Source: Mayamaea pseudoterrestris
Lineage: Eukaryota
Length of the DNA: 64,000 nucleotides
NCBI GenBank assembly: GCA_027923505.1
Contig: BROI01000017.1
Location: 62,001 to 126,000 of the forward strand
Direction: 5' to 3'
Made by a program: the position numbers and the translations under genes. Below the pieces are notes generated by a model. That model made no database searches. It had not been told where the DNA came from and saw only the letters and a program-made list of their open reading frames with translations. Position 1 is the first letter of the stretch; each line of letters starts with the position of its first letter. Positions 1 through 64,000 of this stretch are shown one piece after another.

Positions 1-1037
1 AGGACTGGAAACCTTCCAGTGAATTCGTGGCGGTCGCGCTGTTGCTTTTGCTGCTTTTTAATTCGTCGCCCTCGTCGTTCACGGCGACCAGTAGTACCGG
101 TAGCCTGTTGACTTACTCGCTTACTAGTCTGCCGCTGCTGCAGGCGCTGACCACGCGCCGCCAATGTTCCAACAAACTGCGCCAAGTAAAAGGAAAAGTA
201 TCTTGCTTCTGGCCCATGTTCAATCGCTTCAAAGGCAATGTTTGTATTATTGTAGGATCCATATTCAAACAAGTTCTTCTCCGGATGAAACTGAACGCCA
301 TAAAAGGGAAACTCTTTTGGCAACCGCGGTTCCATCGTACTGACGAATGGCTTGCCATTGGCGTCAACGTTAACAGATGTAACGTAAAAGTTCGAGGAAA
401 GCATAGAGTTTTGCAAAAACACGTTCGGATCAACTCCCATGTGATGATTGTTCATGGTTATGGGAAGGTTTGAGACCATGTTGAATACAGTAAAGTCATT
501 GTATAGTTGCGAGTTTGTGGCATCGACTTGATCCAGCGGCAAACTCATGTTCCAAGCCGCATAGTCAATCTCCAAAAGGTTTCGTCCACCGAAATACTCG
601 ACCAAATGTTCAAAGCCAAGGCAAGTTCCCCAAACACTAAAGTAGATGCCATCTTGATTGCTTCGATGCGCCTTGTCGAGCATGTATGACACGGCATGGT
701 TCAAGACGGAGCCTCCGCCTGGCAAGAATAGGGCGTTGATTTCACCAAATATTTCGTCCAGCAGATCCTGCGGAGCATCGTAGGGAATGGGAATACTTCG
801 CATGCCGCCAACTTCGAGCCATTTTTGGTAGGACGCAGCAATGTAGTTTTGACAGACTGTAGTTGTACTGCATTTCTTCAATGACGATTCATTGTGACAG
901 CCTGCTGATACGTGCTCCTGGCAAAAGGGCTCGGAAAAGACGCCAACGACTGGAGTCGACGCAGTCGCCGAACTGAACAATAGAGATAAGAAAACGAAGA
1001 ATAGACAGAATTGGATGGAGAGACTCTCCATGATCAT
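1..1037 (-). CDS. GGH: Gamma-glutamyl hydrolase (peptidase C26), secreted; 3' end runs off the window
   Basis: Not in the ORF track because there is no stop inside the window. Manual minus-strand translation from ATG 1037/1031 gives a signal peptide (MESLSIQFCLFFVFLSLLFSSATA), YIAASYQKWLE, LPGGGS, catalytic WGTCLGFE and YGVQFHPEK. Confidence 0.9.
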   Translation of the reverse strand, partial: MIMESLSIQFCLFFVFLSLLFSSATASTPVVGVFSEPFCQEHVSAGCHNESSLKKCSTTTVCQNYIAASYQKWLEVGGMRSIPIPYDAPQDLLDEIFGEINALFLPGGGSVLNHAVSYMLDKAHRSNQDGIYFSVWGTCLGFEHLVEYFGGRNLLEIDYAAWNMSLPLDQVDATNSQLYNDFTVFNMVSNLPITMNNHHMGVDPNVFLQNSMLSSNFYVTSVNVDANGKPFVSTMEPRLPKEFPFYGVQFHPEKNLFEYGSYNNTNIAFEAIEHGPEARYFSFYLAQFVGTLAARGQRLQQRQTSKRVSQQATGTTGRRERRGRRIKKQQKQQRDRHEFTGRFPV

Positions 1038-1299
1038 TTAGGCGTAAGTGACGAGTCAATGAAAGTGATGGCGAGAGGCGGACAGGGAAACGAGTGCGCG
1101 ATTTGCTGCACCGATGCTCGCTTTGTTTATTAAGTATTTCAAATATATCCTTTCAATTATCATCCAATAGAGTAGTATGTATGTATCAGCAGTCGAAAGA
1201 ATAAGGTGGAGAGGAGCAGCAGCTGCAGGACCACACGGAAGTTGTTATCAACCTGGAGGAACATTGATGATGCGCTCTGTCTCCCAGTGAGCCATTCTC

Positions 1300-1648
1300 G
1301 CGTCACGAGGCAATAGTACGAAACGAGTGCCAGTGAAAACAACGTCACAAGGCAATAGTACAAAACGAGTGCCAGTGAAAACTGCGTCATAAGGCAATAT
1401 TATGAAACAAGTGCCAGTGAAAACTGCGTCATGAGGCAATAGTACAAAACGAGTGCCAGTGAAAACTGCGTCAGCAAGCAATCTATCTGAAACGAGTGCC
1501 AGTGAAAACCCACTCATGAGGCTATAATACAAAACGACTGCCAGTGAAAACTGCGTCATAAGGCAATACTGTGAAACGTGTGCCAGTGAAAACTACGTCA
1601 CGAGGCAATAGTATGAAACGAGTGCCAGTGAAAACTGCGTCAGCAAGG
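1300..1648 (+). repeat. Tandem array of 42-bp unit (consensus AGGCAATAGTACGAAACGAGTGCCAGTGAAAACTGCGTCA-xx), 8 copies
   Basis: The GTGCCAGTG core (one copy CTGCC) starts at 1327, 1369, 1411, 1453, 1496, 1538, 1580 and 1622. Lies between divergent GGH and TatD. Confidence 0.95.
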
Positions 1649-1933
1649 CTTAAGTGGAACATGAGACGAGCACGCGGTGCACATCACAAGACGACAACAT
1701 GTTTGATGCACAAGACCATGAGATTGGTTGAGCATGCACCACGCCACTCCATCTTTACTATTACATTCAAATTCCATCAGCCATTCATTATTTACAGCCT
1801 CTTCACATACTTACGACTTTGCAGCGGAGGCAGCAGTTTCCAAAAGCTCCGCTTTGCCTTTGGATCCTCTCCTGAACTTTCATCGAGAATTCAATCGCGA
1901 GAAGGAAAGTCGACCATCAGAAGATACATCATC

Positions 1934-2974
1934 ATGTCATCCACAATGAACTCCTACATTGACATTGGCGCCAATCTGCTGGACGATCGATTCTTGCAGG
2001 GCGTCTATCGCGGCCAGGCGCGACACGAGCCAGACGTTCATCTCGTCATTCAACGAGCGCGCCAAGCCAACGTTTGCAATGTGATACTCACGGCAGGAAC
2101 ATTGGAGGAGAGTCAAAGGTCCTTGCAGTACGCGAGAGAATGGAATCAGCTGTATAGTCATAGTAGCGAGGCGGCCGACGACGACCATCATGACAACGAT
2201 ACTTGCAATGCCGCCATTGACAACAGTAGAAATCCAATACGATTCTACTCCACCGTCGGCATTCATCCCACCCGATGCCAGCAAGAGTTTGTCGACTCTC
2301 CACTTGCAGACGACGAAATACTCCAGCAACTACTAGACATTGCAAAGGACGGCATGACGGACGGAACCGTCGTGGCCATTGGCGAGATTGGACTCGACTA
2401 TGATCGACTCGAGTTTTGCGACAAACATGTTCAGCATGAATACTTGATCAAGCAACTCTTAGCATTGGCGCGACCGACTGGACTGCCACTGTTTTTGCAC
2501 AATCGCAGCGTCAGCCGCGACTTGGTGCAAGTCTTGCGCGAACATGAGGATTGCTGGAAGCAAGCTGGCGCAGTTGCACATTCGTTCGATGATACGCTGG
2601 AGCTGGCGCAGGAATTCATCGAGCTGGGCTGCTACATTGGCTTGAATGGCTGCAGTCTCCGCACCGAAGACAATTTGAACACGGTCAAGGAGCTTCCGCT
2701 TGATCACATTCTACTGGAAACAGACTGCCCCTACTGCGAGGTTCGTCCAACGCATGCTGGCTACAAGTACATTCAGACGCAGTTTGAAGCCAAGGCGGAG
2801 AAGAAGTACGAGCGAAGCAAGCTAGTCAAGAGTCGTCAGGAACCATGTCACGTGGTGCAAGTGGCGGAAATCATTGCCGGAGTCAAGGATTTGGATTTGA
2901 AAGTAGTTGCAGATGCTTGCTTTGAGAATACGCGTCGATTGTTTCGTTTTGCGGCTGACGATGACGACATATAG
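1934..2974 (+). CDS. TatD-family deoxyribonuclease (TATDN1-like)
   Basis: YIDIGANL, STVGIHPTRC, AIGEIGLDYDRL, LFLHNR, HSF, LLETDCPYC. The upstream part of the track ORF (1571-1933) is repeat/UTR. Confidence 0.92.
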   Translation: MSSTMNSYIDIGANLLDDRFLQGVYRGQARHEPDVHLVIQRARQANVCNVILTAGTLEESQRSLQYAREWNQLYSHSSEAADDDHHDNDTCNAAIDNSRNPIRFYSTVGIHPTRCQQEFVDSPLADDEILQQLLDIAKDGMTDGTVVAIGEIGLDYDRLEFCDKHVQHEYLIKQLLALARPTGLPLFLHNRSVSRDLVQVLREHEDCWKQAGAVAHSFDDTLELAQEFIELGCYIGLNGCSLRTEDNLNTVKELPLDHILLETDCPYCEVRPTHAGYKYIQTQFEAKAEKKYERSKLVKSRQEPCHVVQVAEIIAGVKDLDLKVVADACFENTRRLFRFAADDDDI

Positions 2975-3314
2975 AAACTTTCAAATAGTAGATGTAACAT
3001 GATATGCTTGTTACTTCTTAACGGTTTGAATGGACGTACTACTTGTTAGCTACGGCAGCGCTGTTTCAGTCGCTGCACCACATGCCGCGATGGCGCGCCA
3101 AGCCGTTTCATCAATGACGTCATTTCCCATCGCATCGGTACACACACAATGGATCCTGGAATCCGAAAGAACTTTGCGCAATCCTCCATCCATCTTTGAA
3201 GCTCTTTGGCTTCCACTGGATTTCTTCGTTTCTCTTCTTGCGTTTCAAGTGAGAGAGATTGTGCGCTAGCTCAAAGATCTTGTTATCAATTTACAACAAT
3301 CTCTTACAACCACC

Positions 3315-5587
3315 ATGACGAACAAAAAGACTGACGATCTCGCCATTACGTGCATCAACACGATTCGCTGCGTCTCGGCCGACCAGCCGCAGAATGCCAA
3401 CAGCGGTCACCCTGGGGCGCCCATGGGATGCGCCCCCATGGCGCACTTGCTTTGGGGAGAAATGATGAATTACTCGAGCAAGGACCCGGCCTGGGTGAAC
3501 CGTGATCGCTTTGTGCTGAGCAATGGACATGCCTGCGCCTTGCAGTACACGATGCTGCACTTGACTGGATACGACTTGAGCATTCAGGATTTGAAGGAGT
3601 TTCGCAAGCTCAATAGCAAGACTCCGGGACACCCCGAGTGTTTTGCGTCGGATGGTATGTTTTTATACACGCGAGCTTGCGAGTGGTTGAAATTTGCGAG
3701 AGGAGAGATGCGATAGGACGAGAAGGATGATCAAATATCAACAACTTGATGATCTCCTTGATCGAATCTTCTTGACAAGTGCTTGCGCTAAGCTATATGC
3801 TTGTATCTAATGTTTTCCTTGTTGCTCTTTTACATTCAGGCATTGAGCTCACGACGGGTCCACTTGGCCAAGGCATTTCCAACGCTGTCGGATTGGCCAT
3901 TGCCGAGCGCCACCTTGCCGCGACCTTTAACCAAGACAAGTTTGACGTCTTTGACCACTATACCTATGTCATTTGCGGAGATGGGTGCTTGCAGGAAGGT
4001 GTTTCGGGCGAGTCTGGCTCACTTGCTGGACATTTGGGACTTGGTCGCTTGATTGTCTTGTACGATGACAATTCCATTACCATTGATGGAGAAACGGAGC
4101 TTTCCTTTACCGAGGATGTCTTGAAGCGCTACGAAGCCTATGGTTGGCACACTCAGTCGGTTCCTGATGTTGCCAATAACGTCGACGAGTTGCGCGAGGC
4201 CATTTTGAAGGCGCGAGCCGTCACGGACAAGCCAAGCATGATCAAGGTCAAGACCATGATTGGACAGGGCAGTCCTTCCAAGCAAGGCAAGGAGAGTGCG
4301 CATGGATCGCCACTTGGCAAGGACGATCTTGCGGCAATGAAGAAGTCGTACGGCTTTCCTCCCGACCAAGACTTTTACATTCCCAAGGAAGTTCAAGACT
4401 ACTACGACAAGGCGTCGGCCAAGGCTGACGAGAAGCGCTTGGAATGGGAGAAAATGTTCCAAGACTACACCAAGGCGCATCCCGAGCAGGCGGCGGAGAT
4501 TTCGCGTCGGTTCGCCCACAAGTTGCCCGAAGGTATTTTGGACAAGCTTCCTACTTACAAGGCTGGCAAGGACAAGGATTTGGCCACGCGCAAGCACAGT
4601 CAGTTGTGCTTGACCGCAATCGGTCCCAACATGCCCGAACTCATTGGAGGGTCAGCCGACTTGACTCCTTCCAACTTGACCGACTATCCTGGCGTTGTCG
4701 ACTTCCAAAAGGACAGTTACATGGGACGCTACTTGCGCTTTGGTGTGCGCGAGCACGGCATGGTGGCCATTTCCAACGGAATATTTGCGCACGGTGGATT
4801 GCGCCCGTACTGCGCCACCTTTCTCAACTTTACCGGCTACTGCCTGGGTGCGATTCGCTTGACGGCGTTGAGTCGATTCGGTGTCATTTTCGTCATGACG
4901 CACGACTCCATTGGCTTGGGCGAGGATGGACCTACACATCAGCCCGTTGAGACTTTGGAGCAGCTGCGCTGCCTGCCCAACATTCACGTCTTTCGGCCAG
5001 CCGATGGCAACGAAATGGCGGCAGCCTACGCGTCGGCCTTGAACACCTTTGAAACGCCAACGGTCATTTGCTGCTCGCGCAGTACGGTCAAGAATTTGGA
5101 ATCGTCGTCGGTTGAAAAGGCTGGCAAGGGAGCGTATGCTGTCATTGAAGAGGCCAACCCCGACCTTGTTGTCATTTCAACTGGATCGGAAGTCGAGTTT
5201 TGCGTTGCTGCGGTTGAAAAGCTGGTTGAGTCTGGCATCAAGACACGCGTCGTGTCCATGCCTTGCCAGGAAATCTTTTTGAATCAGTCGGAAGAGTACC
5301 AACGCTCCGTCTTGTCCGGCAATGTTCCAACGCTGTCTGTCGAGGCGTCTGTTGTGAATGGCTGGCACCGTTTTAGCCATGGTCAGATTGCCATGGGCAA
5401 GTACGGAGCCAGTGGAGCAGGCCCCGAAGTGTTCAAGGAGTTTGGATTCAACGCCGAAAACATTGCTGAACAGGGCAAGAACCTCGTCGACTTTTACAAA
5501 AAGCATGGCAATATTCCGGACGTGATGAACCGGCCTCTTCCGTTCTACAAGTTGAACGTTGGACAAGGCGAAGGCGTTCCTCATTAA
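3315..5587 (+). CDS. TKL: Transketolase, probably cytosolic; exons 3315-3654 and 3840-5587
   Basis: [25 protein letters not shown] | [36 protein letters not shown] intron 3655-3839 restores the frame. No presequence. Confidence 0.96.
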
Positions 5588-5703
5588 GCCATTGTAGATA
5601 GTTGAAAAGGAATTAGTATTTGTTTACACTTTTACATGCTAATTGTAGTTGTAGCGTTGACGTTCGAATATGTATTGATTGCATATGTAATTCTTGTGTA
5701 GTA

Positions 5704-6576
5704 TCAGCTAATGTCACTCGTCCGATTCGCCATTGCCAGTGCGGTATACTTTAAACCACCAGCTTGCTGCACCAGCTTTGCCTTTCGTTCCGCTCTCGCT
5801 CTCGTCGTTTCTCTTAGTTCCAATTCTCGCTCGGCAAAGCGAGCCGCCGTTTGCGCCTGCTTGCGCAAAAAGTGTGGCTCGTCCTCCAACGAATCAAGGC
5901 TCAAGTCTATGCGCCGCTGACGCTCCCACTCCATCAAGACTTGCAGGTGATGGATGAGATTATTGCGAATGTCATTGGTGACTGGAATGTATGATGGTGT
6001 AGAAGAAGATAAGGGTGGCGATGCAGCTGCTTCCTGCGATGGTGTACGGGGAGCGTCGTCGTCTTGGTCATCATGATACTCGCCGTTGCTTGCAGTATTT
6101 CCTCCGCCTCCCTCTTGAATGAATATAAATCTCAGCTCCTCCTTGGCGGGTCCTTCCTGCTTTCCGTGTCTGACAATGGGAGGCTTTCCAAGTAGTACAA
6201 CTTGACCGGAAGGTTCCAAAATGACGCGATCGATCCGGCCGAGTGCGACGCTGCAAAGCGTCTTGTTATTTTGATTTACAACGGCAAGCTCTGGATCGGA
6301 ATTGTCATTGTCGCGAAATAAAAGTCGAGCGGCTACTTGGTCTGCTTCCATGTCGTTACTGTTAGCATTGCTGGCATTCTTGAATAGACTAGTCAGCGTT
6401 GCCATGGGATTGCCGATGCTTGACTTGCTGCTGCTAGTTCGCATGTTTAATATGCGCTGCTTCTGCAGGGCTTTCAACGCATGTCGAGCATTTCGATCCT
6501 CCTCCTTCTCGAAACATGGACAGAGGCCGCTGATGAAGGATAGATGAATAATGGGACTAAAGAATGTAGCAGACAT
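5704..6576 (-). CDS. Hypothetical protein with C-terminal coiled coil
   Basis: Long open frame (track ORF 5704-6783) with protein-like composition; likely start ATG 6576. No family recognised. Confidence 0.65.
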   Translation of the reverse strand: MSATFFSPIIHLSFISGLCPCFEKEEDRNARHALKALQKQRILNMRTSSSKSSIGNPMATLTSLFKNASNANSNDMEADQVAARLLFRDNDNSDPELAVVNQNNKTLCSVALGRIDRVILEPSGQVVLLGKPPIVRHGKQEGPAKEELRFIFIQEGGGGNTASNGEYHDDQDDDAPRTPSQEAAASPPLSSSTPSYIPVTNDIRNNLIHHLQVLMEWERQRRIDLSLDSLEDEPHFLRKQAQTAARFAERELELRETTRARAERKAKLVQQAGGLKYTALAMANRTSDIS

Positions 6577-6793
6577 GATAAAATGTTTGACCGTGATGGA
6601 TGAAGTGATCAATGGAGCCGCCGCAGCGCGACGGCGCGCCAGAGCTTGAGTACCGCTACGACATTGCGTGACCGACCGTTGAATCTTGCCGCGCCAAGGC
6701 GTTTCGAACGTTTGTTCCGTCGCAGCGAGCGATTTGCACCATGGAATATAAGCCGGTGAATCGAAGTTATACTGAAACACCATTCAAGCCAGT

Positions 6794-9700
6794 ATGCGAA
6801 TACCAAACTATACTTCTACTACTAGTGTAGGCAGCAGCAGACAGTCGAGCGAGACGAGTTCTGCTGCGTCAGAACGATCCGAGGAGGAATCATCGTCATC
6901 GAGTGGCAACATCGATGACTACAATCACCATATGGAAGAACAGCAGATTGAAACAGCCATGCGTCAACCTGTTGCTCCGGCTCATCCGCAGCAAACAGCT
7001 AATACTCAAGTCAGACCTGGAATATTAAAGAATAAAATGTCAAATTACCAGCAGCAATTGCTTTCCACTGATCATGCTGCGGCGCAGGAGCCATCGCCGC
7101 CTACAGCCGCACCTCCTCGGCCGTCACCTCCTCCTCCGCCGTTGCCAGCTCCGTCGTCACCTTCAGCAAACGTACCGGTAGCGAAAGGATCGGTCAAGTC
7201 GAGGGCTGCCGCGTACATGGCGACGCTGCAAAGCAACGCGCCGCCGCATCCTTCAGTCTCACCGACGAGAACGTGGCAGAAACCAGTCGTTGCAACGCCA
7301 ACAACAATTATGAACGATGCGAGACAAGCTGTATCACTACCAAACATAAATCTGCAGAGTCCCAAACCAACACTAACATCAAGCAGCAATACTCAAATGA
7401 GTCCACTGCAGGCTCGATTCTACCAGGAAACCAGCAGTCAACACTCGAGCCTAACACACAGCAAGGATCCCCTGCTTGAATTGGTTTCCATTGACGACAC
7501 CAACACATTCTACGAGGACAAGGAGGAGGACGAGGACGACGATGAGGAGGAAGTTTCCTATGAACGCTCCCACTCCCACTTTGATTCGGACGAGGAAGAT
7601 GACGACCACGCCGACGTTAGTTACGACGATTCCTTCGTCGAGGAAACCATTGGCGAGGACGAATATGAAAGTGTTGAGGAAACCATTGTGGAGGAGTCCG
7701 ACACTGAAGTTGACTCGCGACTTTCCACGCCGCCCGGATCGGCCTATGGAAGTTTGCTGCAGAGTAGCAGGCATGATGCCGATGATTATGAGGACGACGA
7801 GTCGGAGGAAGAAGAAGTCGAGGAAGAGTCTGAACCAAGCGAAGAGTCGGAGTCGCAGTCCGCGTCGGCAGAGACGGGCTCGGGTTCCAGGTCCATCGAC
7901 GAGGATTATTCCGGTCATGAAGACGAACGACTGTCGGAACCAAAGTCGGCGCTCGACTTGGAAGGCGCCAGCATTGACCCGTCGAGTAGCCACCACTACG
8001 ATCCGGAAACGCCGCTCGTTACCAACAAGTCGAGGTTGGATCGGGAGCATGAACATGAACAAGCGTTCTTGTCGTCGCCGACAAACTCGCAGAAGCAATC
8101 TCCACGTGGAAAGCTTAGTCCAGGCAACTTGTTGCGGCGGGCAAGCAAGAATGCTGGGTATCAAGATCTTCCGTCGGCTCCCATGAGCGACGAGGGCGAC
8201 AAGCGAGAGGATACGATATCAGTTTCAACTTACGAACCGCCTCCTACCATGCTGCGGTCGCCTTCTGGAAAGAAGTCGCAGGCAAAGCTTCCGCCGAAGT
8301 CGCAGCAGCGAGTTAAAGCAGTGCCTTTTAAAAAGGCAGGAAAACCGATAGAAGGGAGTGGACGTGTGCACACTGCGGCAGCAGTAAGTGAAGGGGCCCG
8401 AACTTACAGTAAATCTAATCTCGATAAATCACGACAATTGAATGAAAGCTTTTGGCGAGATAGACGAGTCCTGGCCTTACTTTGCTTTGTCCTTTTACTG
8501 ATCATCGCTGGAGTTGTCGGGTTGGTACTTTGGCTGGTCAAAGGAAGGGAGAATGAATCGAACGACTCGTCATATCCAGTCCCAGTGCCGGCACCGACAG
8601 TGTTTCCGGCACGCAAACCTGTAAGCCCTCGCTTGCCAACGCTACAGCCAAACGCCACAAGCCCGACACCAACAGTAACACCTTTTGTTTCTGGCGACGC
8701 TATTTTGGCGTTTCGTAACTCCTTGCCGGCGTACACTATCTCCGCACTCGATAACGACTCCTTTTCACCACAGTCGCAAGCCTTTGCTTGGTCCACGTCC
8801 GAGTCGCAGTTTCAAAGCTTACCACTTGATCGGCAGCAACTTCGCTTCGCCTTGGCAACGTTGTATTACTCCACGTCGGGGGATTCTTGGACAAACAATG
8901 CCTTTTGGCTATCGTCAGTGAATGAATGCTTCTGGTGGACCGACGGAGCGGCAAGTTGTCAGGGCACACAATTTGCAGTATTGGAACTAGTGGACAACAA
9001 TTTGAATGGTGTTCTTCCTTTGGAGCTTGGAATGCTGAGTGGATTGACATCGTTGGCGATTGAGCGAAACGTCGGATTGGTCGGCAGCATCCCAACGACG
9101 ATTGCCTCTCTTTCGGACCTCCAATCGCTTGCTTTACGAGGGAACGGTCTTGTTGGGTCGATTCCGGCAACTTTGACTGGATTGAGTTTCCTCGCATCGA
9201 TGGATCTTTCCGAAAATGCATTGACAGGCTCAATCGTTTCCGAACTGGCCTCCATGACGACGTTATCATCGCTGTATCTCAGTCAAAACCGTTTGACTGG
9301 AAGCTTACCGATGAGTCTGGGTGCGTTAAGCTCACTACGCTACCTTTGTCTAGATGGCAATGCACTAGTTGGTCTTGTGCCCGACTCGCTGAGCAACCTG
9401 ACAAGTTTGCTCAAGCTGCAGCTCCAGGATAATGATCTTTCGGGAACGCTGGCTAGAGATATGTTCTCAAACATTGGTGGTGGTAGCCTGATCACCTTCA
9501 ATGTCGGTAACAATAGTTTAGCCGGGTCCATTCCGCCGACGATTGGCCGTCTTGGCGACGTTCGATACGTCATCATGTCGAACAATGGACTCACTGGCAC
9601 ATTGCCAACAACATTGGGACGACTGCAATTTTCCAAGCTACTAGACGTTGGCAACAACTTGTTGAGCGGTAGCATTCCTTCTGAGCTTGCACTCATGACG

Positions 9701-9856
9701 TCGCTCAAATCGCTGGTGCTTTCTGGAAACGGCTTTACTGGTTCCGTCCCGTCCGAGCTTTGCAATCTGATCCAGCTCAACGATCTTCTCATCTCGATTG
9801 ACTGCGACGGAGTCACTTGCTCTTGCGGCTGCATGTGCTACGTTGCTGCAACTTGA
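6794..9856 (+). CDS. Single-pass LRR protein: disordered acidic N-terminus, TM helix, plant-type LRRs
   Basis: TM segment VLALLCFVLLLIIAGVVGLVLWLV; QRFALATLYYST..W....WLS...C.W cap; about 11 LxxLxLxxNxLxGxIP repeats; CxCxC tail. Confidence 0.9.
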   Translation: MRIPNYTSTTSVGSSRQSSETSSAASERSEEESSSSSGNIDDYNHHMEEQQIETAMRQPVAPAHPQQTANTQVRPGILKNKMSNYQQQLLSTDHAAAQEPSPPTAAPPRPSPPPPPLPAPSSPSANVPVAKGSVKSRAAAYMATLQSNAPPHPSVSPTRTWQKPVVATPTTIMNDARQAVSLPNINLQSPKPTLTSSSNTQMSPLQARFYQETSSQHSSLTHSKDPLLELVSIDDTNTFYEDKEEDEDDDEEEVSYERSHSHFDSDEEDDDHADVSYDDSFVEETIGEDEYESVEETIVEESDTEVDSRLSTPPGSAYGSLLQSSRHDADDYEDDESEEEEVEEESEPSEESESQSASAETGSGSRSIDEDYSGHEDERLSEPKSALDLEGASIDPSSSHHYDPETPLVTNKSRLDREHEHEQAFLSSPTNSQKQSPRGKLSPGNLLRRASKNAGYQDLPSAPMSDEGDKREDTISVSTYEPPPTMLRSPSGKKSQAKLPPKSQQRVKAVPFKKAGKPIEGSGRVHTAAAVSEGARTYSKSNLDKSRQLNESFWRDRRVLALLCFVLLLIIAGVVGLVLWLVKGRENESNDSSYPVPVPAPTVFPARKPVSPRLPTLQPNATSPTPTVTPFVSGDAILAFRNSLPAYTISALDNDSFSPQSQAFAWSTSESQFQSLPLDRQQLRFALATLYYSTSGDSWTNNAFWLSSVNECFWWTDGAASCQGTQFAVLELVDNNLNGVLPLELGMLSGLTSLAIERNVGLVGSIPTTIASLSDLQSLALRGNGLVGSIPATLTGLSFLASMDLSENALTGSIVSELASMTTLSSLYLSQNRLTGSLPMSLGALSSLRYLCLDGNALVGLVPDSLSNLTSLLKLQLQDNDLSGTLARDMFSNIGGGSLITFNVGNNSLAGSIPPTIGRLGDVRYVIMSNNGLTGTLPTTLGRLQFSKLLDVGNNLLSGSIPSELALMTSLKSLVLSGNGFTGSVPSELCNLIQLNDLLISIDCDGVTCSCGCMCYVAAT

Positions 9857-10422
9857 ATAACAAAGAAACTTACTTATGAGCCCGCGCCACTTTTACAGGG
9901 TAAAGATTAACATATTCTTTTTCTCATTGTAATAATGCTTGCGAGTCCTCCTCAGCTACCGCTGTGGCTCTACCGGTAGTCAACGCACAAATAGCAAGGT
10001 AGCTGCTTTTAGTTGTAACCAAATAGCACTCTGCCATATCCCGTAATAACTATTTTGCCAAGTTGTAACGTTTCAAAACAATTCTTGTACTTGCAAGAGA
10101 TTCTTTGCACCGCGCGAATAGCTAACCGTAGCTGGTGCGCGTAGGCGCGGATGGCGCGCCTGGATTCCAGTGCGACATCGAGCAAGATTTCGAATTTCGT
10201 TCACTGCGCGACCGAATAGAATAGAATGATGAGCACCAAGGCAGACGATCAGCGTTATTTGCAGCCTAATTTGATCGCTCGAGGTATCTACATTGGTTTC
10301 AAATTCTCTGGCTTACAAAGTTGTTGCGATTCTTGCATCGGTTTCGGTAGCACGAAAGATTGACCATAGCAATAGCATCGGCACGTCACGTCACCACATC
10401 ACACTTTTGCAAGTCCATCATC

Positions 10423-11460
10423 ATGACGACGATGCGCGCCATTGTTTACGGAATCGAAGCGCCAGAACTGCAAAGATTTCCACTCGTAACTCCAAAATCA
10501 AACCAAGTCTTGATCAAAGTGCGATCAGCTGGCTTGAATCCCGTCGACGCCAAGTTGGTCGTTGGCGACAAGATTCCATTTCAACGAATCACGAAATGGT
10601 TGCGAAAATTCTACATTCATTCCAAGATTCCAGGCTTTGACTTTTCTGGAACGGTCGTCGATGACGCGCACGGGTTTCGAGCTGGCGACGCAGTGTTTGG
10701 AACGGTTCCTCCGTTTACGGGAACGCTGACCGAGTACTTGGTCGCACCAGTGGATCAAGTCTACTACAAGCCACAAGCACTATCCTTTCACGAGGCAGCA
10801 GTTTTGCCATTGGTTGGATTGACGGCGCTGCAGTGTCTGCAGGAGCATGTGACGAGCGAGTCGAGCGTCTTGATCATTGGCGCGAGCGGAGGCACGGGCC
10901 ATGTCGCGATCCAAGTCGCCAAGGCGCTGGGTGCCGAGCACGTTTCCGCCGTTTGCAGCGCATCCAGTGCCGAATTTTGTCGAAATATGGGAGCCGACAT
11001 GATCTTGGACTATCGAAAGGACCTGTTGGAGCAGCTGCAACATCAGCAAGTTCAATACGATGTCGTCATGGACTGCGTCACATCGGATGATCCTCGAGAC
11101 ACGGCTCCCTATTATTATCCTCGCTTGATTCAGCAAATTGGTGCGAGTGACCATCTACCACCATGGCTATCACCAAACTATATATATCGGCGACTTGGTG
11201 GTGATACACGCGACTGGATTCGCGCTGGCTTGGAACGAACGCTTGGATTCAATTGTTGGAACAAGCACGAGAAACTCTTTTGGATCCGCTTTCCAAACTC
11301 GAGCGGCGAGCTCAAGCAGCTTGCGGTTTGGGCGGATCATAAGCAGCTGGCTCCAAAGATAAATCAAGTGTATGAATTCAATGAAAAAGGAGTCAAAAAT
11401 GCATTCGATGCAATCTTGGATCGACGTGTCAAGGGGAAGGTGGTAGTTGATATCTCATAG
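10423..11460 (+). CDS. MDR-superfamily NADPH quinone oxidoreductase-like protein
   Basis: VLIKVRSAGLNPVDAK, IPGFDFSGTV, LPLVGLTALQ, LIIGASGGTG, GKVVV. Confidence 0.9.
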   Translation: MTTMRAIVYGIEAPELQRFPLVTPKSNQVLIKVRSAGLNPVDAKLVVGDKIPFQRITKWLRKFYIHSKIPGFDFSGTVVDDAHGFRAGDAVFGTVPPFTGTLTEYLVAPVDQVYYKPQALSFHEAAVLPLVGLTALQCLQEHVTSESSVLIIGASGGTGHVAIQVAKALGAEHVSAVCSASSAEFCRNMGADMILDYRKDLLEQLQHQQVQYDVVMDCVTSDDPRDTAPYYYPRLIQQIGASDHLPPWLSPNYIYRRLGGDTRDWIRAGLERTLGFNCWNKHEKLFWIRFPNSSGELKQLAVWADHKQLAPKINQVYEFNEKGVKNAFDAILDRRVKGKVVVDIS

Positions 11461-11516
11461 GAAGCAAATACGATGATGCCAATTCAAGCAACCTTACTAC
11501 TGTTGAAAAAGGCGCA

Positions 11517-11780
11517 ATGCCGGAAACGGTGCCAGCAATACTGAAACCAGACAGAGGTAAAATTGCCGTAATGAGCTACCATAGTTCGGAGGATTCATTG
11601 TCAAGCGCGTCATGCGTGACGGTTGCCTTGGCAAGGAGGTGCACGTTTAGGATATATACGGCAACGACATTGGACCTTTTAAACTCTTTGGACCAGTTGG
11701 TATAGCTCAAGGCAACCAAGGAGGAAGTGGAAATTAATCGAGGGCAAGGAGCGCCACTGTGCGGGTGACGAAGAAGATGT
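11517..11780 (+). pseudogene. Decayed C-terminal fragment of RsmH/METTL15 rRNA methyltransferase
   Basis: Across frameshifts and a stop it reads LKPDRGKIAVMSYHSSED / IVKRVMRDG..*DIYGNDIGPFK / KATKEEVEIN / RARSATVRV. This matches the RsmH C-terminal motifs SYHSLED and NPRARSAKLR. Confidence 0.7.
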
Positions 11781-12151
11781 CAATATACGGTTAAGATGAA
11801 AAAGCTTTTTGACTCGATTCGATGCGCTAATGAGTGCTGCATCATGACCAACCAATGGCACCTGCATAACTCTTTTCTTTAAGCTGTAGCTCGCCAATGG
11901 TTAGCATAACTACCTTTAACTGAGACTTGGAGTAAAAGTACCAAGATACAGTTAATGTCGAAGCACTGCATGATGACGACAATGCGCGAATCAAAAACCG
12001 TAGCGACACAGCTGTGACACGCCTTTGTCGAAAAACCGTTGAGCGTCTGTCAATCAAAATCTTGTCAAGATTTCAAACTTTCGCATCAAGTTCAGAGCAA
12101 TACTACCAGTACTTCCATCTACGTAGTCTTCCAATCGAGAGTTTGACTATT

Positions 12152-13078
12152 ATGAAGATTACTTTTCGCGAGCCGAATCACTTGGAGCGGCAGTGGCTCG
12201 CCTTGGGAAGTCGAGGATCCTTCGACAGCTACTTGACGCAGCTTGATTTCAAGTTCATCAAAAAATGCTACCAGCATCCATTGATTGACGCGAAAATCTG
12301 CAAGGAATTTACCTGCGGAGAAAACGTCTTGATGTACATGGTCAAGCATGGGATTCCCAATCGTCGAGCCTTGGGAGCCGACTTGGATCAATTTTGCTGG
12401 TGGGTTCGCATGTGTCGGGTTGATCTGCAAGTCTTCAAGGATGCAAACATGAAGAACGACAAGGGCTTGACGCCACAAATGGTGACGCATATTGCGACGG
12501 ATGCAAGTATTATGGATATTTTGAAAAAGAATAAGGTCATTTTCGAGAATGGACGCATTTTGCTAACAGGCGCATCAACCTTGCCGGCGAATCAACTCGT
12601 CGAGCGCGTCCACTACGCAACGAGTCTGGAGCAGTTGCGCACCATGCTACGTGAAACTGGATCTTGGCTCGCTCCAGACGCCGAGCGAAGCGGGGCTCGT
12701 GGATCCGCTGGAACTGTTGCGGAAAAGTTGATCATTCAAATGTGGGCAGCCTGTGGAGCCACTCCACTGCCGACATTTGTTGCGACTCGCAATGAACAGC
12801 CCGCGCAAAAGGTTCCGCCGCGGCGACATGATCAGGAGCAGGAAATCGCGCGAGTCGGTCGTCGTCGAAACGTGTCAACGTCCGAGGAGGAGGCGGAGGA
12901 GGAGGAGGAAGCAGGCGCGTCGGCTAGCAGCTCAAAGTCGTCGCGCAACACACGCCCCCACCCTGCAGTTTCGCACACGGCAGCGCCGGCGGAATTTGAC
13001 GGAGAGGACGACGTTGACAATGATAGTGATTCATTAACGGCAATTCAAGAGCAGGTTGTCCATTATCATGAATATTAG
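12152..13078 (+). CDS. Hypothetical protein; frame continues past TAG 13076-13078 to TAA 13184-13186
   Basis: About 308-aa open frame with a globular N-terminus and acidic linker. The 35 codons after the stop read as a coiled coil. Confidence 0.65.
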   Translation: MKITFREPNHLERQWLALGSRGSFDSYLTQLDFKFIKKCYQHPLIDAKICKEFTCGENVLMYMVKHGIPNRRALGADLDQFCWWVRMCRVDLQVFKDANMKNDKGLTPQMVTHIATDASIMDILKKNKVIFENGRILLTGASTLPANQLVERVHYATSLEQLRTMLRETGSWLAPDAERSGARGSAGTVAEKLIIQMWAACGATPLPTFVATRNEQPAQKVPPRRHDQEQEIARVGRRRNVSTSEEEAEEEEEAGASASSSKSSRNTRPHPAVSHTAAPAEFDGEDDVDNDSDSLTAIQEQVVHYHEY

Positions 13079-13448
13079 GCGGCTCGGGCCCGAGGCGACA
13101 AGTACAAGGCGCTGGCTGCAAAGATTATGGAGAAGAATTCGGCATTGGAAGCAAAAGTCGCGCAGTTGAAGCGTAAGCGCGGATAAATGTGCAAGGGCTA
13201 ATATTAGTACTTGTACCGGAACGGAAGTCAGCAAGACAATGTCTTTGTATATTTAAAATTGTAGAAGGTCAAACAATGGGTCAGACACTTGGATCAGTTT
13301 CAATCAGGGTCATTTGCAACAACAAATCAAAAAAGCATGTGCACTGCATGAAGCAGTAATATATGTAACCATTTCTTGTTTCTCATTGTGCATTATTTCG
13401 TACTGAGTGCTGAAAAATAAAATGAGTCCATTTTCATTGGCTAATTTA

Positions 13449-16345
13449 CAAATGCCCCTACAGCAAGCCATATAAACACCCAAATTACACCAGAATGGTC
13501 TCAACATCATTATTAAGCCTGCGCTACAAGGTGGTATGCTTGGCTGGTGTCTCCGTAGACAGCAATGTGATTGGTGACAACTTGTCACCAATCTCAGCCC
13601 ACTGATGCCTTGACATTCAAACGCCCCTACAGCAAGCCATGTAAACACCCAAATTACACCAGAATGGTGCCAACATCATTATTCAGCCTGCGCTACAAGA
13701 TGGTATACTTAAACTGGTGTCTCCGTCAACTGCAATGTGATTGGTGACAACTTGTCACCAATCTCAGCCCACCAATGCCTTGACATTCAAAGGCCCCTAC
13801 AGCAAGCCATGTAAACACCCAAAATTATATCAGAATGGTGCCTACATCATTAATTTGCCTGCACTTCATGTTGGTATGCTTGGCTGGTTTCTCAGTAGAC
13901 TGCAATGTGATTGGTGACAACTTGTCTCCAATCTCAGCCCACCAATGCCTTGACATTCAAACGCCCTTACAGCAAGCCATGTATACACCCAAATTACACC
14001 AGAATGGCGCCAACATCATTTTGCAGCCTGCGCTACAAGATGGTATGCTTAATTATTGTCTCCGTGGACTGCAATGTGATTGGTGACAACTTGTCACCAA
14101 TCTCAGCCCACTGATGCCTTGACATTCAAATGCCCCTACAGCAAGCCATGTAAACACCCAAATTACACCAGAATGGTCTCAACATCTTTATTAAGCCTGC
14201 GCTACAAGATGGTATGCTTGGTTATTGTCTCCGTTAACTGCAATGTGATTGGTGACAACTTGTCACCAATCTCAGCCCACTGATGCCTTGACATTCAAAC
14301 GCCCCTACAGCAAGCCATGTAAACACCCAAATTACACCAGAATGGTGCCAACATCATTATTCCGCCTGCGCTACAAGATGGTATGCTTGGCTGGTGTCTC
14401 CGTAGACTGCAATGTGATTGGTGACAACTTGTCACCAATCTCAGCCCACTGATGCCTTGACATTCAAATGCCCCTACAGCAAGCCATATAAACACCCAAA
14501 TTACACCAGAATGGTCTCAACATCATTATTAAGCCTGCGCTACAAGGTGGTATGCTTGGCTGGTGTCTCCGTAGACAGCAATGTGATTGGTGACAACTTG
14601 TCACCAATCTCAGCCCACTGATGCCTTGACATTCAAACGCCCCTACAGCAAGCCATGTAAACACCCAAATTACACCAGAATGGTGCCAACATCATTATTC
14701 AGCCTGCGCTACAAGATGGTATACTTAAACTGGTGTCTCCGTCAACTGCAATGTGATTGGTGACAACTTGTCACCAATCTCAGCCCACCAATGCCTTGAC
14801 ATTCAAAGGCCCCTACAGCAAGCCATGTAAACACCCAAAATTATATCAGAATGGTGCCTACATCATTAATTTGCCTGCACTTCATGTTGGTATGCTTGGC
14901 TGGTTTCTCAGTAGACTGCAATGTGATTGGTGACAACTTGTCTCCAATCTCAGCCCACCAATGCCTTGACATTCAAACGCCCTTACAGCAAGCCATGTAT
15001 ACACCCAAATTACACCAGAATGGCGCCAACATCATTTTGCAGCCTGCGCTACAAGATGGTATGCTTAATTATTGTCTCCGTGGACTGCAATGTGATTGGT
15101 GACAACTTGTCACCAATCTCAGCCCACTGATGCCTTGACATTCAAATGCCCCTACAGCAAGCCATGTAAACACCCAAATTACACCAGAATGGTCTCAACA
15201 TCTTTATTAAGCCTGCGCTACAAGATGGTATGCTTGGTTATTGTCTCCGTTAACTGCAATGTGATTGGTGACAACTTGTCACCAATCTCAGCCCACTGAT
15301 GCCTTGACATTCAAACGCCCCTACAGCAAGCCATGTAAACACCCAAATTACACCAGAATGGTGCCAACATCATTATTCCGCCTGCGCTACAAGATGGTAT
15401 GCTTGGCTGGTGTCTCCGTAGACTGCAATGTGATTGGTGACAACTTGTCACCAATCTCAGCCCACTGATGCCTTGACATTTAAACGCCCCTACAGCAGGC
15501 CATGTAAACACCCAAATTACACCAGAATGGTGCCTACATCCTTATTCAGCCTGTGCTACAAGATGGTATGCTTATTTATTGTCTCCGTCAACTGCAATGT
15601 GATTGGTGACAACTTGTCACCAATCTCAGCCCACTTATGCCTTGACATTCAAACGCCCCTACAGCAAGCCATGTATACACCCAAATTACACCAGAATGGT
15701 GCCAACATCATTATTCAGCCTGCGCTACAAGATGGTATGCTTGGTTATTGTCTCCGTCAACTGCAATGTGATTGGTGACAACTTGTCACCAATCTCAGCC
15801 CACTGATGCCTTGACATTCAAACGCCCCTACAGCAAGCCATGTATACACCCAAATTACACCATAATGGTGCCAACATCATTATTCAACCTGCGCTACAAG
15901 ATGGTATTTTGGTTATTGTCTCCATGGACTGCAATGTGATTGGTGACAACTTGTCACCAATCTCAGCCCACCGATGCCTTGACATTCAAACACCCCTACA
16001 GCAGGCCATGTATACACCCAAATTACACCAAAATGGTGCCAACATCATTATTCAGCATGCGCTACAAGATGGTATACTTGGCTGGTGTCTCCGTTAACAG
16101 CAATGTGATTGGTGACAACTTGTCACCAATCTCAGCCCACCAATGCCTTGACATTCAAAGGCCCCTACAGCAAGCCATGTATACATCCAAATTATACCAG
16201 AATGGTGCCAACATCATTAATCAAAAAGCTTCACTACAAGATAGTATGATTGGTTAGTGTCTCAGTAGACTTCAATGTGACTGGTGAGAAGTTCTCACCA
16301 GTCTCAGCCCGCAGATGCCTTGACATTCAAATGCTTCTACAGCAA
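13449..16345. repeat. Satellite, 17 monomers of ~169 bp, each with a 25-bp palindrome; includes a 1016-bp (6-mer) tandem duplication
   Basis: The palindrome GATTGGTGACAACTTGTCACCAATC starts at 13569, 13739, 13909, 14078, 14247, 14416, 14585, 14755, 14925, 15094, 15263, 15432, 15601, 15770, 15938, 16107 and 16279 (variant). Confidence 0.97.
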
Positions 16346-17618
16346 TGACTTAAACTACACGGTCACCATGCTGACGCGACTTGCTCTGGTTGCAGCAGCG
16401 ACAACGACTTGCGTCACGGCTGGCTTTTTGTGGTGGGCCTTGCCACAGCCTTTTGCGCGATTTGTAACCTGCGTTGCCAGCCTCGCTTACATTTTGCAGC
16501 AGGACAATACGCCAGCGCTCAAATGGTGCGGCGCCACCATGCTGCTGATAGTGTGACTCTTCAACACGCCAATGCTAGTTCGTTGCCATTGATGCATGAT
16601 TCAAACTATGTGACAACATTATCGAGTCGACACACCTTTTTTCAGGCACACTTGTGCATGGCGCTGGAAGTATTGTCAAGAAGTCTGCAATGAAGAAGCT
16701 TTTATTGGGCATTGGTGACACTGCTAGCTGTTCAATGGGCATTTCTTTGGTTGTGGCGGTCAGCGCTTTTGCGTGTGCTAGCGTTGGAATCAACATCGCC
16801 ATGTGTGATTGTATTGGTGCTGCTAACTGGCAAGTGGGCAACAGGGACAGTGGTGCGCATGCTGAGTCTCTTGGCATCTGGTGGCGCATTGTGCTGGTTC
16901 ATGGAGCAGGCACGACAACTTCTGCAGCCACCGTGGTAGCACTGGAGCATGAGAATGGTGCCAAAGCAATTGAAAGTGCTGCGAATGGCAACACAGAAGC
17001 TGGTGCAAATGCTGCACACAATCAAAAGGACTCTTATATACCAGAAGCCTATTGATCTATTGATGCTTCCATTTATCAATTAGTGCTCAATATTGATAAT
17101 GCGCTGGAGGATGACTTTGAAGTTGATGAGGTGGCGTTTGAAACATTGCATTTTGAAAAACGACTTGATCCCTATCATCGCGCACAGCAGCAGCCTGCAT
17201 CAGCGCAACAAACTATGTTGACTGTCAAGAATTTCTTAACAGTGGGCTCGACAGTCTCATTTGGATCCATGGCACAATGTGGACTGTTGGGAGTACTTGC
17301 ACAATTTGTTTGGTGCGCAAGATTGATGTTGCACGATCAGTCATAGTCCTGGCCAGACAAGTGGGGTTTCAGGGCATGCAGGTTGGGCAACGTAATGCAA
17401 CTTTTCTGTTGAGAGTGGGAGGTGCGCTCAGCAATGGATCAAGGGGTTTCATAAGCCACTTTTGGACCTGCCTATGTGCCACATCACCGCGTACTACTAG
17501 AGCTACCACATTGCTGCTCACAATGTTGCACTGATCATTGAAGAGTCTGGGGTTGAGCAAAAAACCATTCACAATGACATTTTGATGCACATGTGTGCTT
17601 GTGTTGGTGGCAGCCGGA

Positions 17619-17744
17619 ACCATCATTGTGCTTACACATTTCATCATGGTTCACCAGCTCAAATCAAAGGCTGAAGTCACCACCATCATTGTGCTTACAC
17701 ATTTCATCATGGTTCACCAGCTCAAATCAAAGGCTGAAGTCACC
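17619..17744. repeat. 63-bp direct tandem duplication
   Basis: ACCATCATTGTGCTTACACATTTC...GCTGAAGTCACC at 17619-17681 and 17682-17744. Confidence 0.93.
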
Positions 17745-18052
17745 AGCCTCCATATAGCCAAGAACTTTCTTCTCAGCTTTGTCCTTTCGTATACTCTTTT
17801 ATTTACTGTTATGGAACCTATTTGGGCAACCGTGAAACCGTAAAAGTACTTACATCTCTTTTGTGCAACATCCGCAGATCTTATGCCAGACCTACCCTTT
17901 CGTGTATCATAGACTAAACAGGCTGTCCAAGTATGACAGCGTAAGCTAGCGTTAACATTTTCTAAAACATTAATACTAGTACTTTAGGTGAGCCAAGGTG
18001 CCTAGCAAAACAGCATAATCCAATTCATTCAGTTACTCTTTTGTCACTGGTC

Positions 18053-21000
18053 TCAACGCCGCTGGCGACTCAAGAATCCCAGCCCTTTCTGGCGTCGAGC
18101 TGACAGGCTGAGCGAGGGGCTCGACGGTGGCTCCATGGATGAAACACTAGATGTCGAGCATGGAACAGGAACTGTAGTTGACGGAGCCACCTCGACAGGA
18201 GCTTCGGTCTCGGACTCTGGCCGCTGCAACAATTTCTTCAACTCCTCTATTTCGCTTTCAAGCTCCGTGACTCTTTTTGCTTGGCTCTCCAGCTCTCCTT
18301 CAAGCTCACATGACTTTGTCTCACCAGCTGGTTTAATCTTTTCAGTAATCTCGCGCAAGACTTCTTTTGCCAGCTTCTTCCGCAGGTCAGCGTTTTCATT
18401 CTGAAGAAATTTGTTCTTCCAACGCAGCTTCTCCGTTCGATCCTTGACTTCATTGACACGACTTGCGACCTGCGTGTCCAAAGTGTTGCGCTCTCTGGAT
18501 TCTGCTTCATTTGCATGTTGGTGGTAGACTTCCAACTCCTTTCTCAGCTTGTCTATTTCTGCGGCGTGTTCAAATTTCTTATCTTCAATCTCTCCCATAA
18601 GGGATTTTATTTGGCGCTCCTGCTGTGCGACTGTTTTTGTCAGCTCAACGAGCTCCTGTTGCATGTCGTCAATTTCTTCTCGGCGACTGACAGCTCTTGT
18701 TTCCATACCACCCTGCAAATGGTCCATTTCTGTCTTCATCTGATCGACAAGCTCCTGGTGAGCGGTCAGGGCTTGCTGCAAAGCAAAGATTCTTCCGTCT
18801 CGCTCCGTCACTTCATTTTCCACCTCTTCCCTTAACTCCTTCATGGCAGCGAGCGTTGCCTCAACTTCGCGACGCATAAACTCCAGCTCTTCTGCCTTGT
18901 CTTCCTTTTGCGTCGCAAGGACACGGTTGAGGTTATCAATTGTCGTGTCCTTGTCTTGCGCAATTAACCGCAGTTTGAGCTCGTAATTGTCGACAATTTC
19001 CGAGAGCGTCTTGACTTCAGCTTGAGACTCCTCAAGTTGCTGTAAAAGCAGCTCAACTTCCACCATTATTTCCTCCTTTTCCTCGTTCAAATTTGTCGTA
19101 GCCGAAGACTCCTTTTGCGCCACTTCATGCTCCAGTTCGAAAATGGTGTTTCTCGCCCTGTCCAACGCGTCGGTCTGGTGAGCAAGGTTCAGTCTTAGAC
19201 TGTCCACCTCTGACTTCAACGACTCCACTTGCATTTCGTCCACCATGGCGTTGGTTGCTGATTGCTGCAGAAGCTTAAGTTGTGTTTCTTTCTGCTTCAA
19301 TTGCACATCCTTTGCTTTGATTTGCGCCTCGAGCTCCATTCGTTTCTCATCAAGACTATCAATGATGAGCTGCTTGGCACGCTCACTTTCAAGCTCAGCC
19401 TCCAAATCTGCCTTCTCTTTCGACAAGACACTTAGCTGCGCTTCCACTTGCTCCAGTTTCGCCTTTAATTCAACTGTTTCTTGTCGCAGAGCCACAGTTT
19501 CGTTGCCAGCCTCTTCAAATTCAGTCTGCTTTCGTTTCAGTTCTCGAATTTCTTCTAGCAAAAGCTGGTTGGCCTCCTCGAGCTCGTCCACTTTTGAACT
19601 CAAATCAGCAATGGTGCTTGTTGACATGGCAAGATTGCGCCTGAGCTCCGTCCCTTCCTGCTCCATTGCACGAGCTTGCTCCTCGCGTGAGCGAATAGCA
19701 CGAGTTAATGTTTCAATCTCTTCATCCTGTTCAATAATTTGCTCGGCAAACATTTCCGTCTCGCGACGTAGTTGCTTGACTTCATCCCAACTCGGTCCTT
19801 GGTGCGAAGATTCATGTGGACTCGCCTTCTCGGCTTGAAGGGCTTCAAACCCTTCCGATACAACCTTGAGCTGCGAGTTTAATTCGGCAATCACACCTTC
19901 TTGCTCCATGGAACGCTGCACTAAGTTGGAAATAGCCTTGTCGCGTTCCTGTATTTGTACCAGAGGAGTGACACTGACATCCGTGCCGGAATTGCTCAAG
20001 GTTTCATTCTCTGTCGGATTACGAATTGCCAAGCATTCTTGTCCAGCCTCGCGCAACTGCGTCCGAAGCATGCCGAGTTCGGATTCCAAAACATCAACTT
20101 GCGCCTTGAGGCGGGCATTTGCTTCAAGCATTTCATCCGACTGTTTGCTCAACCGCGCATTCTCATGCGTCAAGGACTTTTCAACTTCTCTGCGCGAGTC
20201 CAAGTCGGTATGAAGCTGTTCTACTTCCTCCTTGGAGCCGCCTTCCATCAGAATGACATCGTAACCTTCACCTTCTTCGTCAGCACCCGACGCCTTGCTA
20301 CGCAGTGCCGTTAGCTCCATTTGAACAGCTTGCAGTTGCTGCTCCAGTCCCACAGACGATCGCATCAAGTGACCAATCCTCGTGTCGCGGTCGTCCACTT
20401 GGTCAATCAAATTTTCAATCAGTGCTTCCTTTTCGCGAACAGACTCTTCCGATCGGTCCAACTCGTGCCGCACCGCTCCCAGTTTTCGTCGCAAGCTTTC
20501 CAAGTCGTACGATGCAGGTGGAGCGTCTCGGTTGCCACGCATGTTTGACTCGTGCTTGAGCACAATGAATTCTTGCAGCTGCGCCTGAATCGCTCGCTTG
20601 TCGGCCTGCAACGACCGGACCTTTTCGCGCGCTTCCTCCGTCTCTTGCTGATGTGTTTGTTTCATGTTGGCAATGGCAGCTTGCGCTTGCTGCAGTTGCT
20701 CGCGCAATTGAGCATTCTCCTCCACATTGCGTTGATTGTTGACAGCAGCAGCAGGCTGCATTGGCGTCCAGGCTCGTTCCTGCTCATCCCGTTCCTTCTG
20801 CATGATGAGTAGCTGGCGCAGTTTTTCCCGCTGCGAGTCTACAATGAGGTGCAAATCGTCCGTCTCCGACTTGCGAAAGTGTTCCAAGGCGGCTGCCTGC
20901 TGCTCCACCAAGGCAAGCTGCTGACGCAGTTGGTGAATCATGATCAAGTACTTGTTGTCCGTGTCGTTATTTCCATTGTTAATTGGATACTGCTGCTGCC

Positions 21001-21496
21001 GCTGCTGCTGATAATCATGTCGCTCAAAGTTAAGGTCCTTGACTGTTTCCGATCCAAGGGTCGAGTCGTCGTCGTTGGCATTTGCGACAAAGGCAAAATC
21101 GACTTCGTCATCATCGACGTTATCGTCTTGCTTCTTCTCCGTCCGATGCTCCGAATCAAAGAGTCGTCGCGAGTATTGACTCAATGGAGGAGATTCGGGA
21201 GACGACCTTCTGGATTCGTCGGGGTGATAGTGCTGCTCGGGTGGATCAACGGACGAACATCTCGACGAACCTCCACCACCGTCTCCACCTCCTTCTGCAA
21301 ATCTTTTGGCAGTAGCAGTAGAAATATAATTAGGCGATTCATTTGTAGCTTTTGTTGGATCAACCTGTTGGACATGGTCTCGCAATGATGACGCTGTAGA
21401 TGCTGTAGATTTTGGGGAAGTCACACTCCGATTCTGCTTCAGCCGCGGCGGTGGAGCTCCCGGAGGCGGAGGTGGCGGAACGACCGACCGAAGCAT
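18053..21496 (-). CDS. Large coiled-coil protein with N-terminal proline-rich region
   Basis: About 1147-aa open frame, E/Q/L/K-rich heptads over most of its length; ATG at 21496. Confidence 0.85.
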   Translation of the reverse strand: MLRSVVPPPPPPGAPPPRLKQNRSVTSPKSTASTASSLRDHVQQVDPTKATNESPNYISTATAKRFAEGGGDGGGGSSRCSSVDPPEQHYHPDESRRSSPESPPLSQYSRRLFDSEHRTEKKQDDNVDDDEVDFAFVANANDDDSTLGSETVKDLNFERHDYQQQRQQQYPINNGNNDTDNKYLIMIHQLRQQLALVEQQAAALEHFRKSETDDLHLIVDSQREKLRQLLIMQKERDEQERAWTPMQPAAAVNNQRNVEENAQLREQLQQAQAAIANMKQTHQQETEEAREKVRSLQADKRAIQAQLQEFIVLKHESNMRGNRDAPPASYDLESLRRKLGAVRHELDRSEESVREKEALIENLIDQVDDRDTRIGHLMRSSVGLEQQLQAVQMELTALRSKASGADEEGEGYDVILMEGGSKEEVEQLHTDLDSRREVEKSLTHENARLSKQSDEMLEANARLKAQVDVLESELGMLRTQLREAGQECLAIRNPTENETLSNSGTDVSVTPLVQIQERDKAISNLVQRSMEQEGVIAELNSQLKVVSEGFEALQAEKASPHESSHQGPSWDEVKQLRRETEMFAEQIIEQDEEIETLTRAIRSREEQARAMEQEGTELRRNLAMSTSTIADLSSKVDELEEANQLLLEEIRELKRKQTEFEEAGNETVALRQETVELKAKLEQVEAQLSVLSKEKADLEAELESERAKQLIIDSLDEKRMELEAQIKAKDVQLKQKETQLKLLQQSATNAMVDEMQVESLKSEVDSLRLNLAHQTDALDRARNTIFELEHEVAQKESSATTNLNEEKEEIMVEVELLLQQLEESQAEVKTLSEIVDNYELKLRLIAQDKDTTIDNLNRVLATQKEDKAEELEFMRREVEATLAAMKELREEVENEVTERDGRIFALQQALTAHQELVDQMKTEMDHLQGGMETRAVSRREEIDDMQQELVELTKTVAQQERQIKSLMGEIEDKKFEHAAEIDKLRKELEVYHQHANEAESRERNTLDTQVASRVNEVKDRTEKLRWKNKFLQNENADLRKKLAKEVLREITEKIKPAGETKSCELEGELESQAKRVTELESEIEELKKLLQRPESETEAPVEVAPSTTVPVPCSTSSVSSMEPPSSPSLSLSARRQKGLGFLSRQRR

Positions 21497-21936
21497 GGCG
21501 TTCAACTACTGCTTCCTCTATGTATTGGTAGCTGTCTTGACAAGTTTAATGTTAGCAGGATGCTATAGCAGCAGGGATGCGACAAGCATCACATTCTTGC
21601 CAAGGTCGAAACGCCAGGCTTGGAGGCCAAGAGCCAGCCCGCCGCGCGAGCCGATCCACACGACATGTAACTAATTTTCGTTACATAGTCACCAAAAACA
21701 AGGCCGGCGCGCAATCGAAACGGCTCACTGGAAGATTAGCTACTTTTACACTGACAAGTGATTGTTGAATGCAAGAAATATCATGCAGATCAAGGTTAAA
21801 GTTTATGTACAGATTTAAGGCAGATAAGTGGTCCGTGATTGTTCGCCGCTCATGCCCAACTTCAGCTACCTGTCGCGAATGCGTCAAGGCCACCGTCGGC
21901 GCCTGGCACATTGTTTTCGAAATAACCGACGACAAG

Positions 21937-23601
21937 TTAATTAAACAACTCGTCGTGCAGATCCTTTGCCATGTTTCGAAGTTGCTGCTGCTTCCACCAG
22001 ATTGAAATGCTGTCAAAGGTAGTGCTGGAAGATTCGCCCGCTGATCCGAGACACTTGTCAGCCAGCTGCTCCAACAAGTCGCTCCTGCTGCCGCCGTCAT
22101 CCAAATCATTGTCAACGTTCGTCACGGTGGACGCTGTCGTGACGGCAGTCTCGTCGTCGTTCTCCAAACCTTGCGTCTGAACCAACGCTCGCACCTCCTG
22201 TACAAGCACTCCAAACGCGCGCACTTCGCACCGTTGCAGGCTATGGCCCCAGTCCGAGGAAAGGTTGTAGAAAAAGGCGGCGCCAAAGTCACTCAATCGA
22301 ACATCAATTACGTCCTTGTCGTTGCTGCCATTGCCACTTGGTTGATGGATCAACACGTTGTGTCCGTAAAAGTCGCCGTGACAAATTCCGTTCGCGTGCA
22401 ACGCCACTTGCGCCTCGAGCAGTCTCGTCACTAACTTGGTGGCCTGCGCCAGCGATAACGTTGGTGCGTCGTGATAAACGTCTCGCGTGCAAGACTCCAT
22501 GCTGGGAGGATTTGCCAGTGCCTGGTTGTCGTGCAAGTACTCCATGACAATGTTTCCGCCGCCAACAGTTTGACCAAGCACTTGAACCACCGTCGGCGGG
22601 TCGTGATGACTAGTGCAGGCACTGGCGGCGCAAAAGACGAGTGCCTCATGCTCGGGTCGACCGTCGGATGTCATGCGGCGGAGTGTGCGCGAATTGACAG
22701 GTGTTGCTGTGGCAACATGATCATGATGATGATGCGGCGACTCGAAGGACTTGACGGCAACATATTCATTCTTGGCAGTCCAGTACACTTTGCGAGTCGT
22801 TCCACCAGCGCCGCTTCCAAGTATTACTTGACGAGAGTCGTCCAGTTCGTCCTCTGCAATCATGTTTGCCTCCAGTGCATTCTCATGCTGCTCGTAGAGT
22901 TGCGACAGAAAGGGATTATCGCCAAGCGCAATCCACTTTAAATTGACAAGCGACTGCAGCAACAGTGCTGGAGGTTGCTGCAGCTGATTGCTAGCCAATC
23001 GAACGAGTTCAAGCTTGGTGCAATGCGCCATGGCCTCCTCTGGAAGTGACGTTAGTTCATTGCCGGAAAGCATGAGTTTTTGCAGATTGATGCATCTGCA
23101 AATAGTACTTGGAATGCAGGAGATGTGATTGTCCGTCAGTATTAACCATCGCAGCTGAGACTGGAGCGAATCCGGATGAATGGAAATCATGTTGTTGGAT
23201 TTAAAGGCAACCATTTGCAGCTGTCGGCAACGTCCAATCATTGCAGGCATTTCATTGAAATGATTGTTGCTCAAGAAGAGAATCGATAAATTTGGAAAGG
23301 CAAAATCAAAATTGTTTGGAAGTTTCGACAAGCCGCAATTGGTTAAATTCAGCTTGGTGACATTGGAGGAGGGTGGCTCGGATGACGAGAGCTTATCAGT
23401 GGAAAGCTTGGCAAGTGCCAATAGGTTGCGAATTTCGTCGTTCACCCCAGCGCCACTTTCATGATGATTTGTCACCTCACTGTCATCAACTTTTTCTCCA
23501 GATTCAATAGAATTATCATTGGTTTCTTCAGCCGGAGACATGGCTTGATTGTCGCCGATGAGAGGGCAGGAAGAAGTGGTCTGCGTCCCTGATTTCCTCA
23601 T
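21937..23601 (-). CDS. LRR plus protein kinase-like domain protein
   Basis: N-terminal LRRs (LSILFLSNN, LRWLILTDN, LQKLMLSGN), then LGSGAGG, VAVK, MTSDGRP, PPSMESCTRDVY, HGDFYGHN, LSDFGAA. Confidence 0.9.
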   Translation of the reverse strand: MRKSGTQTTSSCPLIGDNQAMSPAEETNDNSIESGEKVDDSEVTNHHESGAGVNDEIRNLLALAKLSTDKLSSSEPPSSNVTKLNLTNCGLSKLPNNFDFAFPNLSILFLSNNHFNEMPAMIGRCRQLQMVAFKSNNMISIHPDSLQSQLRWLILTDNHISCIPSTICRCINLQKLMLSGNELTSLPEEAMAHCTKLELVRLASNQLQQPPALLLQSLVNLKWIALGDNPFLSQLYEQHENALEANMIAEDELDDSRQVILGSGAGGTTRKVYWTAKNEYVAVKSFESPHHHHDHVATATPVNSRTLRRMTSDGRPEHEALVFCAASACTSHHDPPTVVQVLGQTVGGGNIVMEYLHDNQALANPPSMESCTRDVYHDAPTLSLAQATKLVTRLLEAQVALHANGICHGDFYGHNVLIHQPSGNGSNDKDVIDVRLSDFGAAFFYNLSSDWGHSLQRCEVRAFGVLVQEVRALVQTQGLENDDETAVTTASTVTNVDNDLDDGGSRSDLLEQLADKCLGSAGESSSTTFDSISIWWKQQQLRNMAKDLHDELFN

Positions 23602-23652
23602 CCATCATGGCCATGGCGAAAGTCAGAGCCGATTTTAACCGCTGCGACAGAT

Positions 23653-23829
23653 GCGACGTACGATTCATCCAATCATATCAATGTATTCTGTTGGGCCTTT
23701 TTTCACAGTTACTGGACTACTCTTTAACCGACTGTGCCAATAACTTTGAAACTTGGTAGTACTCTTCGACGCACAGTGTAATGAAAATCAGAGTTATTGG
23801 CACTACTCTTTGAGCAATAGTGCGTGATT
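23653..23829 (+). repeat. ~180-bp dispersed non-coding element, copy 1
   Basis: Aligns by eye with the reverse complement of the joined copia flanks (31125-31255 plus 36962-36988). Shared segments include ATTCATCCAATCATATCAATG, GTTGGGCCT, TGGACTACTCTTTAA and AGTTATTGG. Confidence 0.85.
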
Positions 23830-23936
23830 CGGGACTCGCGACAGCTTGCGTGACCAAGCATCTGCCGTGCAATTCGTTTCCTTCACAATGGCGATTCGAC
23901 CGTCGCCTTGATCCAGCACGAGCAGCAGCAAACGTC

Positions 23937-25240
23937 ATGACGAATCAATCAGCAGCAGCCGTCGCCGTATCTAATAGCAAGCCGAGTGGTCCAGCAAGTC
24001 GTGGCGGTCAAGTTATTCCAATCGTTTGTCCCGGACATACGCGACCTCTCGCCGAGCTTCAATTTTTGCACTTGCCGGATGAAAACAAAACTCTTTTGGT
24101 ATCGGCTTGTCATGGTGAGCAAGCTTATCATACGTACAATATATTTTCTGGAGGAGTTGAGGGGATTTTAGTCGAAAAAATGACCTTGTCATTGTCCTTT
24201 CGGGGTTGAACGCTGCGATTGACTCCATAACTTCTTTCGACTATTTTATTTTGCATTCTCTGACCACCTTCGTTTCTCCTTCCTTTCCTTTCCATCTACT
24301 ATCTATATATTCAGACAAACTCCCCATGCTCCGCGATGGCTTGTCGGGCGACTGGATTGGAACACTGCAGGGCCACAAGGGCGCCGTGTGGAGCGCCACC
24401 TTGGACAAGACGGGCAGCTTGGCGGCGACGGGCTCGGGGGACTTTTGCGCCAAGCTATGGGACGGCGTCACGGGAAAGGAACTAGTGACGCTGCAGCATG
24501 GACATATCGTCAAGACGTGTGCGTTTAGTCCGGACTCCTTGTACTTGGCGACGGGTGGACAGGAGGGAAAGGTTCGAGTGTACTCGTTGGAGACTGCTTT
24601 GCAAACGTATCAGCCACCAAAGTCTGCTACCGCTGCAGAGTTAGAACCTTGCTGGACGATTGCTGTTCCCGGCACTACTATTTTGAAAGTGTGCTGGCTC
24701 GACTCGAATACTGTTCTAGCTGGTTGCGGAGACGGCAAGATACGAGTTTGGTCGATACCGTCTGGTGCAGATGCAAATGATGTTGCAAATCCGGAACAAC
24801 CCGTGGCAATCATGGACACTGCTACTGGCAAGGAGATTCGTGACATGGACCTTGCCATAACGGGCAATGGAGCTACCATTTTGACCGTTGCGAGCAGCAA
24901 CCAAGTTCTATTCTTCAATGTCGACACGAAGTCTTCCTCATGTTTCAGCCTCCTGAAGCAACACAAGGTACCCATTCACTTTTTAAACGAAGGAGGAGCC
25001 TGCCTGCATCCCAATGGTCGAGTCTTTATCGCCGGCGGATCAGACTTGTGGGTGCGACTCTGCGACTATGAGACGGGCGAAGTTTTGGACACGTTCAAGG
25101 GACACCACGGTCCGATTCGCTGCCTTCGCTACAATCCAAACGGCTCGGCGTTTGCAAGCGGAAGTGAGGATGGTACCATTCGGTTATGGGAAACGACAAA
25201 GGCCGATGGTGCGGAGACCGCCGCCGGTGTCTGCAAGTGA
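23937..25240 (+). CDS. STRAP: WD40 protein STRAP/UNRIP; exons 23937-24114 and 24315-25240
   Basis: PIVCPGHTRP, SACHD|KLPMLRDG..GDWIGT..GHKGAVW, GHHGPI, FASGSEDGTIRLW. GT-AG intron 24115-24314. Confidence 0.92.
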
Positions 25241-25378
25241 GGCAATTCGCAATACTGTATAAGTTTCAGCATTGCTAAGCTACATTTGTTGCAGTCGTAA
25301 ATGTCTTGGCATCGTACGGGTTAAATATGACAAATCAGCACTTTAACATTGCTATTTCAACAAGTAACATTACAATAT

Positions 25379-26511
25379 TTAACCTTTGTACGGTTGAAAG
25401 TACGAACTCACAAGTCCAAATATCAGGTTCATCAAGGCGAATGCCACTGATCCAGTCCACCGTTGACCCTTGGCCCAGCTCGGCATTAGCACCGTATATA
25501 CCAAGAAGCTTCCAACACACCAAGTACCAAAGCCGATAGCAAACGCCACCTTGCGATGGTTTCCGCCGCCACCAGTGTTAAAGTTCATGGCCATGCCGCC
25601 CGACTCTTGCTCCTCCTTGGGCATGCCTCGGAAGGTCAACTGCGCCACACAAACTAACCATGCGAATCGTCCAATGTAATCCTGCGACGGAGGAAGTGCA
25701 ACTCCAATGGCCGTAATGATACCCCACAGCCGCAGTTGCGCCTTGGCGTGCGCGGCGTCAGGTTTGACAATGAGTCCACGCGTCCAAGCGGGTGCTGAGT
25801 TTTCCTCTTTATCGGCCTTGACCTTGCTGGAGACGTCGTCCTCGTCGGCTCTGTTGAATTAATGGGGGCAAGAATTGGTGAGGATATGTAATTAAGAATG
25901 AGTGAGACATGGAGAGATGTTCTATCGCAGATTACAACCGAAGTCGTATAACTCCATGCGACACCACATCCACATCAACACTCCGCAGCGCTAGATCCAT
26001 CGAACAAGCTAAAAAAGAACCGTTTATTATATACATACCCTTCCTTTTCATAAAGACTCTGCTTCATGGCCGCCGAATCAATCTCAGCCAAGCCAGCCAA
26101 TCGCTCGTTCAATCGAATCTGCAGTATCTTGTCCTTGGCAATTTCAATTTGCACCTTCTTTTTAAGGTCTCCGGCATTGGCCGCAATCAGTCGATCCGTC
26201 GCGGCGACAATTTCCTCGTAGGTTGCTTCGGGTGGAATGCCGAGTTGCCGGTGCAGCATGGCGCGCTCCTGCTGGAAGCGACGCACTTGACGTTGCTTCT
26301 CCTTGGCGGCGATCCATGGAAGTTTCTTGAATGGGTTGGGAAGGCTCTTGACGTCTAGCGCCACGGCTGATAGTTGAGTGTGACTGCGTGCTGTTACTGC
26401 TGGTGCATTGTAAACAAGTCGAGTCGGAGGGGCGAATGCAAGTGTGACGGATGGAATTGCTGCGAGCTGACATGCCAGTAATAAGCTTGCGTGAAGATTG
26501 ATAAATCTCAT
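25379..26511 (-). CDS. Plastid CPP1-like (J-like domain) membrane protein; exons 26511-26039 and 25850-25379
   Basis: Bipartite presequence (signal peptide ending VTLA-FAP), LGIPPEATYEEI..IEIAKDKILQIRLNERLAG, C-terminal TM helices. Intron 25851-26038 joins two track ORFs in frame. Confidence 0.8.
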
Positions 26512-26871
26512 GATCAAGTCTGCAAATATCCTATTTAGATCTGTCAATGTGACAAGCCTGTCGCTGCTGTATATGACACGAGGCAGCACTATGGTGAAGG
26601 CTGTCGTTCGAGGGTTCAACTTGGAAAACGAAACGAGTTGGATCGATCGATGGTGCGCGCGGCGGCGCGGTTGATGCATTTTGAAAGTACGTCATCTTTT
26701 AGCGCAGCCGCCGATCTTATGTAAACCGATGCGACGCCAAACGTAACCGTCGCTTTTCTTCGCGAGTCACCATGGGATCGCACTCGGCAGACCGCAACGG
26801 CCATTCGACGTCTACCAGCAGCACAAATCAACTTGTTCACATTGAACCTATAAAATAGACACTTACAGAAA

Positions 26872-27285
26872 ATGCGCAAAGGCGCTGGTAGCCGCAAAAG
26901 CAAAACTAGCACAAATTACAAGCAAGTCTCACTTGACGACTTTTCCGACGATGACTCCTTGAGCGATGCTGAAACAGGCGGCAGTGATCCAGCGCAACGA
27001 CAAATGCAAACACTCCAGGAGCAGGACCATGGACTGGAACTATTGGCGCAAGCAACGGATCGACTCGGCGTCATGAGCATGGCTATTTCGGAAGAGTTGG
27101 GACAGCAGAACCGAATGCTGGATGACATGGATGAGGATTTGGAAACGGCAACGACAAACATGGATGCTGTCACGCGAAAAACAAAGGAGTTCATTGATCA
27201 GTCCGGTGGCACCAAGAATTTCTTGGTGATTCTTTGTCTCTCCGTCGTCGTGGTGGTGCTAGTGCTACTATTGCTGTATACGTAA
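26872..27285 (+). CDS. Qc-SNARE (syntaxin 6/8-like), tail-anchored
   Basis: EQDHGLELL..RLGVMSMAISEELGQQNRMLDDM SNARE motif plus C-terminal TM helix. Confidence 0.85.
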   Translation: MRKGAGSRKSKTSTNYKQVSLDDFSDDDSLSDAETGGSDPAQRQMQTLQEQDHGLELLAQATDRLGVMSMAISEELGQQNRMLDDMDEDLETATTNMDAVTRKTKEFIDQSGGTKNFLVILCLSVVVVVLVLLLLYT

Positions 27286-27328
27286 CGTTGCTTGACTTTT
27301 AACTTTCATTCGTCAATTCAACCATGCG

Positions 27329-28246
27329 TTATTCATCATCAACCTGCATGGGACTACTACTTGTAATACCAGAGTCATTCTTGTCGTTTGGCACTGCTTC
27401 ACTTGTTTCAAACTGCTCATCATAGGCTCGCTCCGCCGCCATGGCTGCCACTCGCAAATCGTGATACTCGATGGTTTTGGCAATGGTATTCGCACCACGC
27501 GAACCTCCGGCAGCGGCGCGTGCGTTCGTCTGCAGGAAAAAGCCTGGATCCAGTCCCTGTCGTTGCCGATCCTCCAGTGCGTGTAATATATCGCGAGGCT
27601 GCAGTGGAGCGCTGCGATGATTATTATTATTGTCGACCATTGATGCGGCACCTTGTCCCTCACTCGTGGCTGCACTGACGGTACGTTCCGCTCGCAACTG
27701 CACTGCTGCAGTCACAAGACGCTGCGCGTAAATCTTGGCCAGTGTTGCTACCACCATGACAATGTCTTGGTCCTGTCCAGGAACGACCAAATCGGCGAGT
27801 TGCAGGGGCGTTGATGCGCCGTTTGCTTGCAGTCGCTCCGAAAGACAAGCCGCCACATATTGCTCCACAGCCGTCGCTGACAGGACCGATTCCTGGTAAG
27901 CATTGTACCGCGAGTGTTCCAGCGGCGTGAGCGTGCTCAGAATGCGCGTCATGCGTTGACCTTCGGCGGTTGTCGTGGTGCTTGCTCCGGATGATCCATG
28001 ATGATGGTGGTGGTGATGACTGCTGCTACGGCCATGATGGTGGGAGTCGCTGACACTATCAGATCGATTGCGATTCTTGTTCTTGTCCTTCTTCTTCTTG
28101 CTGGATGGCTTCGATTTCTTCTTATTGTTAATCATTGTTGACGACGAAAAAGGAACATCCTTTTCTCCACGCGTCGGAGGCGTTTGGCTACGAGGACGTT
28201 TACTCGGTACGCTGCTTCCACCACCCCCAGACTTTCTTTGATCCAT
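27329..28246 (-). CDS. TAF11-like histone-fold protein
   Basis: ILSTLTPLEHSRYNAYQES, IVMVVATLAKIYAQRLV and PLQPRDILHA resemble the TAFII28/TAF11 fold. Confidence 0.7.
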   Translation of the reverse strand: MDQRKSGGGGSSVPSKRPRSQTPPTRGEKDVPFSSSTMINNKKKSKPSSKKKKDKNKNRNRSDSVSDSHHHGRSSSHHHHHHHGSSGASTTTTAEGQRMTRILSTLTPLEHSRYNAYQESVLSATAVEQYVAACLSERLQANGASTPLQLADLVVPGQDQDIVMVVATLAKIYAQRLVTAAVQLRAERTVSAATSEGQGAASMVDNNNNHRSAPLQPRDILHALEDRQRQGLDPGFFLQTNARAAAGGSRGANTIAKTIEYHDLRVAAMAAERAYDEQFETSEAVPNDKNDSGITSSSPMQVDDE

Positions 28247-28371
28247 TGTTGTCGTGAATCGCGTGTGGAGTGCTATTAGCCAGCTACCGTATAGTTTGAG
28301 CGGCAGTTCCCATGGTGATGAGCTCAAGCGCTCGATTGGATTGCAGAGCGTGACGCTTCCAGGCGTCGTGA

Positions 28372-28545
28372 TGACGTAATTGACACTGGCACTTGTTTCA
28401 TACTATAGCCTTGTGACGTAATTGACACTGGCAGTCGTTTCGCAATATTGCCTTTTGACGCCATTGACACTGGCACTTGTTTCGTAGTATTGCCTTGTGA
28501 CGTAATTGATACTGGCACTTGTTTCATACTATTGCCTAATGACGT
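28372..28545 (-). repeat. 42-bp unit array, 4 copies, reverse orientation
   Basis: TGACGTAATTGACACTGGCACTTGTTTCATACTATTGCC units between divergent TAF11-like and importin alpha genes. Confidence 0.95.
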
Positions 28546-28753
28546 ACTATATCAAGAATGGTGCCCCCGAAACGTTACCGGGGGGCGCTGCTTCAACGTT
28601 CTGACGACAGTCAGACGATGGGGGCGCTAGCGAGCAACGGCCATGTCGCCAGCGCTGCACCATCCTCCCATTCATTTCGCAGCCGCAAGCCTTTCATTGC
28701 TTTTGCTTGCTCTCTTGTTACTTTATTATCTATTGTTTTCAATTCTTGCAAAA

Positions 28754-30745
28754 ATGCAGAATTCCGGAGAGGTGAGTGAGAGAATGCGCCGCGCGATAAT
28801 GTTGATCGCAATCATGCAGTTTTGCCGCTCCGCAGCAGCCGTCGTGGTCGTTGTCGCCAGTAAATTTGAATCTATTTTACTTGTATTTGCTCGTTTAATG
28901 TATGCTTCATTCAGTCTCTTTCATTGCTTTTCGCTACCGTAATTATTTGGAACGCCATTGTTCTTGCTTCGCCTTCCTTTACTATCATTGATCCATCTAT
29001 TCACTCGCTCACTCGCTACATTCATGTTCTGACGCCATACTCCTATTTCGTTTCATTTTCTTGTACAGCCACGCGCCGCAACTGGTACCGCTCGTAATCT
29101 CAAAAAGACGGTCGACTTGGAGGACTCTCGTCGCAGCCGCGAGGAGACGACGATTCAGCTCCGCAAGAACAAGAAGGATGCTCGACTGGCCAAGCGCCGT
29201 CAGATGAATGTTGAAGATGCGTCGCTCAGTACTCCGGCGGGACGAGCCGCCGCCATGATGCTTTCGAATGCTGGAGATTCGACTTACGCGGACATGATTG
29301 ACGAAAATGGCATGGGAGTCGCGACGGATGGACAGGGCAATGCCATGCCGGCCGTCAATGCGCGCCAGCTCGAGCAGATTCCAGTCATGATTCAGGGACT
29401 CATGAGCAACGATCCGACGACACAGACGGAAAGCACGACGCAGTTTCGCCGCTTGCTATCCATCGAGAAATCGCCGCCAATCCAGCAAGTTATTGACTCT
29501 GGAGTAGTTCCTCGCTTTGTCGAGTTTTTGCAGCGCGACGACAGTCCGGCGCTCCAGTTTGAAGCCGCTTGGGCGCTTACCAACATTGCCAGTGGAACAA
29601 GCGATCATACCAGGGTTGTTATGGAGTCGGGCGCGGTGCCAATCTTTGTCCGCTTGCTGTTGAGTCCAAATGATGACGTTCGCGAGCAAGCTGTTTGGGC
29701 GCTTGGAAACATTGCTGGTGACTCGCCTCCTTGCCGCGACTTGGTCTTGCAGGCGCAAGCGATGCAGCCGCTCCTCATGCAGTTGCACCAAAACTCCAAG
29801 TTGTCCATGCTGCGCAATGCGACTTGGACGTTGAGCAACTTTTGTCGCGGCAAGCCGCAGCCGGACTTTGAGTTGGTTCGTCCGGCCTTGCCAACGTTGG
29901 CGCAGCTCATCTTTAGTCCCGACGAGGAGGTTTTGACGGATGCTTGCTGGGCGCTCTCCTACTTGAGCGATGGTCCGAACGAAAAGATCCAGGCCGTCAT
30001 TGAAGCTGGCGTCTGTCGCCGCTTGGTCGAGCTCTTGCTCAATCCGAGTCCAGCCGTTCAGACTCCGGCGTTGCGCACGGTCGGAAACGTTGTGACTGGA
30101 AACGACTTGCAGACGCAGTTTGTCCTCAACAATAACGCGCTTCCTTGCTTGCTGGCGCTCTTGAGCTCGCCCAAGAAGGGCATTCGCAAGGAAGCCTGCT
30201 GGACTATTTCCAATATTACGGCTGGCAACAAGGAGCAAATCCAGGCAGTCATTGAGAACAATATTATTCCGCCGCTCATCCAGCTCTTGTCGAATGCCGA
30301 GTTTGACATTCGCAAGGAGGCGGCTTGGGCGATTAGCAACGCGACGAGTGGAGGCTCGCCGGAGCAGATCAAGTTTCTTGTCCACCAGGGCTGCATTCGC
30401 CCGCTCTGCGACTTGCTCATCGTTTCGGACCCCAAGATTGTCACGATTGCCTTGGAAGGTTTGGAAAACATTTTGCGCATTGGAGAGGACGAGGCGCGTG
30501 CCACTGGCAATCCCAACCAAATGACTTTGCACATTTCGGAAGCGGAGGGCCTCAACAAGATTGAAGACTTGCAGCAGCACTCCAACAATGAAATTTACGA
30601 GCGCTCGATCAAGATCTTGGAAACGTACTTTGGTGTTGAAGACGACGATGAGATGGCGGCCATTGCACCAGCCATGGTTGGTGGCCAATTTGGCTTTGGC
30701 ATGGACCAGCAGCCGCCGACTGGCGGATTCAACTTTTCCGGTTAG
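28754..30745 (+). CDS. Importin alpha; 18-nt first exon 28754-28771, exon 2 29069-30745
   Basis: IBB domain (RRSREETTIQLRKNKKDARLAKRR) and ARM repeats (FEAAWALTNIASG, WALGNIAGD). Intron 28772-29068 is in frame. Confidence 0.96.
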
Positions 30746-31124
30746 AGCATGTTTGCTCCCGACCTTGCATGATTGAACTGACGACAACGAAACACAACAA
30801 CAATAATAATAATACTAATCACAACCCCTGCGGCGTAGAAGAACCAAGATGACATTAATCTCTTGATGCTTTTACCCCGCTAAAGTCGCATGCGGTTGCT
30901 TGGACTTTCCGCCAAGGACCCGCTCTGACGATGCTTATTGGCCTCTTGTTCCCTACAAACTTTGATGTAGCGACCAAGACTTGCTAAATAATGATGCTGG
31001 GTTAATTAAATCTTGTACTCTATGTATTTGGTACTTGTAGTGACCATGGTGCGTCGTTCGAGTGAGTGTTGCATGGCAACGCATTCGATCACGTGCAGCG
31101 TGCGCCAGTTTGGCGGTCGTGCAT

Positions 31125-31255
31125 AATCATACACTATCGACCAAAGAGTACGACCAATAACTTTAATTTTCAACACACTGTCGACCAAAGAGCACTGCCA
31201 CAGTCATTTAAAGAGTAGTCCAAAAACTTTGAAAATAGGCCCAACTGGATCCATT
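31125..31255 (-). repeat. ~180-bp dispersed element, copy 2 (left part; remainder at 36957-36988), interrupted by the copia element
   Basis: The reconstructed empty site is collinear with 23653-23829. Confidence 0.8.
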
Positions 31256-31450
31256 TGTTGTGAATACGCACTCGCCATGACTCATTAATATCCCATTCTG
31301 TCCACCATCCATTCCATCGCTTCGCTCTCAGCCACTCGATTAGCAAGAGTCTCCTGGCGCTTACCGCCATGAGCTCATAATGTAACAATTCAACGTTATT
31401 GAACTAGTTTGCTTCGAGTGTCTGCTGTAGTACCTTGCGGCCCTTCAACA
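31256..31450 (+). repeat. 5' LTR
   Basis: Identical by eye to 36762-36956. Confidence 0.97.
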
Positions 31451-31462
31451 GAATTGTTACAT
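31451..31462 (+). promoter_or_regulatory. Primer-binding site complementary to the element's own LTR (31380-31391)
   Basis: GAATTGTTACAT directly follows the LTR and is the exact reverse complement of ATGTAACAATTC. There is no TGG start. Confidence 0.75.
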
Positions 31463-31551
31463 CTCACCCACCCGCTACCATTGCTCCTCACAGAATCCTC
31501 CAGCTCCTCCGTACCCTTCTCCGCCGCCTCTTCCGTGCCTCCCATCCCAAG

Positions 31552-32679
31552 ATGAACATCACGCTCCCTACGCTCGATCCTTTGACCATCATCGAAGGCA
31601 AGCCTACTTACTCTACCCTTACTATCGCCTCTGCTCAACTCCGCGCCAACGCTCGCAAGATTCCTGCCCGTTCTGATGACAACGGCCATGATTTTCTGTG
31701 CATGACGGACGCCGAGATCCTCGAACGCTTCCCTGATCCAGCCGCTCCCTTTGACCGCCCAACTCGCCCCGAGGAGCTCGGTCTTCAAGTCGCTGGCCTT
31801 ACCCAAAACCAACTGACTGAGCGCAATCGCATTCACAAAGAAAAATCCGACGATTTCAAGCTCATGCTAGTTGCCGACACTGCTCTCAAGACTTGCCTCC
31901 TTGCTGCTCTCAACGAAGACTACTATTCCGTCCTCAGAAACCGTCGTACCATCTACGCCAATCTCACCACGCTGCAGATCCTCACGCATCTCACCACCGC
32001 CTACGGACGCGTTTCCAACCAGGAACGCAAAGACAACGTTCTTCGTCTCCTCACGCCGTGGGATCCCAACGATCCCATCGAGCGCATTTGGAGTCGCATC
32101 ACCGACATCAACGACTTTGCCGAAGATGCCGGCACGCCCATTCCACCGGAACAACAGATCCACGACACGCTCCTCGTCCTCAACAACAGTGGCGTGTTTG
32201 CCGCCGATCTCGCCGCCTACGACCGCGATGTCGACGAGGTGGACCGCACCATGGAGAATCTTCAGGCCCGTTTCAACAAGGCCAACGACAAGCGCTTGGA
32301 GCACCGCACGGCTGGCCAAGCTGGCTATCAGGATCATGCCAACCTCGCGCAAACCGCCGAGTTAACTCGCCTCCGTCGCCAGTTGCAGCAGGCGATGGCC
32401 GCCATTCGCGATGGGACGCCCGCACCTACTCGTGTCACCCCTGCGACACCCACCACGCCTGCTCCAGCTATCACGCCTACGCCAGCGGCAGCGCCCACCG
32501 CTTCACCACGCGCCCGTCACTATTGCCACACTCATGGCTTTGGTCTCAACTACCGCCACACTAGCGCTACTTGCCAAAACCCTGGTCCAAATCATGTCAG
32601 CACGGCGACCGCTGACAATACCATGGGTGGCACCCTTACCGAGATGAGTCCTCGCAATCCCGCCAACCCTCGCAGCTGA
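31552..32679 (+). CDS. gag: Retrotransposon Gag
   Basis: 375-aa ORF after the 5' LTR with a C-terminal zinc-knuckle variant YCHTHG...HTSATC; ends at TGA in frame with pol. Confidence 0.9.
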   Translation: MNITLPTLDPLTIIEGKPTYSTLTIASAQLRANARKIPARSDDNGHDFLCMTDAEILERFPDPAAPFDRPTRPEELGLQVAGLTQNQLTERNRIHKEKSDDFKLMLVADTALKTCLLAALNEDYYSVLRNRRTIYANLTTLQILTHLTTAYGRVSNQERKDNVLRLLTPWDPNDPIERIWSRITDINDFAEDAGTPIPPEQQIHDTLLVLNNSGVFAADLAAYDRDVDEVDRTMENLQARFNKANDKRLEHRTAGQAGYQDHANLAQTAELTRLRRQLQQAMAAIRDGTPAPTRVTPATPTTPAPAITPTPAAAPTASPRARHYCHTHGFGLNYRHTSATCQNPGPNHVSTATADNTMGGTLTEMSPRNPANPRS

Positions 32680-35600
32680 GATGGAGGGACGCCAGTGATT
32701 GATAACACCTATAGCACCATGTCTCATGCTTATAGTACTTGTTTTTCGTTATCCTCTATCACTGGTCCTCCCGCCAATCCTACTTTTACCCTCATAGCTG
32801 ACAGTGGCGCCTCTGCCCACTTTGTCACCGTTAGCGCTCCCATCTTAAACAAGATTGCTACGACACACCCACTTGCAATTCAAACTCCCAACGGCACCCT
32901 CATGCATTCAACTCATGAGGCAACGCTCAACATTCCCGGTCTTCCCGAGTCGGCCACTAAAGCTCATATTGTCCCTGCTTTATCTACTCACTCCCTCCTT
33001 TCCCTCGGCACACTTTGTGATGCAGGCTGCCTCGTCTCCCTTGACAAGGAGCGAGTCCTCGTGCATTATAAAGAAGCGCTCGTCCTGAGTGGCGCTCGGT
33101 GTCCGGCCACTGGACTCTGGCAAATGGAGCTCCCTGCGCCATTGCCACAGAGCGCGCTTACTACCATTGGCGATCCCAAGTTGCCTGAGCTCATCACATT
33201 CTATCATGCCGCCCTTGGCTCGCCCAGTCTCCGCACCCTTGAGACTGCGCTCACTAAAGGGTTGCTACCCCACTTCCCTGGCCTAACAGCCAGCAACCTA
33301 CGCAAGCATCCGCCCGTCTCCTTTGCCATGCATAAAGGCCACATGAAAGCCCTACGCCAAGGCCTCCGTTCCACCAAGACACCAACTACAACAACAAACG
33401 CAGACGATGACGACGACGGCGACGTTTTCTTTCCTCTACAAGAAGGAACCGTTGCGACGCGCCACCACTGCTACGCCTCCTTTTTCAAGCCTACTGGTCA
33501 AATTTATACTGATCAAACTGGCAAAGTGTTTAATCCCTCGCTCAACGGGAATCAATACATCATGGTTCTATATGATTACGACAGCAATTATATCTGGCTC
33601 GAACCATTCAAAACTCGCAACGCCACCTGCATTCTCGAGGCCTACAAATCCCTTCTTAAACGCCTCACTCGCGCTGGTCTCCAACCCCAGCTCCAGCGTC
33701 TTGATAACGAATGCTCCCAGCTTTTAAAAGACTACATGCACGACCAAAAGATTGATTTCCAGCTGGTCGGTCATGGATTGCACCGCCGCAACCTCGCGGA
33801 ACGAGCCATTGGCACGTTTGAAAACCATTTTGTTGCTATCCTCTGCGGCATTGACAAAGCTTTTCCTCTCCATTTGTGGGATAAACTCATTCCCCAGACT
33901 GAAATCACACTCAATATGTGCCGCGGCTCTCGCATCAATCCCAAGCTGTCTGCCTACACGCTAGTGCATGGACTCTTCGACCTCAACCGCACGCCTCTGG
34001 CCCCTATCGGCATCCGTGTCCTTGCTCATGTTCCTACTGAAGACCGTGGATCCTTTGAGCCTCGCGCACTTGATGGTTGGTATCTCGGTCCTGCGCTTGA
34101 CTCGTACCGAGGCCATCGCGTGTGGATTTGGAAGACGAACGCCGAACGGACATGCCATCAAGTCACATGGCTGCCTCCGCCTGCCATTCCAATGCCTCTC
34201 TCTACGCCTGATTCACGCATACATGCGGCATTGGAAGACCTCAAACTCGCCATCGCCTCCACTGATCCACCGGCATCCCTCACACCGACTACCGACAGTC
34301 GCGTCCGTGCTCTTGCCGACCTCATCGCTCTCTACCAACCTCCTGCTGCCGACCCTGCGCCACTTCTGAGGGTGGACAACCCGCCAACTGTCTCTCCACC
34401 GCCTGGGTTTGCGCCACAAATGAGGGTGCCGACTGACAAGGCCCTCCCCTCTCCGGCGGCCCTCCCCTCTCCGGCAAGCGCACCTACTCGTGTCACCGAT
34501 ACGACACCTGCCACGCCGCTCGGTTCGCCACCAACGCCAACCCCTTCGCCAGTCCCCACGCCTGACGTGCCGCCCGCCGCACCGCCGCCCGTTGACGCGC
34601 CAACCTCGCCTGCTGTCACCTATGATGACGTCACGGGCCCACGCCGCCGCCGCCGCAAGACCAAGAAACCCGACGCCGATCCTCCCCTCCACGATGAGCC
34701 CTCCGCTCACGCTGATGGATTGCCGTCCATTTCCCCCCATCAAGCTCGCCGCAATGAACAACTCGCTCTTAAACGAGTCCGTTTTCTCCGTCCTTCCCCT
34801 TTGTCTCCTCATCCTAAACGCCCCAGCCGACTCTCCATCTTTCCTACCCAGCCAAAGCAACGTCCCATCACGGACTTCGTCCGCTCCACACCCCGGGGCA
34901 AGGCAATGACGGCGCTTCGCGAATTCAACCTTGGCGTCGCAAAATGGACTGACATTGAAACAACTTGCAACCGACTCGGCTTCGCCTACCTTGGCAGCGC
35001 CATCAATCCCGATACTGGCCGTGTGGCTGAAATTCGCGAACTGCTCGAATGCAGCGAAGGCAACGAGTGGGAAGCCTCCATGATTGATGAACTTGCGCGC
35101 CTCAGCCAAGGCTACAACGACATCAAAGGCACCGATACGCTACGCTTCATCCACTATCGCGACGTACCCGACGACAAGATCCCTACGTATGCCCGCATCG
35201 TCTCCGCCTGGCGCCCCGAGAAGGAGAATCCTCGGCGTGTCCGCATCACCGTCGGCGGCGATCGCATCAACTATCCTGGCGCCACTGCTACTAAAGCCGC
35301 CGACTTGACCACCGTTAAAGTGCTCCTCAACTCGGTTATCTCTACACCTGGCGCGCGATTCGCTACAATCGACATCAAGGACTTCTATCTGAACACGCCC
35401 ATGGAAACGAAGGAATACATGCGCATCTCGCTCAACCTCATTCCCGACGCCTTTCGCCTGCTCTACGATCTCGATTCCAAAGCTCACAACGGCTACATCT
35501 ACACTGAAATCTCAAAGGGCATGTACGGTCTCCCTCAAGCTGGCCGCTTGGCACATGACTTGCTCGTCAAGCGCCTCGCTGCTCATGGTTACTCGCCCGC

Positions 35601-36732
35601 GCCGCTCACGCCGGGTTTCTGGCGCCACAAAACGCGACCCATCTGCTTCTCGCTCGTTGTTGACGACTTTGGCATTAAATATACTGATAACGCCGATCTG
35701 GATCACCTGCTGGCCGCTCTCCAAGCCACTTACAAAGTCAGTCTGGATCTCACTGGCGCCCGCTACTGTGGCCTCACCATTGACTGGGACTACCCGCACG
35801 GCACGTGTGATATCTCCATGCCCGGCTACATTGAAAGAGCACTCGAACGTTTCCAACATCAAATGCCTGCAAAGCCCCAGCACTCGCCCCACGCCTGGCT
35901 CAAACCCGTCTACGGCGCCAAGCAACAATTTGCTCCGGCGCCCGACGACACTGCTACTGTCAATAAAGCTGACGCTACACGCGTTCAAGAGGTGATGGGC
36001 GTCCTGCTTTATTACGCGCGCGCCGTTGATTCAACACTACTCAAAGCGCTCAACGAAATTGCCTCTAAACAAGCCGCCCCAACTCACAAAACAATGCTCG
36101 CCTTCCTACAAGTCCTCGATTACTGCGCCTCAAACCCCAATGCCATTGTGCGTTTCACTGCCAGCGAAATGTGTTTGTGGCAACATAGCGACGCCTCCTA
36201 TCTCTCTGCCGCCAAAGCTCGCTCGTGCGCTGGTGGTTTCCATTTTCTAAGCAGCTGGCCCGAGTCCCCTCTTGGCCCCACTAGCAAAGCTCCACCTCAC
36301 AACGGCGCTATCAACGTACTTTGTCAAATCATGAAGGAGGTCCTCTCTAGCGCCGCCGAGGCAGAACTCGGAGCGCTCTTCCATAACGCCAAAGAAGCTT
36401 GTCCCATTCGTCATCTACTAGAAGAATTGGGGCATCCTCAACCAGCTACACCGCTACAAACTGACAACGTCACTGCCGCTGGCATTGCCAACGACACTGT
36501 TAAACAAAAACGCTCCAAAGCTATTGACATGCGATTCTACTGGCTACGCGACCGCGTCGACCAAAATCAATTCCAAATCTATTGGAGCAAGGGAGCTGGA
36601 AACCTTGCCGACTACTTTACTAAGCATCATCCTGCTTCCCACCATCAAGATATCCGCTCTGTTTACCTGCACGACGGCCTCGCCTCTCCGAATTACTTCG
36701 AACGCCTCGCTGCCGCTACAGAGCCTGTCTAA
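32680..36732 (+). CDS. pol: Retrotransposon Pol (protease, integrase, RT, RNase H), in frame with gag
   Basis: LIADSGAS protease; YTDQTG/LDNE/AERAI integrase; DIKDFYL, GMYGLPQAG and VVDDF RT; HSDASY/EAELGAL/TDN RNase H. Uninterrupted. Confidence 0.96.
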   Translation, partial: DGGTPVIDNTYSTMSHAYSTCFSLSSITGPPANPTFTLIADSGASAHFVTVSAPILNKIATTHPLAIQTPNGTLMHSTHEATLNIPGLPESATKAHIVPALSTHSLLSLGTLCDAGCLVSLDKERVLVHYKEALVLSGARCPATGLWQMELPAPLPQSALTTIGDPKLPELITFYHAALGSPSLRTLETALTKGLLPHFPGLTASNLRKHPPVSFAMHKGHMKALRQGLRSTKTPTTTTNADDDDDGDVFFPLQEGTVATRHHCYASFFKPTGQIYTDQTGKVFNPSLNGNQYIMVLYDYDSNYIWLEPFKTRNATCILEAYKSLLKRLTRAGLQPQLQRLDNECSQLLKDYMHDQKIDFQLVGHGLHRRNLAERAIGTFENHFVAILCGIDKAFPLHLWDKLIPQTEITLNMCRGSRINPKLSAYTLVHGLFDLNRTPLAPIGIRVLAHVPTEDRGSFEPRALDGWYLGPALDSYRGHRVWIWKTNAERTCHQVTWLPPPAIPMPLSTPDSRIHAALEDLKLAIASTDPPASLTPTTDSRVRALADLIALYQPPAADPAPLLRVDNPPTVSPPPGFAPQMRVPTDKALPSPAALPSPASAPTRVTDTTPATPLGSPPTPTPSPVPTPDVPPAAPPPVDAPTSPAVTYDDVTGPRRRRRKTKKPDADPPLHDEPSAHADGLPSISPHQARRNEQLALKRVRFLRPSPLSPHPKRPSRLSIFPTQPKQRPITDFVRSTPRGKAMTALREFNLGVAKWTDIETTCNRLGFAYLGSAINPDTGRVAEIRELLECSEGNEWEASMIDELARLSQGYNDIKGTDTLRFIHYRDVPDDKIPTYARIVSAWRPEKENPRRVRITVGGDRINYPGATATKAADLTTVKVLLNSVISTPGARFATIDIKDFYLNTPMETKEYMRISLNLIPDAFRLLYDLDSKAHNGYIYTEISKGMYGLPQAGRLAHDLLVKRLAAHGYSPAPLTPGFWRHKTRPICFSLVVDDFGIKYTDNADLDHLLAALQATYKVSLDLTGARYCGLTIDWDYPHGTCDISMPGYIERALERFQHQMPAKPQHSPHAWLKPVYGAKQQFAPAPDDTATVNKADATRVQEVMGVLLYYARAVDSTLLKALNEIASKQAAPTHKTMLAFLQVLDYCASNPNAIVRFTASEMCLWQHSDASYLSAAKARSCAGGFHFLSSWPESPLGPTSKAPPHNGAINVLCQIMKEVLSSAAEAELGALFHNAKEACPIRHLLEELGHPQPATPLQTDNVTAAGIANDTVKQKRSKAIDMRFYWLRDRVDQNQFQIYWSKGAGNLADYFTKHHPASHHQDIRSVYLHDGLASPNYFERLAAATEPV

Positions 36733-36761
36733 CTTTCTTCTCATGGATTGTGGTGAGGGTG

Positions 36762-36956
36762 TGTTGTGAATACGCACTCGCCATGACTCATTAATATCCC
36801 ATTCTGTCCACCATCCATTCCATCGCTTCGCTCTCAGCCACTCGATTAGCAAGAGTCTCCTGGCGCTTACCGCCATGAGCTCATAATGTAACAATTCAAC
36901 GTTATTGAACTAGTTTGCTTCGAGTGTCTGCTGTAGTACCTTGCGGCCCTTCAACA
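36762..36956 (+). repeat. 3' LTR
   Basis: Identical by eye to 31256-31450. Confidence 0.97.
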
Positions 36957-37199
36957 CCATTGATATGATTGGATGAATGGTACGTCACAAATGACCTTGC
37001 CGTGACTGTTGCCGCCACCACGATTTGAGTCGCCATGGCTGCCGGCGGCTGCTATTCCGCGGCTTCCGCAGACGATGAACATTACTTATCAACAAAAGCA
37101 ACTGTCTCTTTCATGCATCGTCTCAGAGAAAATACGGCACTGCCTCGGAACCCGAATCACAAGCAACAAACGTTGAAGTCTTTGCTTGCACCTTGTGCT

Positions 37200-37918
37200 C
37201 GTCGCCTTTGCTATTCTTGCCTGACTTGACCAAGATGCAAGTCCAATACCAACATCAATAGCTCTTTGAGCATCTTGTAACGCGTCGTCACCAGTCACGA
37301 CCGTTTCAGAGGCGTCATTACCATTCAAAGTGCGCTGTCAAAAAAGGTCTCGACGTGGCTTGCCCATGACGATCGCCGCTCGATGCATGGCCATTTCCAA
37401 GCCGGTCACAAACGGTCCTGACCCAAGACTAAGCATTTGTTTGGCGTCGCGATGATACTTGGCCATGCCAATGGCAATCAATGGCCGCTCTGGATGCCGC
37501 ATGTGAATTTGAAACGTCTTGTTCATGCGCTATTAATTACATACAGTCGGAGCGAGCCCAACGACAACGGCGTCATGCGGTGGTTCGAGGGGGATTTTGG
37601 CGGCTTTACAGTCACGAGTGACTTCCGTGATCCCTCTTTAATAGATAGTTGCGAGTTGCCAAGACGCTCGTGATGAGCATATCGTCCAAGCTGTCTGCGC
37701 CGCTTTGATTGACGACTCCGAATTCTGCGAGTCGCTTCCAAATGGCTTGCGATGAGTGCGTTTAGGTATTTGTCAGGAGTGGACTTGCTAATCTGCTTCT
37801 CGATGTCTCTGATAGCTTGTGCGGCTCCGTCAATGACCGTCGTGTCAGTATAAAGCGTCCCCGACAAGGCAAGGAGGACGGCTTTGAGACTTGAATCCTT
37901 GAATGCCTGTGATGGCAT
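37200..37918 (-). pseudogene. HDHD2/LHPP-like HAD class IIA hydrolase pseudogene
   Basis: LKAVLLALSGTL (catalytic Asp replaced by Ala), VVVGLAP, PLIAIGMAKY..LSLGSGPFVTGLE..VMGKP and GDD, split over three ORFs by stops and frameshifts. Confidence 0.8.
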
Positions 37919-38192
37919 GGCGCAATAGGCGCAGCTACTTAAAAGCTCTGGTAAAGGATTTCCTATTTACGCTTCTTTGGCTGTATGGTTTCTGACTGCG
38001 ACTGGAACATAAGGCTCCGCAATCCTTTAGCGCGGCAGCAGCGTCGCTTTTCCTTTTCCCATGGTGACGCAATCGAATTTCCTCACGATCGGTACCGGTC
38101 CGACTTTTTATGGTTCGCCCGGCGCGCGAGTGACATCATCGCCGCCTCAACCTCACAAATTGTTGGCACACTTCATCCATTTTTCTTCCTCT

Positions 38193-39110
38193 ATGACCAA
38201 GTTTACCATGCAGGCACGTACCGGTACGGTTTCAAGGCTATGTCTCCTGATATGGACGTCTTTACTATTACACGTACAGAGTCGCGGGATTCCTTGGTTT
38301 TCGTCGAGCGAGCCGCGGGGAGGAGCATCCGAAGCTGCTGCCTCGTGCCCCAGCAAGACGACGACTCGCCCCGAGCGCGGCTACAAACTCTCCAACCCGA
38401 TCCAACCTGACGAACTTTACAATGCCTGGAAAACCATTCAAAATGACTATTACGAAAAGGCTTTCAAGAATCCTGATTGGAAAGTTTTAAACGCCAAGAA
38501 TGGCGTCGAGGTGAGCATGCTCACGCACCCCACCGATCCGGCATGTCCCTACGTAAAAATGACGTACGACATGCCACTCTCGGTTCAAGATTGCTGGGAC
38601 TTTCTATTGCTGGACAAGTGGGACAAGAACATGCCAAAGATGGATCCCTTTTACGAAGGCGTTTCAATCCACGGCGAGTACAATGTAACAGGCACAAACA
38701 TGTTGCTTTGTCGCAAACGAACCAAGCGACTCATGGCCTTTGGCAAGCGCGACTTGGTCTTCTTGAGTGTCACGGAGGAACCGCTCGAGGATGGTACGTG
38801 GGTGTCGGGGTCGTTTTCAGTGGAAACGCCAGTGGTGCCGCGCGACAAGAGCTACACGCGGGCCTTTCAAGATTCACTTGCGTTTTACAAGCCTATTGAA
38901 AACAACAAAAAGTGCGCACTCACCATCATGTGTCGGATTGACTTGAATGACTCAAGCGAGGAGGGAGCTGGTGGCTCCGTTCCAATGTGGCTTTACGTAA
39001 AGACTATTGGACGAACCGGTGTCATGTCTGTATTGAAGATGCGGGATGCAATACTGGATGATTTAAAGGAGCGAACGAGTGCAGTGACAGGGAAGACTGT
39101 AGTTCAATAA
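38193..39110 (+). CDS. START/SRPBCC lipid-binding domain protein with probable signal peptide
   Basis: WKVLNAKNGVEVS, WDKNMPKMDPFY, FGKRDLVFL, YTRAF, CRIDL..GGSVPMWL. Start uncertain (38193 or 38208). Confidence 0.75.
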   Translation: MTKFTMQARTGTVSRLCLLIWTSLLLHVQSRGIPWFSSSEPRGGASEAAASCPSKTTTRPERGYKLSNPIQPDELYNAWKTIQNDYYEKAFKNPDWKVLNAKNGVEVSMLTHPTDPACPYVKMTYDMPLSVQDCWDFLLLDKWDKNMPKMDPFYEGVSIHGEYNVTGTNMLLCRKRTKRLMAFGKRDLVFLSVTEEPLEDGTWVSGSFSVETPVVPRDKSYTRAFQDSLAFYKPIENNKKCALTIMCRIDLNDSSEEGAGGSVPMWLYVKTIGRTGVMSVLKMRDAILDDLKERTSAVTGKTVVQ

Positions 39111-39539
39111 AGAATGTAGAGGGACTGGGTCAACCTTGTATTGGCTTGCTATTAGTCGTGTCATTTGCTACTGCATGCTTCCCACGGTGTTGGCTGAATA
39201 CATAGCTACTTTCTGTCTATCTCATTGTATTATGATTTTGTTGCCAAAGTTTGTTTGCAGTTCTACCTCAAACTGCGTTGCACCAATAGGTGCCCAATGA
39301 TGTGGCCTACCTGTAGAAGACAGAGAGAGTTAAGAAACATCTTTATTTATACTCCTATCCCGAAAACCGTCTCCCCACCTGTAGTGACAAGCGATAATTG
39401 ATAGATTCACAGATGTATGTGGGACATTTGTCAAGTCTAAACCCCGCGTGACTGATCAATATATTCCTTAACCTACTCATTCCCTGGACTAAAGAATAAT
39501 TGCATGTCCTGGTTGCTTTCTTTATTCTGAAATGAGTTA

Positions 39540-40238
39540 TGACAGCCACCGACTGTGGACAAGCCTGGGGACACGAAATTCTGGCGGTCCTAGAGGCAGA
39601 ACTTGGAGACTACACGGACTGGAGATGAATGCATTGCACTTTCATCTTCATGAAACAATGCCTGTCAACTGCCAGCTATCAGTTTATACCTCTCTGGCCA
39701 TTGGAGTGGGTCATCATGGCAGCCAGCTACTGTGGACAAGCCTGGGGACACAAAATTCTGGTGGTCCTACAGGCAGAACTTGGAGACAAGATGGGGTAGT
39801 GATGAATGTATTGCACTTTTGACACCTTGAAACAATGCCTGTCAACTGCCAGCTATCAATTTATACCTCTCTGGCTGCTGGAGTGGGTCATGGCAGCCAG
39901 CTACTGTGGACAAGCCTGGGACCGCAAATTCTGGCAGTCCCTGTTGCAGAACTTGGAGACTACATGGGGTAGTGATGATTGCATTGCACTTTTGACATCA
40001 TGAAACAATGCCTGTCAACTGTTAGCTATCAATTTATACCTCTCTGGCTGTTGGAGTGGGTTATGGCAGCTAGCTACTGTCGACAAGCCTGGGGCCTTAA
40101 AATACAGGCAGTCCTACTGGCATATCTTGGAGACTAGATGGGCTAGTGATGAATGCATTGCACTTTCTACATCATGAAACAATGCCTGTCAACTGCCAGC
40201 TATCAATTTATATATCTCTGGCTGTAAGAGTGGGTTCA
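39540..40238. repeat. Second satellite-like array, ~4 diverged copies of a 173-177-bp unit
   Basis: TGTGGACAAGCCTGGG starts at 39554, 39731, 39905 and 40078 (variant); GAAACAATGCCTGTCAACTG recurs four times. Confidence 0.93.
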
Positions 40239-41013
40239 GCTGCTGTAAACAAACCCACCATTCTTACGCAAAATAGTTTCAAAGCATAGCCTGAAAGACT
40301 CCAGTAGGTAGTGGTCAACATCATATGCTAAATAGCTCCATGATTTGACTGTACAAGCATCTGCCCTCACATGCATCATTCCAGGCTACAAATGAGCTAG
40401 ACATAATTCAGGTGCACCACTCTCACCGCAAACTGCCTTAGTGCCAAGCAGCGGGTAGTGTTTAAAGGCCGCACATGAATGCACCATGGAGCTGCCAGTA
40501 GTGTCTGTGTCTACTAATACAGCCAGCTAACGTTTGCGCCAAACGCTTGCATTCATCGCAGCGCCATTGCTTGCACCAGGCGCGCCGCGAATGTGAGTCG
40601 TTCATGAAAACGAATGCTACCGAACCCCGACTTCTCAATTATTGTGACGTCATTACTCTTTGGCGATCCTTAGTACACAAATGGGGACGTCGATCTCTTT
40701 GTTTTGAAACGCTCCAGAGTGATTGGATCTCGTGCCGCGCAGACTGCATGAACCAAGAGCCTGCCTTCCTGCTTGAGCCGAAGATGCATCTTCACCAAAC
40801 AATCTACGAGTACCTTTGCGTTGCCTTGCTTCTTAGTATACGTCAGAAAAAAGCTACTAATTGAATTCATGGAGAAGCTTTTGCTTGTTTTGTGCAAGTC
40901 TTGGCGTAAGAAAAGAGGCGCAGCATCGCATCTCCAATCTTGAAAACGGACGGACTTGACCCTCTCCTGCTGCTTGCTGACTGGATTGTCTCTTCCGTTT
41001 CGTCAAAAAAATC

Positions 41014-44000
41014 ATGTCGTCAACGATTCGTCCCATGGATGAGTCGTCCGTCCAGCGAATTGTGGCTGGACAGGCCGTGACAGACTTGGCGAGCGCCGTG
41101 AAGGAGCTGGTGGACAACGCGCTTGATGCGGGCGCGACTGTCATCAACAGTGAGTATTCTTTACTGATGCTATAATGGTTCGAACAAATCGCTCACTTCT
41201 GCACTATATCATTGATAATGTCTCTCTTTATCATTGCAGTCCGCCTGTTTGATCAAGGCGCTTCCATTGTGGAAGTTTCCGACGACGGCTGCGGAATTCC
41301 GCCAGAGAGTCGCACCCTCATTTGCACCCCGCACTCCACCTCCAAGCTACTTGCATCTGCATCTAGCAGCAACGACGCGAGCAACATGCTAGACAATGTC
41401 ACGACGCTTGGCTTTCGCGGCGAAGCTCTCTTTTCACTAGCAAACTTGTCAAAGACGGTAATGGTGGCGACGCGAACGGCCGACGAGGAGCTTGCCACCA
41501 AATTAGAGTTTCAATCAGACGGAAGCGTGCGGCCAAATTCAACCATGGAAATTCCAAAGAAAGTTGGAACGACAGTTGCAGTCGTGAAACTCTTTGATAG
41601 TATTCCCGTGCGGCGACATGATTTCGTCAAGCGACTGAATGCGCAACGCACAAAGTTACTGCGGCGCATGGAAGCCTACCTGGTGTTTGCTGCGGGCGTT
41701 TCCATGCATTTGATGGACATGGTCGGTACCGACTACTTTACGAGTACGGAGCGGACTCTATTGCAGACAACGAATGCCAGCAAGACGCTGGCCGATAGTG
41801 TTTCAAGCGTGCTTGGTCCAAAAGTCGTTGCGTCGCTTTGTAAAATCGTAGTGGACTTGTCGAGTGCATGGAACGAGACTGCAACTGTGGCCACTGCATC
41901 ACAGCAAGAGTCGCCTCCATGTTGCGTCGAAGGCTTGGTATCACACGCGCATTCCTCCAAGAAATGCAGCGGTGTGCGGGAGCGGCAGCTGTTTGCGATT
42001 AATCGACGGCCAGTTGACATGCCCAAGATCTCCAAGCGACTGAACCTCCTGTGGAAGACCATGATGGGATCAACATCGGGCAACAATGCGGCAAAGCCGT
42101 TCGTAATATTAAACTTTACGTTGCCGCCGTCAGCCTACGATGTCAACTTGGAACCAGACAAGCGCAAGGTCGTCTTGGAGCATGAGGAGTGTATTTTGAA
42201 TCTGATTCAAGAGCATGTTGCACGACAATGGAGTGAGCAAACGGATGGCAAGTTTTCAGCTGGTCTGCATAAGAGCAATGCGATTGCTAATACAATGCTT
42301 GGCGCTACAACGACTACTACTGCCGGCAGACTCAACGACGACGATGGGGCGGAGCAATCCGAGTCGGACAATGACGACAATGAAGAGGTTGCCCAAGTCT
42401 TCGGCGACACATCAAGCCCGAGTCGCTTCACTCGCCGGTACGCCTTTGTCAATGACGTTCGACGAATGAGGTTGCAGCACCAATACGATGATGGACGAGC
42501 AACTTCCACTCCAGAGCAAGAGGAGGCTCGTAAGAAGGAGGTCATGGCGGAAATGGCTGACGATGCAGATGACTCGAGTGACGACGAGGTCATTCCAAAG
42601 CTGGCTCTTCGACCAGCTCATGAGCAAGAGTTTTTTGATGATGAAATTGAAGAAGCCGCAATCAACGCTGTCAGTGCTGGTCTGACTGGAATTGCTCATA
42701 TCACGCCACACGCTGACGAACACAAGGGAGGCGAGGCGCTTGATGATATTCGTAATGGTTCCGTAGCTCCAGTGTTTGCCTCAGCTTTACATAGACGGAT
42801 GCTTCCAAGTGAGACGAGGCGATCGGGAATTCTGCAGCGATCAGGTGAGACGGCTGTGGAGCGTGTCGGTATGATGACGAATTCGTTTGATCGTTATCGG
42901 AATGGCGCACATGAAGTTGGAGGTTCGCAGGCTGGCTTGGATCGTTATGGATTCGCATCTATGCGTAGTAGCTCCCAGACTGTATCAGTCCAGTCTTTGG
43001 AAGAAGTTGAACAACTTACATTCAAACGTAACTCCGATGCGTCGATGCCTGATTTACACTTCAAGCGTCAACGGAGGTCAGCTTTGCATTCAACGTCACA
43101 TTTGGGCGTTGTAACTAAAACGGCTGTAACAACTGGCGATGGCGGGGATGAAGTGAAAGCAGAGCAACGTCGCGTATCGCTCGATCGCTGCCGGAGCCCT
43201 CCCTCGTCGGCCGATGACGATGAACAAGAAGATGGCGACGATGACGACGATGATGTCACTCAACCTGCACTGCCGACGCAAGATCATCCACAGCGCGAGG
43301 CTTTATCAATTGTTTTCGATGCGTTTACTGGGACGGGCGACGCCGTTTTGATGTCGCGTCGGGAACGGTTAGCATTGCGTGATCGTAGACTACGGTACGA
43401 GAACTCGGCTGTGTCGCTTGATATTCCAGAGGTGCAGACTGACATTATCAGTCTCTCAAAGGAAGACTTTAGCTCCATGCGTGTCATTGGTCAATTCAAT
43501 TTGGGCTTTATACTCGCCGTGAGCCAAGACTGCAATTTATGGATCTTGGATCAGCACGCATGCGATGAAAAGTTCAACTTTGAAAAGCTTATGGCCGAGA
43601 CGATCATTTCCGAGCAGCGCCTCATTTCGCCCATGCCACTGGAGCTTATGCCTGCCGAGGAGTCATGCATCATGGACAATATGGAGATTTTCGAGAAGAA
43701 TGGGTTTCGATTCAAGGTGGATTGGGACAAGCAACCGCGCCATCGATTGTCACTGACGGCGCTTCCACACAGCGGCGCGCCCGACGGACGCAAGGCTGTT
43801 CAGTTTGGAAAGGAGGATGTATCCGCGCTCTGTCATATTTTGGGCGTTGACGAGTCGTCAGCGTCACACGATGGAGCTGCCGGAACTGGAACTGGAGCGG
43901 ATGGCAATGGATTGTACGGCAACAATGCTGTTCGCCGGTACACTAGTGGATCAAGAGGCATTGATCCAGCGGAAAAGGTTATAGTTCGCTTACCAAAAGC

Positions 44001-44283
44001 GATTGCCATGTTTGCAAGTCGTGCGTGTCGCGGAAGTATCATGATTGGACAAGCACTTTCGCAAAAGAACATGGATCGGATCGTCAAGCGGTTGCAGGAT
44101 GTCGATCATCCATGGAACTGTCCACACGGTCGGCCAACCATGCGTCACGTCTTGGCGCTGGAGAGCCTGCTGCGAGGAGACGATCAAAAGGCGCGTGAGC
44201 TCATTGGAGACACTGCGACCACCATGATGAGTCAGGAGGATGCTGCTGTCCCTTGCAGTCGCGAAGACGCATCCGCATGTTGA
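41014..44283 (+). CDS. PMS2: MutL-family mismatch repair endonuclease (PMS2 / yeast Pms1 type); exons 41014-41149 and 41240-44283
   Basis: AVKELVDNALDAGA, DDGCGI, TLGFRGEAL, GQFNLGFI, DQHACDEK, ASRACR, WNCPHGRPT. Intron 41150-41239. Confidence 0.95.
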
Positions 44284-44401
44284 TACTACGCTACTAGAGC
44301 ACACAGACACATTTACGGCTTGTGAAAATATTAATAAAACTACACTTACAATATCTGTAGCGCAATCCTTGTTCAAAATGGTTTATAGTTTGCCGCGCAT
44401 T

Positions 44402-45394
44402 CTACTTGCGTCCCTTTGCGATGAGAATCTTCACTGCAGTGTTCAGATTTCGGCAGCCAGTCGGCTGAATGATTTCAATGGACTCGTAGTAGTTTGCCAT
44501 TTGAGCTTCAAACTCGCGGTGGACGCTCGAAAGCCGCTCCTTGAAGCTAATCACTGCCACGTTTGCCAGTGAATGAATTGTTCGAGCGAGCGTCGAAGGA
44601 TCGTAGAGGGTGGCAACCACGTCGGCGGCAATGACAAGATCAAAGCTGGCATTGTGACTCTCTTGGTCCCAGTCCAAAACGGCAGACGATACCGAGCCTT
44701 TGGAGGACTTGTCGTGCTTGATGGTTGCCATGTAGTCCAGTATGGCAGTCGACGAATGTGTCGTCCTCTCGTCAAAAGCAGCAAAGTTTCGCGACAAATT
44801 GCGTTTCAGCAGCGGCATGAGCAAGCCCAAATCTGTCAAGGTGACATGGACATCCGTTAAGGCTTTTGCAACCATCATTCCGCAGAGGCCAGTTCCCGCG
44901 CCGAGTTCAACAATGTCGAGTGGCCGCTCGCCTGATTTGGCGTCACGCCGTAAATCGTGCAGTACATTTCCGTTTTCCTGCGACGACAAGTACTCGCCCA
45001 AAATGAAGGCAGCGTCCCAGCAAAAGCCTCCTTTTCCAAGGGACTTGTCTTGCTCCACGATTAACGAGTAGCAGCCATTAGAATAATCAATATACTTGTA
45101 GTCGACGTGCTTGAGGTCGTCATAGACGCGTTGATGGCGGAGAAAAGACTCATATATGAACAAGTTGCTCTGGTCAATTAACAAGACGATGGATTCTGAC
45201 TCATCGCCGTCGTTCATTTCATTTGCTTGCTCATCAATCTCGTCCTGATGTGCAAGATTTCTTCGAGCAGCTTCATCCTCGTGCTCCATCAATCGAAGCT
45301 GTCGCAGGCGACTCCCTCGTTGCAGCATGGCTTCGGCCGGATCGACAGATTGCTCGTCATCACTGCCACTGTCTTCTGCAACGTGATTAGTCAT
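44402..45394 (-). CDS. METTL21-family protein lysine methyltransferase
   Basis: GGFCWDAAFIL, IVELGAGTGLCG, LTDL, LDW, FDLVIAADVV. Confidence 0.88.
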   Translation of the reverse strand: MTNHVAEDSGSDDEQSVDPAEAMLQRGSRLRQLRLMEHEDEAARRNLAHQDEIDEQANEMNDGDESESIVLLIDQSNLFIYESFLRHQRVYDDLKHVDYKYIDYSNGCYSLIVEQDKSLGKGGFCWDAAFILGEYLSSQENGNVLHDLRRDAKSGERPLDIVELGAGTGLCGMMVAKALTDVHVTLTDLGLLMPLLKRNLSRNFAAFDERTTHSSTAILDYMATIKHDKSSKGSVSSAVLDWDQESHNASFDLVIAADVVATLYDPSTLARTIHSLANVAVISFKERLSSVHREFEAQMANYYESIEIIQPTGCRNLNTAVKILIAKGRK

Positions 45395-45684
45395 GTAATG
45401 AGGCAAAAAGAATTGGTCGATTACTACTCGAGCAATGGATGATGATGAAGCAAAAAATAATATCGGACAGAGGGACGAGGGACGAAAAAATGGCACAAAT
45501 GAGTACCAATGCGACTATGTAGCTATGTAGCTATCTCGCCTTTCCATTACGTATGCCCATGTTCCGACAAACAGGCGAAAGGCAACTACAATTCTACCGG
45601 TAGCAGAGTTTCTGGACAATGTTCCATGCGTCTTATCATATGTATACTCGTACAACAGAGTGGCCATGAAAAACTCCTGCTCGT

Positions 45685-47302
45685 TCAAGGCGCAGGCGTA
45701 CACTTGGGCTCGTGCATCTTCCAGTGCGCTTTCTGACACGCAGTCGAGCAGTATCGAGCGTCCTTGCATCGAGAGCACCGAAATAGCTTGCTATCATGAA
45801 TCAAAGCTTTTGCCGAGCATGCTGGATTGTTGCAATTTAAGTCAACTCCTGGATATTGAAGGCGCGCAGCTTTTCGAATGTCAATTTCCTCGCGCAGTTT
45901 TTCAAGGTCACTTGGTGGTGTGTAATTATAAGACACTCCACGCGCAATCCATGAATGTACCACAGTGTTGAATTTCTTAAGCGAAGGCGTCCGAAAGGCT
46001 TTTGCTAGAGCTGACTTTGCTGCGTCAATGTTACGATAGGGTGCCTTTTAAATCAAAGGGGAAAACTTCATGGCAGTAAAGCCAGCTACGTTGCTCATGG
46101 CGATAAATGGCGCTGGAGTCTTGTTTGATGATGCAAGACCAACAGAGTACAGATTCATCAATTGTATGATTATACCTTCGAGGGACTTTTCACCAAATGC
46201 GTTGCTCTCGTCGGCACTCTCAAACAGCGCGCGAAGTCCGCTTAAGCATGCCATTTCAGCTCGTAGTCCATCATTATTTAGAACATAGGCATTGCATTGG
46301 CGAGAAAGCGAACAAGCTCGTAACGCATTGTTTGATACGTTGCGGCCAGCCCATTCGTAAATCTCAATCGCGGCAGCATGCTTTCTGCCAAGCTCCAGAG
46401 CCTCGCCAACATTTATCAGGTAGTATTGTTGACAATCTCTAGACTGACTAGTCTGGACCATAATATCGGTCAAAACAATTGCAAGGTCAAGCACATCCTT
46501 CCACATTTCCCAAGCTAAATATCCGCTCGAGGTTGTCCCGCGTGCGTTGAACAAAAAAGCCGAACCAAAGTCGCATCCAGCGATTCTTAAAACATGGTGC
46601 AGAACTCGCATAATTAAAAATTCCTCCTGGTCTTGCGTCATACCCTCAAACTTCCACTTGGACTCGTAATGCATGCCTTGGAGTTCCGCGTTTTGAAAAT
46701 GTGAAACTCGCAATCTTTTGGTCGGCTTCAGACATTTCGTAAACATGAATACATAACGCAGGCCATGGCAGATTGAACATGAAAGGAGGACAGGTACCGT
46801 CGAGTGGGTGCTGGAAGGAATGACTCCACTTTGCGATAAAGTTGCCAGCATAAATGTCATTGTACAAGGCTTCCGCCTCCACTGTTTTGAAAAACGAATC
46901 GAATGGCGGCTTTCCAGAGAGATCCTGCGCCGATGGGCGAGCTAGCTTTCCATGAGGTAATTCCGGATCAATCAAAAGCTCTGCCTGGGCAAAGGATGAA
47001 CCAATCTTGCCATAGCAAGGAAAGGTGGAGGATCGAAAGTCGGCGATTCGTGTCGTCACTACTTTGTCGTGCTGCCGAACCAGCTCAGCTTGATTGCATG
47101 GTACGAAAATGGTTCTAGCGTGCGGTTGAGGTTGATTGTCTTGGTGGATAGGACGGCTTTTATATTCGTCAATGACTACTCCAAAATTGGCATTTGCATC
47201 GTCTTGATCGAATGGCTCGAAACGAACAAACCCTCTCTTGCCTTTCTCTGGATGCGGAGCTGCAATCTCGACAAAATCTCCAGCGTGTACTTGAATAGCA
47301 GA
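45685..47302 (-). pseudogene. MYND zinc-finger protein interrupted by one frameshift and one in-frame stop (pseudogene or sequence error)
   Basis: Three track ORFs chain together: a frameshift near 46696-46699, TAA at 46048-46050 in frame with the last ORF, then CNNPAC..CSRCKDARYCSTACQKAHWKMHEPKC. Confidence 0.75.
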
Positions 47303-47404
47303 CATTGGTGATATAGATTCAAGTAATTTGTTAAGGACGATTGCTGGACTGTCGATGGTCACACAGGAATAATGCAATCAAGTCGGGCTGCCTCGCAACT
47401 ATTT

Positions 47405-47752
47405 CGTCAAGGCAATAGTACGAAACGAGTGCCAGTGTCAATTACGTCATCAGGCAATAGTACGAAACAACTGCCAGTGTCAATTACGTCATAAGACAAT
47501 ATTACGAAACGAGTGCCAGTGAAAAATGCGTCATAAGGCATAATTGTGAAACGAGTGCCAGTGAAAACTGCGTCATTAGGGCAATAATAGGAAACGAGTG
47601 CCAGTGAAAACGACGTCATCATGGCAATAGTACGAAACGAGTGCCAGTGAAAACGACGTCACAGAGGCAATAGTACGAAACGAGTGCCAGTGTCAATTAC
47701 GTCACAGGGCAGTAGTACGAAACGAGTGCCAGTGAAAACGACGTCACAAGGC
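47405..47752 (+). repeat. 42/43-bp unit array, 8 copies
   Basis: Same unit as 1300-1648, with two subtypes (GTGAAAAC.. and GTGTCAATT..) intermixed. Lies between divergent MYND and aspartyl protease genes. Confidence 0.95.
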
Positions 47753-47870
47753 GTCTGTCGTTTCCTGCACCTTGACGACGCCGAAGAAGCGAGAGTCTTC
47801 TCTCTCATGATCAAGTCTATAAACAGCTGCTGCGAGGGATGAGATAACATTATAGCATTCAATTACCAAC

Positions 47871-49208
47871 ATGATGAAAATACTGATGGCACTCACGCTG
47901 TCGGTGCAGCTGTCTCGAGTCGCAGGCTTCGTCCTTCAATCGCAGCAGCAACGTCGACACGCGTCGGCATTTTCTTCATTGTCACGCCTGCAATCCAGTA
48001 CGTTGGATGAGGAGCAGGTTCGCAGCATGTCAGTGAAAGTACTGAAAATGGAACTAAGTAAACTTAAAGTTTCATCGGCTGACGTCTTTGAAAAGGAGGA
48101 ACTGGTGGCTCGGTATATGCAAAATCTCCAAGAACAAACTGACAATGGAACCACTGACGAAGCTACTGCTGCGTCATTCTCCACTGCAGCATCGACCGAA
48201 ACGACTGACAATAACGATTCGAACATTATCAAGGCTCCAATCCACATGATTTACCTGGACGTTGGTTCCCGCGTGGCAGCCTCCAACATGCAGGGCGGCG
48301 TGACCATTCTGTCTGACACTGCCTATGCCACGTTGCAGCTAACCATCAATCAGGAAACTGTCACGCTGCTACTTGACACTGCCGCCACTGGCCTTTTGTT
48401 TCGACCGTCGGCGATACAAAAATGCAAGCTGAGCGTATTTCAAAAGCCAGTCACTGTCATGGCGGCTGGATCAGCCGCGGGCGATCAATTGAAGAAGCAA
48501 ATGACGGACGTTGCAGAGCTAACCGACTTTAGGCTAGGCGGTCACCACTTTCGCGACAAGATGTATCCAATTGTTATACAAGACTTGGATGTCATTACGG
48601 ATACTAGAATTGATGGCATTATTGGATTGAGCTTTCTGCAAGACTTTGCAGCCGTGGACTTGGACTTTGGCAACAAGCAACTCATCATGTACAAAGACAA
48701 GGTTCCAAAGATAATGCCGTCGCAAACGTTGCTCACAGAAGCCAAAATGACAAGGCTGTCGTCGCAGGCTGGTGGTATATTGTACGCTCCCGTTTGGTTT
48801 GGCGATCGAGGACCCGTCAACATGCTTGTTGACTCGGGGTCGTCGTCGACTATCTTGAGTTTCAAAGGCTTAAAAGATTTGGGTTTGGATGTAAATAATG
48901 ACAAGTTTGTCCAGCGGGTACCTAATCCGACGGGCTCGTTGGGACTGGACAAGGTTGTGGTTGATATGACGCATCGGATTCGGGTGGGCAGTACGTTTCG
49001 ATTGAGTAATGACGAGTCGCTACCGGGTGTTTCGCTGGCGGGTGATGATCGTCGGTTGACTGTTGACATTGGCAATTTACCATTGTTTGAAGCACTAGCC
49101 AGCTATGGCGTGGGTGGTATACTCGGCGTGGATGCGCTCATGCGGTCGTCCATCTGTCGACTGTCTTTTAAAGGCAACTCGCAGCCAACAATATCAATTA
49201 TAGAATAG
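47871..49208 (+). CDS. Plastid-targeted two-domain retropepsin-like aspartyl protease with N-terminal SAP/LEM-like helices
   Basis: Signal peptide ending VAG-FVL; LLLDTAA...DGIIGLSFL and MLVDSGS...GGILGVDAL. Confidence 0.8.
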   Translation: MMKILMALTLSVQLSRVAGFVLQSQQQRRHASAFSSLSRLQSSTLDEEQVRSMSVKVLKMELSKLKVSSADVFEKEELVARYMQNLQEQTDNGTTDEATAASFSTAASTETTDNNDSNIIKAPIHMIYLDVGSRVAASNMQGGVTILSDTAYATLQLTINQETVTLLLDTAATGLLFRPSAIQKCKLSVFQKPVTVMAAGSAAGDQLKKQMTDVAELTDFRLGGHHFRDKMYPIVIQDLDVITDTRIDGIIGLSFLQDFAAVDLDFGNKQLIMYKDKVPKIMPSQTLLTEAKMTRLSSQAGGILYAPVWFGDRGPVNMLVDSGSSSTILSFKGLKDLGLDVNNDKFVQRVPNPTGSLGLDKVVVDMTHRIRVGSTFRLSNDESLPGVSLAGDDRRLTVDIGNLPLFEALASYGVGGILGVDALMRSSICRLSFKGNSQPTISIIE

Positions 49209-49357
49209 ATGTGGGGAGCAACGCGGGTAATGTGCGCGCTATCTTCATTTACTGCTACGCATGACGCTGTTTTGTAAAGCGCTGGCACATTAGTCGTTTG
49301 TGAACTCTAATTATTAATTTTTAATGTGACATATTTAATGGACGAGCATAGGTAGCT

Positions 49358-52300
49358 TTACCATTGCGAAAACGCAGCCTGGGTACCATGAGTCTCCAAA
49401 TTATTGTAAGCTTGTTCGATATCTTCCGTGTCGCCACCTTGGCGATGGTGCTCCAAAACACTCCGTATGAAATGCATTTTGCCCAAGCACTTTTCGGAAC
49501 TTGGCATGGACGCCGGCGTATTGGAAGAAAGCTGCTGTTTATCTTTCAGGAAGCGGCGACCCAAACATGGTGTTGCAAACTCTTCATGGCGCGCTCGCTC
49601 GCAATCTAGTTCCCGGTGTATAGTATCGTCGTTCGCAGCATCCGGATCCACTTGGTCTAATATATCTTGCGTGTAATCCAGCTGAGACGTGTCGTTGATA
49701 AAGCCGCCAGCTGCCAGAGCTTCCTCCTCTTCAATCGCCCGAATAGCATCCTCTTCGTCACCGTCTCCATCAATATCCTCGTCCGAGTCACAGTCAGCTT
49801 CCTCCTGGACAAAACGCCGCAGATGATGCTGGCGTCGCCGTTTTCGGGTCGAATCGCTTTCATGTGTTTCGGCGTTGGCGGACAGGTCCAACAGCGGACA
49901 ACGATTTGCCTCTTGAATTGATTTACGATGTGTTGGTGGCTTTTTACTCTTCTTCCCTCTAATCTTTTTTAGTCGTTGCGGTTTATCGCGGCTGCCATGA
50001 CACTTCACATGTCGCCACAAACTCCCAACGCCCTGCTTCAAGGCTCCTCCATGTTCTCCAACATGGCACTCGACGCATTCGAATGAGCCTTTCAGTCCTT
50101 TATTTCGCGAAAGACATGGGTCACAAAACCAGTCCTCGTCCGGCATCAGAGGTGTGCGAACCGAATAGCAGGACACATGCACCGCCAAGTCACAACAACG
50201 CCCGGGCGAACGCTCGCCATCGCACAGTATGATAGGATTCTCATCCGGACTATGCCCTAACCTACAAACGGCGCAAATGATATCATCTGCATCTCCAGGA
50301 TGACTGCTGCTGCATTGTGTGTCCATTGGTTCGTCTTGGGTGTTGGTCAAGTCGCAAGAGAGCGACCCCAAAGACTTTCGCTTGCGTGTGACGTAAGGAT
50401 TCACAATCTGTACCTCCGGTGAGTCTTGAATGACAAGAAAGTTTTTCTTGGACTTCTTCACCATGTGACGGATGGATGCTTCACTTTCTGGACTATCATT
50501 ATTGACAGTCAAGTGTGAATTGTTTTTCGCTTCATTACTTCTGGAGTACACTCGGCTGGAGTCAGTTTGACTTTCTTGAAGCTTTGCATTAGACGACTTA
50601 TCAGATTGCTCCGAAGGATGCGTTGATGCTTTCAGTATCGTTCTGTCGCTGCCCATCAGAAGGTCCTTTGATACGTCGTCAATGGCTTTCATTTCCACAA
50701 ATGCGACTGACTCATCATCGCTTTCGTCCGAACTAGACGCTGGCGTCGGTAGGCGAAATTCATCAAGCACGGCTTTCGCAGGTGGAGTGTTGGGTAGATT
50801 AGTATTTATGTGAACGTTTAGGACATCATTGCTAGACCCACCACCCTCGGCGCAGTCACTTTCCCCAGGCACGTTCGACACTAAATCATCATCCAAATGC
50901 TCATCGTCATCACTGGATGATTCACAATCTGGAGGAAGACAAAAGTCTTCAAACTGTGCCTGTGATGCTAGTGACGCAGCATGCTGCTCCCTCGGCAGTT
51001 CCATACCAATCGCCGCGACGTTTCTGGATGGTGAAGGTCGACAGACACTTGTTTCGGGCAGAGTCGGCTTCGCATGTGCTATCGAGTTGCCTACTGTTAG
51101 TGTTGCATCTGCATCATAATTAGCCGTCGGTATTACTTCCAGAGGTGCATCTACAGTGGACGAATCGACCACCTGTTCATTTGGGACGATGCGCTTCATC
51201 TCAACTCCCCATTCGCCCCGAGAATTGTCAACTACTAGCGGGAAAAGAGTGTCGAGCGCTTCGTCGTTGCTGCCTCGGAAGCCTCGACTGCGAGTTACAC
51301 CAGATACTGCTTCATTCGCTACATCATTCGAAGCCTCCAGCTTGCAAAGAAACGCCACCGTACGTCCAGAATAATTTTCCTTCATGCTTTCAGTGACTGT
51401 TTTAAGCTTCCTGCCTGCCAATAGTCGTCGCCGTAAACTCGTCATGCCTGTTCCTTCCACTGATAGCTGTACCCTAGCGTATTGTCGTAGTATGTTCAGC
51501 CGCTGCGCATTCTCATCTTCGGTCAGTTTCCAGCGTGTAAAGCTCGCGACTATCGTTTTGTCTTTGCGGTTGGCTCCTCCAATCCCTTCTACTTGCGATT
51601 CACGAAAATTTTGCGAGAAGTTCATAGCAACTCTTGACTGCTCAGGTTCAACCTCAAACATTGGTACTGTAGGTAAGGTTGTAAATGCTTTTGGATTCTT
51701 GAGCGCATGCTGCAAGGTACGTTCCTTCTGCTTGGACGAATTCATAGTCTTTTCCTCCGCTCCTTCCGATACAAGACAAACAACGCGCCCTTCTCGCTTA
51801 CGTCCGGTGCGACCAATGCGCTGTAGACTGCGTATCGGACTGCTGAGTGTGTCAAAATTTACAATCAAGTCAACCTCGCCAATATCAAGCCCTTCTTCAC
51901 CAATGCAAGTACACTGTTGCAACAAAATTTAAGCAGAATTTAATACACAAGTTCAACGGCACAGATATGTGTCAATCTTCGGCAATTATGACTTACCACA
52001 AGGACGTTGTAGACGTCATTGCGGAATTCGCGGATTACGTTGTGTTGCTCAGTTTGGTTCATTCCTTGCAGCTGCTGTCCTGGGTTTGAATCATCTTTCT
52101 TTACCTTTGCTCCCTTGCCTTGTCCAATAAAGTGCCTCGATCGGATTGTGGGTTTGTGAGGGTCGAGCACGGCGACAATCTCCGAAACTGAATCGCGAAA
52201 CTGCGAAAAGACAATTGCTCTCGACGACTTGCCACACGCTCTCGCTCGTTCAAAGTGTTCCTGCAAGATTTCGCACAGCTTGGCAAGTTTTGGATTGTTG

Positions 52301-54306
52301 TGTAACCGATCGCGGGCATCCGTTTCATGCGCATTCGGATCGCAGGCAGCTCGCGATATTTCGTCCCAAAGTTTGACAAATTCGGGCCCCTTGACAATCT
52401 TGGCAACCATGCCATTCGGACGTCCTATGCGCAATTCGTTAATCTTGGTGCGTACCATGCCGACTCCTTGCTTGTGTAAAAAGTCCCGTATTTGCACAAA
52501 CTTTTGTGCTGCAAAAAAGAAACCCGACATGGCGGAATCTTGCGTTCGCTCCTTGTAGGCTTCGCTCTCCTTCATGATATTATAACATGAAATGGAATTG
52601 TTGGTTCCAAATCGCTGAAAGCAACCAGCGTTCCGCAAACGACTAATAAGGGGGTCTATTATTGCGTTAAGTGCCACTTCAATCCCTTTTGAAGCAGCTA
52701 CTTGTGGTACAACGATAATCTCTGATGTGCGAGTGTGCGTGTACTGCGAGACCGACGGGTCCGACTCATTGCGCGCCTCAATGCGGTTGATACCAAGCAC
52801 GTCAATCACCTTTTGAATCGCCTTGATGTTAGCACCAGGCGTTGCACTCAGACCCAGTACGCGGAATTTTGCTCCAGAATGTTCCAAGTATTGAACAACA
52901 TTCACGTAAGCGTAGTTGCCAGCAGCGCGGTGCGCCTCATCCAACACGACGCAAACGACATCCTGCGCCGGACACGTTCCATGCTCCAAATCCTTTTGCA
53001 CCGTTTGCGGCGTGCAGAAAAAGACGCTGCGCTCCTGCCAAATAGCCAGTCGCTTTTCCTGCGACACCTTGCCAGTCAGCATGGCCGTAACGTAGGTTGG
53101 AATGCCCATGATTTGGTAGCAAGCTTTAATTTGTTGCTGTACGAGCGGCAAGGTTGGCGCCATGAATACCACCTTGCCAGTTGGAAACCAGCGATGGTAG
53201 TTGTACATGACAACGGCAGCAATCAGCGTCTTGCCGAGCCCGGTTGGTAGCGAGACGAGTGTATTGTGGAAAATGGCAGTGGAGGACATTTCGAGTTGGT
53301 ATAGACGAGTCGGGTAATCGGGATTCTGCGGATAAATCCAATCATGAGCCGTGCTTGGGTCAATTGGAACTGGCCCTGGCGAATACGGTGGTCGAACCAT
53401 GCCATACTGGCGACTGATCTTATTCTTGTCTTCCGCTTCATTTGGGCGCTTGGTCTTTAATGTCGCTGACTTTCCTTGCAGCGAGACCCCAGGTCGATGA
53501 TACTTGGCTAATGTAGATTGCTGAGGACCATTTGACGTGTTTAACGTATTCACAGGTGTTGGATTGTCGTTAACAGCGGCGGTGGTAATGGCAGATTGCG
53601 CCGAATGTATGGCGTTGTTAACAGTCGGTGCCTCGTTTCGAGTAGTTACTGCATGACTAGCAGCGGCTGAAACAGACGCAGTCGCCCACGATGATGGAGG
53701 CAGCTGCATCAAGTTCTTATCGGTACTGTCCAAATGTAGAGCCGTTCTATTGACGTGTATATTTTGGCCATTGCTCGATGCCACTATTCCTGCGTCTGCT
53801 GTCGCGCCGCGTGCACTTGCGTCCGCCTGGTCTATCTGAGCCCCCGCCATTGTCGTAACACTAGAAGCTACAGTCGCGCTGCTACTAGTTGTAGATTGCT
53901 GATTGCTGTGATTCGTCATGGCCGACGCAGGTCGTTTCTTGGCGTATGGATTGTGCGTTATTGTCGCCGCTTTTGGCTTTGACACCGCTGTTGCTGCTGC
54001 TGCAACAGGCGCACTAGCTGTACTCGATGTCACTACTCTTGCTGTTGAACTATTAATTTGACTCACTGTTCCGCTTGCACCTCCAAAAACAGCGTCAAGA
54101 GTGCCTTGCTTGATAGCTGCTGGTGCTCCTTGCAACGGCGCTGGACTTGCAGGCGCAGCAGCATTGACAGTCTTTGGAATTGGAACTCCCAGGACAAAGT
54201 CAGCCATTTGTTTCTTGGTGACTCGCATTTCATTGCACATGGCGCATCGCTCGCAGGGAGCATGGTGCTTGTAGGTGCAGTTGGAGCAGGTCCATCCAAA
54301 TGACAT
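49358..54306 (-). CDS. FANCM: FANCM/Mph1 DEAH helicase; exons 54306-51997 and 51913-49358
   Basis: RLYQ, LPTGLGKT, FMAPTLPLV, LDEAHRA, LSATPG, NVLV|CTCIGEEGLDIGEVD, QRIGRTGRKR. Intron 51914-51996. Confidence 0.94.
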
Positions 54307-54703
54307 TGTTGATGGGCGCTGATGAATGACGAATTATGAACGAACTGAAATTTTGGAGCGAGAAAATGAGGCGATAGTCCGTAATCAAATCCTGTTTATT
54401 CAAGCTCGTCTCGGGGAGGCTTGTTAGTGGTTCGGGTATTGGTAAAGACTAACATGAAGGGTGGATGATCATCATCATGGTGAAAAATGAGTGCCGACAA
54501 AAACTGACGAATTGTAAGTCGTTCACGTTTCCTTGTTAGACTTTGAGTAACGCTACGATGTTTATCGGAACGGTACTCAATCGCATGAACGATGACGAAC
54601 AACTCGACCATGGCCACGCAAAACTGACAGTGAGTGCTCATCAGCCGCCCGTTCTTACGCACCCTGATTACAAGCAATAATTTACCAGTGACATACAGCC
54701 ACG

Positions 54704-55213
54704 ATGCAAGCTATACATAGAATTAGAATAACTTCTAGCAGAGGTCTGCAACAGTCGATGCAAAGATCAAACGTCATCGTCTCTAGTACATCACAACTAC
54801 AATCACCATCAGTTCATTTCATTCGATGGCACGGAGGCGGGCCTGGAGCCGATGCTCCCACCATCACAGTCTCCTTTAGACTTGCCGACGACTCGATCAA
54901 AACAGTTGATGCTCGGATTGGTGAGTCACTGCTACAAACAGCACACCGCCATGACGTGGACTTGGAAGGCGCCTGCGAAGGTGTTTGTGCCTGCAGCACC
55001 TGCCATTTGATATTTCCGGCAAGCATTTATGATCAGCTACCGGAACCATCAGAAGATGAAGAAGATATGCTGGACATGGCATTTGGATTGACTGAAACAA
55101 GTCGACTTGGGTGTCAGGTCATTGTCACGCCGGAAATGGAGAATGCAGTATTGGAGTTACCCAAGGCGACAAGAAACTTTTATGTGGATGGGCATGTCCC
55201 AAAGCCGCATTAG
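54704..55213 (+). CDS. Mitochondrial adrenodoxin-type 2Fe-2S ferredoxin
   Basis: LEGACEGVCACSTCH, EEDMLDMAFGLTETSRLGCQ, VDGHVPKPH; Arg/Ser-rich presequence. Confidence 0.95.
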   Translation: MQAIHRIRITSSRGLQQSMQRSNVIVSSTSQLQSPSVHFIRWHGGGPGADAPTITVSFRLADDSIKTVDARIGESLLQTAHRHDVDLEGACEGVCACSTCHLIFPASIYDQLPEPSEDEEDMLDMAFGLTETSRLGCQVIVTPEMENAVLELPKATRNFYVDGHVPKPH

Positions 55214-55622
55214 GGAGTCAAGAGGGAAGTGGAGCTTGATGATTGAGGATGTGGCGATGTTTAGAGAACGAAGCTCTGCTAAATTGACTCTGGAATTGGA
55301 TCGGGGAGAGCGGCAAACAAGCTGATTCTTGTCATTAAATAACAATAGCACAATATTATACTATGCACTGCCTATTATTGCGTCGAAAGAAACTAACGTT
55401 GGAGCGGAACAAATAGTAGCATTGAGCTACTACCAGTAGCTTGGACGTCTTTAACTAGCGCTACGACATCGATCACGCAACTTCTTTCCTCTTCTTATCG
55501 GCATGCGGCAATGCGTGGTCCCGCTCATCGATTTCCTCACACAAAACGTTCCTTCCACTTCCTTATTTCGCATGTACAAACTAGCAGCCTTGTCTTCCAT
55601 CTTGTTTTGTAACGGGAAGAAT

Positions 55623-56366
55623 ATGGTAAAGAATACAATAGCATCAAAGCCGAGCCAAGCGTCAGTCTCCTCGACAACAATCGCTCTTTCCGCCAAGAGG
55701 AAGAATACCATGCCGCGTCCTCAAACGTCGCCCTTTCCATTGACACTCTTCTCCAACACTCACAAGGCTCCGGAAAAGTACAAGACCATCCTTCAAGACT
55801 ACATTTGGACCGTCAATGACGTTCTTTCGCCAACGGAATGTCGGAATTGGATCGAACACATGGAAAAAGAGTCGCATTTGATGCAACACAACAAGCAACG
55901 AGCGACTCGCTACATGGCACACCGCGAGTGTTTCGAGCTACGCAAGGACGACCCCGACGTTGCACAAAAGATCTTTGAGCGCTTTCCAGCGTCGCTGCTG
56001 CAGATACTGCCACTCGAAACACCTGCGCTTGGCTGCAATCCAAACATTCGACTCTACAAGTATATTCCGGGACACAAGTTTGGCATGCATGTGGATGTCA
56101 CTGACACTGTTCCGCCGCTTAAAGGAAGCAACGGTAACCCAACCTATACGCGCGTCACGGTACTGATTTATCTTTCGGAATGCAAGGGCGGAGCAACGCG
56201 GTTCGAACGTCCGCATGGCAGCAGCGGCAAGGATATAGTCTACGTTCCAAAGATTGGAAGTATGCTGCTTCATTTGCATGGCGATGACTGCTTGCCGCAT
56301 GCAGGTGATCTTGTGGAAAAGGGAATCAAATATGTGTTTCGGACGGATTTAGTGTTTAGCGAGTAA
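55623..56366 (+). CDS. 2OG-Fe(II) oxygenase (prolyl-4-hydroxylase-like); start uncertain
   Basis: NPNIRLYKY, FGMHVD, TVLIYL, GGATRF, HAGDLV..GIKYVFRTD. Confidence 0.88.
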   Translation: MVKNTIASKPSQASVSSTTIALSAKRKNTMPRPQTSPFPLTLFSNTHKAPEKYKTILQDYIWTVNDVLSPTECRNWIEHMEKESHLMQHNKQRATRYMAHRECFELRKDDPDVAQKIFERFPASLLQILPLETPALGCNPNIRLYKYIPGHKFGMHVDVTDTVPPLKGSNGNPTYTRVTVLIYLSECKGGATRFERPHGSSGKDIVYVPKIGSMLLHLHGDDCLPHAGDLVEKGIKYVFRTDLVFSE

Positions 56367-56836
56367 ATGAACAGATGCATGAATGAGTGAATGAATGCGG
56401 AGTTCGTCATGAATGTGGGTTATGCTCATTAGTTGCGGCGCTGATGGGCCTACTTTTGTATTGTAACATGACATATGCGCCATCTGCGCGTGTCAAGGCT
56501 TGGTTTTCTCGTGAATATAGCTCTGGAGGCAGCATGGCAATTTGGGTTTGCATCGGAAATGAACGATACTTCTACCAATTGTAAGAAAGACTGGCACAGA
56601 AGATATACACGCTTGTAATGTATATTGTAATTGTTTTATAAAATGAAGATGTAATTGCGTCGTCTTCCAATGAGGATTGCGACCAACAGGCGGAACAAAA
56701 GCAAACATTTGCTCGCCGCCTGGACAGTATGCAATATATTATGAAGTAAATGCAAGGAGCAACTATGCATAGTGCAAAGCTGCAGACTTGAAAGGGCGCT
56801 TGTTCGTCGATAAGCAGCCTGGGCCAAAGGTGTCGC

Positions 56837-58732
56837 CTAGGTAGGGCGTTGCTCATGCGCAACCAAGCCTTCGCGCTTCTCCTTCTCCAATCCCAAAAGT
56901 GACTCGTTGACAATTGCTTCCGTTTCCACCAATCCGTCATCATCGTCTCCGTCTTCATAACCGTCCGACGATGATGCCCAGGAGCTAGATGCCGTCGCTG
57001 TACTCGCATCGTCCAAAAGCTTCAATGGCGGCACAACGTAGGCAGGCAGTTGCGACGCCGTCAAATGATTAAGAGACATGTCCATGCTCGACGTTCGCTT
57101 CTCCCATGCATAGACCTGATGGCAAAAGTCGGACGTAAGTAGGCGAATGTCGGTCTGCTCCGTGCCCCGAGCGAAGCGTAGGGCCATGTAAAAGGTGGAT
57201 TCAAAATCATCCTCGTCCTCGCAATCAGTCTTGACGTCCGCCAACAAGCCTTGCTGCTGCTGCTGCTGCTGCTGCTCCGACGCCACGACGCTGGACGTAG
57301 CACTCACTGTAGTAGTGGTAGTCACTTGCGTCACCATGCTTCGCGGCTTGTGAAAGAGCTTGCCAAACGGCCAAACATGAAGCTCCGGCGTTTCAAGGCT
57401 GCCAATCAAAAGGCGCAGTCGCGACTCGACCAAGCGCAACCACTCGACATGCTCCTGCTGCGTCTTGCTAGTAATCTTGACCTGCAAGTAGTGCGAGTGA
57501 CTCGCAAAGAAGTCAGACGGCCGCAGCAAACGCAAAAAGCAATTGCGCTTGGACTTGTGAGTTGTGACCACCCAATTGGCCGCCAGTACAAACTCGTTTC
57601 TCATCTGCCGCAGCTGCGGAACGTCCACATTGTAGGCAGAATTCATGGAGGGATAGGCCGGCGTAATGATTGGCATGATTTGAAGGCCATCGCGTCGACT
57701 GACGAGTGGATTCCAACCAGCGAGTTGCAGACTGCAGCTGGACGGTCGCACCAATTGCAGCTCACCAATAATGACTGGTTCCGGCCACTTCCACGAGGCA
57801 AAGGTAATGAAGAAGCACTCGAGTAGTGCCACTGGATCGTTGGCAATCGTTGGATTGTGAATGCAAACGTAGGCTACCATAATGGCGTAGTTGATGCCTC
57901 CAAGAAAGCCCAATACGTTGCTGTAAATGCCCTTGGCCATGGCCCACTCCTTGACAGCCGCCAAGACGATGCGAAAGGTTGGTAAATGAGGTGACACCTT
58001 TTCCAAAATCATTTGACTGACGCGAGCGCCGTTCAGTGACCGCACGCCAGCTTCATCCTGGTCCGCCAAGTCGGCGTCATGAATCAAGTATTCGTCCGAC
58101 CGATGGTCGTTGAAACACTTCTCGTTCGAGTTGACGAGCAGCAGCGGATTCGGTCGCTTCAATTGATACTGCTGCATGGCAGCAGAGTGTCCCTTGGCAA
58201 AGAGCAAGTCTATCGAAATTCCGTAGAGAGTAAACTTAATGACGGGAGTGTATGCCGTTGGAATGGGGTGCACCTGCCGAATGATGGCGTCAGACTGCTG
58301 CTGCAGTAGTTGCACGAGCGAGCCGAAAAAGTCGTCGCGACTGCAATGAGCGGGCGCTAGTACCAGCAAGTCAAGGTCCGAGCAAGGCCGATGGACGCCC
58401 AAGCGGTATGACCCAAAGGTAATTAGAATCGGTCGAGGTCGCTGCCAATTGTTGACCATGACTGCAGGAGCACGCGCCTTCTTTTTGCATGGCGACGCAG
58501 AGTCTTCGTCGTCCTCGTTGTCGCTTCGTTTACTGCTGCTAGTAGAGCTTCCAGTATGACTCTCATTGCTGCATGCAAATGACCATTTCGCAAGGATGCG
58601 TTCCAACCAGTCGAGCGCCTTGATTCGAAGCGAATCATTCTCCTCCATACATTTTAGTTCCGTCAGAGTTTCGCGTAAAGAGTCGTTGGCATTCAGGCGG
58701 CGTCCATGTAGCTGCTGCTGCTGCTGACTCAT
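56837..58732 (-). CDS. Canonical nuclear poly(A) polymerase
   Basis: FGSYRLGVH..SDLDLL, IDLLFA, RSLNGARV, GIYSNVLGFLGG, MPIITPAYPSMNS, VESRLR. Confidence 0.94.
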   Translation of the reverse strand: MSQQQQQLHGRRLNANDSLRETLTELKCMEENDSLRIKALDWLERILAKWSFACSNESHTGSSTSSSKRSDNEDDEDSASPCKKKARAPAVMVNNWQRPRPILITFGSYRLGVHRPCSDLDLLVLAPAHCSRDDFFGSLVQLLQQQSDAIIRQVHPIPTAYTPVIKFTLYGISIDLLFAKGHSAAMQQYQLKRPNPLLLVNSNEKCFNDHRSDEYLIHDADLADQDEAGVRSLNGARVSQMILEKVSPHLPTFRIVLAAVKEWAMAKGIYSNVLGFLGGINYAIMVAYVCIHNPTIANDPVALLECFFITFASWKWPEPVIIGELQLVRPSSCSLQLAGWNPLVSRRDGLQIMPIITPAYPSMNSAYNVDVPQLRQMRNEFVLAANWVVTTHKSKRNCFLRLLRPSDFFASHSHYLQVKITSKTQQEHVEWLRLVESRLRLLIGSLETPELHVWPFGKLFHKPRSMVTQVTTTTTVSATSSVVASEQQQQQQQQGLLADVKTDCEDEDDFESTFYMALRFARGTEQTDIRLLTSDFCHQVYAWEKRTSSMDMSLNHLTASQLPAYVVPPLKLLDDASTATASSSWASSSDGYEDGDDDDGLVETEAIVNESLLGLEKEKREGLVAHEQRPT

Positions 58733-59563
58733 GTTTATCTTGCTTTGATTGGATCGAAATCTTCGAAGGCTCCGGCGGCTCGGGAGTTTTGTTGCGGTAG
58801 AAGCAGTTGCTTGCGAAATGAGCGTGGAAGACTGCGCGAGCTTGTCGTGCATCTCTCGAAGGCTGGTCTATGGGAGCAACGTTTTCGATGCTATAGAACG
58901 TTGCGAATCGAACTATACTGCTTGCTATTCTGATATGATAAAGTTTAACAGACCCAAGGCGATTGCTATGAGCGAAGAAGGTGTGGGAGGAAAGTGTGAA
59001 TCGATCGTTACTCGTTCGCGAAAGGACGCGACGAGGAAGCGTGCGGAAGCGGTGAGGCAGATCAGTCGTGTGAGTGGCATTTTGCGTTCCGACTAGATCG
59101 TGAAAAAGAACGTGAAGAATTAATTCGGAACCACTTTTGCTATTGCCTTTAGCCAGGCTCTAATTGGGGAGGCGTCTAGAGCAGCCCCAATTTACGTTGA
59201 AGCTGTTTTATGCATTCTATGTTTCTTATTTAGTACAATCTATAGCTACAGAATATACCCAGTGTAGGTTGAATAGTGGAAAACACTCATCAACGATCAT
59301 GATGACTCTGAAACATGACGTGCTTGCCCGAATGGCCTTGTTCGGGCTATTCCAAGCACATTCCGCATGACTATGATATATTCTTTTTAGTCGGAGAATG
59401 TCCATCACCCGGAAAGGATCCGGATCCGCGCCTCAACCTCGCCTCACTTGACACCACACATCGCTCGTCGATCAGTTTCGTTCCATCGAAAGTGACCCAA
59501 TCAAGTCGACCAACCAAACAACTCGTCTCCTTCCACTTACATTCTACTTTCATCTACATTACA

Positions 59564-59851
59564 ATGTCAGAAGACAAGAAATCCAAGAAGGACAAGATCA
59601 AAAAGTCGGGCGTCCGCACCAAGTTTCTCATCGAGTCACTCCGAAACGACTACTACGCGTTGCGCGAGGAGAATGACCGCCTTCGTCAAATGGTCACGGA
59701 GAATCTAGCGGAGGATGCCGCCAAGGCGATACTGGCCGATTGCTTTGATCCAAACGCGCCTCGCGCCAAGGTGGATAACATTGATGATCTCGCCATGCAG
59801 GGAGCGGAAGATGACGCGGAGGACGGCGATGACTCGGATGTTGGATTCTAA
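59564..59851 (+). CDS. 95-aa bZIP-like protein with an aureochrome-type zipper and degenerate basic region
   Basis: KKSGVRTKFLIESLRNDYYALREENDRLRQMVTENL resembles the stramenopile bZIP motif HAKRSRxRKKFLLESL..LxxEN..L; acidic tail. Confidence 0.7.
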   Translation: MSEDKKSKKDKIKKSGVRTKFLIESLRNDYYALREENDRLRQMVTENLAEDAAKAILADCFDPNAPRAKVDNIDDLAMQGAEDDAEDGDDSDVGF

Positions 59852-60430
59852 TCAACACGTGACAGGTACGACTAAACGGACATGAAAGTCACTCGGTAAA
59901 AGCACTTTCTGTTATACATGTCAATCAAGTGATTACGTTAAAGCCATCACACTAGCAATAGCAATAAAGTCACCTCATTGGTCTTGTTTGTTCTTTTAGA
60001 ATCTTTGTAGATTCAGTGTCGCGTGTCGCAGCATTATACGATTATGATGCAGATTGCAATTGTAATGTTCGCGTCGCGCATGGCAGATGCATCTGCATTA
60101 TAAAATAACAATGTGCTACTTTCGTGTGTGCAGCCATCTCCTTGCGGTTTAAGAGCTGTAGCTATCATAAACAATGTATAGGAAAGTAGAATTTAAATGC
60201 TATTGACTGCCTGGTGAACGAACAGAGCAGTTGTAATAAAAGGAAACAACGATTTCAACAACGATCGACGCTACATGTATTCCCTGTACCAGCACGATCT
60301 GCCTCGACGGCCCTTGTCACTCGAAACATGGAAGAATTTTGGAACAAGATTGCTGTGACGCGACAATTAGTGTACTCGCCCGTCAACATGCATGTCCGGT
60401 ACTGTATCAGCTATCATTATGCCTTGCGCA

Positions 60431-61346
60431 TCATATATTGTAATCTCGCTGCGGCCCTCGAATATCAGCCTCCGGAACATCCGAATAGCCGCCGCCAAAT
60501 CCCTTTCGCGACGAACGTTGTGGCACGTCGAACAGTTCCAAACCACTGGTTGGCAACTGCTGGTTTCGCTGCCGCGTGTTATGATGCGACAAGAGTCCTG
60601 CCGCGACAAAGACGGCGAGCAGCAGTCCAACGCCAAGACCAAAGCCTCCGCTGCTGCCGGATGCAGCGGGTTGCTCGACGGTGCGAGTGGAAGCCGCAGT
60701 GACGGAAGCAGTGTCGTCGTCATCCACGGCGCGCGCCGGAGTATCGCCATCGCCATGTCTGCTCGGAGTATGACTGTTACTGCTGCTGCTACTGCTGGTT
60801 TTTGTGGTCGTAGCGGTGGACGTCTGCTTGGAAGCAGAAGGTGCAGCGTCAATGGGTGCAGGCTGCACCAATCGAGGCTCATGGTAGCCCGTATTTTCGT
60901 AGGGCGTGTAGTCTAGCTCCAGCTGCTGCTTTAGCGTGGGTCTCACTGTTGGATATGGAGTCGTCGTCGGATACCAAGTCGTCGTTGGACGCCAAGTAGT
61001 GGTAGGCTGTCTGTATTGTCCATGCAGCGAGTGAATCCAGTAGTGAGAGACAAACAACTAATGATTCATTGGAACTCCACACACACACAAACAATTATAT
61101 ACTACAATATATCGATCATAAAACAATCCCGTTTGCATGAGCTTACATGGTAGGTGATGGCTCCTCCAATCGTCTACCGGTAGATGGAGACGGAGCAATG
61201 ATCAAGTTGTTGCGTTTCTCGATTGACACTCGTGGATCATTCGACGTACGAGAAAGTGTAGATTCCATCGCATCATTCACTGTCAAGCAGCAACATGCAG
61301 TCGCCATTGACGAAAGCAGCGCCAGTCGTATCCTTGTCATTCTCAT
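60431..61346 (-). CDS. Single-pass cell-surface protein with PT repeats; exons 61346-61147 and 61010-60431
   Basis: Signal peptide, RRL site, PTTTW/PTTTP repeats, TM segment FGLGVGLLLAVFVAAGLL. Intron 61011-61146 is in frame. Confidence 0.75.
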
Positions 61347-61410
61347 GGTGCAAATGATGGTGATGATGGATTGACCGGCTGATGATGTTGGCCATGGTCG
61401 ACAGTTTCTG

Positions 61411-61627
61411 GTGACGTAGTTTTCACTGGCACTCGTTTCGTACTAATGCCTGAATGACGTAGTTTTCACTGGCACCCGTTTCGTAATATTGCCTTGTGAC
61501 GTAATTGACACTGGCACCCGTTTCGTAATATTGCCGTATGACGTAATTGACACTGGCACTCGTTTCATAATATTGCCTCATGACGCAGTTTTCACTGGCA
61601 CTCGTTTACACTATTGCCTTGTGACGT
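61411..61627 (-). repeat. 42-bp unit array, 5 copies, reverse orientation
   Basis: TGACGTAGTTTTCACTGGCAC.. and TGACGTAATTGACACTGGCAC.. units between the divergent PT-repeat gene and SNF7. Confidence 0.95.
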
Positions 61628-61819
61628 GGGCTTGACGTCGCCTTCCCTCCACGCGAAAATCGCCGGTGCGACCGTTGTCTTGTTCCGCGTGATGCGACAA
61701 TGGACTCGTTGTGAAGGAGACGAAGCGGTTCCTTCCTTCTTGATAGAATATATAGTTATAGCGTTTACTATTATCAGCTTGCGTACGCATACGCAAAATC
61801 GCCTCGTTACATAGCCAGC

Positions 61820-62715
61820 ATGTGGAACGTGTTTGGAAAGAAAAAGGCTCCGGAACCGTCGACCGTCTCTGCTACCTCGGTCGTTCGAACGTCGGACCCT
61901 CAAGTTACCATTGTCAAGCTTCGCGAAACCATTTCCAATCAAGAAAAGCGGTGAGTAAGATGGTGCTTGTATGGAGAATGATTGGCTGTGATTTAATTGC
62001 TGCAACTCACGCGCTTGCTTGCACTCTAACGTCCCTCGTCCCTCGCCCCAACAGAGAGGAGCATATTCAGCGCAAGATTGATACAGTCGTCGTGGAAGCC
62101 AAAGCGAAAATGGCCAAGGGAGACAAGAAAGGTACGAAAGGAAAGAATCATGAAAATGCAGCATGGATGCTTTACTTTACTGCCTATAATATTTGCGCGT
62201 TTGACGGACGAGACGACGAGACTGACTCTTGATCATGCAATCTCTGTACAGGCGCTCTTGCATGCATGAAGCGCAAGAAAATGTTTGAAGCCGAGTATGA
62301 CAAGATTCAAAACATCAAAATGACATTGGAGACGCAGGTGATTGGTTTGGAGTCGGCGGCACAGAATGCCGAAACCTTTAAAGCCATGGCGCAGGGAACG
62401 AGTGCCATGCAAAAGATTAGAACCGAAATTGATGTTGATCAAGCAGAAGACATTATGGAAGGCGTACGAGAGGAGATGGAGCTGGCGGGCGAGATTAATC
62501 TTGCCATTTCGGGAGCGGTTGACATGACAGATGAGGACGAGCTCATGGCGGAACTCAATGCGTTGGAGACGGCCGACCTGGAGGCTGAGCTACTTGCGCC
62601 ACCAATGACTGGTTTGGAAACGCTACCGACGGTACCCGATTCGAAGATGCCAAAACTTGCAAAGAAGGAGGAGGATGACATGAAGGCGTTGGAAGCGGAG
62701 TTGGCCGCGTTGTAG
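61820..62715 (+). CDS. SNF7: ESCRT-III Snf7/Vps32 (CHMP4); exons 61820-61950, 62055-62131, 62252-62715
   Basis: MWNVFGKKK, TIVKLRETI..QEKR|EEHIQRKI..GDKK|GALACMKRKK..TLETQ, DEDELMAEL. Two GT-AG introns in frame. Confidence 0.92.
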
Positions 62716-62925
62716 ATGGACGACACTTGGTTGAAGTGACGCGAGTACGAGACGATCGGATGAGATTGAAACGGAATTGCTGCGTTTTGTAGACCATAGT
62801 ATGATTAATTTGACCTTTTTATTATTATAAAAAGTCAAGTCTAATGATTTATTATATACATTTCACGTCTCAAGAGTCTACGCTCGGCAAAGAAATTCGA
62901 TCCACTCCACGCCATTCACGCTGGC

Positions 62926-63860
62926 TCACGCCACGTATCCCTCATCCGCCAGCAGCACTTGCGCCATATTGCCTGGTGGACCATTATCTTGACTCCGCCA
63001 ATGGCTATTGTCATTGACAGCAGCAGATTCGTGGATAATCCCCAAATATGGATGCCAGGTCGCATGTACTTTGCGCGGAAGCAGCATGCTGGCGGCAATC
63101 CGCGACAGTTCAAACTGCGACGGCACAAACGGCGGCCGGGAAAGCTTCATGCCGACGCGCGAAATCTCCTTGAGCGTCAATGAACCTTTGCGTCCGTTGC
63201 AAATTTTGCAGCAGGCGACGCTGTTCTCCCAGTTCAAGCGTCCACCAAGGCATCGAGGCAAAACATGATCCAGCGAAAGATCCTTGCTATTGAATTGAAC
63301 GTTGCAGTATTGGCAGCGATACTCGTCTCGCAAAAAGACGTTTCGTTTCGTAAACGCCGGCGAATGCTTGTGCAAATATTTTTGCGTTGGAACATAGTCG
63401 CGCAAGGCAATCACCGAGGGAAGTCGCACGGCAACGTTGGCGGATCGAATGGTGATATTCGGATAAACGTCCACGACAGTCACCTTTTCCGCGAATACAG
63501 CCTTGACTGCTTCCTGCCAGTGCCAGAGACTCAGTGGCAAATATGACATTGGTTGGTAGTCGGCGTTCAATACCAAAACGGTGCGGCCGTCGAGGCTCTG
63601 CGTACAAGAGGTGCTTGAGGCAGCCGCTCCGCTGTAGTCCCCCTCCATTTTCATCTTTCGAAACAAATTGGAAGATCCGCGCAGATATTGCGAAACATGA
63701 AAGTCGGAAAATCCTTCTTCCGATGGATTTGCTGCATTGGATGAATCGACCCATTTCTTTTTGTTCTTTGGCCCATTCTTCTTTTTGGATCGAGGAGGCA
63801 ACGACGTAGACGGACGCTTACCGGAAGCTTGATTTGATTCATCATCTGTATTAATTGCTG
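62926..63860 (-). CDS. HNH endonuclease (McrA-like); true start probably in an upstream exon near or beyond the window end
   Basis: VLVLNADYQPMSYLPLSLWHWQEAVKAVF, PSVIAL, FTKRNVFLRDEYRCQYC, DHVLPR..GG...WEN..ACC..CN.RKG. The track start is TTG; a pyrimidine tract and AG near 63870 suggest an intron. Confidence 0.88.
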
Positions 63861-64000
63861 ATTGAGCTGCTTGAACAACAAGAGTAAGAAATAACTTGAG
63901 TTAACTCAATGTGCCTGGCGTCGGAATTGTTTCGAATGCAATTCAGTAGTGAAACGTACCAAGCAATTTCAATGTAGCGTCTCGCGGAGAGCTATGAGAC

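Follow-up and report, generated by a model that had tools for sequence, protein, structure and literature searches.

The intact Ty1/copia-like retrotransposon at positions 31256-36956 of the window, by which we mean the whole 64-kb stretch of DNA analysed here, probably primes its own reverse transcription. On the comparative evidence laid out below we hold with good confidence that minus-strand synthesis proceeds by self-priming of the Tf1 type, since a complementarity that begins exactly at the end of the LTR, that is realized by a different pair of sequences in each family and that nowhere looks like a tRNA site makes self-priming by far the simplest account. This reading had been advanced in an earlier note from the window alone, and it is now supported by relatives in which the pairing between LTR and primer binding site (PBS) is conserved and covaries.

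A copia-type element with a PBS complementary to its own LTR

The element, a complete LTR retrotransposon, lies on the forward strand between two copies of the target-site duplication CCATT (31251-31255 and 36957-36961). Its two LTRs, each 195 nt long and of the form TGTTG...CAACA, occupy 31256-31450 and 36762-36956 and are identical at 195 of 195 positions. A gag open reading frame of 375 codons (31552-32679) runs from the ATG at 31552 to an in-frame TGA at 32677-32679, the single stop that separates it from a pol frame of 1350 codons in the same register (32680-36732), in which a protease (with DSGAS near the beginning of the frame), an integrase region, a reverse transcriptase (RT) and an RNase H follow one another. 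A polypurine tract region with the core GGTGAGGGTG (36745-36761) adjoins the 3' LTR, and the heptamer GAGGGTG stands immediately 5' of that LTR in the window as well as in the relatives L025, L048 and L058.

Two LTRs, TG...CA ends and a 5-bp target-site duplication agree with assignment to Ty1/copia. The Pfam domain SH3_retrovirus, the C-terminal part of integrase, is found at pol residues 440-488 and RVT_2 at residues 874-1059 (a weak match, with 26 bits and an E value of 8.5e-6 against a curated cut-off of 31.6), so that the integrase region precedes RT, as in the Ty1/copia domain order; the integrase core itself has no Pfam match in the window's pol. Membership in the Tf1/sushi clade was considered and rejected on the same ground, the integrase-associated domain lying before RT. 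Each of the best 120 protein relatives listed is either diatom-named or an unnamed metagenome protein, and identity to the closest of them is 43-64%, taken over the best-aligned segment; the diatoms named among these matches are Fragilaria crotonensis, Cylindrotheca closterium and Fistulifera solaris, many of the listed proteins carry a precomputed PF07727 match, and one is named as a Ty1/copia-type RT. A scan of 31000-37200 against Rfam at E values up to 1 gave 0 matches, a scan of IMG/VR gave no relative, and no second copy was found within the 64-kb window, in which ARAGORN also detected no tRNA gene, as in the 20 longest of the 76 loci described below. We take the element for a recent insertion of a Ty1/copia-like LTR retrotransposon, apparently autonomous and belonging to a diatom lineage. 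Two tandem arrays lie at a distance on either side of it: a 42-nt unit is repeated about five times at 28372-28581, and at 39539-40238 a longer unit, of about 175 nt, is present four times at 72-86% identity.

Contigs from the sequencing run X1 join position 31251 directly to 36958 and, in another form, 31242 to 36961 with 12 other letters between. Such flank-to-flank joints mean that an empty-site allele or haplotype exists and that the insertion is hemizygous or polymorphic; X1 is possibly the source sample of the window, in which case the evidence for the empty site is not independent of it. Out of 180 aligned X1 contigs, 56 are at least 99% alike to the element, 65 are 95-99% alike and 59 are 90-95% alike, and the large share at 90-99% implies that the family has several diverged copies. 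Judged by its identical LTRs, its open gag and pol frames and the empty-site form, the copy in the window looks recently active.

The boundary between gag and pol is itself a shared trait of the lineage. In 29 of the 30 elements examined, which comprise the window's and loci from the range L001-L058, the two genes lie in the same frame with a single stop codon between them, TGA in 24 cases and TAG in 5, and in most elements GGG follows 6 nt after the stop, as in the window, where the sequence reads TGA GAT GGA GGG (32677-32688). The arrangement has the look of programmed readthrough at the stop codon; in a copia-type element that would be unusual. Tj1 of Schizosaccharomyces japonicus, another self-primer, is described as also needing its gag stop codon (PMC4600332).

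The feature of interest stands at the first base after the 5' LTR. The putative PBS, GAATTGTTACAT (31451-31462), lacks the TGG start that marks a site for the 3' end of a tRNA and is the exact reverse complement of a 12-nt arm inside the LTR, ATGTAACAATTC (31380-31391), behind which 59 nt of LTR remain (31392-31450). Because the LTR ends are fixed both by the identical repeats and by the CCATT duplication, the complementarity is known to start at the first post-LTR base; it ends at 12 nt, the corresponding 13-mer being absent from the LTR. In the whole window the 12-mer of the arm is present in the two LTRs only, and its complement only at 31451. The motif TCATA, similar to an initiator, is confirmed at 31375-31379, immediately 5' of the arm, and a second copy of motif and arm lies in the 3' LTR at 36881-36897. 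The earlier estimate of roughly 1e-5 agrees with an expectation of 1.39e-5, based on the composition of the LTR itself, for a given 12-mer in 184 LTR positions. A looser test admits any perfect inverted repeat with a loop of 10-200 nt, wherever it lies within 621 nt upstream of gag; by this standard a repeat of 12 nt is attained in 3 of 200 dinucleotide shuffles of the leader. Taken alone, the single case in the window is suggestive; it becomes compelling only together with the relatives.

A hairpin conserved in place and variable in sequence

Thirty relatives were aligned with the window's pol, and a search of metagenome contigs yielded 66 loci. Many of these are contigs of 5-6 kb whose ends overlap or whose order is permuted (pol end, LTR, PBS, gag), and it is this property that makes the junction from LTR to gag readable. 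Contigs of this kind, 5.3-6.2 kb long (for example L002, L004, L005, L014, L023, L050 and L065), could be assembly collapses of two LTRs, tandem copies or circles with one LTR. The N-terminal part of gag was matched in 32 sequences, and the 29 with at least 250 nt upstream of it entered the hairpin count; left out were L010 (157 nt upstream), L040 (93 nt) and L051 (an invalid coordinate), of which L010 still shows a 13-nt hairpin.

A perfect inverted repeat of 11-14 nt was found upstream of gag in 24 of the 29 sequences. Dinucleotide shuffles attain that length in 74 of 5800 cases (1.3%), and none of 82 coding windows of equal size taken from these loci does. The remaining five carry, by eye, a weaker duplex in the same place (9 bp, or 8-13 bp with a mismatch or bulge): 9 bp in L024, 13 bp with one A.C mismatch in L064, a bulge of 1-2 nt in L050 and in L022, and both a mismatch and a bulge in L055, whose pol is broken. 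The same hairpin was found downstream of pol in 12 of the 35 loci that have no match to the gag N-terminus. Ten more of these 35 were inspected by motif, among which L065 has a duplex of 9 bp, L047 one of 12 with two mismatches, and L012 stops inside the loop; L052 and L053, which have the region and in which no convincing duplex was seen by eye, may have decayed or may represent 3' LTRs with flanking DNA behind them, and in the rest of this group the region is absent or a 3' LTR runs into flank.

As a hold-out, a second collection was searched and gave ten loci (L067-L076), five of which include the region. Perfect arms of 12, 15 and 12 nt are present in three of the five, a 9-bp duplex in the fourth and an imperfect duplex with a core of 8 bp in the fifth. 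The held-out contigs are filed in bacterial metagenome-assembled genomes (cyanobacterial, Variovorax, alphaproteobacterial, Sphingobacteriaceae and others); those shorter than about 6.5 kb are, by appearance, mis-binned eukaryotic DNA, and two of the loci, L074 and L075, comprise fragments of pol on contigs that measure 48.7 and 10.6 kb.

The position of the duplex is best judged where both LTRs and their flanks are available, that is, in the window (CCATT), L025 (CATCC) and L058 (CTCCT). In all three of these elements bounded by target duplications the duplex starts with the base that directly follows the LTR, as the priming geometry proposed for the window requires, with a perfect complement of 12, 13 and 10 nt, respectively, and a different sequence in each. 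The terminal repeats of L002 (1-126) and L005 (1-91), moreover, end exactly where the hairpin predicts the end of the LTR.

Across 35 non-redundant hairpins the architecture is uniform. The arms measure 10-14 nt, most often 12, and enclose loops of 27-61 nt, which would make up what is left of R together with U5. In 34 of 35 the PBS is preceded by an A, which most often belongs to TCAAYA or YAGCA, and 0 of 35 PBSs start with TGG, the tRNA 3'-end signature whose absence was observed in the window. Upstream of the arm stands a motif CAY(A/T), whose C lies 16, 17 or 18 nt from the 3' end of the arm in 5, 21 and 9 of the 35 hairpins. A motif TCAH(+1)W, earlier given as CAY(+1)A, has been proposed as initiator-like at diatom transcription starts (PMC4686930), and the sequence before the arm fits that published consensus, by which the transcript of the window element would start at about 31377-31378, or 2-3 nt before the duplex. 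The constancy of the 16-18 nt between motif and predicted cut suggests that the site of cleavage is set by its distance from the 5' end of the RNA itself.

Other features of this region may be recorded alongside. The bases that follow the predicted cut (31392-31397 in the window, columns 30-35 of the alignment A3 described below) are semi-conserved, as ACCGTT, ACCTTT, AACGTT or ATCGTT, and may be part of what the enzyme recognizes; in the folds of L001, L002, L003 and L005 the post-cut GUU pairs with the LTR-terminal AAC, by which the stem is continued beyond an internal loop. The hexamer CATAA(A/T), conserved ahead of the arm (31375-31381 in the window), is A/T-rich and present in the 3' LTR too, and one may speculate that it also forms part of a poly(A) signal, the transcript being cleaved some tens of bases further 3'.

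The earlier note had proposed as a test that complementarity be kept with covarying sequence in related elements, and the outcome is strongly positive. The sets analysed for covariation had been chosen for a perfect repeat, so that the percentage of paired positions is partly given by construction and the informative parts are the diversity of the sequences and the controls. That diversity is large: a script counted 20 distinct 11-nt arms in 23 non-redundant elements with perfect arms, which differ from one another at 1-9 positions, and by eye 32 distinct 11-nt arms were counted in the 35 non-redundant hairpins. In the 23 elements each of positions 1-11 is occupied by two to four types of Watson-Crick pair, and pairing decays beyond position 11, with 19, 9 and 4 of the 23 still paired at positions 12, 13 and 14. 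When the PBS of one element was compared with the LTR of another, a match of at least 11 nt occurred in 5 of 506 pairs, all of which share an arm, and the other 501 matched over 8 nt or less; scores of 0 obtained for L010 and L013 against their own LTRs are an artefact, their arms lying less than 120 nt from the start of the contig.

Structural analyses agree with these counts. On the MAFFT alignment A3, RNAalifold predicted this helix of 12 bp as the only one, with compensatory change in every one of its pairs. In the same alignment 90.2% of the cells pair, compared with 58.7% after shuffling and 28-36% with slid partners, and the covariation score is 0.731, compared with 0.155 in shuffles (0 of 500 reach the observed value) and 0.077-0.130 with slid partners. 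A3 shifts the window's arm by one column and misaligns the 3' arm of L023, and with these two rows misplaced the RNAalifold and pair-count figures understate the pairing. Folding from the predicted start places the stem of primer and PBS in the minimum-energy structure of 16 of 16 RNAs; the z-scores of these folds are -2.2 for the window and -3.0 to -6.1 for the 15 relatives, and over all foldings the window's own RNA does only modestly better than its shuffles (z of -1.5 to -2.2).

The proposed priming reaction and competing explanations

The end of the LTR is where the 3' end of the minus-strand primer sits, and the position of a PBS is not arbitrary. By analogy with Tf1, for which the mechanism is established, and with Tj1, for which it is proposed (PMC4600332), the reaction may be pictured as follows. 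Transcription would start at about 31377-31378, 2-3 nt before the arm, and the first 15 nt or so of the element's RNA would fold back onto the PBS; the element's own RNase H would then cut after C31391, and RT would extend from the 3' end so produced, copying A31450 first and stopping at 31392 to give a strong-stop DNA of 59 nt, which would transfer to R in the 3' LTR. The primer would be retained and copied during plus-strand synthesis, and by this route every cycle would copy the PBS anew from the arm. Re-copying of this kind would explain why the match is perfect in most copies despite the drift between families, and also why young copies are perfect and imperfect ones show, by eye, mismatches and bulges rather than G.U pairs. 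For Tf1, one study reportedly announces in its title that the self primer is not removed. A difficulty of the proposed scheme is that R plus U5 is very short, 27-61 nt after the cut, which would leave little room for strand-transfer homology.

A duplex in a 5' leader may, of course, serve some other end, and the hairpin might act in packaging, dimerization, translational control of gag or 3'-end formation while a different primer is used. That the stem encloses the whole of R-U5 and lies in the 5' leader, in which signals of this kind are commonly found, speaks for this possibility, as does the report that fungal GalEa copia elements have a conserved hairpin in the place of the PBS whose role is described as unknown (PMC5445492). 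We nonetheless regard this reading as improbable, given that the 3' arm sits at the first post-LTR base in all three bounded elements and follows an A-ending LTR terminus in 34 of 35, that the otherwise unconserved region offers no visible alternative PBS (none of the 35 with TGG), and that the pairing breaks off abruptly at 11-14 nt, as befits a primer and not a general stem. The palindromic site of GalEa type was in turn rejected as a description of the window element, because its post-LTR sequence is not palindromic and has a complement in the LTR. A variant in which the LTR arm primes in trans, by way of a short RNA from the transcript of another copy or from a co-packaged second genome, is a distinctly improbable one in our judgement. 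Sequence alone cannot separate priming in cis from priming in trans, and the family is multi-copy in run X1; yet the 5 cross-family matches in 506 pairs limit potential donors to near-identical copies, the intramolecular stem is the minimum-energy fold in all 16 RNAs, and the fixed distance of 16-18 nt from the initiator-like motif points to a cut measured from the RNA's own 5' end.

That a host tRNA, half-tRNA or other small host RNA is the primer and the match to the LTR incidental is very improbable. tRNA or half-tRNA primers are those that characterised copia elements are described as using (PMC6317226), but the relatives present 32 distinct 11-nt arms in 35 hairpins, each matching its own LTR, and conserved host RNAs cannot account for PBSs so unlike one another that as many as 9 of 11 positions are different. 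The absence of any PBS beginning with TGG makes a tRNA primer very unlikely, and the divergence of the PBS between relatives argues against any conserved tRNA in that role. The chance that the complementarity is an accident confined to the window element is negligible. The unanchored test, in which shuffling of the window's leader gave a 12-nt repeat in 3 of 200 cases, is what can be said for it, and against it stand the anchored expectation of 1.4e-5 and, above all, the recurrence of the repeat in 24 of 29 relatives, in 12 further loci and in three of the five held-out loci with the region, by which coincidence is refuted.

Known systems and the meaning of probable self-priming in diatoms

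Self-priming as read here from the LTR and PBS has close parallels. In Tf1 of Schizosaccharomyces pombe it is reported as experimentally demonstrated (PMC4600332), and the Tf1/sushi elements, Tj1 of S. japonicus among them, share with the diatom elements a PBS complementary to a segment of the LTR that is regarded as the 5' end of the mRNA, in a duplex of about 11 nt that makes a tRNA unnecessary. These elements are Ty3/gypsy chromoviruses in which integrase follows RT, whereas in the window element the integrase region precedes it, and by this copia-type domain order the latter, which would work like Tf1 and Tj1, stands outside their clade. The diatom clade differs from Tf1 also in the 2-3 unpaired nucleotides predicted before the duplex and in an R-U5 that extends only 27-61 nt past the arm. 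The Tf1 mechanism, moreover, is described as experimental, whereas the biochemical steps set out above for the window element are all deduced from its sequence.

Nearer in classification is the TAR lineage of plant Ty1/copia elements, which Neumann et al. 2019 predict to self-prime, with Capy 2005 cited for Houba and Osr-1, members of that lineage (PMC6317226). As described there, TAR elements are likewise of Ty1/copia type and have a PBS predicted to pair with their own transcript rather than with a tRNA; they differ in having plant hosts and, apparently, in belonging to another lineage, the named relatives of the window element being all diatom among the best 120 matches listed. The remark in the earlier note that self-priming was not known to have been described for a copia element is therefore outdated; the present case is not the first for copia, given the prediction for plant TAR, and is apparently undescribed for diatom elements. 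The GalEa elements share with ours the combination of a copia-type element, the lack of a tRNA-type PBS and a conserved structure at the PBS position (PMC5445492). Their Conserved Hairpin Site is described as a palindrome of 9 bp into which the terminal A of the LTR falls, with a local hairpin after it, and the authors report having found no LTR sequence complementary to it (PMC5445492); the post-LTR 12-mer of the window differs in that it is not palindromic and pairs inside the LTR.

Among diatom elements the closest comparison is with the CoDi elements of Maumus et al. 2009, which are described as having diatom hosts, Ty1/copia order, short LTRs and one stop or none between gag and pol (PMC2806351), all of which apply to the present element as well. 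The main text of that paper mentions neither a primer binding site nor tRNA priming (PMC2806351). More generally, no link between self-priming and diatom copia elements was found in the full-text literature as available, to which supplementary tables may add, and in the diatom transposable-element papers so covered the phrase 'primer binding site' occurs in a single line of methods on an LTRdigest filter (PMC7466962). That filter, which retained only those LTR candidates that bear a PBS, was applied to a diatom genome (PMC7466962), and if it matches the PBS against tRNAs, self-priming elements would be dropped and the clade under-counted.

These findings bear on more than the annotation of one element. 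They would add a large, widespread algal lineage of copia type to the elements that prime reverse transcription from their own RNA, independently of tRNA, and the comparative support is unusually clean, in that dozens of families each possess a primer and a PBS of their own that match. The shared rule of hairpin construction predicts the border between U3 and R and separates intact from decayed copies, and the copy in the window, if recently active, would be a candidate for direct tests. The diatom case also bears on how priming evolved. It is conceivable, if unlikely, that self-priming, far from being a peculiarity of the Tf1/sushi chromoviruses, is ancestral for Ty1/copia or even for all LTR retrotransposons, having been kept in the diatom lineage, in TAR and in Tf1/sushi while tRNA priming arose later. 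Were that so, its simplest living example would be found in the diatom clade, where R-U5 is minimal and the initiator would set the length of the primer.
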